Origin: Salisapilia sapeloensis CBS 127946 | Lineage: Eukaryota > Protista > Oomycota | Length of the DNA: 64,000 nucleotides | Assembly: GCA_023334545.1 (NCBI GenBank) | Contig: JAADVB010000004.1 | Location: forward strand, 112,802-176,801 | Reading direction: 5' to 3' | Program-made: the position numbers and the translations under genes | Notes under the pieces: model-generated | The model's input: the letters and a program-made list of their open reading frames with translations, nothing else | What the model was told of the DNA's origin: nothing | The model's database searches: none | Shown here: piece by piece, positions 1 through 64,000 of the stretch | Layout of the letters: every line of letters begins with the position of its first letter | Position numbering within the stretch: position 1 is the stretch's first letter

Positions 1-2
1 AG

Positions 3-716
3 AACTTTACCGCTCGTCTTATCAGTCTGGCCGAATACCGCCAGCAATTGCACCAGTACCTCGTCTCCAAGATGTCTACGGTCGCCCCAAACCTCGCTGC
101 CTTGATCGGCGAAACGGTTGGCGCTCGTCTCATCTCGCACGCCGGTTCCTTGACGAACTTGGCCAAGTGCCCTGCGTCGACGGTGCAGATCCTTGGTGCC
201 GAGAAGGCACTCTTCCGAGCGTTGAAGACCAAGGGAAACACGCCCAAGTATGGTCTTCTCTTCCACTCGTCTTTCATCGGTCGCGCCGGTGCGAAGAACA
301 AGGGCCGTATCTCGCGTTACTTGGCCAACAAGTGTGCCATCGCGTCTCGTATCGATTCGTTCATTGATGAGCCGACTACTAAGTACGGTGACCAGATGAA
401 GGAGCAGGTGGAAGAGCGCCTGGCGTTCTACGACTCGGGAGCCGCACCCCGAAAAAATGCTGACGTGATGCACTCTGTCGCGTCTTCTCTCCAGTCGCCA
501 GAAGAGGCTGCTTTGAACGGTGAGAAGAAGAAGAGCAAGAAGAGCAAGAAGCGTGCCAAGGAAGAGGTAGAGGAAGAGGAAGAGGAGGAAGCGCCGAAGA
601 AGAAGAGTAAGAAGAGCAAGAAGAGTAAGAAAGCAGAAGTAGAAGCGGAACCGGTAGACGACGGTGAGAAGAAGAAAAAGAAGAAGAAGAAGAAGAGCGC
701 CAAGACGGACGCCTAG
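3..716 (+). CDS. NOP56: Nucleolar protein 56 (box C/D snoRNP core protein), C-terminal part; the gene starts before the window
   Basis: The frame is open from position 3 ([20 protein letters not shown]). It contains the Nop-domain signature [45 protein letters not shown] and [17 protein letters not shown] (NOP56-type), and a Lys/Glu-rich KKSKK tail. Confidence 0.95.
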
Positions 717-919
717 GTCTGTGTCGACGCTGCTAACGTTTGCTGCGAATGTACTTTTGATTTTTCGCTATCTTTTGTTTTGTCTTGTAGCTACGTGGGG
801 TTTATCCAGGTAGAAATATTGACTTCTAGATGAAGCGTTGGATTTGAATAACGGACAAGTACATCCGACTAGTCACAAGTAGTTCCTTAGTATTGAATAC
901 GTCTCAGCAGTTTGACCGC

Positions 920-3487
920 ATGATGGCATTTCCACAAGACTCGAGTATTTCTAAAGTCCCTGGCTTCTTCTCGACACACTCTGCTTTGCTAGCAAAGAAA
1001 AACTTTCGCAAGTCTCAACTACTACAGCAAATGTCCAACGGATATGAGAAGACCAGTACTATTCGTGACCTACCTCTTGCTGAACAAGTCCAGCATGACA
1101 ATCAGCCAAAAGTACCAGAACACCAATTAGGCGTTCAGAAAACTGAGAAGCAGACAAGCTTCCGTCCTCCTGTCTGGGTTACCCACGCGAACGACGTACT
1201 GCGCTTCTTCGGATACTTTGAAACAAAGAACGATTACAATAGCATTCATGCCGACAATGTCGTGCGTAGAGTAGTGGTGTATTTCTACCTGGTGGATAAT
1301 ACGATCTCAGTGACAGAGCCAAGAGTTCGGAATAGTGGTATGATGCAAGGAGCTTTTCTTCGACGTGGTGTGGTGTATCGACCAGAGGATAATCAACCGT
1401 ATTCTCCAGAGCATTTACAAGTCGGAGGGTGTGTGCAACTCAATGGTCGGACTATACACTTGGTCGACTGCGACCACGCAACTCGAGCGTATTATCAGCA
1501 GAAAAAAGGAATTAAAATGCCTTCGCCTCTTGCGTATCCAGACGAGAGCCAGCATGAGGTAGGCAAATTGAAACCATCACAAGCCAAGATTACCAGACGA
1601 CGCGAAGCGATTCGACGCGCTGACCGTGCCCGCAAGTTTCATGAAAACAAGGGCAAAGTCCTCCGATTCTATGCGTCGTGGCATGATCGGCATCCTTGGT
1701 ATCCAGAAACGAAGAATTACGTTCTTCATTACTACTTAGAAGATGATACGCTTGACATCGTTGAGGCGAAGACAAACAAGCGAATGGAAAGTGGGCGTGG
1801 TCATTTCTCACTCCTATCACAGCGGCGTCGGATTCAGCGTGATAAGGATACTACGAAAGAAACTGTGTCTAATGTAAAGAGCGACGCAAATGTACAAGAC
1901 GATGGTTATCTGAACGAACTAGACCTCGTATGCGGAAACTATGTGACAATTTGTTCGCGACGATTTTTACTGAATGACTGTGACAAGTTTACGAGGTCTT
2001 ACTACTTAGAAACGCATGGAATTGACCAAAGTAGGCCTGAAACCCAAACAGATACATCATCAGCTCACCCACTTGCCTGGAAGATATTTAAGAAAGAAGA
2101 TGAGAATCAAGATGATGATCGTGCAAATGCTGTAAAGGGTTTGAGAGGAGACATCGGTTTGGATCGTTTAAAAGCACATTTAGAAGACTACCCATTCTAT
2201 AAAAGGGACGCGTTGGACCACAAAGAGCTTCGCTTTCGTGCAAAGTTCGCAGGTAGTTCATTGTCTGAGGTTGATAGAGAACGCAGGTTCCTTGTCAGCT
2301 ATTATCTAGGAGATGACACAATGTCCATTTATGAGCCTGCTCTAGCTAATTCAGGAGTTGTCGGTGGGCAATTCCTTGGCAGAGGTCGGTATCGGAAATC
2401 CAGGCCAAACGATCACTGCCGTGATAAACAGTCCAGCAGGTCATACATTGCCGAAGATATGTATGTTGGAGCAGTGATATGTTTTGACTTTCTACCGAGC
2501 CAAAAGCTACAAATTGTAGAAGCAGACCTACAAACTCTCGACTACTGCGAAATGCATCCAAAGCAGTTTCCGTATTCGAACATAGCTAAAGTGATGTACA
2601 TCATCGTACAGTATATCCTCATGCACAAGGTGCAGAACATTCGCCGTCGATGCCGAAAACTAGATTACGATGGGAAAAAATCGTTTACATCTGCCCAGCT
2701 ACAACTACTCCTGCTGGACATTGGAATACTAGAAACATTAAATGACCATCAATGCCTCACATTGCTTCGAGCTTTTCCCACGCATCCGCATGATCGCCAA
2801 TGTCAAGATCCGCTCTTTGATTATGAGCAGTTCTGTGATGCCATCGCGATGGACTATGCTTGTGAGCACGACACCTGTCCGCAACACACACACCTTCGGC
2901 ATGAACTTGCTACAGTTAGGGGCTTACGTTGGCTTCTAGCGTCATCATGCAATGATGCCAACCAAAGCCTTCGCGGGAATGATATTGAGCACATTTTTGA
3001 CATGAATGGCATTGCTGTAGACGATGAAGCTAAGCGAGAGCTTCAAGACCTTGTAAATAGCTCTGGAGGCAAGGTTTCTAGTCAGCTATTGTGCGATTAC
3101 GTCCTTCTGTTACCATTCGACGATTTGACCAGTGACTTTGAAGAGTTAGCGTATCAATCGACAGAGAATTTCTCTTCAACTCCTGAGACTCTGAAGGCAT
3201 CAAAGGAGACAGAAGCGCAGGTGAAAATTCAAGAGCAAGCGAAACTGGAACGAGTGCGTAAAGTTCTTCAAGAGTATTTTTTCAATCGAAAGTATGAACT
3301 ACGTCGTGCATTGCGAAGGCAAGATAATGGCGGAAGTGGGCAAGTGTTCGAAGATGATTTCATGGCAGCCTTATCGTCCGTCGAACCAAACCTTCGTGAC
3401 GAAGATATGTTCATTATTGCTCAAACCTACTTTCCGACCAACAATTCAGTGTTGAACTACACTGATTTTCTTCAACATGCTTTCTGA
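920..3487 (+). CDS. EFHC1/EFHC2 (RIB72)-like axonemal protein with three DM10 domains and a C-terminal EF-hand-like region
   Basis: Intronless ORF with the first ATG at 920. Three DM10 repeats: VLRFFGYF..YFYLVDNTISVTEPRVRNSGMMQGAFLRR; VLRFYASW..YYLEDDTLDIVE; LRFRAKF..SYYLGDDTMSIYEPALANSGVVGGQFL. Confidence 0.88.
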   Translation: MMAFPQDSSISKVPGFFSTHSALLAKKNFRKSQLLQQMSNGYEKTSTIRDLPLAEQVQHDNQPKVPEHQLGVQKTEKQTSFRPPVWVTHANDVLRFFGYFETKNDYNSIHADNVVRRVVVYFYLVDNTISVTEPRVRNSGMMQGAFLRRGVVYRPEDNQPYSPEHLQVGGCVQLNGRTIHLVDCDHATRAYYQQKKGIKMPSPLAYPDESQHEVGKLKPSQAKITRRREAIRRADRARKFHENKGKVLRFYASWHDRHPWYPETKNYVLHYYLEDDTLDIVEAKTNKRMESGRGHFSLLSQRRRIQRDKDTTKETVSNVKSDANVQDDGYLNELDLVCGNYVTICSRRFLLNDCDKFTRSYYLETHGIDQSRPETQTDTSSAHPLAWKIFKKEDENQDDDRANAVKGLRGDIGLDRLKAHLEDYPFYKRDALDHKELRFRAKFAGSSLSEVDRERRFLVSYYLGDDTMSIYEPALANSGVVGGQFLGRGRYRKSRPNDHCRDKQSSRSYIAEDMYVGAVICFDFLPSQKLQIVEADLQTLDYCEMHPKQFPYSNIAKVMYIIVQYILMHKVQNIRRRCRKLDYDGKKSFTSAQLQLLLLDIGILETLNDHQCLTLLRAFPTHPHDRQCQDPLFDYEQFCDAIAMDYACEHDTCPQHTHLRHELATVRGLRWLLASSCNDANQSLRGNDIEHIFDMNGIAVDDEAKRELQDLVNSSGGKVSSQLLCDYVLLLPFDDLTSDFEELAYQSTENFSSTPETLKASKETEAQVKIQEQAKLERVRKVLQEYFFNRKYELRRALRRQDNGGSGQVFEDDFMAALSSVEPNLRDEDMFIIAQTYFPTNNSVLNYTDFLQHAF

Positions 3488-3498
3488 CAAGAAAGAAA

Positions 3499-5293
3499 CT
3501 ACGTGAGCTCTGCATTCTCAACGCTTTGGGCCCAAGCTGGAGCTGGAGCTTTGTATACTTGACCAGCAATCTATAGGAGATAGTCAGTCCAGTGCAATAC
3601 AAGCCCCACTTTAGCTAATTTTACCTTGTACTCAAAGGCGTGGAGCCATATTCGACTGCAATGCAGTTGCGTCTCGTTAAAAGCGTCATTGTCGCCAATG
3701 CGGCACCAAGCACACGTTCGTTTCATGAACTCTTCCTCCGTCTCACCTTCCTTTTGCGCAACAGCATAGTCCACACCATTGCCATCATTCTCCTTCACAA
3801 CTCGGCTTTCCTCTTGCTTTAGTTTTGCTTGTTTAATGAGTTCTTTTCTATCATCGCTTTCGCCTAGGTGTAGTTCACCACCGTAGCACGGGTCATTTGC
3901 AATTGGATACCCAATTAACTGAAGGTGAAGTCGAATCTGATGTGTTCGACCCGTGACAGGGTAGCATTTCACGACCGTAGTCGGTGTCGGGACTTGATCG
4001 GAAGGGCCAAGTACCGAAGATACTTGAACAACCGTCTCGGAAGCTTTTCCATCTTCATGACACTCCCAAATGCCACGTTTGGCGGAAAGGCAGCGCAGTG
4101 GACAATTAATCCGGATGCAATTCTCGTCTTCGAACGTAACTGTTGCGATGGAGCACGATCTATGGGCTGTAGCTATCACCTGCTCCTGGAATGGAGCATC
4201 AAATGATTTAGGAATAGATCCTTTGGCGCGAGCAAGGTATGTCTTTGAAGCTTCATGCGCAGCTATATTTAGGTGTAAGGGTAATGCTATCAACAGAAGG
4301 CAGTGTATGTGTCTTACCTATAGCGAGTGAGAGCTCTTTTGCTTTGGTCGAGTTCTTGGCAAATACGACAATTCCTGTATGAAAGTTAATCAAGGCTTGT
4401 CAGACGGAGGCCGATGAATACTGTACCTGATGTAAGCCTATCAATGCGATGGACAATATGCAGTTGACCAACATTAAAGCGCTTGTGCTGCATGATTGCA
4501 TGCAACGAATTCTGGTGATAGGCACCTGAAGCATGTGTTGGGATGGATGGAGGCTTCGATACGACCATCTATAGACATTTACGCCGAATCAAACATATGC
4601 GTGTGGCGACTAGTTCAGATGATGACGTACTACATCGTCATCTTCGTAGACAACTGGGATTTCTTCTCCTGAGACTGGAGGTTCGTGACGATGCGTCTAA
4701 ACATGTAATATGTCAAAATTGCACCGCGGTTCAGTATTGACAGTATGACACTGAACCTTGTGAATAAGCAAATCTCCATTTTGAATCTTGGTGTTCGGAG
4801 AAACGACTTGGTGATTGACTGTGATTCGCCCAGACTTGATTGCAAATTCCTGCCGTAAAGATGCCAAGTCAGTGATATGTCGAGCATACTTGTAGTGTCA
4901 AAAATATTTACATAATACTCGGGTGACTGGGCCCCAAATTCAGTCGTAAAAATTTCAAAGAGCTCTCTTTGGAACCAACGCTGTTTGGCAAACGTGCGAA
5001 ACTCGTAGATGTACGGCTTTACCACGCGATAACCTAGATCCACAGTAGCATTTCATGTAAAAACCTGTTTCTTGTTGCTAGTGACAAAGGGACGGACCAT
5101 GCTGGAAGTGGTATTCGGGAGTTGGTGTCTGATACTCTCGTATTTGCTTCGTATCGCACTTGCGGCGCTTTTTACGCTCACGTCGAGACTCTTTCGACCC
5201 ATTTGCTCGTTCATGCTTTTTAGGCACTTCTTTGGTTTCGACAAAAGTATCTGCAGCAGCAAGACCGTCTTTCGCACCATCCTGAGTCGCCAT
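3499..5293 (-). CDS. RluA-family RNA pseudouridine synthase (RPUSD2/RIB2-like), multi-exon
   Basis: ATG at 5293. Spliced exons give YHFQHGYRVVKPYIYEFRTFAKQRWF, THRHEPPV, VVSKPPSIPTHASGAYHQNSL, catalytic HRIDRLTSG, PVTGRTHQIRLHLQLIGYPIANDPCY and IWLHAFEY. The predicted last exon IAGQVYKAPAPAWA ends with TAG at 3499-3501. Internal splice sites are approximate. Confidence 0.9.
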
Positions 5294-5496
5294 CCTATTG
5301 CTTTGGTATTTCGTGTCCAAGAGATTGTGCTGTCTCTTACTAGTTATCATCTACAGTACGTTTCGCTAGGTTACCAGTAGCTGTGCTAGTACAGTTGTCG
5401 GTCGCTGTACCTCTCGTCACGCAAAAATCTCTAAAGTGAGGATAGACGACAGACTACATTGCTACGGATGAAATGGAAATGTTGCTTCTATTTGTT

Positions 5497-8400
5497 TTAT
5501 TGCAGCAATGGCGTCTTTTCATTCACACGAATGGCGTACATGTCTCTATCGACGTCAAGTTTCACTTCTGGAGGCGTGTAGTAGCGTAGCAAGAGTGAAG
5601 ACGTCACAACGCACACCGACGACAGCGCCATCGCAGCTCCAGCGAACATAGGTGGAATACTGAATCCCCATGGGTACAAAGCTCCAGCTGCAAGTGGGAT
5701 CAAAATCAAGTTGTACCCGAGTGCCCAGACATAGTTGAGCTTGATCCTGGTAAAGATACGTCGCGTAAGGTGGAGCGCAGTCACCACATCCCGCAGATCG
5801 GACTTCATGAGGACCAAGTCCGCCGTCTCCACCGCAATCTCCGTTCCAGCTCCAACGGCGACTCCAAGGTCGGCTTGAGCGAGGGCAGGAGAGTCGTTAA
5901 TGCCATCACCGACCATCGCTACAATCTTCCCTTTCTCCTGCAGTTCCTCTACTTTCAATGCCTTTGCGGATGGTACGACACCAGCCATCACTTTCGTCGG
6001 GTCCAGACCCAATTGATTGGCAACAGCCAGCGCCGTCCGTGGGTTATCACCAGTGACCATCCAGGTCTCGATTCCCATCGACTGTAGCTTTCGAATGGTA
6101 CTCTTTGCCTCTGGGCGAGGTGCATCGGCAACTGCAATGGCAGCAACGAAATTACCATCGATGGAAATGTATACCGACGTTTTACCGTCGTGCTGGAACC
6201 TCCCGACCGCTTGCTGTACAGCCACCAAGGACGTCTTTTCAATTTTGTTCTCCAGCATCCAGTCGTGATTCCCGACAGCTACCTCGTGGCCATCGACAGT
6301 GCACACGATGCCCTTCCCAGACACTCCATTAAACCCCGAAGGCTGGACCAAACTCTCCTTGGAGACATACTGGACAATCGCTCTTCCAAGCGAATGCTCG
6401 CTGCCAAGTTCTGCACTAGCAGCCAGACGCATCACCTCCTTCTCTGTCCATTTGCTAGACGACACAACAACATCTGTCACAGTAGGCTTTCCAACCGTCA
6501 ATGTTCCAGTCTTGTCGAACAGGACAGCATCTACGTGATGTGCCATCTCCAACGGCTCTCCACCTTTGATCAACACGCCATGCCTCGCGCCTGTACCTGT
6601 GCCCACCATGACAGCAGTCGGAGTCGCCAGACCTAAAGCACAAGGACAGGCTACAACGAGCGTTGCGATAGCAAAGTTAAAGGCAAACATAAAGCTACTG
6701 TCTGTCTTTGGAATCCAGTCGGTAGGGACAAGACCCAATACTGTCGCAGTGTACCAGACGACAAACGTCACGAGCGAGACGATTAGGACGAACGGGACGA
6801 AGATAGAGGCAATGTAGTCTGCATACGCCTGTATGGGCGCTTTCGACGCCTGCGCGTTGTTGACGAGTCGGATGATTTGGCTTAACGCAGTCTCGTCCTG
6901 CACTCCTGTCACTTGCATGTGGAAGAGCCCTTCCACATTAATTGTCGCACCAAGCACTTGATCTCCTTTCACTTTCTTCACCGGTTTGGATTCGCCCGTC
7001 AGCATAGATTCATCCAATTTTCCATCTCCAAACACGATCTTGCCATCCACTGGAACTGCCGCTCCTCGCACGACTTTCAACATATCTCCTTTTTGCACGA
7101 CTTCGATCGGAACCACCTTTTCGTCTTTCACTTGACCCTTTTCGAGCACAAGTAGCGTCGCAGACTTGGCTTGTAAGTCCATGAGCTTACTTAGTGCCTC
7201 AGATGTCTTTCCCTTTGCACTTGCTTCTAGACTTTTACCCAACAAGACGAACGATATGAGCATGGATGACGTCATGAAGAGATCGGGATTGCACATGGCT
7301 GTATTGTGGAGAAACGCGCCACGGAGCATCCCGAGACAGCCGTAGAAAAAGGCGGCGGAAGAGCCCATGGACACTAGGAAGGACATGTTCAACACACCAT
7401 TCCGTACGCCATGCACAGCATCCACGTGGAAGCGACGACCTGCATACAGCTGCACTGGCGCTGCTAGTGCGAGGATAATGACCGAAGTGAACGTAATACC
7501 TGGGATGAAGGTCGACTGAAGGGCGTCGTAAAGTAGTGGCATGTACGGTGTCAGCAACATGATGATGACGATCGGGGCAGTAAACAATAGAGCAAAAGCG
7601 AGATCCTTGTGGTACCTCTGAATCTCCTTTTCCCTTTGATCCGTCAACTGCTTCCCAAGCTCATTCGATGAAGTCATCGTAGCATCATACCCCACGAGTT
7701 CCACTTGATCCATCAAGTCCGTCACGTGCACTTGACTCGGATCCACTTGAATAGTGGCTGTATCCGTAGCGAAAGAGACGGAAGCAGAGATAACACCAGG
7801 CATGTTGTTTAGTGCGTTCTCGACAGCTGACGAGCAGGAGTTACACGTCATCCCACCGATGATCAGCCTCACTTCTTTCACCTCGCTCTGTGGAATGTCA
7901 ATGGCAACATCCTGCTTTATTGGTGAAGAAGTTTGCGACTCGCAGCTCTTTATTCCATTCGACTGTGTACTAGCAGTCTCACTGTCAAAAGCCTGGTTAG
8001 TGACAAAACTGTGCTGAAGTGGTTGAGCAGAGAACTTCTTGTGAATAGACTCGACTTCATGGATCAGATCTGGAGTAGACATTGCTGCCTGTGGATCCAA
8101 GTAGATCAGAGACGTTTCCGATGGAAAGTCTACAATGGCATGGAGCACACCTTTCGTCTCATTCAGGTGACGCTCGATTTTCTTGGCACACCCTTTAGCA
8201 CAGGTCATGCCACCAATCTCCAATTGGATCGTCCGAAAGTGAGTATAATCCGCAACGAAGTCTTGGGCATCGTATGATCCTTCCATATTGCGAATGCCCT
8301 TAATAATCGAATCCGGAGTGGACTGCGTTCCAGCTTTTAACAGCACGACTGCTCGCTGTTTGGAAAAGTCGACTGTAGCATCCTGGACGTCCTCCATTTG

Positions 8401-9096
8401 AGCAAGCGACTGTTCAATCTTCTTGGCACAGCCTTGGGCGCAGTGCATACCGGAAACTTGGAGCAGGATAGCTTCAGGGAGTGGACGCGGCTCACTAGTT
8501 GTTTGCACTTCCGTTGTGGTTGGCTGATTGTCCTCTGCTTGGACACAGAACCGCTTTTCAATCGACTCTACTGCCTGGATAAGATCGTGTGAGGTGACAC
8601 TCGATCCTTTGGCTAGAGTCACGTCCGCTGTGTTAGTCTCAGACTTGACGCAAACGTGTACTACGCCTGGTACCCGCTCTATCGCTCGTACAACTCGTCG
8701 ACCACATTTGGACATGCATCTCATGCCACCCACATGCAGCGTAATTGTGCGTTGGGGAGCTTGCCAGACTGGATACACTTCGTCCTGACCGCCTGTGGAC
8801 GATAGCGCAAGGTCTACCAGCTCCATTTCACTCTCACTGTCCAATGGATGGTGCAGGTCAATTTTAACGAGGCCATTCTCTACATCTACAAAGGTGCTTT
8901 TGACTAAATCACATTGGTCCAGCTCCTCTGGGATGGTCTGACTCGAGTCAGACGCCTCTTCATGAAGTGTTGGAATGTATAGCAGTGCAACGTGTCCATA
9001 CCCAAACGAAGGAGTGGATGTGACGAATGGCACATCTTCCTCCGGTTGCACACATTCGGAAGGTATATCATCTAAAGTACTTTCGTCGGCAGTCAT
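5497..9096 (-). CDS. Copper(I)-transporting P1B-type ATPase (ATP7/CCC2/RAN1 class) with four N-terminal HMA domains
   Basis: Intronless; first ATG at 9096. Motifs: TGES, CPC (VACPCALGLATP), DKTGT, TGDN, GDGINDSPAL, TM7 YN and TM8 MxxS, which are the Cu(+) P1B-1 signatures. Confidence 0.96.
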   Translation of the reverse strand: MTADESTLDDIPSECVQPEEDVPFVTSTPSFGYGHVALLYIPTLHEEASDSSQTIPEELDQCDLVKSTFVDVENGLVKIDLHHPLDSESEMELVDLALSSTGGQDEVYPVWQAPQRTITLHVGGMRCMSKCGRRVVRAIERVPGVVHVCVKSETNTADVTLAKGSSVTSHDLIQAVESIEKRFCVQAEDNQPTTTEVQTTSEPRPLPEAILLQVSGMHCAQGCAKKIEQSLAQMEDVQDATVDFSKQRAVVLLKAGTQSTPDSIIKGIRNMEGSYDAQDFVADYTHFRTIQLEIGGMTCAKGCAKKIERHLNETKGVLHAIVDFPSETSLIYLDPQAAMSTPDLIHEVESIHKKFSAQPLQHSFVTNQAFDSETASTQSNGIKSCESQTSSPIKQDVAIDIPQSEVKEVRLIIGGMTCNSCSSAVENALNNMPGVISASVSFATDTATIQVDPSQVHVTDLMDQVELVGYDATMTSSNELGKQLTDQREKEIQRYHKDLAFALLFTAPIVIIMLLTPYMPLLYDALQSTFIPGITFTSVIILALAAPVQLYAGRRFHVDAVHGVRNGVLNMSFLVSMGSSAAFFYGCLGMLRGAFLHNTAMCNPDLFMTSSMLISFVLLGKSLEASAKGKTSEALSKLMDLQAKSATLLVLEKGQVKDEKVVPIEVVQKGDMLKVVRGAAVPVDGKIVFGDGKLDESMLTGESKPVKKVKGDQVLGATINVEGLFHMQVTGVQDETALSQIIRLVNNAQASKAPIQAYADYIASIFVPFVLIVSLVTFVVWYTATVLGLVPTDWIPKTDSSFMFAFNFAIATLVVACPCALGLATPTAVMVGTGTGARHGVLIKGGEPLEMAHHVDAVLFDKTGTLTVGKPTVTDVVVSSSKWTEKEVMRLAASAELGSEHSLGRAIVQYVSKESLVQPSGFNGVSGKGIVCTVDGHEVAVGNHDWMLENKIEKTSLVAVQQAVGRFQHDGKTSVYISIDGNFVAAIAVADAPRPEAKSTIRKLQSMGIETWMVTGDNPRTALAVANQLGLDPTKVMAGVVPSAKALKVEELQEKGKIVAMVGDGINDSPALAQADLGVAVGAGTEIAVETADLVLMKSDLRDVVTALHLTRRIFTRIKLNYVWALGYNLILIPLAAGALYPWGFSIPPMFAGAAMALSSVCVVTSSLLLRYYTPPEVKLDVDRDMYAIRVNEKTPLLQ

Positions 9097-9233
9097 GATG
9101 CCCCGAGCCCAATTGACCAAATGACCAGCAGTTCAGACGCGAGTCTTCCAACATATCATTCGTTAAAACCCCTTCGTTTCAGCCAATCGCAAGCCATGTA
9201 CACAATCTCTGGACACAAAGTGGTGAAAACGTC

Positions 9234-10631
9234 ATGAAGGCTTTGTGGCGAGGTTCTGGGGGTCGTGTCACGGCTCTAGCTCGTGTTCCGTCCAATCTTT
9301 ATGCCTTGACAAGTACCTTGGATACTGCTGGACAGACATGCAGCATTCACACTTCGTCCGTGCTTCTTGCGAGACGAAAACGGGGCAGTCGCGGTCAGCC
9401 AGCAGAAGGCCAGGTGATTGCGTCGGGCGTAGTGCCTCCTCCACGTCGTTTGCAAGACATCCCAGAGGTTCTTTAATGTGAATGAACTTGTAAAGAGTAT
9501 ATATGAACTGATATTTGTTGTGATGCAGGATGAACTAAACGTGTTCAAGAAATGGGTCGAGGATGTTGAGCAAAAGACCGAGTCGCGTCGCCGAGAACGT
9601 CGTAAGCAGAAAGTTGAGGACTTTACGCCTTTACCAGAGGTGGATTCCAAATACAGAAAAGGTCTCAAGGATCCGGAACCAGCTCAGGTCACGAACGACG
9701 TATTTGATGAAGTGGACCCGGAAGCCTTGAAAGAATTTGACGAGACGGACATTGACGACGAGGAGACGGAAGAGTTCATGGAAGAAGTAGACAACCTCTT
9801 TGCTCTCACGCCAGAGGAGTTTGAGAAGCGGATGGAGAAAATGGATGAAAAGCCTACTCCAGCCCACAAACGCAGCGCCGAAAGCGCCGATGCTGACGAC
9901 GATGAGGATGAAGACCAAGAAGATGATGATGAGCAGCCTATTCTACAGTCGGAACGAGCCACTCGCATGATGAACAAAAAGGCGCTCTTAAATGCACTCG
10001 ACGGCGGCCATAAAAGAGCAGACCAAAGTCTAGTCACGAAAGCAGGTATGTTCGATCCTACCTTGTATCTTATCCATTTCCTAACACCAGCATCTACAGA
10101 TTCCAAAGCCAAGGCGCCTTTAACGAAGAAGACAAACGCTGGTAGAAAAGAGAAGGCATCCTTCCGTCAAGACCGTATCGAAACGTCTGTACAACACTTT
10201 ACGCAATCCCTGTTCCTCCAAGACGCCTATCGCAAATCTCTGGACATCATCCCAAACGTCTTGGAAGTACGTTTTCCTACCTCCTACGCTAAGATCATGG
10301 CTAATAAAAAGTAGGTGACAGCCACAGGTGACCTACGCCGCATCGTCGTGTACTGGGAACCGATGCGTCTAGGATCGACGGACCAAGACGTTGGCAAACG
10401 CAAGGTGGAGGCTGTTCGGAAGAACCTGCAGAACCAGCAGCCGTGGCTCCAGCGTCGTATCACTCGCCATCTCAACCTAAAGGTATTCTCTCTTCTACAC
10501 CAGATACGACAATATCTAACCAGAATGAACAGTTTGGTCCGACCGTCGAGTTCAGGAGACGCAAGGAGAACAAGGCAGATGATGCTCGTTCGATGTTCGA
10601 CGAGGAAATGGAATGGCTAGATCGGTTTTAA
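9234..10631 (+). CDS. RBFA: Mitochondrial ribosome-binding factor A (RbfA)-like protein, about 397 aa, 5 exons
   Basis: Predicted introns at 9468-9528, 10046-10090, 10267-10314 and 10483-10532 (all GT-AG) join the ORF fragments in frame. The N-terminus is Arg-rich and acid-poor, like a presequence (MKALWRGSGGRVTALAR). The C-terminus reads VLEVTATGDLRRIVVYW...LQRRITRHLNLKFGPTVEF, resembling the RbfA pattern V.VSPDL..A.VY...L.LRY.PEL.F. Confidence 0.72.
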
Positions 10632-10723
10632 GATACACTAGTAAGGCAAAAACCAATTCCCATTGTGGCAAACCTAGGACAGTGGCAACCTATCATGGAC
10701 TTGGTTTCGTTCTCGTCAACTGC

Positions 10724-11686
10724 TTACTTTTGCACAAGCTCGTACAGGTCGTGGCGCTTCTGCTGCGACGTCGGAATGTTGCGACGAACCTCGTCCACTT
10801 GCTCCACATCGATGTCGCCGTACACAATGGCAGGCTCGTGCTCGCACTTGGAGATGACTTCGCCCCACGGAGCCACGATCGTTGAGTGTCCCCACGCCTG
10901 GTAGCCTCCGTCCGGGTTGCGAGCAGGAGATGCAGACGCGACGTAGAGCTGGTTGTCCACGGCTCTCGCGCGCTGGAGCAGCTCCCAGTGCGCCGGACCG
11001 GTGGTCATGTTGAAGGCGCTTGGGAAGATCAATGCCTTGGCACCGTTCTGGCGCATGAGCATCGACAGCTCCGGGAAGCGAATGTCGTAGCAGATCGCGA
11101 CACCAATCTTGCAGTACGGAGTCTCGATAATCGTGAATTTGTCGCCAGCAGTCAGCGTATCGCTCTCCTTGAACGTGATCTTGCCAGGCACGTCAATGTC
11201 GAACAAGTGGACCTTGCGGTGCTTGGCCAAGATTTGTCCTTCCGGCGAAAAGCTGACGCTCGTGTTGAAGATGTGGCCGTCCGAGTCACGCTCCGGGATT
11301 GATCCGCCGATCAGGTAAACCTGGTTGGACTTGGCAGCCTGGGACAAGGCAAATGTGGACGGATGGACATCCACATCGAGCTGTCCTTCGGTCGAGGGAA
11401 TCGGCTCTGCGTAGACTGGGAAGCTCGCGTTCGCGTACGGCGAGTTCCAGATCTCTGGCAGCACCACTACATTGGCTCCATTTGAAGCAGCTTCGGCAAT
11501 GGCTTGCGTGACGGTGGTAATGTTCTTGGCCTTGTCCTCCGTCACGGAGGTTTGGCAGAGGGCTAGCTTGAATTTCGTCGAAGTGCTCATGGCTCGAGTT
11601 GTGAACAATGGGCTTGCAGTTGGTTCAGTGAGGGAGAAAGATCGAGGGAATAGGCAGCGGCTGGCTCTGAAAGCTTGTCGTAGCAT
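10724..11686 (-). CDS. NIT2: Omega-amidase NIT2/Nit3 (nitrilase superfamily)
   Basis: Glu-Lys-Cys triad in LPEIWNSPY, HRKVHLFDIDVPG and ICYDIRFPE, plus AFNMTTGPAHWELLQRARAVDNQ. In-frame ATGs lie at 11770, 11686 (presequence-like MLRQAFRASR) and 11590. Confidence 0.93.
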   Translation of the reverse strand: MLRQAFRASRCLFPRSFSLTEPTASPLFTTRAMSTSTKFKLALCQTSVTEDKAKNITTVTQAIAEAASNGANVVVLPEIWNSPYANASFPVYAEPIPSTEGQLDVDVHPSTFALSQAAKSNQVYLIGGSIPERDSDGHIFNTSVSFSPEGQILAKHRKVHLFDIDVPGKITFKESDTLTAGDKFTIIETPYCKIGVAICYDIRFPELSMLMRQNGAKALIFPSAFNMTTGPAHWELLQRARAVDNQLYVASASPARNPDGGYQAWGHSTIVAPWGEVISKCEHEPAIVYGDIDVEQVDEVRRNIPTSQQKRHDLYELVQK

Positions 11687-12062
11687 GTACAATAGACTCT
11701 CTGAGGCTGGTGAATATTGACTGCAAACAGGTGGACGTAAAGCCGAACTACTTGACTTGAGTATGGACATGAATTCGCAAACGATCTAAAAAAACCCAAG
11801 AACAATATGAATCGAGTACTACGATTGCGGCAGGTAGATCTGCTTTATACGACAACTTAGATCTATAAATTTATGTGCTTGATGGGTAGTTGGTGCCAAG
11901 GACACGGCAGTTCAGCTACACGCCTCCACATGCCGTTGAAAACGACAATTCTTCGACCGTAGGCTTGCTCGGCCTCGGTGCAGTCGTCGGGTTCGTATAT
12001 GATACGTTAACAGTTTCATAAGCATGTGACTTACTCTTTCCCATGATTGCACCAATAGAGGA

Positions 12063-12616
12063 ATGGCGTATGTCTACTATGATCCGGACGTGCTGCCAGA
12101 ATCGATCCGCAAGTGGCTTCCGATTCAAGAACCAGAAGGCAAAGCCATGTCGTTGGAAGAGTATGAGGAGTGGCGAGCGAAGCAAAACAAGTACCCGACG
12201 GGTAAATCAAAGGAAAAGGAGGAGGAAGACGTTGTAATCGAAGAGGACACGGACACTGCTGCCCCACCTGAGATCGACAGTACATTCCTCGAGATTTGAT
12301 CTCTACGTCATTGGATCCTCACGCTGTCTCACTCGTAGATCCTCCACTCGTAAAGAAGGACCTTCCTCCGGCAGAAATGAGGGCTTCGCTACTAAAGCTC
12401 CTGGATGAAGCTCGTGAAAACGAGGCAGCTTTCTTGGATGACTTGAAGAAGAGTCGGACTCGTATCACGGACGAAGAGCGACAAATGGTATTTTAAATAC
12501 GCACCTAGGAAGAGAATCGATTACGATGTGCTTTTGTGAATGTATAGAAACAAGCTTTTAAGGATGAAAAAGCTCGGATTAAGAAGCAGCTCAAGAGTGT
12601 CCCGGAGGAAAAGTAA
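12063..12616 (+). CDS. Small hypothetical charged/helical protein, probably 3 exons
   Basis: The ORF pieces MAYVYYDPDVLPES.., PPLVKKDLPPAEMRASLLKLLDEARE.. and KQAFKDEKARIKKQLKSVPEEK* join in frame through two short GT-AG introns. I do not recognise the family. Confidence 0.55.
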
Positions 12617-12737
12617 TGTCCCTTGGAATGAAGGAATGCAACATGAAGACAGACTTTTGATTGGAATTTGTAATACCCTTGTTTGAAATATCCTTTACCG
12701 TTGTCCTGCTTGCATGTCAGAGGAATTAAAACTACTG

Positions 12738-15700
12738 CTAACAGTCACGCTCACCACAAAAGCGGTAGGAGGCACGAGGAGATGCTTGAGGTGGTGTTAT
12801 CGTTCCGGTTGAAAGAGAGAGAATTGTTGGTGAAACCTTTCGGTTCGGACTTTGACACAAGCCTGGTTTAGACTGATTCACATCTCTTGGTGAGGGAATC
12901 GAAGACGAAATCAACAGGTTCTTCTCATAGATCAAACTTCGACCGAAAGAATCCTGCTGGTTCTACTATCACGGTGATAATTTCATTTGGATGTAGAGAA
13001 GAGCTTGAAAAGTGGCTCTCACCTTTCGTACTAGTACATTTCGGCGTGAGAGTGGAATATCACTCATACTGTGGCGTCCACTCGGTCTACAATGCTTTAA
13101 CTATTAGTTAATGATCTCTATCTCTCAACTACATTTAAACGGTGCAGCAGCACGAAGACTACCTGTATCCAGCGACTTTCTGCTTTGTGGCGGTAATGGC
13201 CGAGGGATTATTTATATTTACGGTTGGTGGTAAGACACATGGCGTATCTCCAAGTTTCTCAAAGGAAAAGGAAGACATTTCAGTTTCAATGTAACTGGGC
13301 TTGGCGGTGGATCGCTTAAGGACTCCATTCCGAACCTCATGGGCTCCTAATGATTTTAGCTCTCGAATTAGAGCTTCTCCATCCTCTCCCTTTGCGTCTG
13401 GAAGTGATAGACGTGAACGATCTTTTGCTTGTATTATCCGATTTATTGTTGATGGACCTAAAAGGTCATGCACATCCGATCCTAGGCTTGGCAACGAACC
13501 CTGCTTGAACTGCAGACTTCCACTAGACGGTGGATAAACTGTGTTCGCCTTTATTTTCGATTCCCGAAGTTTCCGGCATCCCCATGTCGATGGTAAATAC
13601 CCTTCTCGCCGAGAATTTTGAGTTGCGTCCCAACTAATTGGGCGTGGCTGCTTCCCATCAAGTTCATTATCAAGCTTGCTATCTGATGCTTCGATAGCGA
13701 TTATCGCGCCTTCATCCGTCTGATCAACTTTTTCGAAATTTGTCAGGCTACCAACATTGTGATGTTGTGGAAGCTGCGCTTCCACATTAAGCTGAAAGTC
13801 AGATCGTCTGGACCGATCACTTTGCACACGTTTTGATGGCTTATCAGACGGACATGTCGTTTGGGCTTCATTGCTATCTTGCTTCTGTAGACGGAAGATG
13901 ATGCCCAAATCACGCAGCTGAGGGACCAGCAAGAGCGGAAAGTTAGAACGGAAATCCTCCACGCCATCCAACAAACGCTGTCGTAGTCTTACGTCTTTCA
14001 CTGCAATCACAAATATAGCTTCGCACAACGCAGCTCCAGCTTGCTGAAGATGAAGCGTATTAAAGTGCGTATCTCTACGTTCACCAACGCTAGGACCACA
14101 AAACGAGCTTTCCATTGTAAAGCTCCATGAAACATTAAACTCGTCAAATACTACAACTCTTGCAGTCGTCTTCTTGTCTTTACTAATTGTGAAGCTGCAA
14201 TCTGTATAGCTGAGAAAGTCTTTTGCATTAGGCTGGGCCGCAAAAAGCTTGGCGAATAACTTTGCTAGCGGGTTCGGACGTCGCTTGGGATCGCAACCGT
14301 ATAAAAACATGTTCCGCTTTCGACTATGTCCATGTACATCGCAGAACAGCAGCACACCTCGCTGGTTGCACTCCTTTTCTAAAAGCTTCTTCGCATAATA
14401 GATTGTAGGGTGATCAACTTCACTCGGTTGATGCCAATGACGATTTAGATCAACACACGACAGTGCACATCGGCTATGACCATAATACACGCCATCAGGA
14501 TTGAGCATCGGAATGATGCGGAAGACGAAGAGTCGACGCAATGTGCGTGCTAGCAGCGAATTTCCAGTTAAAAAGTCTAGGATACCTCGCATGATCCACG
14601 ACGCTTGCGTTTCACCTGGGTGGACTCTAGCGGTAAGCATAATAGTCTTTCGTTCTCTCCATTCAAGTTTAGTCTTGGCATCAAAATCCGATATGGTAAC
14701 TAGCTCGCACTGTTTTCCATCGATCGTTCGGCATAGTTCAGAACGCTTGATGATATTTGGTGGTGTGACTTTAAGAAGATGACGCATGTGAAAAGCGTGA
14801 TCGGTAAGTGTATATGGATAGCTGTGTGCGACCAAGTACGTGTCCTCTTCATTTTCAAACGTCAATGTGAATGTGAGTGTATAAAATGTTGCTTTGGATA
14901 CATTCGAAGTGTCATTCGTGCCTTCCGCTGTAGGGTTCTTTGCCCGATGGATTGACCGCAAGTATGGATTGGCAAAATAGGCCACGTTCTTACCTTGCCT
15001 CAGCCACCCAATGTTCTCCTCACTCGCATTTTTGACCGAGTACACAAGTGGAAGTAGGCCATGGTTAAATAAACTGTCTGGTTTGCATAAATTAATGATG
15101 TTAAATGTGTAAGTCATACGAGCATTCTCTCGTGGTAACTTGACGTTGCTGATTCCAAAATAGAACCATTGCATGCTTCCCCACGCATTTCCATCACTGC
15201 GCAATAGCAAATCATACTCTTGGTCTCCAATGCGGATTGCTGACGCTAGATTTCCACTTTCAAAGTCACTGTCAAACGTCAAAGATGGCGTATTGCTATC
15301 TTCAAATGCTTGGCTCGTAGAGGGAATGTCGTATGGAATTGGATGCTCAAGTTTATTATGATAGCTTTTTTCTGTGCTTTGTTGTGCGAACTTCTTTTTC
15401 TTCGCTGTGTACACGACTCGAGCTCTGTAATGAGGATCTCGACGATTGAATTCGGCACGCAGCTGCTGAGCTGTTTCTATGTAATCACTCATATCACTAC
15501 GACTTTGTGAATTGCAAGACTCCAAACAACATGGTGAATCAGGTTTTAGTAACGTGAGCTTGGGCCTGTCATTGTACGGATGTCTCGGGTAGCAAGTCCC
15601 GGATGCATCAAAATAGCAATTAGCCTTGTACTCCATCTCATCAGCCTTGATATCGTCTTGTGTATTTAGTAATCTATCCGTTTGGTCAGCATTATTCAAC

Positions 15701-17955
15701 AATGTATCTTCTTCATGTTCGTCAAGAATGGGAGCGCAGGGTGATTCGTCATCTCTCTCAGCATCTTCACATTCACTATCACCACTATCATCGTTTCCAT
15801 GAATTGATCCGTTTTCTGCCTCATCTCCGTCTACATCGTTTTGATCTTCATTACTTGATGATGCTTCCAGAGCTACTGCACCTTCATCATTAGGGATGTC
15901 TTGGCTCATGGCTGCACTCGTTTCCTCATTTTTTAAATTTGTCTGATTATCGTTTCGTTCGTTTTCACCGTCACGTTCTGCTACAATGGCGATTCTATCA
16001 TCTGATTGATAAAGCTTATTCTGTTGTAATTCCGTCGATACTGATACTCCATAAGTCTCGTCGTCGTGACTTTGATCACGTATAGGACAGCTACCCTCTT
16101 TCTGCAGCAACTGTCTGACGTGTGCTCGGTACAACTCATTAACATTGTCCATTTCTCTTCCGAACAAACATGAACCGAACTTCACTTTCAATTTAGGAGT
16201 TGTCTTCACTTGTGGTGGATTTAAACGTGACTGCACACACATAGCTATAGTAGCTACTGTAGATGCGCTTTCATTTGTGTAAGATGTCGATCTTTTCTCC
16301 ATTTTGGTGCCATGAATAGTTGTCAATGCTTGTTTAATTGCAGAACTTAGACGCTGACGGTCACCGTTTTGAAGACATCGTTTGGTATGCAACGTCCTGT
16401 ATAGGTAGAAATACAACTCCGCCATCTAATTTACTAGTTTAGTACTCTTTATAATCATGCTCCAAACAGTTTGGACAAGTACTTTACTTCAGTTGTAAGT
16501 GCATCCGAAGTTAAAGAAATATTGCCAATGACATCCACTGCTATCTTACAAAAGTCTCGGCTTGGCTCGGTATCTATCACCTACATGTGCTAAACATTAA
16601 TCCACGACGTTTTATTTCGCGAAGCAGTGACTTACACTGTCCGGCTGAGCATTGATCATGGCAAAAACTTGCGATATAAGCCATGGTTCTGATCGTCGAT
16701 AGTGACAAAGGTCGTACAGAGTTTCCATGGTAATCGTGCGACTGAGAACTCCCAATGAAGTGATGCATGATCGGCTCAAGCTCTTTATGATTATAATAAG
16801 GTCATCTTTAACAATGGCCATGTTCATATCATTTTTATGTGTTAATTCATGATACAAATGTAGCAATCGTTTCATTGTGGTTGAGTCAATGAGGCTCGGT
16901 AGCTCTGATACGTTCTGACAGGCGGTTGCGAAGAAGCGATATACATAGATTACTGTTTTGGCATCGTCACTGCAAGCTTTTGCTGCCGTCACCAGCACTT
17001 CGCCTCGGCATATACCTGGCGAGATGAATTCAGTCATGTCGAGTTTGCTCTCGATAGCATAGGTAGAAATCAGGACGAGAAGGTAGCAGGCATCAGCGCC
17101 CATTTTCGTCAAGTGCTCCTTTTCGCTGCGTGCCAACATTTGGAAGACAGTAACCACTATACCGTATCTTAGCATGATCCCTTGCATCTCTGTAGATTCT
17201 GCTATCCGCCGAATTATATAAAGTGCTAGTTGGAGAGAGCTCATTGACACTTGGTCATCGTCGATAATCGTCTTCAGACGATAGACGTCATCGTGGCTTA
17301 CACTAGGTAAAGTTGAAAATGTAGACAAGAGATCACGGAATATGTTATTCAATGTTTCTCGCAGTTTCTCAGGCAATGTCTTCTCGCACAAAAACAATTG
17401 CAGGAAGATGTCAAATCCATCCTTGTCGATAATATCAGTCTTTTTAATGACACGAATAGCCATCATCCACTCGAGCATATTTAAACAAAACTTTAGGATG
17501 ACATGGCTCTCATATTCTTCTGTCTGCCCATTTCTTCGTAAGAACTGAAGTAGCATTTTGGTAACTTCGCACTTCATGTACATACCTTCAGGACCTGATG
17601 CACCATCGTGCTGGACTATAAAGTCGATCTGTATTGATATAAGCTCCAAGGCCAATTTCTGCTGTCGGACATTAACGTTTTCCGATATTTCATTAGAGTT
17701 TCGATCTAATGCATCTAATGCAAGTCTCAGCCCTCGGTTGTCAATTCGCAATTGAGCCTGAGCTAGTTCATTGTCGTGGACAAGGTCAACTATAACTTCC
17801 AGGATTCGATCTTGAGCAGGTGACGTAAATGCGAGTTCGACTAATTCGAGAATACCACGATGATCGTCTTTCATGCACTGAGCTCGTATTTCATCACAAA
17901 CTGCTTTTACGGCACCGTCCGCCGCACTCTCCAGCTTCTGCGCTAAGCTTTGCAT
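12738..17955 (-). CDS. AGTPBP1: Cytosolic carboxypeptidase 1 (CCP1/Nna1/AGTPBP1-like tubulin deglutamylase) with an N-terminal ARM-like helical region, about 1654 aa, 5 exons
   Basis: Exons 17955-16636, 16580-16488, 16425-13163, 13086-13023 and 12962-12738 join in frame via GT-AG introns. M14 CCP motifs: FDSDFESGNL, QWFYF, AHSYPYT, ARVHPGE (Zn ligands), MLNPDGV, DLNR, DVHGHS, TMESSF. Confidence 0.88.
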
Positions 17956-19392
17956 TCCAGATGCACTGCTCCAAGTTCACGAAACGACGCGAGGTAGCAC
18001 GAAGATTCATTCATTGACAAAAATAGTCGAGCGTCTACTGAGGTTAATGATAGGTAAAGTTCCAAACTAGCTTGTACAAACAATCTACTACGAACTTCTA
18101 GAGGGTATGAGTGCTAGCCTAGAGTCCGCTTTGATTGCATGTGGTCCATAGAGACTCCTTGATGTAGGCGGCGATTGATGGATTGACTTGATGTCTCTAG
18201 AGTAGAGAGCACAAGCAATGCATAAGAAATATTTATTTACTCCATTTATTATTAATCAGACGTCAGGTAATGACTAAACGTGCATGTGAATTAATGCAGA
18301 TCCATAGAACAACCAAGACCTCGCAGTGGCGGTGTCTTGCAACTTCCTCTGTGCACGCATCTGAAGCATTTGGACCAGACGTCATGTTTGTAGACGTGAT
18401 ATTTGACAATCTGTGAAAATTGTCTTCAACCGTAGATGCTTCTGGTTTTTGATACTTTTACATCCATCTGAGTACAACGATTTAATGCCAACTGGGATAA
18501 TCACGTCCGTCATTTGCGCCTCGAAAAGGTCAAGTGGGCATACCATAGACCAAATTATCCAGGAGCAGCTTGTTCATCTCGAAAGAACCCTCCGACCAAA
18601 GTAAACGCTCCAGCAAACTTTTGATGAAGCCAGAAGCCAAACTACCGGTCATCAAATTCAGTAGGAGATTGAAAAACCAGTAAGCATTCAAATAAACAGA
18701 ACTGCCATTTAAAATTGTAACGGCTTCCTGTGCCGTGGCTTTTTTCCTAGGAAGTCTGCACCGCACGATGGGCATCAAGATAATTGACACCTGTAAAATA
18801 CCAAGACTCGGCAAAATCGTCATCCAGAACGAAGAGACCAACAGCAACATACAGCGTAGCATGATGAACAATCTAGCTCATTGTATCTCTCATAGCCAAT
18901 CTTTAAAATCGACTTAATGCTTGAGGAGTAAGATCGCTGCAACGAGTTTCATATTGTTCAGGGTGGCAGATTTGGCTCCAAGCAAAGCTCACTGTGTTTT
19001 ATTTTCCTAGATCGACATAGAACAAAAGTGACGTCGCGTAAAGAGGTTCCGGGATCTGCCACAGGCTGCATGAAATTTAGCTTCGGCATGGGCTGCCGGA
19101 AGCGTTTGTTTTATTCGTGCATCGGATCATGGATACATTCGTGGCTGATGGAGAAGACACTCCGATTGACACGGCCATGCTATGGGTGAATAGATGTCTT
19201 GGCTTCTTTCATTTTGTGTGCACATTGGCAAAGAGTACGGCCTTTAAAGCCTGGACGGTGTCCGTTGATGAGATTAATAGCTAGACAAGGATACTACGTA
19301 TCCTTTTCCGAATAGTATGTGCTGCAAAAATGCGCAAGGAAGATGATACGCTGTCATGTAAAGGCACGACCTACCACACTAAAGACCCGTGC

Positions 19393-21999
19393 CTAGTAGC
19401 CAAAAACCTGAATGCTTAAGGCTTTTGTCTGGCATTCTCCATCGCTAGTTTCTTTTGATGAAACTTGAAGAATGTACTTCCCTTCGCCTATCCTTTTACC
19501 ATTTTGCCAACTTCCATGAAACACGTTACCACCGGGATAAATGACTGTGCCGGCACCATGTCGTTGACCATTGTGAAAAGTACCCTGAAATATTTTCCCG
19601 TTCTTGTAAATAATTCTACCAGGGCCTTCTCTAATGTTTTTCACCCATGAACCATCGTACTGGTCTCCACTTTCACCAGAGGTAAATGTACCTCTACCAT
19701 GTTGCATTTCATCAACAAATTCGCCGACATACACATCTCCATTTGGCCATCGAAATGTACCAGTACCATGTCTTTTACCTTGATCCCACATTCCGTCGTA
19801 TGTAGTTTTGTCAATATATTGGTACACTCCTCGTCCGTGGCGAACGTCCTGTTTCCACTGTCCTTCGTAACTTTCCTCCATGTGGGTCCCAGACTTCCAA
19901 ACAAATTTCCCAAAGCCATCTCGGCAATCTTCCCTCCAGTCTCCTTCATAAAAGTCTCCATTGTTGTAAAGAAATCTACCGCGACCGTGCTTTTTATTCC
20001 CTTTCCAATCACCTTCATACCTATGCTGACTTGCATATGTGATCGTACCAAAACCTTCCATAAGACCGCGGGCATAATAACCTTCGTGTCGGCTTCCATT
20101 GAACCACGAATACACACCTTTTCCATGTTTTTCCCCGCGCTCAAATTGACCTCGATAGACGTTCCCGTTTGAATACTCCATCTTTCCAATCCCATGCGCA
20201 TGGTCATTTTCAAAATAGCCAATGTATTTACTTCCATCCCGGTACAAATAAACTCCTTTGCCATGACGACGATTCTCTTTCCAGCTGCCAATGTAGACAT
20301 TTCCACTTTCATAAAAGCGGTAACTTCCTTTCGTGGACCCTTCTCCACTAGCTTTGTTACGTGCATAGAACCCATCGAATATATCTCCATTTGGGAAGTA
20401 GACCTTTGCTTTTCCATGGCGGTCACCGTTTTTAAAATCGCCAATATACTTGATACCATGTCTAGATACATGAACTCCTTTGCCATCCCACCGATCTCGC
20501 CACCAATTTCCAACATATACTGATCCATTCGAGTAAAAGCATACACCCTTACCATGGCGAAGATTTTGATTCCAATGTCCCTTGTACACATCACCATTTA
20601 CTTGTGTAAGAACACCCACTCCATGTGGTAATCCATTATCCACGGAGCCAACATAACGATCTCCATTAGCTTTCTTGTATGTAACCTTGCCGTTTGGCAT
20701 ACCGTTGCAGAAATAGCCTTCATAGACATCACCACTGTTGGCTTGGTATGTGCCAACTCCGTCATACTTGCCTTCTACAAATTTACCAAAGTACCGATCG
20801 CCATTCGCAAGAGTTTCAATTCCTTCACCATGTTTTACACCGTTCATCCATTGGCCGATGTACTCTTCACCCGCTGTGCTTTTAAAAATGCCACGACCGT
20901 GACGGAGTTGGTCCTTCCATTGCCCGACGTAACGATCGCCGTTAATATAATACATTTCGCCCATTCCGTTAAAGGTGTGGTCGTTAGATTTAAAGTCTCC
21001 TATATAGAGACTTCCATACGGAAGAAGCGCCTTGGCGAAGATCCTGCCTTCTTTTGTACTACGTTTATAAGCTGATATCCATTCGGTCACTAGTGTTTCC
21101 TTGTCCAACTGATGGTAGCGTTGTACGCGCACCACTGCTCTCTCTGCTCTCACATGACTAGAGGGCAGTGATTGAGTACTTAATCGTCCAAGCCGGAACC
21201 CCGATCGTTGACGACTTTCCAGATCTTGGCTTGCTAAATCGATCCAACGTAGCATACTCTGCTTTCTTGCATCTTCTTTGCGTTTCACTTCTGCCAATGC
21301 GTCTAGTTTTGCCTTCTCCAAATCACGAAGTTGCATGTCTCCCGGCCCAATTATCTCTCCTGTTTCTGGGTCGTGAGCGCACAGACTTTTGCACATCGGG
21401 CACCGTGGAAAGCTTGACAGTGTGACTTTGACATAGCACACAGGGCAATACCACGCATGCTTTAAACCGTAATGATTGTGAAGTTCCCGACTTGTCTTTG
21501 CCTTGTAGTCACACTCTGGCCACTTGCAGCTTAAGAACTCTTCGTAGTCTTTCGGAGGTTCCCACTGCGTATCGTGGGTGACAGTATGAAAATAAAAGTA
21601 TTCGTTCGTATACGAGTCGACTCGCTCCTGCCATTTATTGACACATCTTTCAACGCTTGAACGTTCTAGGAGCAGACGCAAAGCAACTTCACTTGAAAGA
21701 ACCTGTCGCAAAATTCTTCTTAAAGCTTCTACGTGTTTTCGAGCTAAGAACCCTCGAATTGACGTTTCAATGGAAATAGCAGCGCATCGACGTCGATTAA
21801 ATGCTTTAAACTTTCGTCGCTGCTTCCATCCTCTATAGAGACTTTGCAATATAAGTGCCAGCGCTTCCTTTTGTTCCCAATGCATTTCCTCTCTTAACGC
21901 ATTTTCATGACGAAGCTTCTTCCGATCACCACTCAGCGCTGGATGTTGAGATTTACCTAATAGATCCTGGAGTGATTCGCCAAGAGGCTTCTTCCCCAT
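19393..21999 (-). CDS. IQ + WW + C2H2 zinc finger + about 22 MORN repeat protein
   Basis: ATG at 21999, intronless. Domains: IQ-like LILQSLYRGWKQRR and ISIETSIRGFLARK; WW KWQERVDSYTNEYFYFHTVTHDTQWEPP; C2H2 CKWPEC..HNHYGLKH; CPVC..CPMC; tandem Y.G.W....RHG.G repeats. Confidence 0.88.
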   Translation of the reverse strand: MGKKPLGESLQDLLGKSQHPALSGDRKKLRHENALREEMHWEQKEALALILQSLYRGWKQRRKFKAFNRRRCAAISIETSIRGFLARKHVEALRRILRQVLSSEVALRLLLERSSVERCVNKWQERVDSYTNEYFYFHTVTHDTQWEPPKDYEEFLSCKWPECDYKAKTSRELHNHYGLKHAWYCPVCYVKVTLSSFPRCPMCKSLCAHDPETGEIIGPGDMQLRDLEKAKLDALAEVKRKEDARKQSMLRWIDLASQDLESRQRSGFRLGRLSTQSLPSSHVRAERAVVRVQRYHQLDKETLVTEWISAYKRSTKEGRIFAKALLPYGSLYIGDFKSNDHTFNGMGEMYYINGDRYVGQWKDQLRHGRGIFKSTAGEEYIGQWMNGVKHGEGIETLANGDRYFGKFVEGKYDGVGTYQANSGDVYEGYFCNGMPNGKVTYKKANGDRYVGSVDNGLPHGVGVLTQVNGDVYKGHWNQNLRHGKGVCFYSNGSVYVGNWWRDRWDGKGVHVSRHGIKYIGDFKNGDRHGKAKVYFPNGDIFDGFYARNKASGEGSTKGSYRFYESGNVYIGSWKENRRHGKGVYLYRDGSKYIGYFENDHAHGIGKMEYSNGNVYRGQFERGEKHGKGVYSWFNGSRHEGYYARGLMEGFGTITYASQHRYEGDWKGNKKHGRGRFLYNNGDFYEGDWREDCRDGFGKFVWKSGTHMEESYEGQWKQDVRHGRGVYQYIDKTTYDGMWDQGKRHGTGTFRWPNGDVYVGEFVDEMQHGRGTFTSGESGDQYDGSWVKNIREGPGRIIYKNGKIFQGTFHNGQRHGAGTVIYPGGNVFHGSWQNGKRIGEGKYILQVSSKETSDGECQTKALSIQVFGY

Positions 22000-22128
22000 G
22001 CTGCTTGCCACTTCCTGATGAATAAGACTCGATTGGAATCAAGTAAAGTCTATTTTTATTTTCGAGTAGAAGTCTCGCGTTTCCAGTGTCATCTGCCAAC
22101 ACTTTAAAATCTGGCGCGGCCCAAGTTT

Positions 22129-23493
22129 CTACTCTTTCTTTTCGGCCGGCTTTGGCATAATGAGAAGCTTCTTTGCAGCCGATGACAGTGCGAACCAGAT
22201 CATCCACACGAATACAAGAGCGCTCACGAACATGGTTACAAGTGAGGTCGCCACTACTGCAACCATAGCTCCGTATCGCACGTACCACTTGGCCTTGGAG
22301 ACAGGTCGTGGTGGTCGACAAGCAGCTGCGTCTTCGACAGAATTGTCCGAGTGGACAGGGACAGATGACACGGTGTACTCTAGTTTCGTCGTATCGTCCC
22401 GACCTCGGACTTGGACGGTCGCCGTCGGGACGTCGCTTTCCCAATCAAACTTCATTGTTCCCCAGTTAATGTACCCGTAAAAAGCATCTTGCTCCGGGCG
22501 GAATTGCCACGGTAAAATCATGTTCGCCATTGTGAACATGAGGCCTGCGAAGAGCTTAATGTTTGGATTATGGAACTGCATCCAGCTATGTGTCATCCCG
22601 GAGCTCGTCACTTCTGTCAGGACATTCTTTCCGTCGGAGCAAATGACTTGGTTGAGCTCTGCAAAGTGGACGTCGCCACTGAGAAGCAAGACGCCCTTGG
22701 CATTAGAGCGCAGAATGAGCTCTAACAGACGCTGGCGTTGCTTTGGAAAGCGATTCCACCTCTCCGCCATGTAAATATATTCGCCAGACAGGACTTGAAT
22801 GCCGGACACAAGTACGTTAAACGCTGCGTTCGATGACATGAGCTCTTTCTCTAGCCACTTCCACTGCTCGTCGCCAAGGAAATCGCCATCGACAGTTCCG
22901 TACGGATCGCGATGGTACCTCGCGTCCATTAAAATAAACTTGACTGTCTTGTTCCCTTCACCTACGACGTAAGAAGAATACACGCCCTCTTGCTTACGTC
23001 GAGGAGAGTCTTTTGCCTCGCCGATAAAGTCGAGGAAAACTTGTTGGCTCTCGACGCGGAACTCGAATTCGTTGCCTCCATCATTTATACCGTAGTCATG
23101 ATCGTCCCATACGCCGATCATAGGAGTCGTCTCGACTAGTTTGGCATAATTAGGCTCCGAATAGAGTTTCGCGTATCGCTTTCGAAGCTCGTCAGCGGAT
23201 GCCGGCACGAAGAGCTTCCGACTCCAATTCTTTGGCTGGTCCAACTCGGCCATATCAGCGTAGATATTGTCGCCCATCCAAATCCAAAGATCCGGATCGT
23301 AGTTTAATACGTTGGGCCACATTGGCTGGTGCATGCTCTGGTCGTTGCAAGAAGCAAAGGCGATGTGATCAAGCGGTTTCTGAATGTCGGTAACTTGAGG
23401 CCGCGGTTCCATGCCCGTCACGTACTTTGGAGCTGCATTGCCAATTGCAGCAAGGGATGCTGCAAGAACGGCAGCAAAGGAGGTACTCTTCAT
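22129..23493 (-). CDS. phoD: PhoD-family alkaline phosphatase with a signal peptide and a C-terminal membrane anchor
   Basis: The ATG at 23493 gives the signal peptide MKSTSFAAVLAASLAAIGNA. Motifs: IAFASCN, WMGDNIYAD, WDDHDYG.ND, LMDARYHR, LSGDVH. The C-terminal segment is hydrophobic. Confidence 0.92.
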   Translation of the reverse strand: MKSTSFAAVLAASLAAIGNAAPKYVTGMEPRPQVTDIQKPLDHIAFASCNDQSMHQPMWPNVLNYDPDLWIWMGDNIYADMAELDQPKNWSRKLFVPASADELRKRYAKLYSEPNYAKLVETTPMIGVWDDHDYGINDGGNEFEFRVESQQVFLDFIGEAKDSPRRKQEGVYSSYVVGEGNKTVKFILMDARYHRDPYGTVDGDFLGDEQWKWLEKELMSSNAAFNVLVSGIQVLSGEYIYMAERWNRFPKQRQRLLELILRSNAKGVLLLSGDVHFAELNQVICSDGKNVLTEVTSSGMTHSWMQFHNPNIKLFAGLMFTMANMILPWQFRPEQDAFYGYINWGTMKFDWESDVPTATVQVRGRDDTTKLEYTVSSVPVHSDNSVEDAAACRPPRPVSKAKWYVRYGAMVAVVATSLVTMFVSALVFVWMIWFALSSAAKKLLIMPKPAEKKE

Positions 23494-23669
23494 CGCACAA
23501 AAGTCTACAAAATGAGCTGTGCGTTTGTCGAAATCGAGCGAAAGACGAGTGCGATCTGAACCTTCAGAATCGCTTCTTTGTGTGTTTTTCTCATAGTCGT
23601 TACAAACTGTAGTTGTGCAGTAGCAAATCATGCGTCTATCCATGCTGCGATCATTTAAATTGGATACGA

Positions 23670-25050
23670 CTGCATGGATGTAGTCTAGCCCCGCTGATCC
23701 ATGGTCGGTTTAGATCTTGTTAGTCTTACGCAGGCAATATGTGAAACGAATGCGAATGAAGCGCTTCGTTGGTTGTTTATTCATGGTGGTGGAAGTTGAG
23801 CGTGGGAGCAACGATGATATCTCACAAGACGATCAGATTTCCATTGTTGATCTAGTCAGAATTGCGACTTGGATGATGGTGTACTTTAAGTGGAATAACG
23901 ATCTTCTGAAACAAGAGCTCTGTTAGCTTTCCGGTCCCATCCGAGTCAGGAATGGAAACGTCGGCTAATTTGTCTGTGGTGCTTGCATGTAGGGTGTGTT
24001 GGAAAAGCAGTTATATCCAAAATAGCTCAGCCTTTTTCGAAATACATGAAGTACAGTGACAATTGTCAAGGTGTCGCTGACCAAGATGGCGATGCAACGC
24101 CCATCATCCTGCGTTCTACATGCGAAGACCTCTGAGGATCGTTGAGAAACTGTACCAAGCTTTCATGTTTCCTCTGTTGATGCAATGTAGTATCGTGCTT
24201 GGGCTACGAGCAACGACAACTACGCATGGGTGTTCGTCCTCTTGAGATGTCATGACTGGGGCTCCGTCACATCTAAAGCTTGTGTCTTTTAGTGATTTTT
24301 CATCGTATGCTTGTATGAAACTGCGGACACGCTGTTGACAGGCAAAAGACGATTGCAAACGCGCACATGGACAGGATGGAAATGGATGAATATCACCGAG
24401 GTGTCCATGCATTCTTTTTGATTATCTCTTCACAAAATTTTAAAGCCGTATTCTTCGCTCATATGCACACATTGTGATCATACCAAGTAGAACAGCGACA
24501 CACGTGCAAGTCTGCGTCTATCCAAATACTGACTTGTTTCCCAAAAGCTGATCCATGGCCCGACGCACAAACACCGCACACTCTACTGGCGTCCTTATTC
24601 AATACAGATATACCATACAGTCAGATATATAAGCCAAAGTCTTTGCCTACGATATAACGCCAGCTGTGTATTGAAACATTGGAATCTTAGTGAGCTTTCA
24701 ATAGGTCCAAGTTTTTCACCGTGGGCAACATGATGCCCGTCGCATTCGTTTTATGTGTGGATCATGCAGTCAGCTTCAGAGTTTCGACGTAAGCGGTAGC
24801 GTGACTCACATTAAAGAGTATGTTACACTCTCCATAATGGTCAACCTCTCCTTTCGACACGATTTTTCCTTCCATCCTTGATAGCATAAAGGCACCGGCG
24901 ACATCAATATCGAAGATGTGCTAGAAGTTTTATTGTAAATAAGGTTTATCACTACATACTATGTTGATGTCCTCTGCGTTGCCAACACTGTCGAGGGCGG
25001 TGCTTGCTGGCTTTTCAATCTCTATGATAGTCGATGACCGGTAATTTGGC
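23670..25050 (+). CDS. Putative intron-rich EF-hand-containing protein (model not resolved)
   Basis: Short exon-like pieces bounded by GT/AG: ICETNANEALRWLF; DISQDDQISIVDL; LQSFD|HKGTGDINIEDVL across a gtaagc..atag intron; GACWLFNLYD. I could not assemble a complete in-frame model. Confidence 0.35.
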
Positions 25051-25269
25051 TTCTTGGTCTATAAATACTTGGCAAAGCACTTAATCTGTCCGATGTATGC
25101 AATGAATTCAAAGATCACATTCGATTAATATAAGTCAGTACTTTGAAGTATACAAGCTACTGATACTAAAAGCCTTCGCAATGAACGGCGAATGTCATTT
25201 ATCACTTTGCATTTATTCCATACGTCTAGTATTTTAAAGCTCAAAATCGAAATATGTATATCTAATCCG

Positions 25270-25950
25270 TCAATCCTTATGCTTTCTTCGCATAAAGACG
25301 ACCATCAATATTCCAACGCCGACGACAACGGAGCCTCCAGCGATGATAAGTGCCTTATTTTCTTCAAATGTGTCTGAATTCCACAGATCGCTCCAGTTGT
25401 CTAGATCAGCTTCCTTCTTCTTCTTTTTGCTTTTCGTCTTCGTCTTCTTCTTCTTTCCTCTCTTCTTACGCCTCCTTCGGTCTTCTTCATCCGAGCTTTC
25501 ATCCTCCGAGGTTGAAAGTGTGTCTGAATCCAATTCTTCTGGTACAACTTTAGGGCTGCTTTTACCCTTTCCTTTTGGTGATCTAGAGGACCTGGATGAT
25601 CTAGATGACCTTGACGATTTTGACGATCGTGGTGACCTCGGCGATCTATTTCCTTCACTTGACTTCACAATGTCCACTATGAGCACAATCCGCTTCCATC
25701 CCGCGTTCTTTGCCATTGTTACAGCTTCAATCAGACTCTCGTCGGTTGTCAAGAGAGCCAAGTCTCCTTCATCATCCTCGTACTTGAGTCGAACTTCATC
25801 GCTGCCGTCAGCGCTAATCTTTCGTCGAACTTGCCTCGCTAAAGTTTCGAGCGAGTCCACCCGGCTCATGAGGCGGTGGTAGCTACCAGTTGCACGGTCG
25901 CTAACTTTGAAGGTAAATTGGTCATCCCTCGCTTGTGCTGCCACTGACAT
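25270..25950 (-). CDS. PB1-domain protein with a Ser/Arg- and Lys-rich linker and a C-terminal tail anchor
   Basis: ATG at 25950. PB1 pattern FTFKVSD...LKYEDDEGD.ALLTTDESLIEAV (OPCA motif). It ends in a TM helix ALIIAGGSVVVGVGILMVVFM followed by RRKHKD. Confidence 0.82.
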   Translation of the reverse strand: MSVAAQARDDQFTFKVSDRATGSYHRLMSRVDSLETLARQVRRKISADGSDEVRLKYEDDEGDLALLTTDESLIEAVTMAKNAGWKRIVLIVDIVKSSEGNRSPRSPRSSKSSRSSRSSRSSRSPKGKGKSSPKVVPEELDSDTLSTSEDESSDEEDRRRRKKRGKKKKTKTKSKKKKKEADLDNWSDLWNSDTFEENKALIIAGGSVVVGVGILMVVFMRRKHKD

Positions 25951-26688
25951 CTTTGCCGTCGACTGCGTGTCCCTGTCAACTAAAGCACTCTTCTCAAGAA
26001 GTGTCGAGTTCGTTTGTGATAGTGCACGCGCAAGCCTGCAGTCATGCCGAATTTGGCTTCGTATCAACTACTCTATCGCTCTGAATAATATTGTGTCATC
26101 GTGACCGTATGTCCGTGTCTCACTGTTGTCACTGCGACCGTAGCAGCTTGGGCTCTCGTTATCGTATTGTAAAGAGATAACATCCAAGCCATTTTAGGAC
26201 GTGTTTACGCCATTCCTGAAGCTCCATCCGCTCGCATAATGCTGCTTCTGGAGTGCTCATCTCTTGTTAATGTACGCATCAGATCTGATTACATAGTGTC
26301 TATTCGTAGGTTACCAGGTAGAAGCATACATGTCGTGTAGCATTCGTTGCGGCAGCTCAAGGATGACTTATGTATTGGTATACGGATGGGTCCATAGAGA
26401 CGGTTGATCAACGTCCTCAGCTTTGTTGTTACGAAAGGACTAGTCAAGTATGCATTCACGCGCTGGCATAAGCGTAGCTTTCATTTCTAACAGTATCCAG
26501 GCAATTTCCTCTATCTTTCGCACCAGCTCTCTCTTTTGTGTGACTACTGCCATGTAACGACTGATCTCGTCGCTAGCGATGCTGCATTAATGAATCTAGA
26601 AGATCAACAAACATGATACGAACGACTTGTTCCCATTTACTGTCTCTTCACTCTCCTCCCAATGCAAGAGGATACTGCAATGCGTTAA

Positions 26689-27831
26689 CTAGGTAAGAGG
26701 TTTCTCCAATTCCAGGATTTGGCCCAGTTTCCGAAGAGTAAACAGAGCTTCCTCGTATAGCGTCTTCACTTTATCCGACTTTAAAGCTCGACAAGTAATC
26801 GTAGCTCCAGTATGTTCACGATTCAGGTATGTCAATGAAAACTTGAGTCCGTTATACTCAATGTATGTCTTATGCTTTGGAATCACGCTATGAAGACGGA
26901 AGTGCTTCAAGCTTTCATCGTCCACGAAGACCTTTGCATCGAAGACATCCTCTTCTGGATCGCTGCTCACATGAATTCGTGACTGCAAGGCGCTCAGCGT
27001 GGGAATATGTGCTGATTGCTTTGACACACGCATGCGAATGCTCAGATCTTTTTCAGCAAAGATATCGTACCGAATACGAGACTCTTTCTTCGAAAATCCA
27101 TTTTGTCTCTTCCATTCAAGACCCTCGCGCTTGTACTTGAAATGCATTCTGTCGCCATTCCTAGTGTTTTCAATTTTGACGCTAATCGCTTCCTCATATT
27201 GGCGTGAAGCACCCATGTTTTCAATCAGCTTTTGCTCCAGCAGCGCTGTCTTCCCGCTTAGAGTAAAGGGATTAGCGAAGCTAGACGCAAAATCCTTCTT
27301 CGGTCGAAGTGTGGCTAACTGAGCAAGGGTGCGTGGGGTAGATGGATCAAGTAAACCTTTTAATTGGTATCTCATGTCTCCCAGCGCGACTCTCATCTTG
27401 AAGCCCTCTCCATCCAATGCGTCGAATCTGTCTTTCATTTCTGCCAAAGTATTTGGTTTCAAAGCAGAGACCCAGGGGTATCTCGTAGTAGATCCTGTCG
27501 AGAAAGATGCGTTTGTCGAAACATTTTCACCATCGACAAGTTCCAGCACATAAGGGTATTCATTGTCTGGGTCGGCTAAAGGCGAGGGAGATTTCGTGAA
27601 TTTCCATAGATTCTCCTCTCCATTTGCTAGAGCCAACGTTTTGACCCACTGAGGCTTCTTACGCTCTTCACGCTGGTTGCTTACGGTCATACGACGAACC
27701 ATACCGGACAGGTCTCGGTCAAACATGGCATCGCGATCCATGGTTCTTCCTCGACCGCGCCCACGTCCACGTCCACGGCCTCGGTTCCCCCTATCACGTC
27801 CGCCCCGGGATCCATATCCGTATGTGGTCAT
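26689..27831 (-). CDS. Hypothetical protein with an N-terminal RG/RGG repeat
   Basis: Intronless 380-codon ORF from ATG 27831, with [12 protein letters not shown] near the N-terminus and a globular-looking remainder I do not recognise. Confidence 0.75.
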   Translation of the reverse strand: MTTYGYGSRGGRDRGNRGRGRGRGRGRGRTMDRDAMFDRDLSGMVRRMTVSNQREERKKPQWVKTLALANGEENLWKFTKSPSPLADPDNEYPYVLELVDGENVSTNASFSTGSTTRYPWVSALKPNTLAEMKDRFDALDGEGFKMRVALGDMRYQLKGLLDPSTPRTLAQLATLRPKKDFASSFANPFTLSGKTALLEQKLIENMGASRQYEEAISVKIENTRNGDRMHFKYKREGLEWKRQNGFSKKESRIRYDIFAEKDLSIRMRVSKQSAHIPTLSALQSRIHVSSDPEEDVFDAKVFVDDESLKHFRLHSVIPKHKTYIEYNGLKFSLTYLNREHTGATITCRALKSDKVKTLYEEALFTLRKLGQILELEKPLT

Positions 27832-27948
27832 GGCAAATTCACTTGCGCACAATCGGTCCGATTGAAGAATGAGCTTGTCGGGAGAAAAGATAGAACTTTA
27901 TTTGAGCCAGCTTGACTCTATGATGTTGGGCAATCTACTCTTTGTTTC

Positions 27949-28797
27949 TTACTTCCAAACGTAGGAAGCGTAGGAGACGTGGTTCATTCCCCATCCACCA
28001 AATAATTTCTCTCCTCTATCGTATCCACTTTCTAAAGCAGCTCCTGTAGCAACTACGAAGGGAGTAAAGTGATCTGGCGTAGGATGTGCAAAAGATGCAC
28101 CAGGAGCTGTCGATTGCCAGTTGGTGAGCTGATGCTTTTTCTGCTCGGGTGTGAGCTCCGTTCCCATGACAATTTCATCCAGCCACGACTGGAAGTCCGC
28201 CATCTCTTTTGGGATTTCTGGTAAATGCTCAGCACCTAGCCGAAGGCTGTGGGTCGCTTCGCCGGACCCGATGATCAGCGAGTCCTCATCACGGAACTGT
28301 GCCAGAGCTTGGCCCACGTTGAAGTTGGCTTCTGGACCGAGGTTATCATTGATGGAGATAGTGACGATCGGAATGTCGGCTTGAGGCCGCATGAGAGCCA
28401 TTGGAACGAAGACGCCGTGGTCAAATCCACGATCCACCGTCTTGGATTTAAGACCATGCTGAACTAGAATCGATTGGACGCGTTCGGCGAATTCAGGATC
28501 GCCTTTGGCAGGATACTTGATATTGTACGCTTCGGATGGAAAGCCGTGGTAGTCAAAAATCATGTCAGGGCTTTCAGAGTGAGAGATTTCGAACCCATCG
28601 CCGGAAGCAGAGTAATGTGCTGACACGAAGAGAATGCGTTTCGGCAGTGGGTCGCTCGGTTTGTACACTTGTTGGAAGATACCACGAACGTTCTGGGCAG
28701 CGTCACAGTTCTTATGTTGCCCAATTGAGCACTTGGACAGCAGCCAGCGTGGCCCAGGTCCGTGTGAAACAGCGATGATCGGATGACGGAACGCCAT
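27949..28797 (-). CDS. Extradiol ring-cleavage dioxygenase, LigB/DODA (4,5-DOPA dioxygenase, YgiD-like) family
   Basis: ATG at 28797. Motifs: SHGPGP, SAHY, FDYHGFP...YPAKGDP..A, RGFDHGVFVP, DIPIV, GSGEATH, AHPTPDHF.P. Confidence 0.92.
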   Translation of the reverse strand: MAFRHPIIAVSHGPGPRWLLSKCSIGQHKNCDAAQNVRGIFQQVYKPSDPLPKRILFVSAHYSASGDGFEISHSESPDMIFDYHGFPSEAYNIKYPAKGDPEFAERVQSILVQHGLKSKTVDRGFDHGVFVPMALMRPQADIPIVTISINDNLGPEANFNVGQALAQFRDEDSLIIGSGEATHSLRLGAEHLPEIPKEMADFQSWLDEIVMGTELTPEQKKHQLTNWQSTAPGASFAHPTPDHFTPFVVATGAALESGYDRGEKLFGGWGMNHVSYASYVWK

Positions 28798-29033
28798 AGT
28801 GTCGAGGTCGCGGTAAATATCGTCCAGTAAGGCAGAGAAGGCGAATTGGAAAATGAAGAGCAAATACAAGAGGTTGAATGGAGAAGATATGCTAGGGAAT
28901 GAACGAATGCAATATATTGATCAATGCACTGTGATCGGATGCTCCACTGTGAGCATTCGACGGAGCACGTCGATGTTTACGGCAAAATGGCAAAAACACT
29001 TTTGTTGAAGTGGAAGATGAGTGGGGTAGATAT

Positions 29034-31199
29034 TTATTGCTCAGTATCCGATGCGTCAAAGTCGTCGTCTGCGTAGTCATCTTCCGCCTGTGTAGTTTCA
29101 ATGCCATTTAATACATCAACTTTAGCTTCTGATTCAGGTGCATTGGTCTTCATTATGTCTTTGTTTTCTAAGATGTCCGTTGCTGGAAGCGGTTCGTCAT
29201 TCTGCACCGCCGAGAGTATTGCGTCTTCCTTTGGTTCAGTCGGGCCTTCTTCATTTTCAAAGTCTTCTTCTTCATATACCGCACTATCTTCAATATCTAG
29301 ATACAACTTTTTATCTTGAGACTGGAAAGCTTTCTCTACGTCCTTCTTGAGTGGTGACGTTGCTACCATATCCGTGTCATTAATGTCCGAAGGATCCAAT
29401 GCGGAATACGAAGCTTGATTAAGTATCTTGGCTGTTTCTCCTTTCTCCTTTTTTTCTTCGCTCACATCAGTTTCTTCGGTGTACTCAAGTGTTTCCTTTG
29501 CTTCATCTCCCTTTGCAACGAACGTAGCAACTTCGTCTGCAAGTGTTTCGCTCACTTCCTTGTACTCTTCTGCTTCGCCATTATCACCTTCGGCCATGTC
29601 TGCGAAGTTATTTTGTGCACATTTGTCCTCTTTTCTTTCTACGTTTCCACTTTCTTCGGTGTCTACATACTTCTCTTCCTCTTCCTTGCGTTCTTCATCT
29701 TTGACCTCACCTTTGTCTGCTCCTACGGAGTTTCCACCTTCTTCCATAGCTTCTTTAGCTTCAATTTTATCATCTTCCTCTGCATCTGCGAACTCGATAT
29801 CATCTTCATATTTTTCCTCAGCCTGGTCACTAGAGTTGTTGTCTACTTCGTTTTTGCCTTCGTCAAGCGGGTCAAGTCCACCCTCGTGAACATCTTTCAC
29901 ATGCTCAGCAGTGTCTTTATACTTCTCTCTTGCCTCCACCACTAACTTTTCGCCCATTTCGCTGGCAGACGAAGTCTCATTACCAGTATCCTGCCTACGT
30001 ACTTCTTCCGTTTCATGCCCTTTATTGCCAATTGGTGACGGCACCGTTTCATCAGTCGGATCCGTCATGGCATGCATGTCAACCGATTGCGGGGCTAGTG
30101 GATTCACAGAAGCGTCCGATGCCAAGCGATTTCCCTGTCGGGAGCCAATGAAGCGAATATCCACTAACTCTGTCTTCTCGGTTTCGTTTGTACCCTGGCT
30201 AACTTTCTGTCTGGCAGTTCCTGACTCTGTCTGCGCCGATCGCGCTGAGAGAGATGCTACCGATTGTTGTGTTGCTAACTCCCTGACCATTTGAGATGTG
30301 TGCTCTAGCAATTCATCCGACGACAAGCTATCCAGCTTTTTACCTCTCCAACCACTTTTTTGATCTCGCTTGCTTCCCTTGTCTACAGTCACTTGTCCCG
30401 ACCCACTCGTTGAAACTACTACATCTACATCCGGTCTTACCAATCCAGATCGAGGTATATCCATACTTGTTGGAACATGCCGAGCAGACCGAGCAACCGA
30501 CTGTGCTCGCTTCATTTCGTTCTGAAGCATTTGTCGGTGCTTCTCTCTTGCTTTCCAAATCTTCTTGTTCCGTTCTTCATCTTTTGCCCAGTCCTTCGCC
30601 TGATACGTACCCTTGGTATTTCTTATCCGCTTTGCTAGCAACTACAGAGACACTAGTATCATCATGATAAAAGAATAAAAGATCACTTTTACCTGATTCT
30701 CATGCAAAATCTTCATCTGTTGCTGCTTTGCCGCATAGGTAACCTTGGTCTTTCGTTTCACCTTGACTTTCGATGGTGAATCGTAGACAGAGGCACTGTC
30801 GCCCTGCGTTCGATCATTCACAGGTAGGATCAACCTCGGTGAAGTACCGCATGATGGCAATTTCCCTGAGCTCAGCTTTCCTGCAGTCTTTGGTGAAACG
30901 AGATGATCTAAAGCTCTGGGAGACGGTTTGGATCGAAGTGAACATGGGTTTAAAGCATCCAAATGATCATACGGTTCAGTCGTTCGTGGTGGTGGAGTAG
31001 CCTTACTAGTTTCAGAAGGACGCCGGTGTGGTGGTGTCGGGTGTTGGAAACGAGGCAGTTGAGTCGATTTGGGTGACGCTGTATCGACGCAACTATGAGC
31101 TTTCGACAGACGGTCCAAGTGTCCAGCTAGATTCTTCGCAACCTCCCGTGTCCACACAGTCGCACTGCTATATGGCTCTGCTCGTCGCCCTCTGTCCAT
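29034..31199 (-). CDS. CFAP97/Hemingway (KIAA1430)-like domain protein with a long acidic low-complexity tail, 2 exons
   Basis: A 51-nt GT-AG intron (30692-30642) joins the two ORFs in frame, giving KQQQMKILHENQLLAKRIRNTKGTYQAKDWAKDEERNKKI, which resembles the CFAP97 motif I..EN..LL.RL...K.....W. The tail is Glu/Asp-rich. Confidence 0.65.
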
Positions 31200-31313
31200 A
31201 ATTGTCAGGGCTAACGTCAAGAATGAGTCAAATGCTATTTATAACTCGTATGACCATGAACGAACGATTGATAAGTCATTCCTTTCGGAGGCAAGGATAC
31301 CAGACTTGTTTAC

Positions 31314-32665
31314 TTAATCATTCCGCCAAATGACATGCACCTCGTCCGTTCGGAATCGTTGCGTGCAAGTGGCATCTGACATAGGTGTCGTCTCTCCGTA
31401 CTGGTACTGCAAGACCCCTGCTTGCGCGATCATTGCGCCGTTATCGATGCAGTAACGATGGTCCATCGCACACACACGTCCACCTCGTTCCTTGGCCATG
31501 ATCTCCATCATTTCCTGCAGCCGTTTGTTGCATCCGACGCCACCGACAATCAAAACCTCCGACTGACCACAATGTGCCATCGCTCGTTCCGTAATTTCCA
31601 CCTAGATCATATTGTTCGTTGGCGACGGAGATGAAAAGATATGAATAAGTACGTACAAGCATGGCAAAAATCGTTTCCTGGAGGGAGTAGCACAAATCTG
31701 CCTTCGTACACTCTCCCTTATCCACTTTTTCCCTACACGCGTGTAATTAGATTATATACTTGCGTAGATAAGTAAATATCATACTTTGCTTCTTTTTCGA
31801 TAAACGTCGATAGACCGGAGAAAGAGACATCCATGCCTTTGACAATGTATGGAAGCTCGACAAACTGCTTTCCTCTACGTCGTTATATGTGAATTAGCTG
31901 GGTGAAAGAAACATATACAAGCATGTAAAGTACTCTTTCGCGAGTTGTTCAATGCTATGGCCTGGACTCGGATCATTCGACAGATTCAAAACACGAGCAA
32001 AGCGATCCAAGCAGTTTCCGACGGCAATATCGATCGTCTCGCCAAAGATGCGATATCTATAGAATCGTCAGGACGAAAGTCCTACATTCTGCTCTGCAAT
32101 GACATACCGTTGCATGGAGTACGAAATCACCTGCGTGTTCCCACCACTTACATACAAGACTGCAGGATCCGCAGCCTTGGTGACTGTCCTCCCCATTTCA
32201 ATATCTATTCCATGTATTCATTGTAAAACAATTGATATCTGCACATAAGCATAAGGAGCACGTACGACCAACGCAATGGTTCACTCCAATGAGTGGCTTG
32301 CCCCATAGCAAAGACAGCATGCGAGCACAGACGGCGGAAGAGCGCAAGGGGCCGCCCATACCAGGTCCTTTGGTGTAGCAGATGACGTCAATATTTTTGG
32401 GAGATACTTGTGCTTCATCTAGCGCTGCTCTCGTGACGGCAACAACATGGTTTTGGTGATGCCACGCCGTTTCTCGTGGTAAAAAGCCATAGCCTGGTGG
32501 TGTGATGTACGTTTTTCGAGGGTTGGATAGAATCTCCGTCTCTCCATCCGTTCCGTAGCGAATGATACCAACACCTAGCTTATTTGCACTGCCTTCAATG
32601 CCAAGAGCAAGTACAGGACCTTGCTTACGGAGCTCTTCTAACGAAATCTCTTCTTGCGGTGCCAT
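31314..32665 (-). CDS. KAE1: tRNA N6-adenosine threonylcarbamoyltransferase (KEOPS subunit Kae1/OSGEP), multi-exon
   Basis: ATG at 32665. Motifs: [108 protein letters not shown]. Confidence 0.97.
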
Positions 32666-35437
32666 CTTGCGATTCTTGTCCAAGAATCGTTGTCAAGCAC
32701 TTTGGATTGGTGGAAATGTTAAAAAACGAACGGGATTGGTGAAAAAGAAGGAATATATGCTAAGTCTCTTATCGGTCCGAGTCGATTTCAGTGGGAGCAT
32801 GGAGTAGACAACGTCTGGGGAGGGGTGGTGCTGACTTGTGCAACTGGATTGAGGCTCTGGAAGGTGTGCTTACACATGGAAGAGTTATTCTTTTGTATGG
32901 TTGTTTGTATGAAATTCGGATTGTACTCGCTGAAGATCTTATAAGTTGCCTTCACGCAGTTCGTGATCGCGCCAGAGTAAATTGTCTCCACATTTGGCAT
33001 AGTAAATCGTGTCGAGCAGTTGCACAGAGGACTAAAAAGGGCATGTGAAGCGTCACCTTGTGATTATGCAGGACAAAAGGACCTTTTGATCTAATCGACA
33101 GTGGCACCTTCACAAGGCCAAAAAGCCGAAATCCATCACTCGCTATATCGCCCGAGCTTCTCGTTAAACAAACATGTGATGTCGACATTTGCATAAAAGT
33201 GTACAATTTAAACTTTGACAAATGTCTCCCTCACACCCTGTATGTCATCTTCGGGCGAATGCACTTCAATTGTGGATGTCGGCAATGTCGCGTTGATACA
33301 ATACTTTCGAACAGAATGATACAAACTCAACTTGCCCCATGAGCATGGCGATGGACAAATTTTCATTAGTAGATATGATTTTCACTCCTCCATCGTTAGA
33401 AAGAGAGCCATATTAATCCGTGCATTAAGGAAAGTCTTGATTGATCTGATCCCGCTCTTTTACCAGGACCCTGATGCAATCCTGTCCAAGCGCGAAGTGT
33501 ATCTATCGCTCTAAATGTGATGCAAAGATTGGGTGCTGGATCGATAGTTAAGGCAACGAGAAGATTTTTGACAGACCGGCTGCATCACTGACCATCTACC
33601 TTTCGTCTGAAGTCACGGCAAAGCCATGAGAGCACTCAAACCACCACGGATTCACGCTATAGGACGTGCTTGACCTAATTGACGTGGTTCTGTCAGTCTT
33701 TCAAAAGCGATTGACCTGGATGAACTTTTGTGAGTTACAAATTGATTAGAACTTGATCATATAATGCGATCATGACGGCTGAGCACGAACAAGTACGAGT
33801 TCCTGATCCGTACATTGCGTTCCTGCGTATCGACAGCTTCAATTGCTTTATTCGTGATGATGCTATCGTATGCGAAGCTTGCCGGTTTTACATCGTCCAA
33901 GTACCGAAAAACGGATCTTCAATGTCTACCTGTCCATCTCCCGGACGCTCTACTAAGTGTGTTTAGATGACTGTCTTGTACTTGAATCTACGCAGGGAAA
34001 TGCACTGTTTCGACTCAGTGTTTCCCGATGGATATGTGTATCCTAGTTGACATCCGCGTGGGATGAAGTCTTGGTTCGATATTCAGGCTCTAGCTTTCAA
34101 GTCTACGTGCTCGTCTACTTTCCATCGATTCTCCACCTCGTATCAACCCAAAGTACGATTTATAATTTATTTGTAGCCTAGGGAAATCCTGGCTGTCTAG
34201 TTTAAAATCCTGTTCCTTGACCCATGAAGCACTGGCCATGCGTGGCTATCAAGTATCCTGGACTCGCCTTCCCGTATTCAACCTGGTGCAACTCTCTTTT
34301 CCGGAGATTCCTCTTCAAAAATCCATTGTGGCAAGAGAAGAGGATGTGGAGGAAACGTTGCATCTTCGCATCTCAAAAGACGCGATCGGCGCGTGTTAGT
34401 TTCATGTCGACGGGCCACCTTTTTTTAGTAACGAAGGGAAAGGATACGGTCAGAAATTTACTTCAATACAGCAGTGATGGATGGCAGTGCACCCAAGATG
34501 TAGACGTATGCAAGCACCTTCAAGCGCGTCGCTTCGACATTGACATGTTCTTGGCGCTCGACCGTGACTAGAATGGCGCTTGGCAGGGATCCACGTCAAT
34601 AGGTTGTACCAAGGCAAGTGAATGGATACTCGGCTAGATATTCCAACTTTGTATGCCGCAAAAAAGAATGTGATATCCCAGTCCGAGGCTTGAACTTGGC
34701 AGGTCGAACCATTGCGAATGCCCCTCTGTTTGAAGTACGTACTGGCCACTACGTATCCGATCCAGATCTTCAATGGCTAGGAGCCAACGACGAAGCGGTA
34801 CCAGCGGTCGACCGTCCGTGTCCTATCGTGACGAGTTTCTCCAGCCGCGCGTCGAGGACTGTCGTCCCCAGTGACAACGGACCATCTCGTACGCTCATAG
34901 GGTGCATCTACTTGGCGTTTTACCTGGCGACGTGCGCACTTGAATCGCGGTTGCTGTGACAAGCCAAGTTGCACAGAAACCTCTTCCGTGTCCCTCCGAA
35001 CAATCCATAAAAAGCAAATGGGTTAAGCGGCCATCGTTTCAGTCCGATCAGCGCCGATCGAGCGCAACCTTCGAGAGCACGAGAAACACGCATTGCGAAC
35101 CCTAGCAATTCGCTCGATTAGAACGGCTTTTTGCCACGGTATACGTGTAAGCAACGTCTACGACAATACACCCTAAAACGCTAAAAACGGAAATTTTGTC
35201 TATTCGACTGCTGTTCAAAGACGCTACATCCAGACTTTCGAAGGTGTACTTGTAGTCCGAGAACACTTCACCGCCGACTTTGGCACACACGTCAGACTCT
35301 ACACCGGCGGATGTTCTAGGCATTCACAAAGTCACGAACACCGTACTTGTTGCAGACAGCGCCTTCGACAGCGCCTTTTATCACTTTACCGGCCTACCCA
35401 CAAGACCTTTTTCACCCGACACCACATCACGAGCTTC

Positions 35438-37490
35438 ATGACGGCCGACGCGACCGTTGTCATGCCTCGCAACGTCTTTGCTAGACTTCCGTCGTATAAC
35501 CCCTTTGTTGGCACCTTCCACCACGCCCCAAGGTACGGACTCTGCACTCTCAACACGGATGCTTTTGGACTAACAACTTGTATCTAGTGCCGGCAATCGC
35601 GGCGCCGTCTACTTTTCTGGCGAGATCATGGGCGTCTCAGAGCTGGAAGAACGCAAAAAGGTACGGCACCACCCGCTCACAGGGACGTTCCACTGCTTCC
35701 CGGGGTACTACGACCCATTGCACCAGCTTAGCCAGTTCCGAGCTCCGGAAGAGCGCTGGTCGGACACGGCGTCCGTCCGCTCCATGCGCTCCTTTGTCGC
35801 CGTCGACCTCGCGGACACGGACGACCCGGAAAGCTCCACCCACGGTGTCTTCCGTGCCAAACCCAAGATGCTCTCGCGCATGTACAGCGACTCGAGCTGC
35901 CTTCGTGACGGCGATATTTGGGCCCGACCCCGTCGTTTCAGCGATTCCGACAGAGACACCGCGTTCTCTGCCGCTGCGTACCACGCTGCCAGCACATCTT
36001 CCACCCCCCGCAACCTTGCCAACTTCCCTCTTCCGTACGTTTCTGGCCATGTCGACGAAGTGGATGAGGAGGTGATATCCACTTCCTCTGCCTCGTCGTC
36101 TCCGGCGTCTCCATCAAGGAAACGCGTGTCGTCGGAAGACTCCTTCAGCTTTCGTCGACCTCAAAAATCCTACGACAGCCTCTTGGAGTGCGAGTCCGAT
36201 GCATTAGACGTGCTCTTGCGATCGGAACGAGGTCCATTGACCCGCATGTCGTCTGCTGAATTAAACAGCGGCTTCATTTCTACTGGTAAAGGCATCTTCC
36301 GAAAGATGGGCTACCGCACTTCTCAGAAACCACAGCCGAAACCCAAGTATCCGCCTCGGGAAGATCCGGAAGACTCTCGCTTAAGTGACGAATACAACCA
36401 AATGGCGCCTAGGTTACCACTGAATCCGTTCGTGGCGAGGCGGTTGACGGACGGTGACCGGATCGAGATTCTCGCCATCCAACGTGGCGCACGTCGAGAT
36501 TCGGTGCCGACGGTCCTGCATCCTGGAAGTGACTCGGAAGAGGACGCATCGAACCACCCAAAGCCGTACTTTATCCATGAAAAAGCCGTCACGGAGCACT
36601 ATGACTTGTGTGGGGAAGACCAGCTAGGTGACGGCTCGTACGCAGTCGTCAAGCCAGCAATCCGACGGTCGGATAATCGGGAGGTGGCGATCAAGCAGAT
36701 CCACAAACGATATTTACGTACGGAAGAATCAAAGAGTGCGGTGGATCGAGAGATTGAAATCCACTTGCGTCTGCGCCATAAACATATTGTCCGACTGTAC
36801 GAAGTGTACGAGACGGCAGACTTTTTGTATCTGGTCATGGCGAAAGCGACCAAGGGGAACCTCAAGGCCTTGATGGAACGCAAGCGCCGACTGCCAGAAG
36901 CATTAGCAGCTAAGCTGGCGCAGCAGATCGTTCGTGCTGTCTTTTTCCTGCATGACTCTGGTGTCCTCCACTGCGACTTGAAGCCTGAGAACATCTTGTT
37001 GAGTGACGCCAAGGCAGTAAAAGAGGAGGATGGCCACTCGCCAAAGACAAAGAGCATGGATCCGCATGCAGACGTAAAAGTATCGGACTACTCGATCGAA
37101 ATCTGCGACTTTGGGCTGTCGGTAAAAGTGCCCGACGTGCGTTTCTATAAACTAACGGGGGATGTCCATAAAGTTCCGTTCAGTGGAGTCACGGGAACAC
37201 CGGGGTACATTGCCCCAGAGCTGCTACAGCAGCATGCGTATGGGAAACCAGTAGACATGTGGAGCGTCGGGACGATCATCTACGAGATGCTGACTGGTTT
37301 CCAACCGTTCTACCCACCTCATGCGTGTATTGAAGAGGATGCGGATTGGAACCCGGTGATTTGGAAACGGATTAGTCAACCTGCCCAGGACCTAGTGCGA
37401 AAGTTGTTGGAGAAGGACCCGAGCAAGCGGTTGACGGCAGCCCAAGCGCTGTCGCATGACTGGTTCGAGTCACCGACCTTTGCATTGTGA
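35438..37490 (+). CDS. Ser/Thr protein kinase, CAMK-like, with a long N-terminal extension, 2 exons
   Basis: Upstream exon 35438-35532 joins the ORF in frame via intron 35533-35587 (gtacgg..ctaac..tctag). Kinase motifs: LGDGSYAVV, VAIK, HCDLKPEN, DFG, GTPGYIAPE, DMWSVG. Confidence 0.92.
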
Positions 37491-37729
37491 TAAGTTAACG
37501 ACGAACGGAAATTTAGAAAAAAAGAAGAGAATGTATTTGAAAGTACGCCTCTTGTGTCTACTAGATCGTCAATCCGGTGTAACTGTCCTATGTAATGTGT
37601 GGACGAGGATGGGAATGATTTTTCCATGGAAGGATATATGAAAACCTGTGATACATGATAATGTACCTGCACCTAGATTTGTGCACCCAGGAGGTCTGGA
37701 CGGTACGAGAATCGCATAAAGTAAAACGG

Positions 37730-38359
37730 ATGACAGGACGACTGCGTTATTTCCTCGTAGCAATTGCCATCCACTGTGTGACAGCCCATGAGGTGGGGGC
37801 CATCCACCTGCGAGTCTCACATGGCAACCACATGAAGAGCACGCCTGAAGTGCATCACGTCAAGAGCAAGCAGGACATGGCCGAATTGGACACGACAGGC
37901 ACTGACGATGTGAAGGAATACGACAATGGACTGGTACTGATTAAAGACGCAGAGAAAGACGGTGGCGAGAAAGTTGCAAAGGAAGAAACGACCTTGACGG
38001 CACAATTAGACCAGGAACAGGCCGCCGCAATGTCTGCTTCCGGCCCCATCCTCTTCATCTGTGCCATCATGGGTGTGCTTGGACTAGTCATTGGCGTCAC
38101 AGTCGTCGCCATCATCAAGGCGAATGACAATATTAGCAAGGAAGAAGTAGGCAACACTCGATCGGTGCTTTCCGATGACATTGGCGAAAATAAAAGCCCG
38201 CAAACGGAAGATGACGTTGCGATGGTAAGCCCCACGATGCTAGAGCCTGCACGGGATGAAGACGCGATTGAAGAAAGCAACTACCTAAGCGACTCGGAAT
38301 CCGACAATAATGCCAGTGACGACGACGACGAAGGCACCTTCGTGAATGATCTAGCATAG
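37730..38359 (+). CDS. Hypothetical type-I single-pass membrane protein with an acidic cytoplasmic tail
   Basis: The ATG at 37730 gives a signal-peptide-like MTGRLRYFLVAIAIHCVTA. There is a TM segment ILFICAIMGVLGLVIGVTVVAII and an acidic tail. Confidence 0.75.
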   Translation: MTGRLRYFLVAIAIHCVTAHEVGAIHLRVSHGNHMKSTPEVHHVKSKQDMAELDTTGTDDVKEYDNGLVLIKDAEKDGGEKVAKEETTLTAQLDQEQAAAMSASGPILFICAIMGVLGLVIGVTVVAIIKANDNISKEEVGNTRSVLSDDIGENKSPQTEDDVAMVSPTMLEPARDEDAIEESNYLSDSESDNNASDDDDEGTFVNDLA

Positions 38360-38589
38360 CTTCAAAATACAAGAGCATTTGCATGTCCGTAGCTTTCCCA
38401 TCGGTACGATGTTGGTACGAGTCATTCAGCAGGAGCATGTGGTGGTACAACTTATCTGTCAATCGCACCGAGACAGCACTCCACGTAACTTTCCCTCGAC
38501 TGAGCTCGAGCGTGTCTATAATTAACGTCTGAAACGTCCCTATCTTTCACTTCCTTCGACTCGAGAACGCATATTGAATTTGATCCAAC

Positions 38590-39643
38590 ATGGCTGGTGA
38601 ATGGGTCATCGGCGTCGCGCTATCTCTCGCTGCGACCTTATTTGGGACGTTAGGCAAAGTCTTTCTTAAACTCGCGCACTCGACGAAGCGTATCATCATC
38701 GCACAAGCCGCTGCTACGCTCTGCGTCTTTGCCTTGAACCCTATCTTTGACGCACTCAGCTATGCCTACGCAGCTCAGTCGATCCTCGCTCCCATGGCCG
38801 GATTCAGCGTCGTGTGGAACATTGTGCTCTCTCCTTATATTCTGAGGGAACGAGTATCGTCATACGACCTGCAGGGCAGTGCCGTCATCCTCATCGGCTG
38901 CATTGGAGTCGGCATTTCAGGTAGTCATGAGACACCCGAACACAACAGTAGCGACATCTTCAGCCTCTTTGCCAGTGCCACGTTTGTCCGATACGCATTC
39001 GCTGCAGTTTTAGTTGCGGCAGTGGTACGACTCACACGCTTCCGTGTATTCAACCTAACACTAAACTTTATTTGTAGCTGATCTATGTCATCATGACTGC
39101 TCGTGTCCGGAACCCGTGGCGAAGATTCGCTTTCGGCGCTCTCTCCGGACTCGTGGGAGGGAACCTCTACTTCCTCAAGGTACGTACAAGATATGCTAAA
39201 ATGAAAACTGCCATGTCTAATACAACACGATTTAGGCTTCTGTCGAGTTGATTGGTGAGGGCGGAGACGTGTGGAACCACGCAGCGACGTACGTGATCTT
39301 CGTGATGACACTGACGACAGCAGGTGGAGGTATCTACATCCTGGACCTCGGATTGCGCGAGTACGATGCACTCTACCTCGTCGCGACATACCAAGCGCTG
39401 CTGATCATCATTGGGTCGCTCAGTGGCGTGATCTTTTTCCACGAAAACGCAGGCATGAACTCGTGGTGGCAGTTTATCATGTACCCTCTATCCATCGTCA
39501 CGACTGTCGTCGGGATCGCCGTCTTGTCGTACAAGCACACGCATGATACAGAGACGCATACGAACGGCACGACGACCGAAGACGAAGTGTCGCCGCTCAT
39601 TCGCCGAAAGTCGTCTTCGCAAGACGCAATAAGAACTGTTTAG
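38590..39643 (+). CDS. NIPA-like magnesium transporter (DMT superfamily), 3 exons
   Basis: Multiple TM helices; ALSYAYAAQSILAPMAGFSVVWN and LGLREYDALYLVATYQ resemble NIPA signatures. Two GT-AG introns (gtacga..tgtag; gtacgt..tttag) keep the frame. Confidence 0.85.
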
Positions 39644-39677
39644 AAATAGATGGAGAGAACTGTAGAAATTCTTTCTT

Positions 39678-40181
39678 TTATTGGCAGCAAGAAGCTTTTT
39701 CGTCCGGATCCGACGGGTAGTACATGCCTGCAGCCTTTAGTTTTCGGTTAATGACACACATGGCTCCGACCGCCAGAGCGATGACGGTTGCAACGAAGAT
39801 GACGATCGTCTGGAGAGCGTCCTGATACGCTTCCTCATCCTCCTTGTACGTCCGATAAGGCTCTGCTTTGCGTTTCTTGGATTTCTTTTTTTTCTTCTCG
39901 GCCTTGGGTTTGGCGTCGCCTTCCGTTTTACGCTTGATGAAGCGATCCACCCTTCGCGACAGTTCGCTACTGCATCGCTTGGACACTTCCTCTGGCGTGT
40001 TGATGTGATCCGTAAACTCTTTTTGGCATTTCTTCGTGAGCTTGGACAAGATCGTTGCGAAATCGTCTTCTGACAATTGGTCCAACGGATTTGGTTTCGT
40101 CTCCCCCTCTTCAATCTGAGCAGTCGAAGTTGCAAGCATCATGCATGCCAGCACTAGAAGTGCTGCGAGTGGTAGTCGCAT
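39678..40181 (-). CDS. Hypothetical small type-I membrane protein
   Basis: The ATG at 40181 gives the signal peptide MRLPLAALLVLACMMLATSTA. There is a lumenal Cys pair, a Lys-rich patch and a TM segment IVIFVATVIALAVGAMCVI. Confidence 0.75.
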   Translation of the reverse strand: MRLPLAALLVLACMMLATSTAQIEEGETKPNPLDQLSEDDFATILSKLTKKCQKEFTDHINTPEEVSKRCSSELSRRVDRFIKRKTEGDAKPKAEKKKKKSKKRKAEPYRTYKEDEEAYQDALQTIVIFVATVIALAVGAMCVINRKLKAAGMYYPSDPDEKASCCQ

Positions 40182-40370
40182 GACTGGTGTCAAGATCCTT
40201 TCGTTAGGTTTGTGTACTGACTTGTTGTCAACGTACCGCATTTGTACCTTTTTTCAGTAGGACACTTTCTCTTGGAAAGGATATAAGTCTGTCCGGGATG
40301 GATTTTTCCAATCAAAGTGGGTGTACTTGCTATCGGTTTTTTATCAGGAAAGCTGGCGACCGACGCGCGG

Positions 40371-41298
40371 ATGACGACGATATTCGACGGGTACGACGAG
40401 GAGTACCGCGCACTCACTAGCGACATATCCAAGAAGCTCAGTGAGATTGCATCCTATGAAGATCAGCCAGGTATGGTTGCTCTATTCTTGCTAGAAGATG
40501 TCTTCTTGCAATAGTCCATCTCTTATGACAGCAATGACGTCTCTGGTATACCATTTACTAAGCACATGATTCTTATAGACAAGAAGAAGAGTAGTATAAC
40601 GCATGTCGGCGACCTCCTCACCCAAGCGAACCAACTCGTACATTCAGTCTTCTCTTCCTTCGTTCCTCACTCTCATCTCTTTTCTCCAGATTCAACAAAT
40701 GGAGTTGGAAGTTCGTTCGCTCGATGCTCCGACGAAACGCGAGCTGTCGAAGAAAGTAGACCAGTACAAGAAGAGCTTAGCTTCTCTCCAGTCCGACCAT
40801 AAAAAGTTGCGTGAACAAGAGGAGCGCAATGGTCTATTTGGTGACGTTGAGAAAGCCAAGGAATCGAATGAACAAAAGGACCGGATGAAAGCGTCCACTG
40901 AGAAGTATGTTCCACTAGGTACTTTGCATGTGCCATCTACTCATGCTCTCCTAGGATGAAAGGTACGTCGAGTACGCTCGACAACGCTCGTCGTACTGCC
41001 GCCGAGACAGAAGATGTCGGTACGTTCCATGTTTATCTTGCACATAGCCAAAGTACTTATACAAGTGCCAACAGCTCTCTCCATTACGGACGAATTGGGT
41101 CGCAATCGAGAGAAGATTCAAGCTACACAGTCCAAGGTCAAGAGCATCAAGGACATGGCTACGCGGGGTGGCAAGATCGTCGGCCGCATGTCTGCTCGGA
41201 ACCGGCGGCAGCGCCTCGCACTAACCCTCGCCGGCCTGTTCGTCGCCGTCGCCATCTTCGTCATCATCTACTTTAGCATCTTCCATCGACGTGACTAG
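40371..41298 (+). CDS. VTI1: Qb-SNARE VTI1 (vesicle transport v-SNARE), multi-exon
   Basis: Motifs: MTTIFDGYDEEY (Habc), IQQMELEVRSL, AAETED/G..I..EL..NRE.I SNARE motif, and a C-terminal TM LALTLAGLFVAVAIFVIIYF. Canonical GT-AG introns. Confidence 0.9.
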
Positions 41299-41351
41299 AA
41301 GCAAGAAAGAGTACAAAGAGCCATTTGTGCATGCAAAAAAGAATCTCGACA

Positions 41352-43334
41352 CTAGCTCGTCCACTTATCTCCCCAAATATTCGCCAACTCGGTCAAGGAG
41401 CCACGCACAAGCTTTTCCAGTCGCTGCTTGTCCCGCACGCTTTCCACCACCGCTTGTTCCACCCACCTCCGCATCTCCTCTCGCTTCATCTCATGCCGCT
41501 GCCTCCGCTTTTCGTTCAAAACGCCACTGCGTTGGAGCTGGACCTCCTTCTCCTTCCTCTCTCGCTCCAGCTCCTTGTCGTTCAGCATCTTGGATACTTC
41601 TTCCTTTACCTTTTCCTCCTCCTGCTTCATCCTGGTTTCCTCCTGCTCCCCTTCATCTCGCTGGGAAGAGTACTGGTCCTCTAGCTTGTTCCTTTCCTCT
41701 TCCTGCGCCTTCTTCGTCTCTTCTGCTGTCGACAGATTCTCTCTCGCAGTCGACAGCTCTTGTTGCGAATTGAACAATTCGTCTGCTGCCACGTTCCGAC
41801 GATCATCTCGACCGGTTTTAAAGGTTGAAACGGCAGGACGGATGTGATGTTTCAAGTGCGATCGCAACTGCTCTGCTCCTTGGACACCACCAGACCGGAT
41901 GTTGGTGTGCGTACTTAGATCTGCACCTTGGGCGTTCTTGGCGGTGGATGGTATGAGTTTCAATTCCGTTGCTTTCGAGTGATATTCTGTTGCTTTCTGC
42001 TCTAACGAATCGATGATCTGATTACGCTCGGTATCCTTTTGCCACTGTTCGTCGATTAACTCCTTTGCACGAGCCTGTAATCGAGTCGTTTGTTCCGTCA
42101 TGTGCTGCTTTTCCTGTGTCATTCGAACCACTTCTTCCGACGATAGCTCTTGCTGAGCTATCTGTTCCTTGAGCTGTGTGATCCGCTCCTGCCTTTGACT
42201 GTACTGCTCGTCGAACTTGGCTGCATCCTTCTCTCGCGTCTCGATCTTTCGCTGAATCACGACTTTATGCTCTTCAAACTGTTTCACCATCGATCGGAAC
42301 TTGGCTAAATCGCTCTCACAATCCTCCTTCTTGCTCTCCAACGCCGGAATCGCATTCTCTTGTTCGTACAAGTCATTAATTTCATCGTCCAAATGACGTT
42401 CCATGTCTGCCCACTCGTCGACAAACCCTTCCTTCTCTGCTTTTTCATCCACCAAACGCTTCTGCTCTTGTGCATCCAACTTGCTACATTCTTCATCATC
42501 GCCAGACAAGAACTTTAGATACCTCTCTCCAATGTACATGACAAACGCAGCCCTCCCATCTCCTTCCGTCTCCTGCTCATTCTCCTTATCTTCATCGTCC
42601 ATCCCTTCGTCGTCGTCGTCGTCTACGATCGTCGCTTCCTCCGTCTTCTCCTCCATCACAACTTCATCCATGAGCCATACCAGCATACCTAGTAGACTCG
42701 GCCATGAATGCGGACTTCCGACCGCCACTAGAGCAGTCTTGGAAATGGAATATGGAAAATCGACTTTCCGTAGAGCGTTTGGGACGATCGTTTCCAGTCG
42801 TTCCTTTCGTTTCAACACGAACGACGGATCTAGTTTCTGCATTAAAAACTCGAATAGATTCTCAAAGTCTTTCCGCTGTGGTGCTCGCTTCAGTTCTCGT
42901 GCAGGTGGCAGCGATTCCTCAAATCCATGCGTGCTCACGAACTCCACCAATCGATCCACACATTCGCTTATGTACGTCCGATCCGTCAGAGGTCGATGGT
43001 CCGTGTTGATACCAACGGAGCTACCTCGACTATTCCGACTTCCACGGATGGACAATCGTTGGCTTGCCGTGGAAAGTCTCCCGCGCTGACCAATTGAACT
43101 TTGCCTCCGATTTTGCGCGGAAGGCGCGTTCGGGGCAGTAGAAAGTCGACGAGTGGATCCACCGAACGCATGCTGGTTACCAGTGGACGTCGAGATGCGC
43201 TTGGAAGGTTGAGAAGATAAAGACTGGCGTGAATTCAGCACGCGCGTAGGTCCGAGCGACCGGCGGGAGTTGCCATCAGAGCCTCGAGAAGAGGATGACA
43301 TGGGTGCCTCTGGCCCCAGTGTCGTTCTACGCAT
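41352..43334 (-). CDS. NDC80: Kinetochore protein NDC80/HEC1
   Basis: Basic disordered tail, D.RPL.DR..I..C...L..F CH domain, YSISKTALVAVGSPHSWP..LG.L.WL, and a long coiled coil. Intronless. Confidence 0.93.
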   Translation of the reverse strand: MRRTTLGPEAPMSSSSRGSDGNSRRSLGPTRVLNSRQSLSSQPSKRISTSTGNQHAFGGSTRRLSTAPNAPSAQNRRQSSIGQRGRLSTASQRLSIRGSRNSRGSSVGINTDHRPLTDRTYISECVDRLVEFVSTHGFEESLPPARELKRAPQRKDFENLFEFLMQKLDPSFVLKRKERLETIVPNALRKVDFPYSISKTALVAVGSPHSWPSLLGMLVWLMDEVVMEEKTEEATIVDDDDDEGMDDEDKENEQETEGDGRAAFVMYIGERYLKFLSGDDEECSKLDAQEQKRLVDEKAEKEGFVDEWADMERHLDDEINDLYEQENAIPALESKKEDCESDLAKFRSMVKQFEEHKVVIQRKIETREKDAAKFDEQYSQRQERITQLKEQIAQQELSSEEVVRMTQEKQHMTEQTTRLQARAKELIDEQWQKDTERNQIIDSLEQKATEYHSKATELKLIPSTAKNAQGADLSTHTNIRSGGVQGAEQLRSHLKHHIRPAVSTFKTGRDDRRNVAADELFNSQQELSTARENLSTAEETKKAQEEERNKLEDQYSSQRDEGEQEETRMKQEEEKVKEEVSKMLNDKELERERKEKEVQLQRSGVLNEKRRQRHEMKREEMRRWVEQAVVESVRDKQRLEKLVRGSLTELANIWGDKWTS

Positions 43335-43442
43335 GCTATGCTATCGAATGGTATGCAGATGAAGAGACTTGAGGATGGACAAAGAGGTCGACGACGATAT
43401 CCTCTTATCTCTCTTTTGTTTTTCCTTTTCTTTGGTTAAAAA

Positions 43443-43457
43443 TTCAAAAACCGCGCG
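43443..43457 (-). promoter_or_regulatory. CDE/CHR-like element (CGCGCGG-TT-TTTGAA on the minus strand) upstream of NDC80
   Basis: The plus strand reads TTCAAAAACCGCGCG about 110 nt upstream of the NDC80 ATG. It resembles the animal G2/M CDE/CHR element. The motif is short and could be chance. Confidence 0.3.
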
Positions 43458-43768
43458 TAAAAGCATCTTGGACGTTGTATAGGATGAATACTTTTATGGA
43501 TGGTCAGAACTGAATGCTAGTGGGAAGAAAGCAATCTTGAAAAGCTGGACGAGAGTACGGATGGAATGTTAGTTCGCCAGTCATGGTGTGATCTGAGGGA
43601 TTCTAGGATGGAAAGAAGGTGTATCCGCGGTTCTCGAGTAGACGATAGGGAGCCACAAGAAGAGCTGTTCAAACTTCGAAATTCTTGGCTGAGTCGTACG
43701 ACCTCGTCAAGCACATTCACAGCGGTAGTCAGCATTTGGTAATCGACTTTCGACCGATAACAACTAGA

Positions 43769-44888
43769 ATGGGATTGCTTGCTCCAGTCTGTGCTTCGCT
43801 AGCATTTCAGATCCTGTCGCCTATATTTGTGTTCTTATGCTTTGTGAATAAACGCATTATTCAATACCCAGCGGACACGAAAGGTACGTCCAAGTCGCAT
43901 CATAATTCATAGAGACCTCTTACACTCTGTAGCTTTCACTCATCATCATCGACTCCGTCGCCTAAAGGACGATCCTGCAACTGTTAAAGGAAATGATTTG
44001 TCATCGGACCTATTAACGATGTCGAAACCGGTGCAAGCACAATTCTTTCCTGGGGAAAGGAACAATCCGGACAAAGTTTTAATCAACTTTAGCAACATTA
44101 ATACCACGTCGGGTATAGATAAACTCCCTGTACCGGAGGTTCTAGCTGTTGCGTATTTTAACACTTCCTCTTCATCTTCCCAATTGGAAGATATCATTCC
44201 AGAGATCAATAACAGCGATTCCAACTCCCAAGAAGGAAGATTAATAGTACCACCATCCGATGTGGCCGTACTCTCCAACTCCACTGCGAGCTATTTACAA
44301 GATATACTTCCAGACTCTCATTTAAATTCGTCACAAAGCGGAGGATGGACATTCCCAGCGACCTTTACGGCCGTCAATGCGAACAGCTCCAACGCTTCTG
44401 CCTCCATTGCTAGAGATCGAGAGGCAGATGCGGGTGACTGGTATGGCAGTGATGAAGATGAAAGTGCGTCTGTAGATGACCAAAGCAATAGTCTTTTAAA
44501 TGGAAGCAAGTCAGATAGTGTGGACAGTGTTTTCAATGAAAACGAAACGGATGATGTGACCACCAAGATTCTTGGGTATGCTTTGGCTACTGCGGGAGCA
44601 CTCTTCTTTGCTGCTTTCATCGCAGCCTACTACATTCGTCGTCGTAAGAAGAAAGCGAAGCGTAGAAACTCTGAAAACACGGATGGATCGGCCTTGTTGG
44701 CGATGATTCAAAGCCAAGCAGTCATGCAAGGAAGGAAACAGCACGCCGCGACGGACAGAGAGAGTGACAAGTACGGTGGAGTCTCAATCGTATGGACGGA
44801 TTCCATTCCAAGATTCGACTTTAAAGCCGAGAACATGTCACAGTCACGTGGAAGTCAATCGTCATGGAACTCGGTTCAGACTGTGTGA
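43769..44888 (+). CDS. Hypothetical Ser/Asn-rich single-pass membrane (surface) protein, 2 exons
   Basis: Exon 43769-43883 (hydrophobic N-terminus) joins in frame via intron 43884-43932 (gtacgt..tgtag). There is an S/T/N-rich ectodomain with many N-x-S/T sites and a TM segment ILGYALATAGALFFAAFIAAYYI followed by RRRKKK. Confidence 0.75.
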
Positions 44889-45379
44889 TCAATGGACATG
44901 TTGAGTCGAAAACAAAAAGATACTCTTATAAGATGATAATTCAAACTCTCTTGACTCCATGTTCACTCCGACTCCAAATTTTGTCTAAACTCGATCTGCA
45001 CGTGGCTTAGTCATCTAGTCGAAGTCGTTGCTCCATCACCTTCAGCCACGCTCGTTATCTTTTAACTTAAGTTCGGAAATACTGCTCCTCCATAGGTTTT
45101 CAATCAGAGTTTTCAATTCCTCTTCATCATTTTCGTCGTCTTCTCCAAGAGAGACTTTATCCGAGGTCTACTTCCTGGAATCGAAGACCTGCGCATCGTC
45201 ATTAAACGATGTCAACTGAACACAAGCACTCAATGAATCTACAGTCGAGGGCTCATGTGGTTCGAGTCAAATTTATAGACTTCACCAGTGCTGTACTCTT
45301 TTCCTAACAAATCCCTCTATCCTTCCATCAGCTGAAAGATTTTGGACGCTTCGACAACGGTAGATCCACTGCCCTCTTT

Positions 45380-46506
45380 TTAATACCGTCCGGCCTGGAT
45401 TTCTTGTCGAGCAACTCTATAGGAATTCAGTCGACTAGCAATTGCATCGCAAACAGAGCAGAGACAGATCTTCTTTGCCATCAGCTCTAATTTGTGAACA
45501 ACCTCGATTAACTCCATGGGAAGGACAAATCTTCCACAGATGGATGAATCACACAAACTACAGGGGTAAGCTTTGCGTAAGGTACCGAATTGCTTTTTGC
45601 AAGATCGGCATTTCGACTTGTCTTCAACCCCGCTCATACTGATCAAGCTCGTGACTAATCCTTGTTTAAATCTTTCCTCTGAAGAAGCCACGAAAGCTTC
45701 TTCATTTTTGCACAATGGGTGGATGTCCAATTATATATAAGCCCGCTGGCCACGTTGACGACGGCGAAGGAGTCGAGAAGGTTGTTTCCAAATACCTCAT
45801 AATATGCTTTGGTGAACAATTCGACCGATTCATTCGAAGTGGGCTTGAATAGGACACAAGACGAAGCACTGGATCGTATGATGCCTCGTTCTTCAAGTGG
45901 TGGAGTCGACGGTATGTCCACTGCATGCGCGAGATTATACCCAATGCGCTCATTTTTACTGACCTGAAGAATTCAAGTCGCTCGAATGCAGACAACATCT
46001 CGGTCTTTGACAATCCCTCGAAGTGCTAGACTTAGGCTACCAGAATGCCATTGGAGAACAGTGGAACGATACGGATGCTCCAGAGTTGGCTTCTCAATTG
46101 TCGAAGGAATCTGACAATTCGTCACTGGTGATCCCGAGTAACCCATGCCTTGCAAAATTGCTGCCTCATCACCGTATGCGAGACCGTATAACAGGTCATC
46201 AATATTATGCGAGATCGTTCTATTACCGACGATGACACGAGGCATTTGCCAGCCAGCATTATCGTTGTACAAATCTTTCAATACGCGCCGAGATGGGTTC
46301 CGCTCACGGTACATGGTCACATTGTTGGATGACTTGATCGGCTTCCAGCGTTTGTTCTCCATTTCCCGAGGCACAGACTAATCAAACTTTTAATAATGTC
46401 TGAGCGCTTCGTGGACGAAAATCATCGCAATGCGCTTGCAATCAGCCTTTTTTGCCTCCGGGAGGGTGGAGTCTTCATATGCGTCTGCTGTCCAAGGTGT
46501 CGCCAT
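45380..46506 (-). pseudogene. Pseudogene of the oomycete START-like + FYVE-like zinc finger family
   Basis: A single frame from ATG 46506 reads EALRHY*KFD*SVPREMENKRWKPIKSSNNVTMYRE...RDVVCIRAT*ILQVSKNERIGYNLAHAVDIP...HCAKMKKLSWLL. It then shifts frame into KCRSCKKQFGTLRKAYPCSLCDSSICGR...CSVC. There are at least three in-frame stops and one frameshift, with no adequate introns to remove them. Confidence 0.8.
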
Positions 46507-47716
46507 GGATTAGAAAGTAGTACCAGCGAGCTAAACTGAGAATGATATGAAGACGCAAAGACGATGTTTTAGGTGGAGATGATACGGCGGGAATTGCTCC
46601 TTGTGTGCTTTTCATACCACCCTCAATCGCGTGACATTTGTCCCGTACTAGACCTCATAGCATGCCTCAGACATAAAGCGGGTGATGCAATTGAACGCTT
46701 GGAAGGTTGTGACGACTCTAATGCATTCTCATTCTGTGTCTGCTTTACCAGCATCCAAGGAAGCTGTGCCAATTCCAGTCCTAGCAACCGGGGCGCAAGT
46801 TTCTAAAGACCAAAAACCTGGATGACAAGCAAACGAATCCGCACCATGCTGATCCCTTTATTGCCCTCCACTCGTTCAACTGCGAATGTCTTTGTAGCTT
46901 CTGAGGGGCTAAGATCGAGTCCCACTCTCCACCTGATAGCGCAGCTCGCACATCTATCAGACTGTCTGGGGCTCGTCCTCCAGCCGAAAGCCTGCCTTCT
47001 TCATTGCAACCATCGTTATATTGGGGAATAACGGAGCGGATTCGTATGTAAGGCATTAGAGCAGTGCACATATACAGAACGGTAACCATAACTAGGTCAG
47101 ATATTTGCTTTCCAGAAGGTTGATTACCTCATATCAGGGGCAAAATGGGGAGCTACGTGGAGGCAACGAAAACTTATAAGCAATTCGACCAAGACTAGAC
47201 TTATAGCAGTCTCTACTGAATGGGAAAGCGATGCATTGCAAGCAATCTTACAAGAACATCACTGCCACACCCGACTTCGCAGTTATAATTTCACTTCCGC
47301 TTTCTTTCTCGTATGAATCCCAGCTTAGACACACACCCTATCAGTGGATGCATAATTTCCACTAGACAATCTTGCTGCTTTGAAAGCTAAATGAATGTCC
47401 ACTTCATGTCGGCAGTTTCATCCCGTAACGAAAGGTTGCTCAGGTACTCGCATGTTGTCGATTTCTCCTCATATACTCGTTACGAGCAATAAATCTTGTA
47501 CTCCTCTCCAACTGAGAGCATTCACAAATCTTCAATCATCCTCTACGGCGTTCATATAAAAAACAGAGCTAAAGCTCACGGACACTTGCACTAGAAATGG
47601 TGGAAACGTAGTCGCCCAAGTGTCCATATCACAGCTCCCTATATTGCATCTGGTAACTCACTAAATTGCGTACACTAATCTGGGTACTCTCGAATCGCTG
47701 TTAAGCCAAGTCTCAT

Positions 47717-47739
47717 TTAAATGCGCAATGCGCATTTAA
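47717..47739. repeat. Perfect 11-bp inverted repeat with a 1-nt spacer (TTAAATGCGCA-A-TGCGCATTTAA)
   Basis: Read directly from the sequence; it ends 24 nt upstream of the THOC3 ATG. Confidence 0.85.
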
Positions 47740-47763
47740 CAGACAACAAAGTTGGTATCGATC

Positions 47764-49115
47764 ATGGAGCCTGGTGAGAGCAATGCTGGAGACCTCCCCT
47801 TTGTGCAATTGCCGGAGCTATACGGTCATTCAAGAATGGCATTCGCACTCGAGTTCAACCGTGACGGATCTCTTCTAGCTTCGGGCTCGAGCGATAAAAG
47901 TGTGCGCATCTGGTCGCCGAATCACGTACGGTAGCTGGCATCCACCACCATTATTCGATTATATTTGACCTAGAAGATGCCTTTATAGCCAAATAAAGAC
48001 GCGACGGAACTACGTGGTCACTCTGAGTCCGTCAATTCGCTTGCATGGGACCCAACGAGTAATTATCGCGTTGCAAGCACAAGTGCTGACAAGACGGTGC
48101 GCATATGGGATGCAAAATCCGGTCGATTACAACACAGCATCTCGCTACAAGCCGAGGCATTAAATATCGTCTACAGCCACGACGGAAAATGGATTGCAGT
48201 CAGCAACCTTGACTGTGTAACGCTCATTGACGCCAAAAAGCACCGCGTCGTGCGCCGTGTAGTCAATCCATACGAGGTAGCTATACCCTGATGATCTTCT
48301 CACATCTCCATAGTCTCTAATTTATATCTTTGCAGGTAAACGAAGTCCAATTTAATCAAAACGGACTTCTGTTTGTGGCTGCTGGTACGAACTCTTCTTT
48401 ACAGCTAATCGTCAAATGGTTTCACCACGACGTTTCTTGCTTGTAGGTCATCCTGCTGGATACGGTACATTTGAAATCATGAAGATTTTGACGGAGAAGA
48501 AGGGAAATCCGAATCTGGAGAACGTTCACAAGGTACTACTTAACGCTATTACGGTAACTTTCTGCTCTTATATGAAGCACTTCAAATAGGTGATGGCTCA
48601 TGCCGGCAGTTGCTTCTGTCTTGACTTCCATCCGTCCGGCCGGTTCGTCTTCCTTATCTAATAATCGCTGCGATTACTTGAGCGACTAATACGCTCTTAA
48701 ATGATACAGCTACGTTGCGATTGGTGGTATTGACTCTCTCGTGAGTCTTTGGGACCTTCACAACCTCTACTGCATCCGAACTTTTGTAGTCACTTCGTAT
48801 GTCACATACTTATTTACAATAACGCTCTAGTAACCTTCTAACAAAACACCATTTAGATCAAGCATTCGGATCGTCCGCTTCAACTTCGATGGCAGCCTCT
48901 TGGCCATCGGGATGGACGAAACAAATCTCATTGTCGTACACACTGACACCGGTGAAATCGCTCTCACGCTGCAGCTTCAGAACGGACTGCAATATCTTTG
49001 CTGGCATCCAAAGCAGAACGTCTTGGCTTATGTAGGCGACAAAGCAACTGGTGAGAAGAATTCGCATCGTGATGGTGTGATCAAACAGATTGAGGTTCGA
49101 GGATCTAGTGGATAA
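47764..49115 (+). CDS. THOC3: THO complex subunit 3 (TEX1), WD40 protein, intron-rich
   Basis: WD repeats: GSLLASGSSDKSVRIW, GHSESVNSLAWDP, STSADKTVRIWD, AHAGSCFCLDFHPSGRYVAIGGIDSLVSLWD, IRIVRFNFDGSLLA, WHPKQNVLAY. Several short GT-AG introns. Confidence 0.9.
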
Positions 49116-49152
49116 CTTTTCAGTACAAAAGACTTGCTACCTTTATTCTGCC

Positions 49153-50330
49153 TTACTTTACGCTCGCAAAAAGCTTTTGCATGCTCTCTTGCATCTGTAG
49201 TTTACCTCGAGCTACACCGAGGTAGCAACTGCATTGCTTAAGCGTACTGCTTTCACCGAGTTCCTGCGCGAGCATATACGCTTGGTCGAATGCTCGCACA
49301 GCGCGATCGTAGTCTTGGTTATGAGATGCGAGTAGTCCGATCTGCATCCAGGCGAACGCTTCTGCTGGTTTGTCCACCACCGTCTGAATCAACTGCAGAT
49401 GCTGCTCCATGCAAGATTTTGCCGTCTGTAGATCATTCTGACGCATAGCAAGCAGTCCCAAGTTACCAACAGCTAGAGACTGTCCGTACGAGCTATCGAG
49501 CCGTATCGCTAGACGCAGAGCTTCTTGATAATGACTTGCCGCTTTATTTGGATCTCCTAAAGATGCGCAGGTAAGACCTAGATTGAGGTTGGCGACAAAC
49601 TTTCCAGCATCATCAGCTAGCTCTAGGTGCTTTGCATGATGCTTTTGGGCAGACACTAGATGTGCACTTTTGGATACGAATTCTCCTGTGTATGTATACT
49701 GTCTTGATGCAGAAGCAGCGAGGAACATGTAGTCAACACCGAGACAGTTATGAGCTACTTGCGTAAATGCAGACTGCTGAGTCGATTCACTAATTGAAAG
49801 AACGAGTAGGTAGCAATCGACAGCTTGGAGATGCTCGCCTACGTTATCGTGAAGGATGCCGAGACACAGATGGGACGCACACTCTGCATCATGCCTACCG
49901 GATCTTTTACTAGATTCAGCCTACATTACGGCATATTAGAAATGCAATTGCTGAGGATGAGTAGTTTGTTCGTACCAGCATAGCATACTCCTTGAGCTGC
50001 TTGGCAGAGACTCCTTGCTTGGGCTGTTGAAGTGTCAATCCAGAACAGCAAGCAAGCTTTGAAACGAGTTTAGAGTTCGAAGGATGTGATTGCTCGAATT
50101 GAGCCTGCAGATTGGATAAACCGATGGCTCTAGGCACGAACATGGTATCTCGAAGTCGATCATCACGAGCTAACGTCGGAATACGATCTGGCGTTTTCAC
50201 CTGCTTGAGACAATATGTGCCTTAGCGCACTTTCAATGTGGTTTGGCAAGAATGAAGATGTGTCTATACATTGTTTGGAGGAGCAATACGCTGCGGAATG
50301 TCCAATTGTGGTGCCGAATCCGCAAGCTGC
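49153..50330 (-). CDS. Tetratricopeptide-repeat protein (multi-exon; start codon uncertain)
   Basis: TPR helices: LCLGILHDNVGEHLQAVDCY, LNLGLTCASLGDPNKAASHYQEAL, VGNLGLLAMRQND, QIGLLASHNQDYDRAVRAFDQA. An in-frame GT-AG junction gives KEYAML|AESSKR. Confidence 0.8.
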
Positions 50331-50640
50331 GTGCCATCCGTAGCACTCGTCACTGCTCCACTATTACAAATAGACTTGCTTTTACAAAAAATAAAGAATG
50401 CAATCTAGACAAGACACATACAGATCATCGATATTGAATAGCTTGACAAGTGGTTGCTTCGTTGGGGAAGAGCTCATCCTTCCAAAGCTGGAATGGTCCA
50501 TGAAACCCCTCAAGATCCACTTCAATATATCTTTTGCATTATTGAAGGACACATTCATACAGACACCTAGTTTATTTTGTTCTAGAAATCGGACGACAGT
50601 ATAGAATACTTGTGAACGAAATAAATTCAAACGATTGTCA

Positions 50641-51261
50641 ATGGCGAAGGAAGAGAACGATCCGAATTGCGCAGAGCCAGCATGCTTTGACAAGGCGAGC
50701 TTCTTCAAGAGTGCAATGGGCAAGCCTGGGAGCTCGAAAAAGACTGCTGAACTGCCGAAAGATTGCCCAGTGGATCGTCAGGAGCTTGGTAACTCGACGT
50801 GGAAGCTGGTATTTATATTCATTTCAATTCTTCTCGTCTACCTTGTGCTAATTAGCTACCATACGATATCATAGTTGCATTCCATGGGCATATACTATCC
50901 TGAGAATCCATCCAAGGAGCACCAGGAGAAGACAAAAGTGTTTATCGAGGCCTTGGCGCTCATGTACCCTTGCTCCCACTGTGCCGCCGACTTCCAGGAC
51001 AGCATCCAACAGTCTCCACCAAGGTACGTACAGTCCGCCTAATCTGTCTGAACCAGTTTATGACCATGTTTTTGCAGGGTTGACTCGAAAACAAGCTTGT
51101 CCCAGTGGCTGTGTGAACAGCATAACATTGTGAACAAGAAGATTGGCAAGCCAGTATTCGACTGCTCGATGGAGAGTCTAGAGAAACGGTGGAGAAAGGG
51201 TCGTCCAGAGTGCTGGGGAAAGGACTCAGAGACGAGTGAAGAGTCGCTAGGTCAAGACTGA
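50641..51261 (+). CDS. ERV1: ERV1/ALR FAD-dependent sulfhydryl oxidase (mitochondrial IMS type), 3 exons
   Basis: Motifs: CPVDRQELGNSTW.LLH, redox YPCSHC, WLCEQHNIVNKKIGKPVFDC, RW. Two GT-AG introns keep the frame. Confidence 0.93.
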
Positions 51262-51312
51262 GGATCAATAGAAGAACTAAACGACTCTGCGGTTTGCATT
51301 CTGGTTAATCGA

Positions 51313-52146
51313 CTACAACTCTTCCTTTGCTTCATCCGTCGACGGAACAGAACCTTCACACACTAGCTTTCGAGTTAAATAAGAGCGACTTTAATCATAG
51401 TAAAGAAGTGGTACCTTGTAGCTGCTGCGTGCACAGACGGTCGATAGCAGGCGTAAAGTTATCGAAGAAGGCGTGGATGAGATCGTCTTCATATTCGCCG
51501 ACAAAGCCAAGGCACTATACTCCTCTTTATATAAAATATGTGTACGGATATTGAAGATGAATATACCGCTTCTTGAGTCAATTTGGAAACACTTTTGTCT
51601 GCAGAATCAAGGTGAGGGAGCGGGTGATTGCAGACGTTGTCCAACACTTCGAGAATTCGGTCCTGCATCTACTTGTTACGATTGTACCAGCAGAATACTC
51701 GCAAATTAGTTACCTCGCTTCGAGCGTATCTAACCTTCTTCTTCTCTTCACTGATTCGATAGACAATGTCTACTTCATGGTCGTCCTACAGCATACGAAT
51801 AAGAAATCCCATTGCTACAGTTGAGCCGATGCATTGTACCGGTGTTGCGTCCAATTGCTTTTCAATGTCAGAAATAATCGACCGGCATACTAGCAGCACA
51901 AATGCAAATTAAAAAGCAAGTAGATCAAAATGCATAGTAAGCTTACAGCAGCAAGATGCTGGCTGGGTTTCGCCAAAGCACATCAGGTCGGAGTGTCCAC
52001 GAGCTGCAAACTGTTTCCCATAATTCCACCTTCCTCATTTCATTAGCTTCAAAGTCTCCATCGAAATCTGTTCCCTTATAGTACTTATTCGTCCATGCAT
52101 GCGCTGTACACGCCAGCATCGCCATCAAGAGCGTCTTCATGATCAT
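51313..52146 (-). CDS. Canopy (CNPY/MSAP, DUF3456)-like saposin-fold ER-lumenal protein, about 170 aa, 7 exons
   Basis: Exons 52146-52085, 52029-51947, 51889-51840, 51785-51714, 51662-51567, 51514-51415 and 51362-51313, with six GT-AG introns of 51-57 nt, join in frame. The product has a signal peptide, SCCLCRSIISDIE, VRYARSEDRILEVLDNVC, CLGFVGEYEDDLIHAFF, RLCTQQLQVC and a C-terminal KEEL. Confidence 0.82.
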
Positions 52147-52398
52147 CCTACGATCCCAATTTGAAGATGCACTTGCTCATAAAATTAGACACAAATGCCC
52201 CTGTTCCTTATTATACATGCACAGTCCAGTCCGAAGCATCCGCGGTCGATGTTCTCGAATGCTATTTCGAAGCTGCAAGTAGCAATATCTTTCTATAGAT
52301 CTTGCCTGTATGCCCGTCGAATCGACTCCAGAGCGACCCTCACGAGTCGTCTCGTATTAATACACATATAGAACCATTTAACTTGAAGTAAGTATAGC

Positions 52399-52408
52399 GC
52401 CACGTGGC
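52399..52408. promoter_or_regulatory. Palindromic GCCACGTGGC (G-box/UPRE-like bZIP site) in the Canopy-GRP94 divergent spacer
   Basis: Perfect 10-bp palindrome containing CCACG/CACGTG. The function is inferred, not shown. Confidence 0.45.
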
Positions 52409-52450
52409 TTCTGCTGGTCATTTCGTGGTCCGATCCAACAGCCAAGTTGC

Positions 52451-52463
52451 CATTCCGCAATTT
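52451..52463 (+). promoter_or_regulatory. Oomycete INR+FPR core promoter (CATTCCGCAATTT) of GRP94
   Basis: Exact match to the Phytophthora core-promoter consensus CATTYYNCAWTTT, ending 24 nt upstream of the ATG at 52488. Confidence 0.7.
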
Positions 52464-52487
52464 GACTCGCCGTGAAGACTACGGAAG

Positions 52488-54870
52488 ATGGCGCGCTGGC
52501 GATCGATACTTGTACTTATTGCTGTGCTACTATGCACCATTAATACTGGCTCCTATGCCTCCGTGGAGACCGAGTCGGCGACGTTCGCGTAAGCACTTGC
52601 ATCGACGTTCCTTCATTAACTTCAACGCTAATGTTTCTGTGTCTAGACAAGAGCCGACACTGCCTTCGTTAGACGAATTGGAAAATGGAGAAAAGTTTGA
52701 GTTCCAAGCGGAAGTCTCAAGACTTATGGATATTATCATCAACTCGTTATACAAGAGCAAAGAAATTTTCCTACGGGAGATCATTTCAAATGCTGCCGAC
52801 GCGTTGGACAAGGTCCGATTCCTCTCACTCTCAGATGATTCCATGTTGGGAGACCATAAGGACCTGGAAATTCATGTGAGTTCTAACCCGGAAGAGGGCA
52901 CTTTGACAATTCGCGATACCGGTATTGGTATGACTAAAGACGAGCTTGTCACCAACTTGGGCACGGTCGCCAAATCCGGAACAGCCAACTTTGTTGAGAT
53001 GATGCAAAAAGGAAGTGGGGATGCAAGTCTCATTGGCCAGTTTGGCGTCGGATTCTACTCGGTCTATCTTGTCGCGGACCGAGTGCAAGTCGTGTCGAAG
53101 AATAACAACGACGAGCAATACGTATGGGAGTCTGATGCCAACGCGTCTTTCACGATCGCAAAGGACCCTCGAGGAAACACGCTTGGTCGAGGTACCGAGA
53201 TCACGCTGTTTTTGAAGAAGGATGCATCAACGTTTTCCAACGAACAAAAGCTGCGAGAGCTCATCACGCACTACTCTGAGTTCGTCACATTCCCCATCTA
53301 TCTCAAGACAACGTCTACTGAAACTTTCGAGGTCGAAGATGAGGCCGAAAGTGATGAAGAAACTGTCTCAGAAGATGAGGATAGTGATGAACTTGAAGCA
53401 AAAGACGAAGAGGTGAAGAAAACGCACACGGAGACTCGAACAGTTTCTTCATGGGAACTTGTGAACGATGTCAAGCCGATCTGGATGCGTTCAAAGGAGG
53501 ATCTATCCGACGAAGAGTACCAGAACTTTTACAAGTCGATCACGAAAGCGTCAACGGATCCTCTTACGTGGATCCACTTCAAGGCAGAAGGTGAAATCGA
53601 ATTCAAGTCGATTCTGTACATTCCGAGTGAAAGTCCTCCCAACTTTTACCAGGGCTTTGAAAACAAAGACGCAGACGTCAAGCTGTATGTTCGCAAGGTA
53701 CTCATCTCGGACGACTTTACTGACTTTTTGCCTCGGTACCTCAACTTTATCGCTGGCGTCGTGGACTCGGACGACCTTCCAATCAATGTTTCTCGCGAAA
53801 CGCTGCAAGAGAATAAAATCCTGCGTGTCATCAAGAAGAAACTCGTCCGCAAAGTCTTGGAGATGCTCCGCAAGTTATCTGAGAACAAGATTGACGACGA
53901 GGAAGAGAATGAAGACGACGAAAAGTCAGCATCACAGTCGCAAAACGAGGATTACATCACGTTCTGGGAAGCTTACGGCAAGAGCATTAAGTTGGGAGTC
54001 ATGGATGACCACAGCAACCGTGAAAAGTTGGTGAAACTCCTTCGCTTCAAGAGCAACAAGAGCGACGGCAAGTGGACGTCCTTGGCCGACTACGTGTCTC
54101 GCATGAAGGACTGGCAACAGTCTATCTACTACCTCACGTGCGAAAACCTCGACCAGTGTAAACGATCTCCCTTCCTCGAAAAGATCAAAGCAAAGGGACT
54201 CGAAGTCTTGTACCTCTCCGATCCTCTAGATGAGTTCACTGTCCCACACATCACCGAATTTGACAGCAAGAAGCTCGTGTCCATTTCGAAGCAAGATGTC
54301 AAGTTCGAAGACGAGGACGAAAGTGTGATGAAGAAGCGCGACGAGCTGTATGAAGAGCATTACGAAACACTTACGAAAGGACTCTCGAAGCTCTACGGCA
54401 AAAAGGTGAGCAAAGTGGAGATGTCTCAACGTGTCGTGGACTCGCCTGCAGTCATGGTCGCGTCGCAATGGGGATACACTGCGAACATGCAGCGGATCAT
54501 GAAGGCGCAGACTTTTGCCACCGGAGACGAATCGTATAATCAGATGGATGCCTTGGGTGGTCCGATCATGGAGCTCAACCCCCGCCATCCGATCATTGTG
54601 AAGCTGAATGAGAAGATGATGAGTGATCCGAAAGAAGATGAGACGAAGGACCTCGCATGGCTCTTGTATGATGCTGCTCTGATCAACTCTGGCTACGATA
54701 TGGATGACAAGGACCACTTTGCCAGTCGCTTGTACCGAGTGATGAAGGGCAGCATGGGCATTGATAGTCTGGAGCTCGAACCAGAGATTGAAGTGCCGGA
54801 GGACGAAGAAGACGAGGAAGAAGACGCCGTTGAAGTGGAGGATCTGGATATGGAGCGAGATGAATTGTAG
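52488..54870 (+). CDS. HSP90B1: Endoplasmin / GRP94 (ER HSP90), 2 exons
   Basis: Signal-peptide exon 52488-52588 ([17 protein letters not shown]) joins via intron 52589-52646. Motifs: [56 protein letters not shown]-terminal RDEL. Confidence 0.98.
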
Positions 54871-55189
54871 TGAGCCAACAGAGGAAGATAAAAGCGAGAC
54901 TTTGCTTCTATCCGGCATCCGCCTGTACTCGAATACAGCTCCATGGAAAGCTTGTATTCGTATTCATCCTTAAATCTCTTTCGAATAACACCATGCTTAA
55001 GCTATCAGTACCATACCTTATCAACTTTCCATCGTCCTTAACCTGTCCACATAATATCTCCTTCTATAATGCGAGTACTTCCGTTAAAACTCATCTACAT
55101 GAGCTAGCTAGTTGTACAATTTCATGCTATATCCTACTTTATGTCCATTGGAAGACTGCGAACACTCTTCTTGAATGCAAACATGACTT

Positions 55190-57937
55190 TTATTGATTCA
55201 AACTGAAGCCACCACCGACGAATCGATTCGAGGCTGCAACCGCAAGTTGCCTTTGCGCTTCCGCAGGTGTCGGTCGAGTAGACCCGTTTGAACCGACCGG
55301 TCTTGTAGGTGTCCCACTCGCTAACGTCGGCAGTTTATCATTCGAGTAATTGTTATTTGACGCAGGACTCCTGCCACCGTGTACTACTCTCTTCACAACT
55401 ACGACGCCTCTCTCTTTCATCTTGTCATCTAGTTTCTTCTTATAATATTTTCGCTTGAACTCATGCAGTTCTCGCCCAACTCTCTCCAGCTCAAACTTGA
55501 GTTCTCCTTCCTTGGCTTGGCTCATATTCTGCTCGCTCAGCAAACTCTTTAGCTGCTTATCTTTATCTCTTACGACTTGCTGGTACCAACACAATTGCTC
55601 AGCAACTTCTGGCCCAGGCTGTCTCGCCAATATTGTCTTCAGTTCCTCTTGTAACTTGTCTTTTTCCTGAATTATCAGTTCCTTCTCGACCACCTCCTCC
55701 GTTTTCTGAATTAAACGCTTTTGCAGCGTTTGGATCTTTTGCAGCAATTCATACGTCGCAGGATCACTTCCCTCTAGCTTTCGCCATCGATGAACATTCA
55801 TCGGGTTCTCCAACTCCTCCGATAATGCTTTGACTTTCGTTTTCTCCTGTAGTAACTCTCTTTGAAGCTGATATACTTCTCGCTTAAGTTCACTCGACAC
55901 GCCCACTTGGTGCTTTGCAACACCAAGCTCTCTCTTGAGATCAGCAATCTTCAGCTTCAGGACTCGAATGTCCTGAAGTCGTTCATGGTACTGTGCTTCT
56001 CCTCTCGCGAGTGTGCTTTGCTGAATCTTTAGCTTCTCATAAAGCAACGCCAGCTCATCGTTACGACGGATAAGCTGTGTACCCAGAATGTCTCGTTCAT
56101 TAATAACTTGATCGTACTCTTTCCTCTGCTCCAATGCTTCGCTATCCAAACGCCTTAGCATCGTCGACAGCTTCCGGATCTCTGTGTCTTGATGAGATAC
56201 TGTTTCCTCTGTAGTCGACAGTAACGACTTTAGCCTAGCAAGCTCGTTCTTGTGCAGCTCTCTCTGTTTCTCTACATGTTGCAGCTCAAAGTGCTCTTTC
56301 ACTAGTGCTGCGTCTTTAGCAGCCACCTCTTCCTTCAACTGCTCTAGCTGATGCGTCAAGATTTTGAACTTGCGCTTGAGCTCTGCTATCTCATCTTGGC
56401 TTTCAATCAAGTTCTTGCTATACAAGTTCCTTTCACTACGGACGGTCTCGTACAACTGCTGCTGTTGCTTCAGTCGCGTCTCTCCTTCACCAACCTTCTT
56501 CTGTAGTTCTTCATTCCGCATCCCACTCAGTTTTAGATTTTCCTCAGCATCTAGATACAGTCGTCTTTGTTCCGCAGCCTCTTGCCCACTCTTTTCTCGG
56601 TCCTTTTCGAGCTGGTAAATAAGCTTTCGTTGCTTCATTGCTTCCTTCTGGAAACCTGCGAGTTCCTGCTCTAGGTTCTTCACTACCCGTTCATTCGTTT
56701 TGACATCATCAATAGCTCGCTTCGCCTTCCCTTCTGCCTGTTCAGTCTGCCTGAGCTGCATTTCCTTCTCTCGAACCAGAGCATCTCGTTCCGTTTTTGC
56801 CAAATCTTCTGCTCGTTTATCATTATCTAAATCCTTTTGCATGCTCTTGATCTGCGTCTGAAGCACTCCTTTCGAAGTCCGTTCATTTTGAAGCTTATCT
56901 TCCAGCTTGAGGACGTTCCGTTTTTCCTTATCAATCTTCCTTTCAGCCAAATCTTTCTCGACTTTCAAACGATTTATCTCATCCTGTTTGCTCTTGAGCT
57001 CAGACTCGAGGTTACGTCGCTCGACTTCGAGTTGCAACGTCTTGTCACTTTGCTCGTTCATCATGTCCGTCAACTTTTGCGACCGAGAGTACAAAGCTTC
57101 ATAGTCTCGTGCGTACTTGTCCATTGTCGCCCTTGTCTCGTTCACTTGCTTTTCCAAGTTACCAACCTGAGTTTGAGCTTTGATCAAGTCCGATGAGCAT
57201 GCTGTGTGTTCATCCGTCTTCTTCTCCAACTTAGACTTTGTGTCCTTGAGCTCCTTTTCCATCCGGTCTCTTCGTCGATTCTCCCTCTCCTGTTCAGCGG
57301 CCTTGAGCGTCAACTGGTCCTTCAGCTGTTGCATCTCAATCTTCTGCTTCGCTCCTACTGACTCTCCATCAGCCAGACGTTGGTGGAGATCGTGAATTCT
57401 CTCCTGGTCTCTCTTAGCGTTAGACTCATGCTCTTCATTCGCTCTTGCCAAATCTTCTTTCGCTCTCAAGACTTCCCGTAGCATGTTTTCCTGTCCGGCC
57501 GACACGCCAGCGCCTTGCTCGACCAACTTGCCTAGATTTAAAACTTCGTCCTTAAGTTGCTGAATCGTATCCTTGGCTCTCATCTCCTTCTCATGAGATG
57601 CATCGACCATCTTCCACGCTTTCTCCAGTTCCTTCTTCAGCGAAGCCAAGGAAGCCTGGTCTTCCTGCGACAGTTTCAATGCTGTCTGCACCTTGGCTGC
57701 ATTCGTCAGAATCTCTCCATTCAACTCTCGACATTTCTTCAGTAACTTCTTTTCCTGTCCATGTGATTTGGTCAGCGCTCGATGCAGCTTTTCATACTCG
57801 ATCCGGAACTTTTCCAAGCTCTTATCACCAGCTAATTCAACCAAAACTTCTTGAAAGTCATGTTCAATATCTTCTAATGATGTCGAAGGCTCCAACTCGT
57901 CTATACTCTTCTCGGATGGTTTACTCGAGCCTTCCAT
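55190..57937 (-). CDS. CFAP58: Cilia- and flagella-associated protein 58 (coiled coil)
   Basis: ATG at 57937. Motifs: ERDILGTQLIRRNDELALLYEKLKIQQS, ELENPMNVHRWRKLEGSDP and C-terminal FVGGGFSL. Intronless. Confidence 0.92.
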   Translation of the reverse strand: MEGSSKPSEKSIDELEPSTSLEDIEHDFQEVLVELAGDKSLEKFRIEYEKLHRALTKSHGQEKKLLKKCRELNGEILTNAAKVQTALKLSQEDQASLASLKKELEKAWKMVDASHEKEMRAKDTIQQLKDEVLNLGKLVEQGAGVSAGQENMLREVLRAKEDLARANEEHESNAKRDQERIHDLHQRLADGESVGAKQKIEMQQLKDQLTLKAAEQERENRRRDRMEKELKDTKSKLEKKTDEHTACSSDLIKAQTQVGNLEKQVNETRATMDKYARDYEALYSRSQKLTDMMNEQSDKTLQLEVERRNLESELKSKQDEINRLKVEKDLAERKIDKEKRNVLKLEDKLQNERTSKGVLQTQIKSMQKDLDNDKRAEDLAKTERDALVREKEMQLRQTEQAEGKAKRAIDDVKTNERVVKNLEQELAGFQKEAMKQRKLIYQLEKDREKSGQEAAEQRRLYLDAEENLKLSGMRNEELQKKVGEGETRLKQQQQLYETVRSERNLYSKNLIESQDEIAELKRKFKILTHQLEQLKEEVAAKDAALVKEHFELQHVEKQRELHKNELARLKSLLSTTEETVSHQDTEIRKLSTMLRRLDSEALEQRKEYDQVINERDILGTQLIRRNDELALLYEKLKIQQSTLARGEAQYHERLQDIRVLKLKIADLKRELGVAKHQVGVSSELKREVYQLQRELLQEKTKVKALSEELENPMNVHRWRKLEGSDPATYELLQKIQTLQKRLIQKTEEVVEKELIIQEKDKLQEELKTILARQPGPEVAEQLCWYQQVVRDKDKQLKSLLSEQNMSQAKEGELKFELERVGRELHEFKRKYYKKKLDDKMKERGVVVVKRVVHGGRSPASNNNYSNDKLPTLASGTPTRPVGSNGSTRPTPAEAQRQLAVAASNRFVGGGFSLNQ

Positions 57938-58083
57938 CTTGCTTATGCAAATGGAAATCGAGACGAAATGGATTGTTATTAATAGATAGCGATGCAGAGG
58001 ATGAAGAAGAGGGCTATAAATATAAAGTATCTTGTGCAATTTGTTTCATGTTGAGGATGATTCAAAAGCATCGAGCTTCAAGG

Positions 58084-59298
58084 TTATTGCTGGACATCCC
58101 AAATTTCAACGAAAAGCTCAACGATATCCCCAAGACGCATCGCTTGGGGTAACTCAAACGTCCGTCGCACGGACGACAGACCTTCAAACAAGACATGGCT
58201 CGGCACCGGCGGCGGATGAGGGGGTCTACACCAGGCATAAGCACTAATATTATAGAAAACATGACTGCATCGTACTTGGCTTGGACGGGAGTTAACCACG
58301 CGTCTCGAGCACTTTGCCATGTCCTGGCACCGATGTTTAAGAACGGTCCGTTCTTCCCTTGTGGCCACCTAATGGGAGCGTTAGCTAGATTCTTTCAGAG
58401 ACACTCGTACATTGTACCATGGAGAGTGGTCGCTAGTACCCGCGGCCAATGCGAATCGGTGCAGGTGAGCCATGAGCCAATCTAGCGCTTCGGCAATGGC
58501 CTGCGTGGCGGCATCTTCATCCGTGATGTAGTCAAAGGCGAAACCTGGTCCTTGATGCTCATACTGTTTCACTCGCAACCGATCCTCTGAGGATACGCCG
58601 TCCGTCTCTTTCGACTCTTTATACGCTTCCTGCAGATCTAGATACTACACCTACATGAACATACGTATGGTAACTAGATAGAATGACCAAGTTACCACTT
58701 GAGACTGAAGAAACGGATTGCCATCGCCACTGAGGAGTAGTGTTGGCGGAAATGAACAACCCTGTGCCTTGACCTTCCATTTTCGATTGCCCTCGGGACA
58801 CATGAGGATGACGCAGTCACATAGATCTGTTCCTTGCTCGATCGCGAGCTGCATGGCCAGGTCGGCACCAGCACTCACACCAAATACAGCTAGTCTCTGA
58901 ATATCCTGCTGTTGTTTCAAATAGGTCGTAGCATGTAGAACGACAGATTCCTCCTTCCCTTGGTCCGTTGCCTGGGTTGATGCTGTCATCACGACTAATA
59001 CCTTATACCCTTGCTCGGCCAGACGGTCTGCAAAGGCAATGGTTGTGGCGCTAAAGCCACTCTGATCGATAGACTTTTGCGTCGAGACAGGTGGGGGCAA
59101 CAGGACCACGCCTGTCACGACTCGACCGGCATGAGCGGCTGGGGACACAAGGTACGCTGGCTGCAATTCGTCTTCAGAAGCTTCTTTCTCTTCCTCATCT
59201 CCACTCAATCGATTTAAAGGAACCTTTACGAGGGAGCCAGCACCGAAGGCTAGAGCGCCATCTCCATTCGCCACCATTGAGCTAGTACTAACGCTCAT
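58084..59298 (-). CDS. Dienelactone-hydrolase-like alpha/beta-hydrolase fused to a C-terminal DUF4050 (Gag1-clamp-like) domain, about 354 aa, 4 exons
   Basis: Exons 59298-58696, 58644-58418, 58368-58276 and 58225-58084 join in frame through GT-AG introns of 49-51 nt. N-terminal part: FADRLAEQGY.VL, GVSAG elbow, PTLLLSGD. C-terminal part: PFLNIGARTWQSARDAW and FELPQAMRLGDIVELFVEIWD. Confidence 0.72.
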
Positions 59299-59523
59299 CT
59301 TCTCTTCTTCGAAAAGATGGAGGGTTTATATGGTACAATGGTGGTTCAATCCTTGTGGACCACATCTCCAGACCAACAAGGTGCCACGTAGCGTCATCGT
59401 ATGCGTATACAAAAACCAAGTGACTTTCGGCACGACTTGCCAACAGCTAAAACGCCGACACTTGGAGCTCGAGTCGACTTGTGATCACACCTTCCTACCG
59501 ACTAATTACAGCGATACAAGTAC

Positions 59524-60553
59524 ATGATGGCCGACTCAGAGACACCACCCACGGATTCGGTATGTTGCCTTCCTTTTTCATACTCTAGATATCAAAGTAG
59601 AGATGAAACTGAATACGTGATGACTATAGCATGAACAGCCTTGGGAAAATGAAAAAGGGATTAAGCGTATGGCAGATTTATTACGTGGACGAAAAGGTAT
59701 GCCAGTGCGCAACGCTGTGGAACTCGGTAAGCGCGTCGAGTTTTTCCGTGGCGACAAACTCGGATCCTTCCTCCTCGCATCTCCAGTCGCGAAAAAGCAT
59801 TTTCCATCTCTCCAGACCAAGGAAGATTGTCGATCCGTCGGCCGGTCGCTCGTTCGCTTCGGCTACATCCACCGGTCGGAGCGTGACGCGAAGAACAAAA
59901 AGGTGTTGACGCCTACGAAGAACCACGAGTTTGTGCATGAAGGCTACTACACGTGGATGTACGACGGTCCGAAGACGCTACGCAATATTTTAACAGCTCT
60001 GCTTATCATCGGCTTCCTCATCATCACGTGCTTCCCCATTTGGCCGCAATGGGCCAAGGTCGCATTGTGGTACATGAGCGTCACGTTTCTGCTCTTCGTC
60101 GCCATTTTCAGTCTCGTTCGTATCATCGTCTTCCTCCTGCTTTGGATCGGTGGCTTTGAGTTCTGGATCTTCCCCAATATCTTTGACGACAACCTGAGTG
60201 TCGCGGATTCCTTCGTACCGGTCTACTCGCTGGCAGGAACGAGTCCGAGCGAGCAAAAGTATAGAATCATCGTCGCATGTGCCTTTGTCGCGTTCTGCTA
60301 CTGGATCGGACAGCAGCCAACGGACTTTGACGAGTACATGTCGTTGACGAAGCAGTTTACGGACGATATTTACAGCGGCAAGCTGCTGAGCGATATGTCC
60401 CAGCAAGATCAGGACAACATTGATAAACCCAAAGTACCGGATTTAGAGGATCTGCTCAAGGAAGATCATGAAGTCGAGCATGAAGAAGACGATGAAGACG
60501 CCAGGTTTGAGAAACTCCTCGAAGATGAAGAGGACGAAAAGGAAGAATTGTAG
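59524..60553 (+). CDS. SEC62: Translocation protein SEC62, 2 exons
   Basis: Motifs: RVEFFRGDKL, F...GYYTWMYDGP, CFPIWPQWAKVALWY.SVTFL, FWIFPNIFDD, acidic tail. The first exon (from 59524) joins in frame via a gtatgt..tatag intron. Confidence 0.92.
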
Positions 60554-61312
60554 CGTGATTACAGCAACTTTTACTTTTGACTTGTCTTGCGTTTGGTTAT
60601 CGAGAGCATGCATCGAGAATTGATGCTGGGTGGCAGGTCGGGTTGCTGAGGGGACACGATGCCGTTTCATGCAGAAGAATGAGCTGGATGCTTTGTACTC
60701 TACCACGCCATGGTAATCACTCGGATTTAGACGTGAAGCATCATTTAATGCTTTGATATAGCATACGAAGATTCTGCGGCAGTGAGTCAGTGCCCTTCAG
60801 CTTCCAACTGACCGTTCGTCTAGTGATGCGCAATGCCGAGATGGGAGAAGATGACAGCGATTCGGTCTGCCCTTAGTTACGTACTCGCAGCGACAGGTTC
60901 GAGTCATCATGTAGATTGAACTTGCATCAAAAGCCTCTTGCTATACCGCATTGACACCGGAAAGAGGTTACTAGCATCGAAATGGTTGCACTGCCATCGA
61001 GGAGACGCAACTTGACATCGTCTCTGCCAAACGACTTGGTAAATAAACTGGATGAGATTACAACTGTCTCAGCTAACACGTTGAACTTCCAGAGCACTGC
61101 AGTCATCCCAGGATACTTTCACGATTGCTGCCAAGACCAGACATCATGCTCTGCTTCAAGCTGCTCTACACATCCGCGCTGTATCTATTCAGTTTACAGT
61201 CTGAGGATAGGAACGTTTATACACTTTAAGAAATGCATATTTTTTCGTATGGTTGTACGCGCAACCTTCACTCAACCTCTACGCTCACCTCCAAAGCTTT
61301 CGACGGGTGATC

Positions 61313-62487
61313 ATGGCGACGAATTTCTGGCAGTCCACGCACTAGTAGGCTACTTTGCGCATGCCAACGTCCTATCCGGCGTCTACACGATGCTTGCACG
61401 CTCTTTGCTAACTCTTCTTTCTATTTGGCAGTCTATATTGGATGAAAGATGTGACGCGGAACGACCTTCGCAGTCGCAATCCGCTCGACCGGAAGCAGCT
61501 AACTGAAGATGAGATCGACAGCATACACCTCGCCAATATCTCATGTAAGACTGTGGATACAATGCAGCTGCACGTGTCTGATGAATATGATGCCGACAGT
61601 ACTCGAGGAAATTGGCGCGAGAATGCGCGTTCGCCAAATTATCATCTACACTGCCATCATTTTCTATCGTCGTTTCTACCTCACGTACGCTGCATTTGTC
61701 TTCGATTACATGTCTTATCCTAATATTCTATCTAGACAAAGTTTTTCCAACTTTGATCCGCATCTCGTTGTCGGAACCGTTTTTTTCATGGCGTCCAAGG
61801 TGGAAGAGTGCCAGCTATCGTTATCCGCCGTCGCATCCGTCCTACATCACTACACATCCAGTACGTTCAAATCTCTAACGTCGCATCCTATGGTTGTCTC
61901 ATGTCTGTCGTAGCTGGCGTGGAGGATGACGAATCCATGTATGCTTTTTCGGAAAAAGATATCCTCGAGTGCGAATTCTACGTCATCGAAGCGCTGCACT
62001 TTGATCTCATCCTGCACCATCCGTTCTCTTCGCTTATATCGTCCGTTTCCATCCACATTGTACATCAAGCACCAACTCATTCGTCCATAGGTTGCTGGAA
62101 GAATTTGAGCTTCAAGATGAATGTCTTCCATTTGCATGGTATGTTGCCTCGGAAAACGCATAGAAAGCGCCTTTATTCAACATCTGTAGGGATTTGACGC
62201 AATACTCGTATCGTACGGATATCATTATGTTACACCCGCCATTCATGGTGGCCTACGCCGCAGCGTATATCGCTACCGTGGAGGCCGGGTACGATGCCAC
62301 GCAAGTGTTTGCCACCGTTAACTTGAAGCGTGACATCCTCTTGAAGATTGTGGACGAATTTCACGCCGCGTTTGAGGCAGAGTCGAAGCTCCACCGGGTT
62401 CAGGCGACTGCTTTAGGGAAGTTGATGGACGTCGTTCCGGATCCCACGTCTCCAGATACAGGCGCCCCGCCAGGCTCAGAGAAGTGA
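61313..62487 (+). CDS. CCNC: Cyclin C (Mediator kinase module; SSN8/CCNC), multi-exon
   Basis: Motifs: MATNFWQSTH, IGARMRVRQIIIYTAIIFYRRFY, FDPHLVVGTVFFMASKVEE, ILECEFYVIEALHFDLILHHP, YRTDIIMLHPPFMVAYAA. Confidence 0.93.
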
Positions 62488-62937
62488 CTAATTACCGTAC
62501 AACAGAAAGGGTTGAAAAACACACTTCAAGCGTTTCTTCCATCATAGAAGTGCATGTAGGATAGCGTATAATTAGCCAGATTATTCTCGATGACGAAACA
62601 ATCTCCCATATATCTTCCCATGCGACGTACCACTAGAATATGCGATCGCTCTTCGTCGCGTAGTCTCTATCAACCTCCATCTTGCCCTGGCGCTTGCATC
62701 ATCCCCTCAAATCAGACGGATATCTGCATCTGTCGTTGAATATCACAAAAACGGGACCGGCTCTGCCTGCGTTCGCAACCCTTTTCCGAACATACTCTGT
62801 CTCCCTTACGAAACCCAAGTGGTTTGTATTCGTTTCTGCCGTTTTCAACAGAACACTGCATTTCCAACGCGACAATCCCACCTAGACAGTACTTCATTTT
62901 CCGATTGACTGCAGCAAGCGCACGCCAGGTACCTACC

Positions 62938-63807
62938 ATGGGAAGCATGAAGCTGCACGCCAAAGTCGCGCATGTCGCCAAACCATCGACCACAGGCATG
63001 CATACGCATACACAGTACATTATCGGTGTATCGGACGCACGCACGAGCAACACCCACTGGACCGTGTATCGCCGGTACTCTGAATTCCGCCAGCTTAAGC
63101 TCGAGCTTCAAGCCGCCGCCAAGTCAGATGATCTCTGCAGCGACTGCGAGTGCATGCCAGCGGACGAAGTCTTTCGTAAATTCCCACACCGCCTCATCTT
63201 TGGCAACCTCCGGGAATCCACACTTGAACTTCGACGAGAACGGCTGAACCAGTTCATCACGGCCGTCGCGCAGTACACTCGAGCATGCCAGGAACGCCAC
63301 ACGTGCCAGACGCGATCTATCCTCGACCGCTTCCTCATGGTTAACGACGTCCGCTTTACGTTCTTGGATATGAATATGGATGAAAATCTACCCAACCGCA
63401 AGAGCGGTGTTTCTCGCACCGAGCGTACGTCGTCTGTAGATGAGAACGACAGAATGAACAAGGCACCTATCGATAAGACTGTACGGTACAAGAGGAAGAG
63501 CATGCCGGATTTACTCGAGTACAAGCGAGAGGTGGAAACGAGTCGGTGCGATCTCGACTCCATTAAGGAAGGTGCTCCGTGGAAACTTGAAGCACCGTTA
63601 GGAAACCGCTCCGAGCGGCACTCTGCGCCGAATATGACGCCATTGCTAGAGTTTAGTAACTTCCCAGAACAGCGATCGAGAGCACGGAAGCAAGTGCATC
63701 GGTCCTCGGCAGCCAAGCGAGCACAGAAGCTCGAAGAAGAGGAACATGTCCTTCCAGAGGCACCGAAACCGAAGCCAATGGTGCCATTGGCACCCATTGC
63801 CGAGTAA
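62938..63807 (+). CDS. PX (phox homology) domain protein with a low-complexity C-terminus
   Basis: ATG at 62938. PX signatures: YIIGV...WTVYRRYSEFRQLK.EL, FP.R.IFG, LELRRERLNQFI. Confidence 0.85.
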   Translation: MGSMKLHAKVAHVAKPSTTGMHTHTQYIIGVSDARTSNTHWTVYRRYSEFRQLKLELQAAAKSDDLCSDCECMPADEVFRKFPHRLIFGNLRESTLELRRERLNQFITAVAQYTRACQERHTCQTRSILDRFLMVNDVRFTFLDMNMDENLPNRKSGVSRTERTSSVDENDRMNKAPIDKTVRYKRKSMPDLLEYKREVETSRCDLDSIKEGAPWKLEAPLGNRSERHSAPNMTPLLEFSNFPEQRSRARKQVHRSSAAKRAQKLEEEEHVLPEAPKPKPMVPLAPIAE

Positions 63808-63865
63808 CTGAGTACTTTATATGTGTACACTAAAAAGAAAATAAAGAATCATTTTCTATTCACGC

Positions 63866-64000
63866 TTATCCTGTGATGACTCGTACGGTGCCGAGGGACG
63901 CGATGGTGTGTGCAAAGTCGTGGGAAGGCTGCTTGATGAACATGAGGTTGCGCGGCTGGTTGTACGTCTTGGAGAGCCACTCGACCATGGCGGGGCCGAA
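63866..64000 (-). CDS. C-terminal end of a probable APC-superfamily amino-acid permease (the gene extends beyond the window)
   Basis: The open frame FGPAMVEWLSKTYNQPRNLMFIKQPSHDFAHTIASLGTVRVITG* resembles the C-terminal tail pattern FGP..I..LS.....P.N.MFI..P...F...LG.VR.I of this family, as I recall it. Only 44 codons are visible. Confidence 0.5.
   Translation of the reverse strand, partial: FGPAMVEWLSKTYNQPRNLMFIKQPSHDFAHTIASLGTVRVITG

Follow-up and report, generated by a model that had tools for sequence, protein, structure and literature searches.

The Canopy (DUF3456) family is widespread in eukaryotes. Its mammalian members CNPY3/PRAT4A and MZB1/pERp1, ER-resident proteins of the Pfam family PF11938 with a saposin-like fold carrying a hairpin insertion, act as GRP94 co-chaperones (PMC12651230, PMC4052763). 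Canopy proteins are distinguished from the saposins by an N-terminal extension, the beta-hairpin insertion and ER retention. Several roles have been reported for animal Canopy proteins. To our knowledge, GRP94 is unusual among the Hsp90 proteins in having very few known helpers, all from vertebrate immune cells, and mammalian Canopy genes are not adjacent to HSP90B1. The human genes HSPD1 and HSPE1 (Hsp60/Hsp10) form a head-to-head pair with one bidirectional promoter and an experimentally proven partnership, a chaperone and its helper being driven in opposite directions by a short stress-responsive region common to both.

Automatic annotation already covers the Canopy family in other oomycetes, where DUF3456 orthologs are entered under the name "Saposin B-type domain-containing protein"; examples are Poli38472_002055 of Pythium oligandrum, PInf_000623 of P. 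infestans and SDRG_15936 of Saprolegnia diclina. Some records misname such orthologs "RxLR-like protein." Our literature search found no paper describing a conserved Canopy-GRP94 pairing, none joining DUF3456/CNPY with an oomycete, and none covering the Phytophthora UPR with GRP94. Here we analyze a 64-kb stretch of the Salisapilia sapeloensis genome (the window), for which a preliminary description had proposed a hidden Canopy-family gene head-to-head with GRP94 as a co-regulated ER module. The observation is confirmed, and its interpretation is partly supported.

Structure and Expression of the Gene Pair

The Canopy gene occupies the minus strand (Table 1). Its six GT..AG introns are matched by joints in transcript contigs of three public runs (X1, X2, and X3); since they are spliced, these contigs represent RNA. 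Five of the introns have support from two or three runs apiece. Once spliced, the frame spans 513 nt, contains zero internal stops upon local translation and encodes 170 aa followed by TAG, so that the seven-exon gene exists exactly as claimed. Its reported absence from the ORF track was also borne out: the ORF lists give fragments only, because no exon exceeds 34 codons. That the spliced model reflects an artefact or a pseudogene in decay is barely credible and already largely refuted. Such a reading could draw on intron 1, which has an unusual AAG acceptor and is seen in a single run with a side of 28 nt, and on single exons staying under the Pfam cut-off, but it conflicts with the open frame, with the repeated detection of the other five introns and with the ordered match of all exons to orthologs, including alignment of the residues flanking intron 1 with ortholog N-termini. 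The gene on the minus strand is expressed, and its 170-aa product is orthologous to the DUF3456/Canopy proteins of oomycetes.

The plus-strand neighbor consists of two exons split by a 58-nt intron, which corrects the earlier picture of this gene. Its product has the Pfam architecture HATPase_c + HSP90 and falls within a fully supported oomycete clade, the members of which are named Endoplasmin by NCBI. Together with the signal peptide and the RDEL terminus, this placement identifies it as a true GRP94, as had been proposed. Both GRP94 and Canopy are single-copy in this genome. Contig depths in the three runs were 596/269/196 for GRP94 and 206/93/86 for a merged Erv1+Canopy contig, values that cannot rank the genes.

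The start codons of Canopy (52146) and GRP94 (52488) are 341 bp apart, in agreement with the preliminary description, and the genes are transcribed away from each other. With opposite strands, likely transcription start sites about 280 bp apart (<1 kb) and nothing between them, the two genes form a divergent pair. Sec62 begins about 4.8 kb beyond the GRP94 stop, close to the 4.7 kb given earlier. It has a matching position at three other loci (L001, L002, and L023), where the Erv1/ALR neighbor is found as well.

Table 1. Features of the Canopy-GRP94 locus, in window coordinates.
Feature	Position	Strand	Remarks
Erv1/ALR sulfhydryl oxidase gene	50641..51261	plus	convergent with Canopy; 3' ends overlap in transcript contigs
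Canopy-family (DUF3456) gene, CDS span	51313..52146	minus	7 exons, 513 nt, 170 aa; transcript joints, open spliced frame, exon-wise colinear profile match
Canopy exon 7	51313..51362	minus	final Cys, KEEL, TAG stop; transcript joints and spliced frame
Canopy intron 6	51414..51363 (52 nt)	minus	transcript joint
Canopy exon 6	51415..51514	minus	C..FVGEYED helix, Cys 122 and 149; 42.7 bits vs A2; PF11938 E 0.043, profile positions 114-146
Canopy intron 5	51566..51515 (52 nt)	minus	transcript joint
Canopy exon 5	51567..51662	minus	begins DRILEV..; conserved Cys 100; acceptor 51663, not 51669 (transcript joint); 15.5 bits vs A2
Canopy intron 4	51713..51663 (51 nt)	minus	transcript joint
Canopy exon 4	51714..51785	minus	beta-hairpin region, YARSE at end; 37.7 bits vs A2; 58-75% identity to orthologs
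Canopy intron 3	51839..51786 (54 nt)	minus	transcript joint
Canopy exon 3	51840..51889	minus	first helix past CxxC; transcript joints; 12.7 bits vs A2
Canopy intron 2	51946..51890 (57 nt)	minus	transcript joint
Canopy exon 2	51947..52029	minus	conserved W..K.F..GH..C and CC.C opening the saposin-like domain; 30.5 bits, A2 positions 22-52; tblastn to L001-L004
Canopy intron 1	52084..52030 (55 nt)	minus	joint 52029/52085, X1 only, 28-nt side; unusual AAG acceptor
Canopy exon 1	52085..52146	minus	start codon and signal peptide (..AHA/WTN); N-terminus aligns with SP-AW-T-x-R/K motif of orthologs
Spacer between start codons, putative shared promoter	52147..52487		341 bp; no transcript contig over 52171..52331
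INR+FPR-like block	52155..52169	minus	9-23 nt before Canopy ATG; by inspection only
HSE-like TTCTCGAA (TTCnnGAA)	52252..52259		second TTCGAA at 52266
Palindrome GCCACGTGGC (G-box / CCACG core)	52399..52408		88 bp before GRP94 ATG
INR+FPR-like GRP94 core promoter	52450..52464	plus	GRP94 transcript contigs start at 52442-52471; similar blocks in L001-L005
GRP94 exon 1	52488..52588	plus	signal peptide; joint 52588/52647 in three runs
GRP94 intron	52589..52646 (58 nt)	plus	confirmed by transcript joint
GRP94 exon 2	52647..54870	plus	Hsp90 ATPase, middle and C-terminal domains; ends RDEL; Pfam HSP90 E 5.5e-188
Sec62 ORF	59669..60553	plus	starts ~4.8 kb past GRP94 stop at 54870

Family Membership and Predicted Fold of the Canopy Protein

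The signal peptide, the YARSE motif (residue 85) and the KEEL terminus that had been described are all present in the spliced translation. By inspection, the hydrophobic N-terminus ending in ..AHA|W and the C-terminal KEEL are features of secretory entry and ER retention. Of the nine cysteines of the product, one lies in the signal peptide; the remaining eight belong to the mature protein (positions 38, 47, 48, 50, 100, 122, 149, and 156). Cys 47/50, 100, 122, 149, and 156 fall on columns invariant or nearly so family-wide and represent the six Canopy positions, including CxxC, while Cys 38 and 48 are extras common to oomycete and labyrinthulid sequences. The six-Cys pattern reported earlier was therefore an undercount. 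The signal peptide, the disulfide-stabilised saposin-like domain and the KDEL-type end suggest that the product is most likely a soluble resident of the ER lumen.

Searched one by one against Pfam, only exon 6 produced a PF11938 score, 14.6 bits (E 0.043), below the gathering score of 21.1 bits. A SapB_1 hint (E 0.048) was obtained on a trial version of exon 5 that was 6 nt longer than the transcript-supported exon. A six-frame PF11938 search of the whole genome returned no match because the exons are too short. An exon-by-exon hmmsearch was run with profile A2, built from an alignment of 17 oomycete Canopy sequences, and exons 2-6 matched it colinearly over positions 22-156, with about 139 bits summed (Table 1). 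The oomycete orthologs themselves pass PF11938 at 43-61 bits, and 26 named ones carry the domain; a homologous-protein search with the L005 ORF as query yielded 3 proteins only. Orthology of the window gene to these PF11938 members is evidenced by the ordered exon-wise match, the same syntenic position and its being the sole such locus in the genome.

Like the window copy, the oomycete orthologs are proteins of 166-174 aa with a signal peptide, a W..K.F..GH..C...CC.C start, a RISEEKK..Y/F-S-R-S-E block, a FVGEYEDE helix, eight Cys and a [DE][DE]L end (REEL, KDEL, HEDL, KDDL, and similar), encoded head-to-head beside GRP94. Identity to the window copy in tblastn exon alignments is 42-75%. The window copy differs in its six short introns, the orthologs compared having fewer and that of L005 being nearly intronless.

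An ortholog (P0124), standing in for the window protein, was modeled with pLDDT 76 and pTM 0.72. Foldseek E-values for this model were all >0.1, and usable scores came from VIA-align. The best structural matches were to the SAPLIP fold (saposins A-D, granulysin), with saposin D at Z 8.3 (79/79 residues, rmsd 2.4). Human pERp1/MZB1 (7aah) scored Z 7.7 across 116 aligned residues, and the first unrelated fold appeared at a Z of about 4. The modeled ortholog thus shows a predicted saposin-like fold with a hairpin insertion, resembling human pERp1/MZB1. When PDB sequences were searched with the family profile, weak saposin C matches alone were returned and no Canopy or MZB1 entry, and the oomycete proteins further differ from CNPY3/MZB1 by the two extra Cys. 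Taken together, the exon-wise profile match, the PF11938-passing orthologs and the ortholog fold bear out the assignment to the Canopy/DUF3456 family of saposin-like ER proteins.

Conservation of the Pair

Each of the eight oomycete loci examined has the divergent Canopy-GRP94 pair; they come from Peronosporales, Pythiales, Saprolegniales and further contigs. It was found in Pythium oligandrum, Phytophthora nicotianae, Saprolegnia parasitica, Aphanomyces invadans and three further oomycete contigs, and consecutive locus tags correspond to the pair in five more annotated genomes, including P. infestans, Py. insidiosum, P. kernoviae, and Peronosclerospora. The two genes are a unit kept throughout the oomycetes examined.

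This conservation may in part be ordinary microsynteny, since Saprolegniales keep a WD40 gene beside the pair too. The Erv1, TPR, WD40, CFAP58, DLH, and Sec62 flanks are likewise colinear among the window, Pythium and Phytophthora. Both facts would be expected if breaks within a two-promoter spacer of 136-549 bp were harmful while the products and regulation of the two genes were functionally unlinked. We consider this quite improbable as the whole explanation: in Saprolegnia and Aphanomyces the downstream flanks are entirely different and the pair is intact, at L004 the Canopy-GRP94 block alone is inverted within colinear flanks with both breakpoints outside the pair, and two palindromic motifs persist in spacers that are otherwise unalignable.

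The synteny envisaged across oomycetes and other stramenopiles holds for the former, while two profiles detected no Canopy gene at three ochrophyte-like GRP94 loci (L007, L021, and L022). Nor was the pair found beside two non-oomycete Canopy genes, one marine (L025) and one belonging to a fusion in Hondaea (L027). The proposed ancient partnership outside animals thus agrees with the wide distribution of the family, but the adjacency is seen in oomycetes only. Labyrinthulids have fusion proteins of the order FKBP-TPR-TM-Canopy, and FKBP-TPR immunophilins are of the kind that docks to cytosolic Hsp90. A tentative scenario, which we regard as doubtful, is that Canopy was an ancestral general GRP94 co-chaperone, that oomycetes fixed this partnership as a two-gene unit under one palindromic HSE + G-box promoter, and that labyrinthulomycetes independently tied the Canopy domain to the Hsp90 machinery by fusion to such an immunophilin, with a membrane anchor between the two.

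Motifs in the Shared Spacer

The orthologous spacers measure 136-549 bp and are diverged apart from a few short elements. The motif TTCnnGAA occurs in all eight (shuffle mean 1.25), CCACGTGG in five of the eight (shuffle mean 0.05) and TTCTAGAA also in 5/8; these counts were unmatched by any of 2000 shuffles, a test that overstates independence because the eight spacers are related by descent. The motif TTCTAGAA is an EMSA-verified target of the P. infestans heat shock factor PITG_04701 (PMC11267843). In the whole window, CCACGTGG has just two occurrences. INR+FPR-like blocks, of a motif class described previously (PMC3599244), point both ways in the spacer. The retention of two palindromic, orientation-free motifs (TTCnnGAA and CCACGTGG) favors the earlier view of the shared spacer as a promoter region, and co-regulation of Canopy and GRP94 is plausible from these elements. 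Because CCACGTGG is located near the start site of GRP94 and roughly 230 bp away from that of Canopy, it may serve GRP94 alone.

In this genome, a CCACGT/ACGTGG core also lies 86-122 bp upstream of the start codons of BiP, GRP170, and calreticulin (nominal p 3e-6, with the interval chosen post hoc). Across the genome, the exact decamer GCCACGTGGC shows no enrichment, with 10 sites vs 9 for the control. It was rejected as a mark of an ER-gene regulon, its other nine sites being in coding sequence or beside genes for PP2C, a phosphodiesterase-family protein, HDAC, CPSase, and a kinase.

A Candidate GRP94 Helper

The explanation toward which we lean is that the spacer would operate as one bidirectional stress-responsive promoter, bound by HSF and an ACGT-core bZIP or bHLH factor, whereby the ER would receive GRP94 and Canopy together, and that the Canopy protein would bind GRP94 and help to load or mature secretory clients. 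We infer the binding by analogy with mammalian CNPY3 and MZB1, the known partner of which matches the genomic link in oomycetes (PMC4052763, PMC12651230).

The conserved motifs and the ACGT cores before other ER genes would equally be produced by membership of both genes in one ER-stress/heat-shock regulon, with a common promoter and Canopy acting alone, either to assist ER folding as a saposin-like protein or to modulate the UPR in the way reported for CNPY2. Complex prediction for Pythium oligandrum GRP94 (residues 26-790) with Canopy (residues 20-167) likewise gave no binding signal, its scores of 0.10 and 0.07 against a mark of 0.34, with the proteins' own alignments unused, counting neither for nor against binding. 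Such regulation without partnership seems rather unlikely: many ER genes are co-regulated, yet Canopy is the only one that remains physically linked to GRP94 across oomycetes, at L004 both genes are inverted together, and two animal members of the family are GRP94 co-chaperones (PMC4052763, PMC12651230).

With a candidate helper encoded divergently from the chaperone, the putative Canopy-GRP94 module recalls HSPD1/HSPE1, although the latter belong to other families and another compartment, and promoter and partnership are proven there and inferred here. For annotation, the locus illustrates that ORF-based tracks overlook the Canopy gene in intron-rich genomes, in addition to the "RxLR-like" misnaming in some records.

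Overall, the pairing points to a putative old chaperone/helper partnership. Given the conserved promoter palindromes and one joint inversion, the linkage in the oomycete loci examined provides independent, non-animal genome-context evidence that Canopy and GRP94 may work jointly. Phytophthora and Saprolegnia are transformable, and with both genes single-copy in the genome studied here, oomycetes offer a simple test system for this relationship. Since oomycetes rely on secreting effectors and wall proteins in large amounts, it may be speculated that a GRP94 helper could matter for their biology.

Structure and Expression of the Canopy Gene

The Canopy gene is expressed and encodes a protein targeted to the ER. 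It is divergently paired with GRP94, the ER Hsp90, and both this unit and its palindromic promoter motifs are conserved. Minus-strand ORFs between 52146 and 51313 are at most 67 codons long, and the conserved pieces of the gene are spread over three frames. Transcript contigs of three public runs were compared with window positions 50400..55200; splicing in the contigs of all three identifies them as RNA. Their joints match six minus-strand introns of 51–57 nt with GT..AG ends. Joined, the exons total 513 nt and read without interruption for 170 codons up to the TAG, in agreement with the seven exons and 170 aa of the preliminary description. Intron 1 (52030-52084) ends in AAG and the other five in TAG or CAG; its placement is backed by ortholog N-termini, which span the same point (signal peptide, A-W-T-x-R/K, W-D/N-x-x-K-x-F). 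An artefact is very improbable.

The ortholog on oomycete contig L005 is almost intronless, versus six introns in the window CDS. The source lineage looks intron-rich for an oomycete; its assembly is small (22.4 Mb). The stops of Canopy and the Erv1/ALR gene are 51 bp apart, and a single transcript contig spans both genes, indicating overlapping 3′ ends. The window has a single exact TTCTAGAA, at 50580; the first Erv1 transcript contig begins about 40 bp downstream of it.

Features of the Canopy–GRP94 locus and FKBP-TPR-Canopy fusion proteins (window positions unless a contig is named)
Feature	Position	Strand	Remark
Erv1/ALR sulfhydryl oxidase	50641-51261	+	convergent with Canopy
Canopy exon 1	52146..52085	-	
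Canopy intron 1	52084..52030	-	transcript joint, one run only
Canopy exon 2	52029..51947	-	
Canopy intron 2	51946..51890	-	transcript joint
Canopy exon 3	51889..51840	-	
Canopy intron 3	51839..51786	-	transcript joint
Canopy exon 4	51785..51714	-	
Canopy intron 4	51713..51663	-	transcript joint
Canopy exon 5	51662..51567	-	
Canopy intron 5	51566..51515	-	transcript joint
Canopy exon 6	51514..51415	-	
Canopy intron 6	51414..51363	-	transcript joint
Canopy exon 7	51362..51313	-	
TTCTCGAA	52252		spacer
GCCACGTGGC	52399		spacer
GRP94 exon 1	52488..52588	+	signal peptide
GRP94 intron	between 52588 and 52647	+	58 nt; joint in 3/3 runs
GRP94 exon 2	52647..54870	+	C-terminal RDEL
Sec62	start 59669		
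P0216	L027:6001-8121		Hondaea fermentalgiana, single uninterrupted ORF
P0256			Mucochytrium quahogii transcript
P0152, P0207, P0149, P0203, P0210			further fusion proteins

Family Assignment of the Canopy Protein

The protein carries the features first noted, namely a signal peptide (hydrophobic N-terminal leader ending AHA|W), YARSE at residue 85 and C-terminal KEEL. The proposed six-cysteine pattern held in part: six cysteines occupy columns conserved in the wider family, which extends to Goniomonas and a rhizarian, but eight follow the leader, two being common to oomycete and labyrinthulid sequences.

Family searches used the window exons singly, or orthologs. Exon 6 reached 14.6 bits against Pfam DUF3456 (profile positions 114-146; cut-off 21.1), a trial version of exon 5 slightly matched Pfam SapB_1, and a six-frame genome search with PF11938 gave no match; single exons match the Pfam model weakly because they are too short. 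PF11938 is present in annotated genes adjoining GRP94 in Pythium oligandrum, Phytophthora nicotianae, Saprolegnia parasitica and Aphanomyces invadans, and profile and word searches found 26 named oomycete proteins (135–246 aa) containing it. Ten relatives scanned all exceeded the 21.1 cut-off (27–61 bits). A profile of 17 orthologs matched the window exons in order over positions 22-156 (30.5, 12.7, 37.7, 15.5 and 42.7 bits), this locus being its only match in the genome. Modelled with AlphaFold, the Globisporangium ortholog (pLDDT 76) aligns with saposin D (Z 8.3) and, over 116 residues, with human pERp1/MZB1 (Z 7.7); the best unrelated structural match reaches about Z 4. The proposed Canopy/saposin-like identity is borne out by the ortholog PF11938 matches, the exon-wise profile match and the ortholog model fold, and Canopy/DUF3456 membership is settled by orthology. 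The family is already known, and database pipelines have labelled orthologs of this new member.

Three orthologs, from Phytophthora cinnamomi (P0221), Plasmopara halstedii (P0222) and Globisporangium splendens (P0126), are publicly named "RxLR-like protein." Their KDEL-type ends and PF11938 domains make the effector label doubtful, and it looks like a misannotation. A 560-aa JGI metagenome protein (P0128), with DUF3456 at residues 49-106 and EF-hands at 490-546, reflects either a fusion or the merging of two gene calls.

Conservation of the Divergent Pair

Exon 2 of the neighbouring gene matches Pfam HSP90 (E 5.5e-188); its best relatives are from oomycetes, several named Endoplasmin, with at most about 70% identity to the oomycete GRP94s compared. 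In the tree it forms a long branch inside a fully supported oomycete clade, its position among the Phytophthora and Pythium groups not being fixed. Judged from these comparisons, the gene is a true GRP94 and the source organism a divergent oomycete. The divergent orientation and 341 bp between start codons agree with the gene models; Sec62 does lie beyond GRP94, about 4.8 kb past its stop rather than 4.7 kb.

The head-to-head arrangement is conserved in every readable oomycete locus (eight with the window): those of the four species with annotated PF11938 neighbours, and three contigs placed among oomycetes by the GRP94 tree. Consecutive locus tags indicate the same pairing in P. infestans, Pythium insidiosum, P. 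kernoviae and Peronosclerospora sorghi. Spacers range from 136 to 549 bp. Peronosporales and Pythiales are colinear with the window over WD40, TPR, Erv1, Canopy, GRP94, CFAP58, DLH and Sec62, and the part of this block still together in Saprolegniales is reduced to WD40, Canopy and GRP94. In a Globisporangium-like locus (L004:6635-10388) the Canopy–GRP94 block alone is inverted, while the order and strands of the flanking Sec62, CFAP58, Erv1, TPR and WD40 are unchanged; this inversion rests on a single short-read contig and is possibly a misassembly. Neutral synteny seems an unlikely explanation of the pairing.

The pair was not found at three GRP94 loci grouping with ochrophytes and Incisomonas, nor GRP94 beside a marine Canopy gene or the Hondaea fusion gene. 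Of the GRP94–Canopy partnership outside animals suggested in the preliminary description, the genomic pairing is seen in all readable oomycete loci, but not at the five non-oomycete loci examined. The literature search found no paper on the head-to-head pairing, its motifs or the joint inversion.

Spacer Motifs and a Possible Bidirectional Promoter

The eight orthologous spacers do not align with one another. All contain TTCnnGAA (shuffle mean 1.25/8), five contain exact TTCTAGAA, and CCACGTGG also occurs in 5/8 (shuffle mean 0.05); none of 2000 shuffles reached these counts. Since the loci are related by descent, the counts represent conservation, not independent recurrence. EMSA has verified TTCTAGAA as a target of the P. 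infestans HSF PITG_04701, and a clade of P. infestans bZIPs binds palindromes with an ACGT core (PMC11267843). The window spacer also contains INR+FPR-like blocks, one facing each gene, of a described core promoter type (PMC3599244).

A CCACGT/ACGTGG core lies at -88 of GRP94 and 86–122 bp upstream of the ATGs of BiP (L014), GRP170 (L018) and calreticulin (L010) in the same genome, and is absent from this interval in four non-ER Hsp70-family genes (nominal p 3e-6, with a small sample and an interval picked after looking). It is a candidate ER-stress element of the organism. The exact decamer at 52399 showed no genome-wide enrichment, nor are its other sites a marker of ER genes.

The spacer could act as one stress-responsive bidirectional promoter serving both genes, and Canopy may be a GRP94 co-chaperone by analogy with CNPY3 and MZB1 (PMC12651230, PMC4052763). 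Together, these two roles are the explanation we somewhat favour; shared regulation without partnership, with which the same motifs would agree, is possible though less probable.

Canopy Fusions in Labyrinthulomycetes

An FKBP-TPR immunophilin (N-terminal FKBP_C and TPR repeats), a single hydrophobic membrane segment and, at the C-terminus, a Canopy/DUF3456 domain are combined in labyrinthulomycete proteins of 610–740 aa. The start of their Canopy domain, ..C...SCC.C, is of the oomycete type, and KEL forms the end of one protein. The FKBP_C and TPR type docks cytosolic Hsp90. The fusion may represent a Rosetta-stone link between Canopy and the Hsp90 machinery across the ER membrane, and may be more unusual than the oomycete Canopy–GRP94 pairing.
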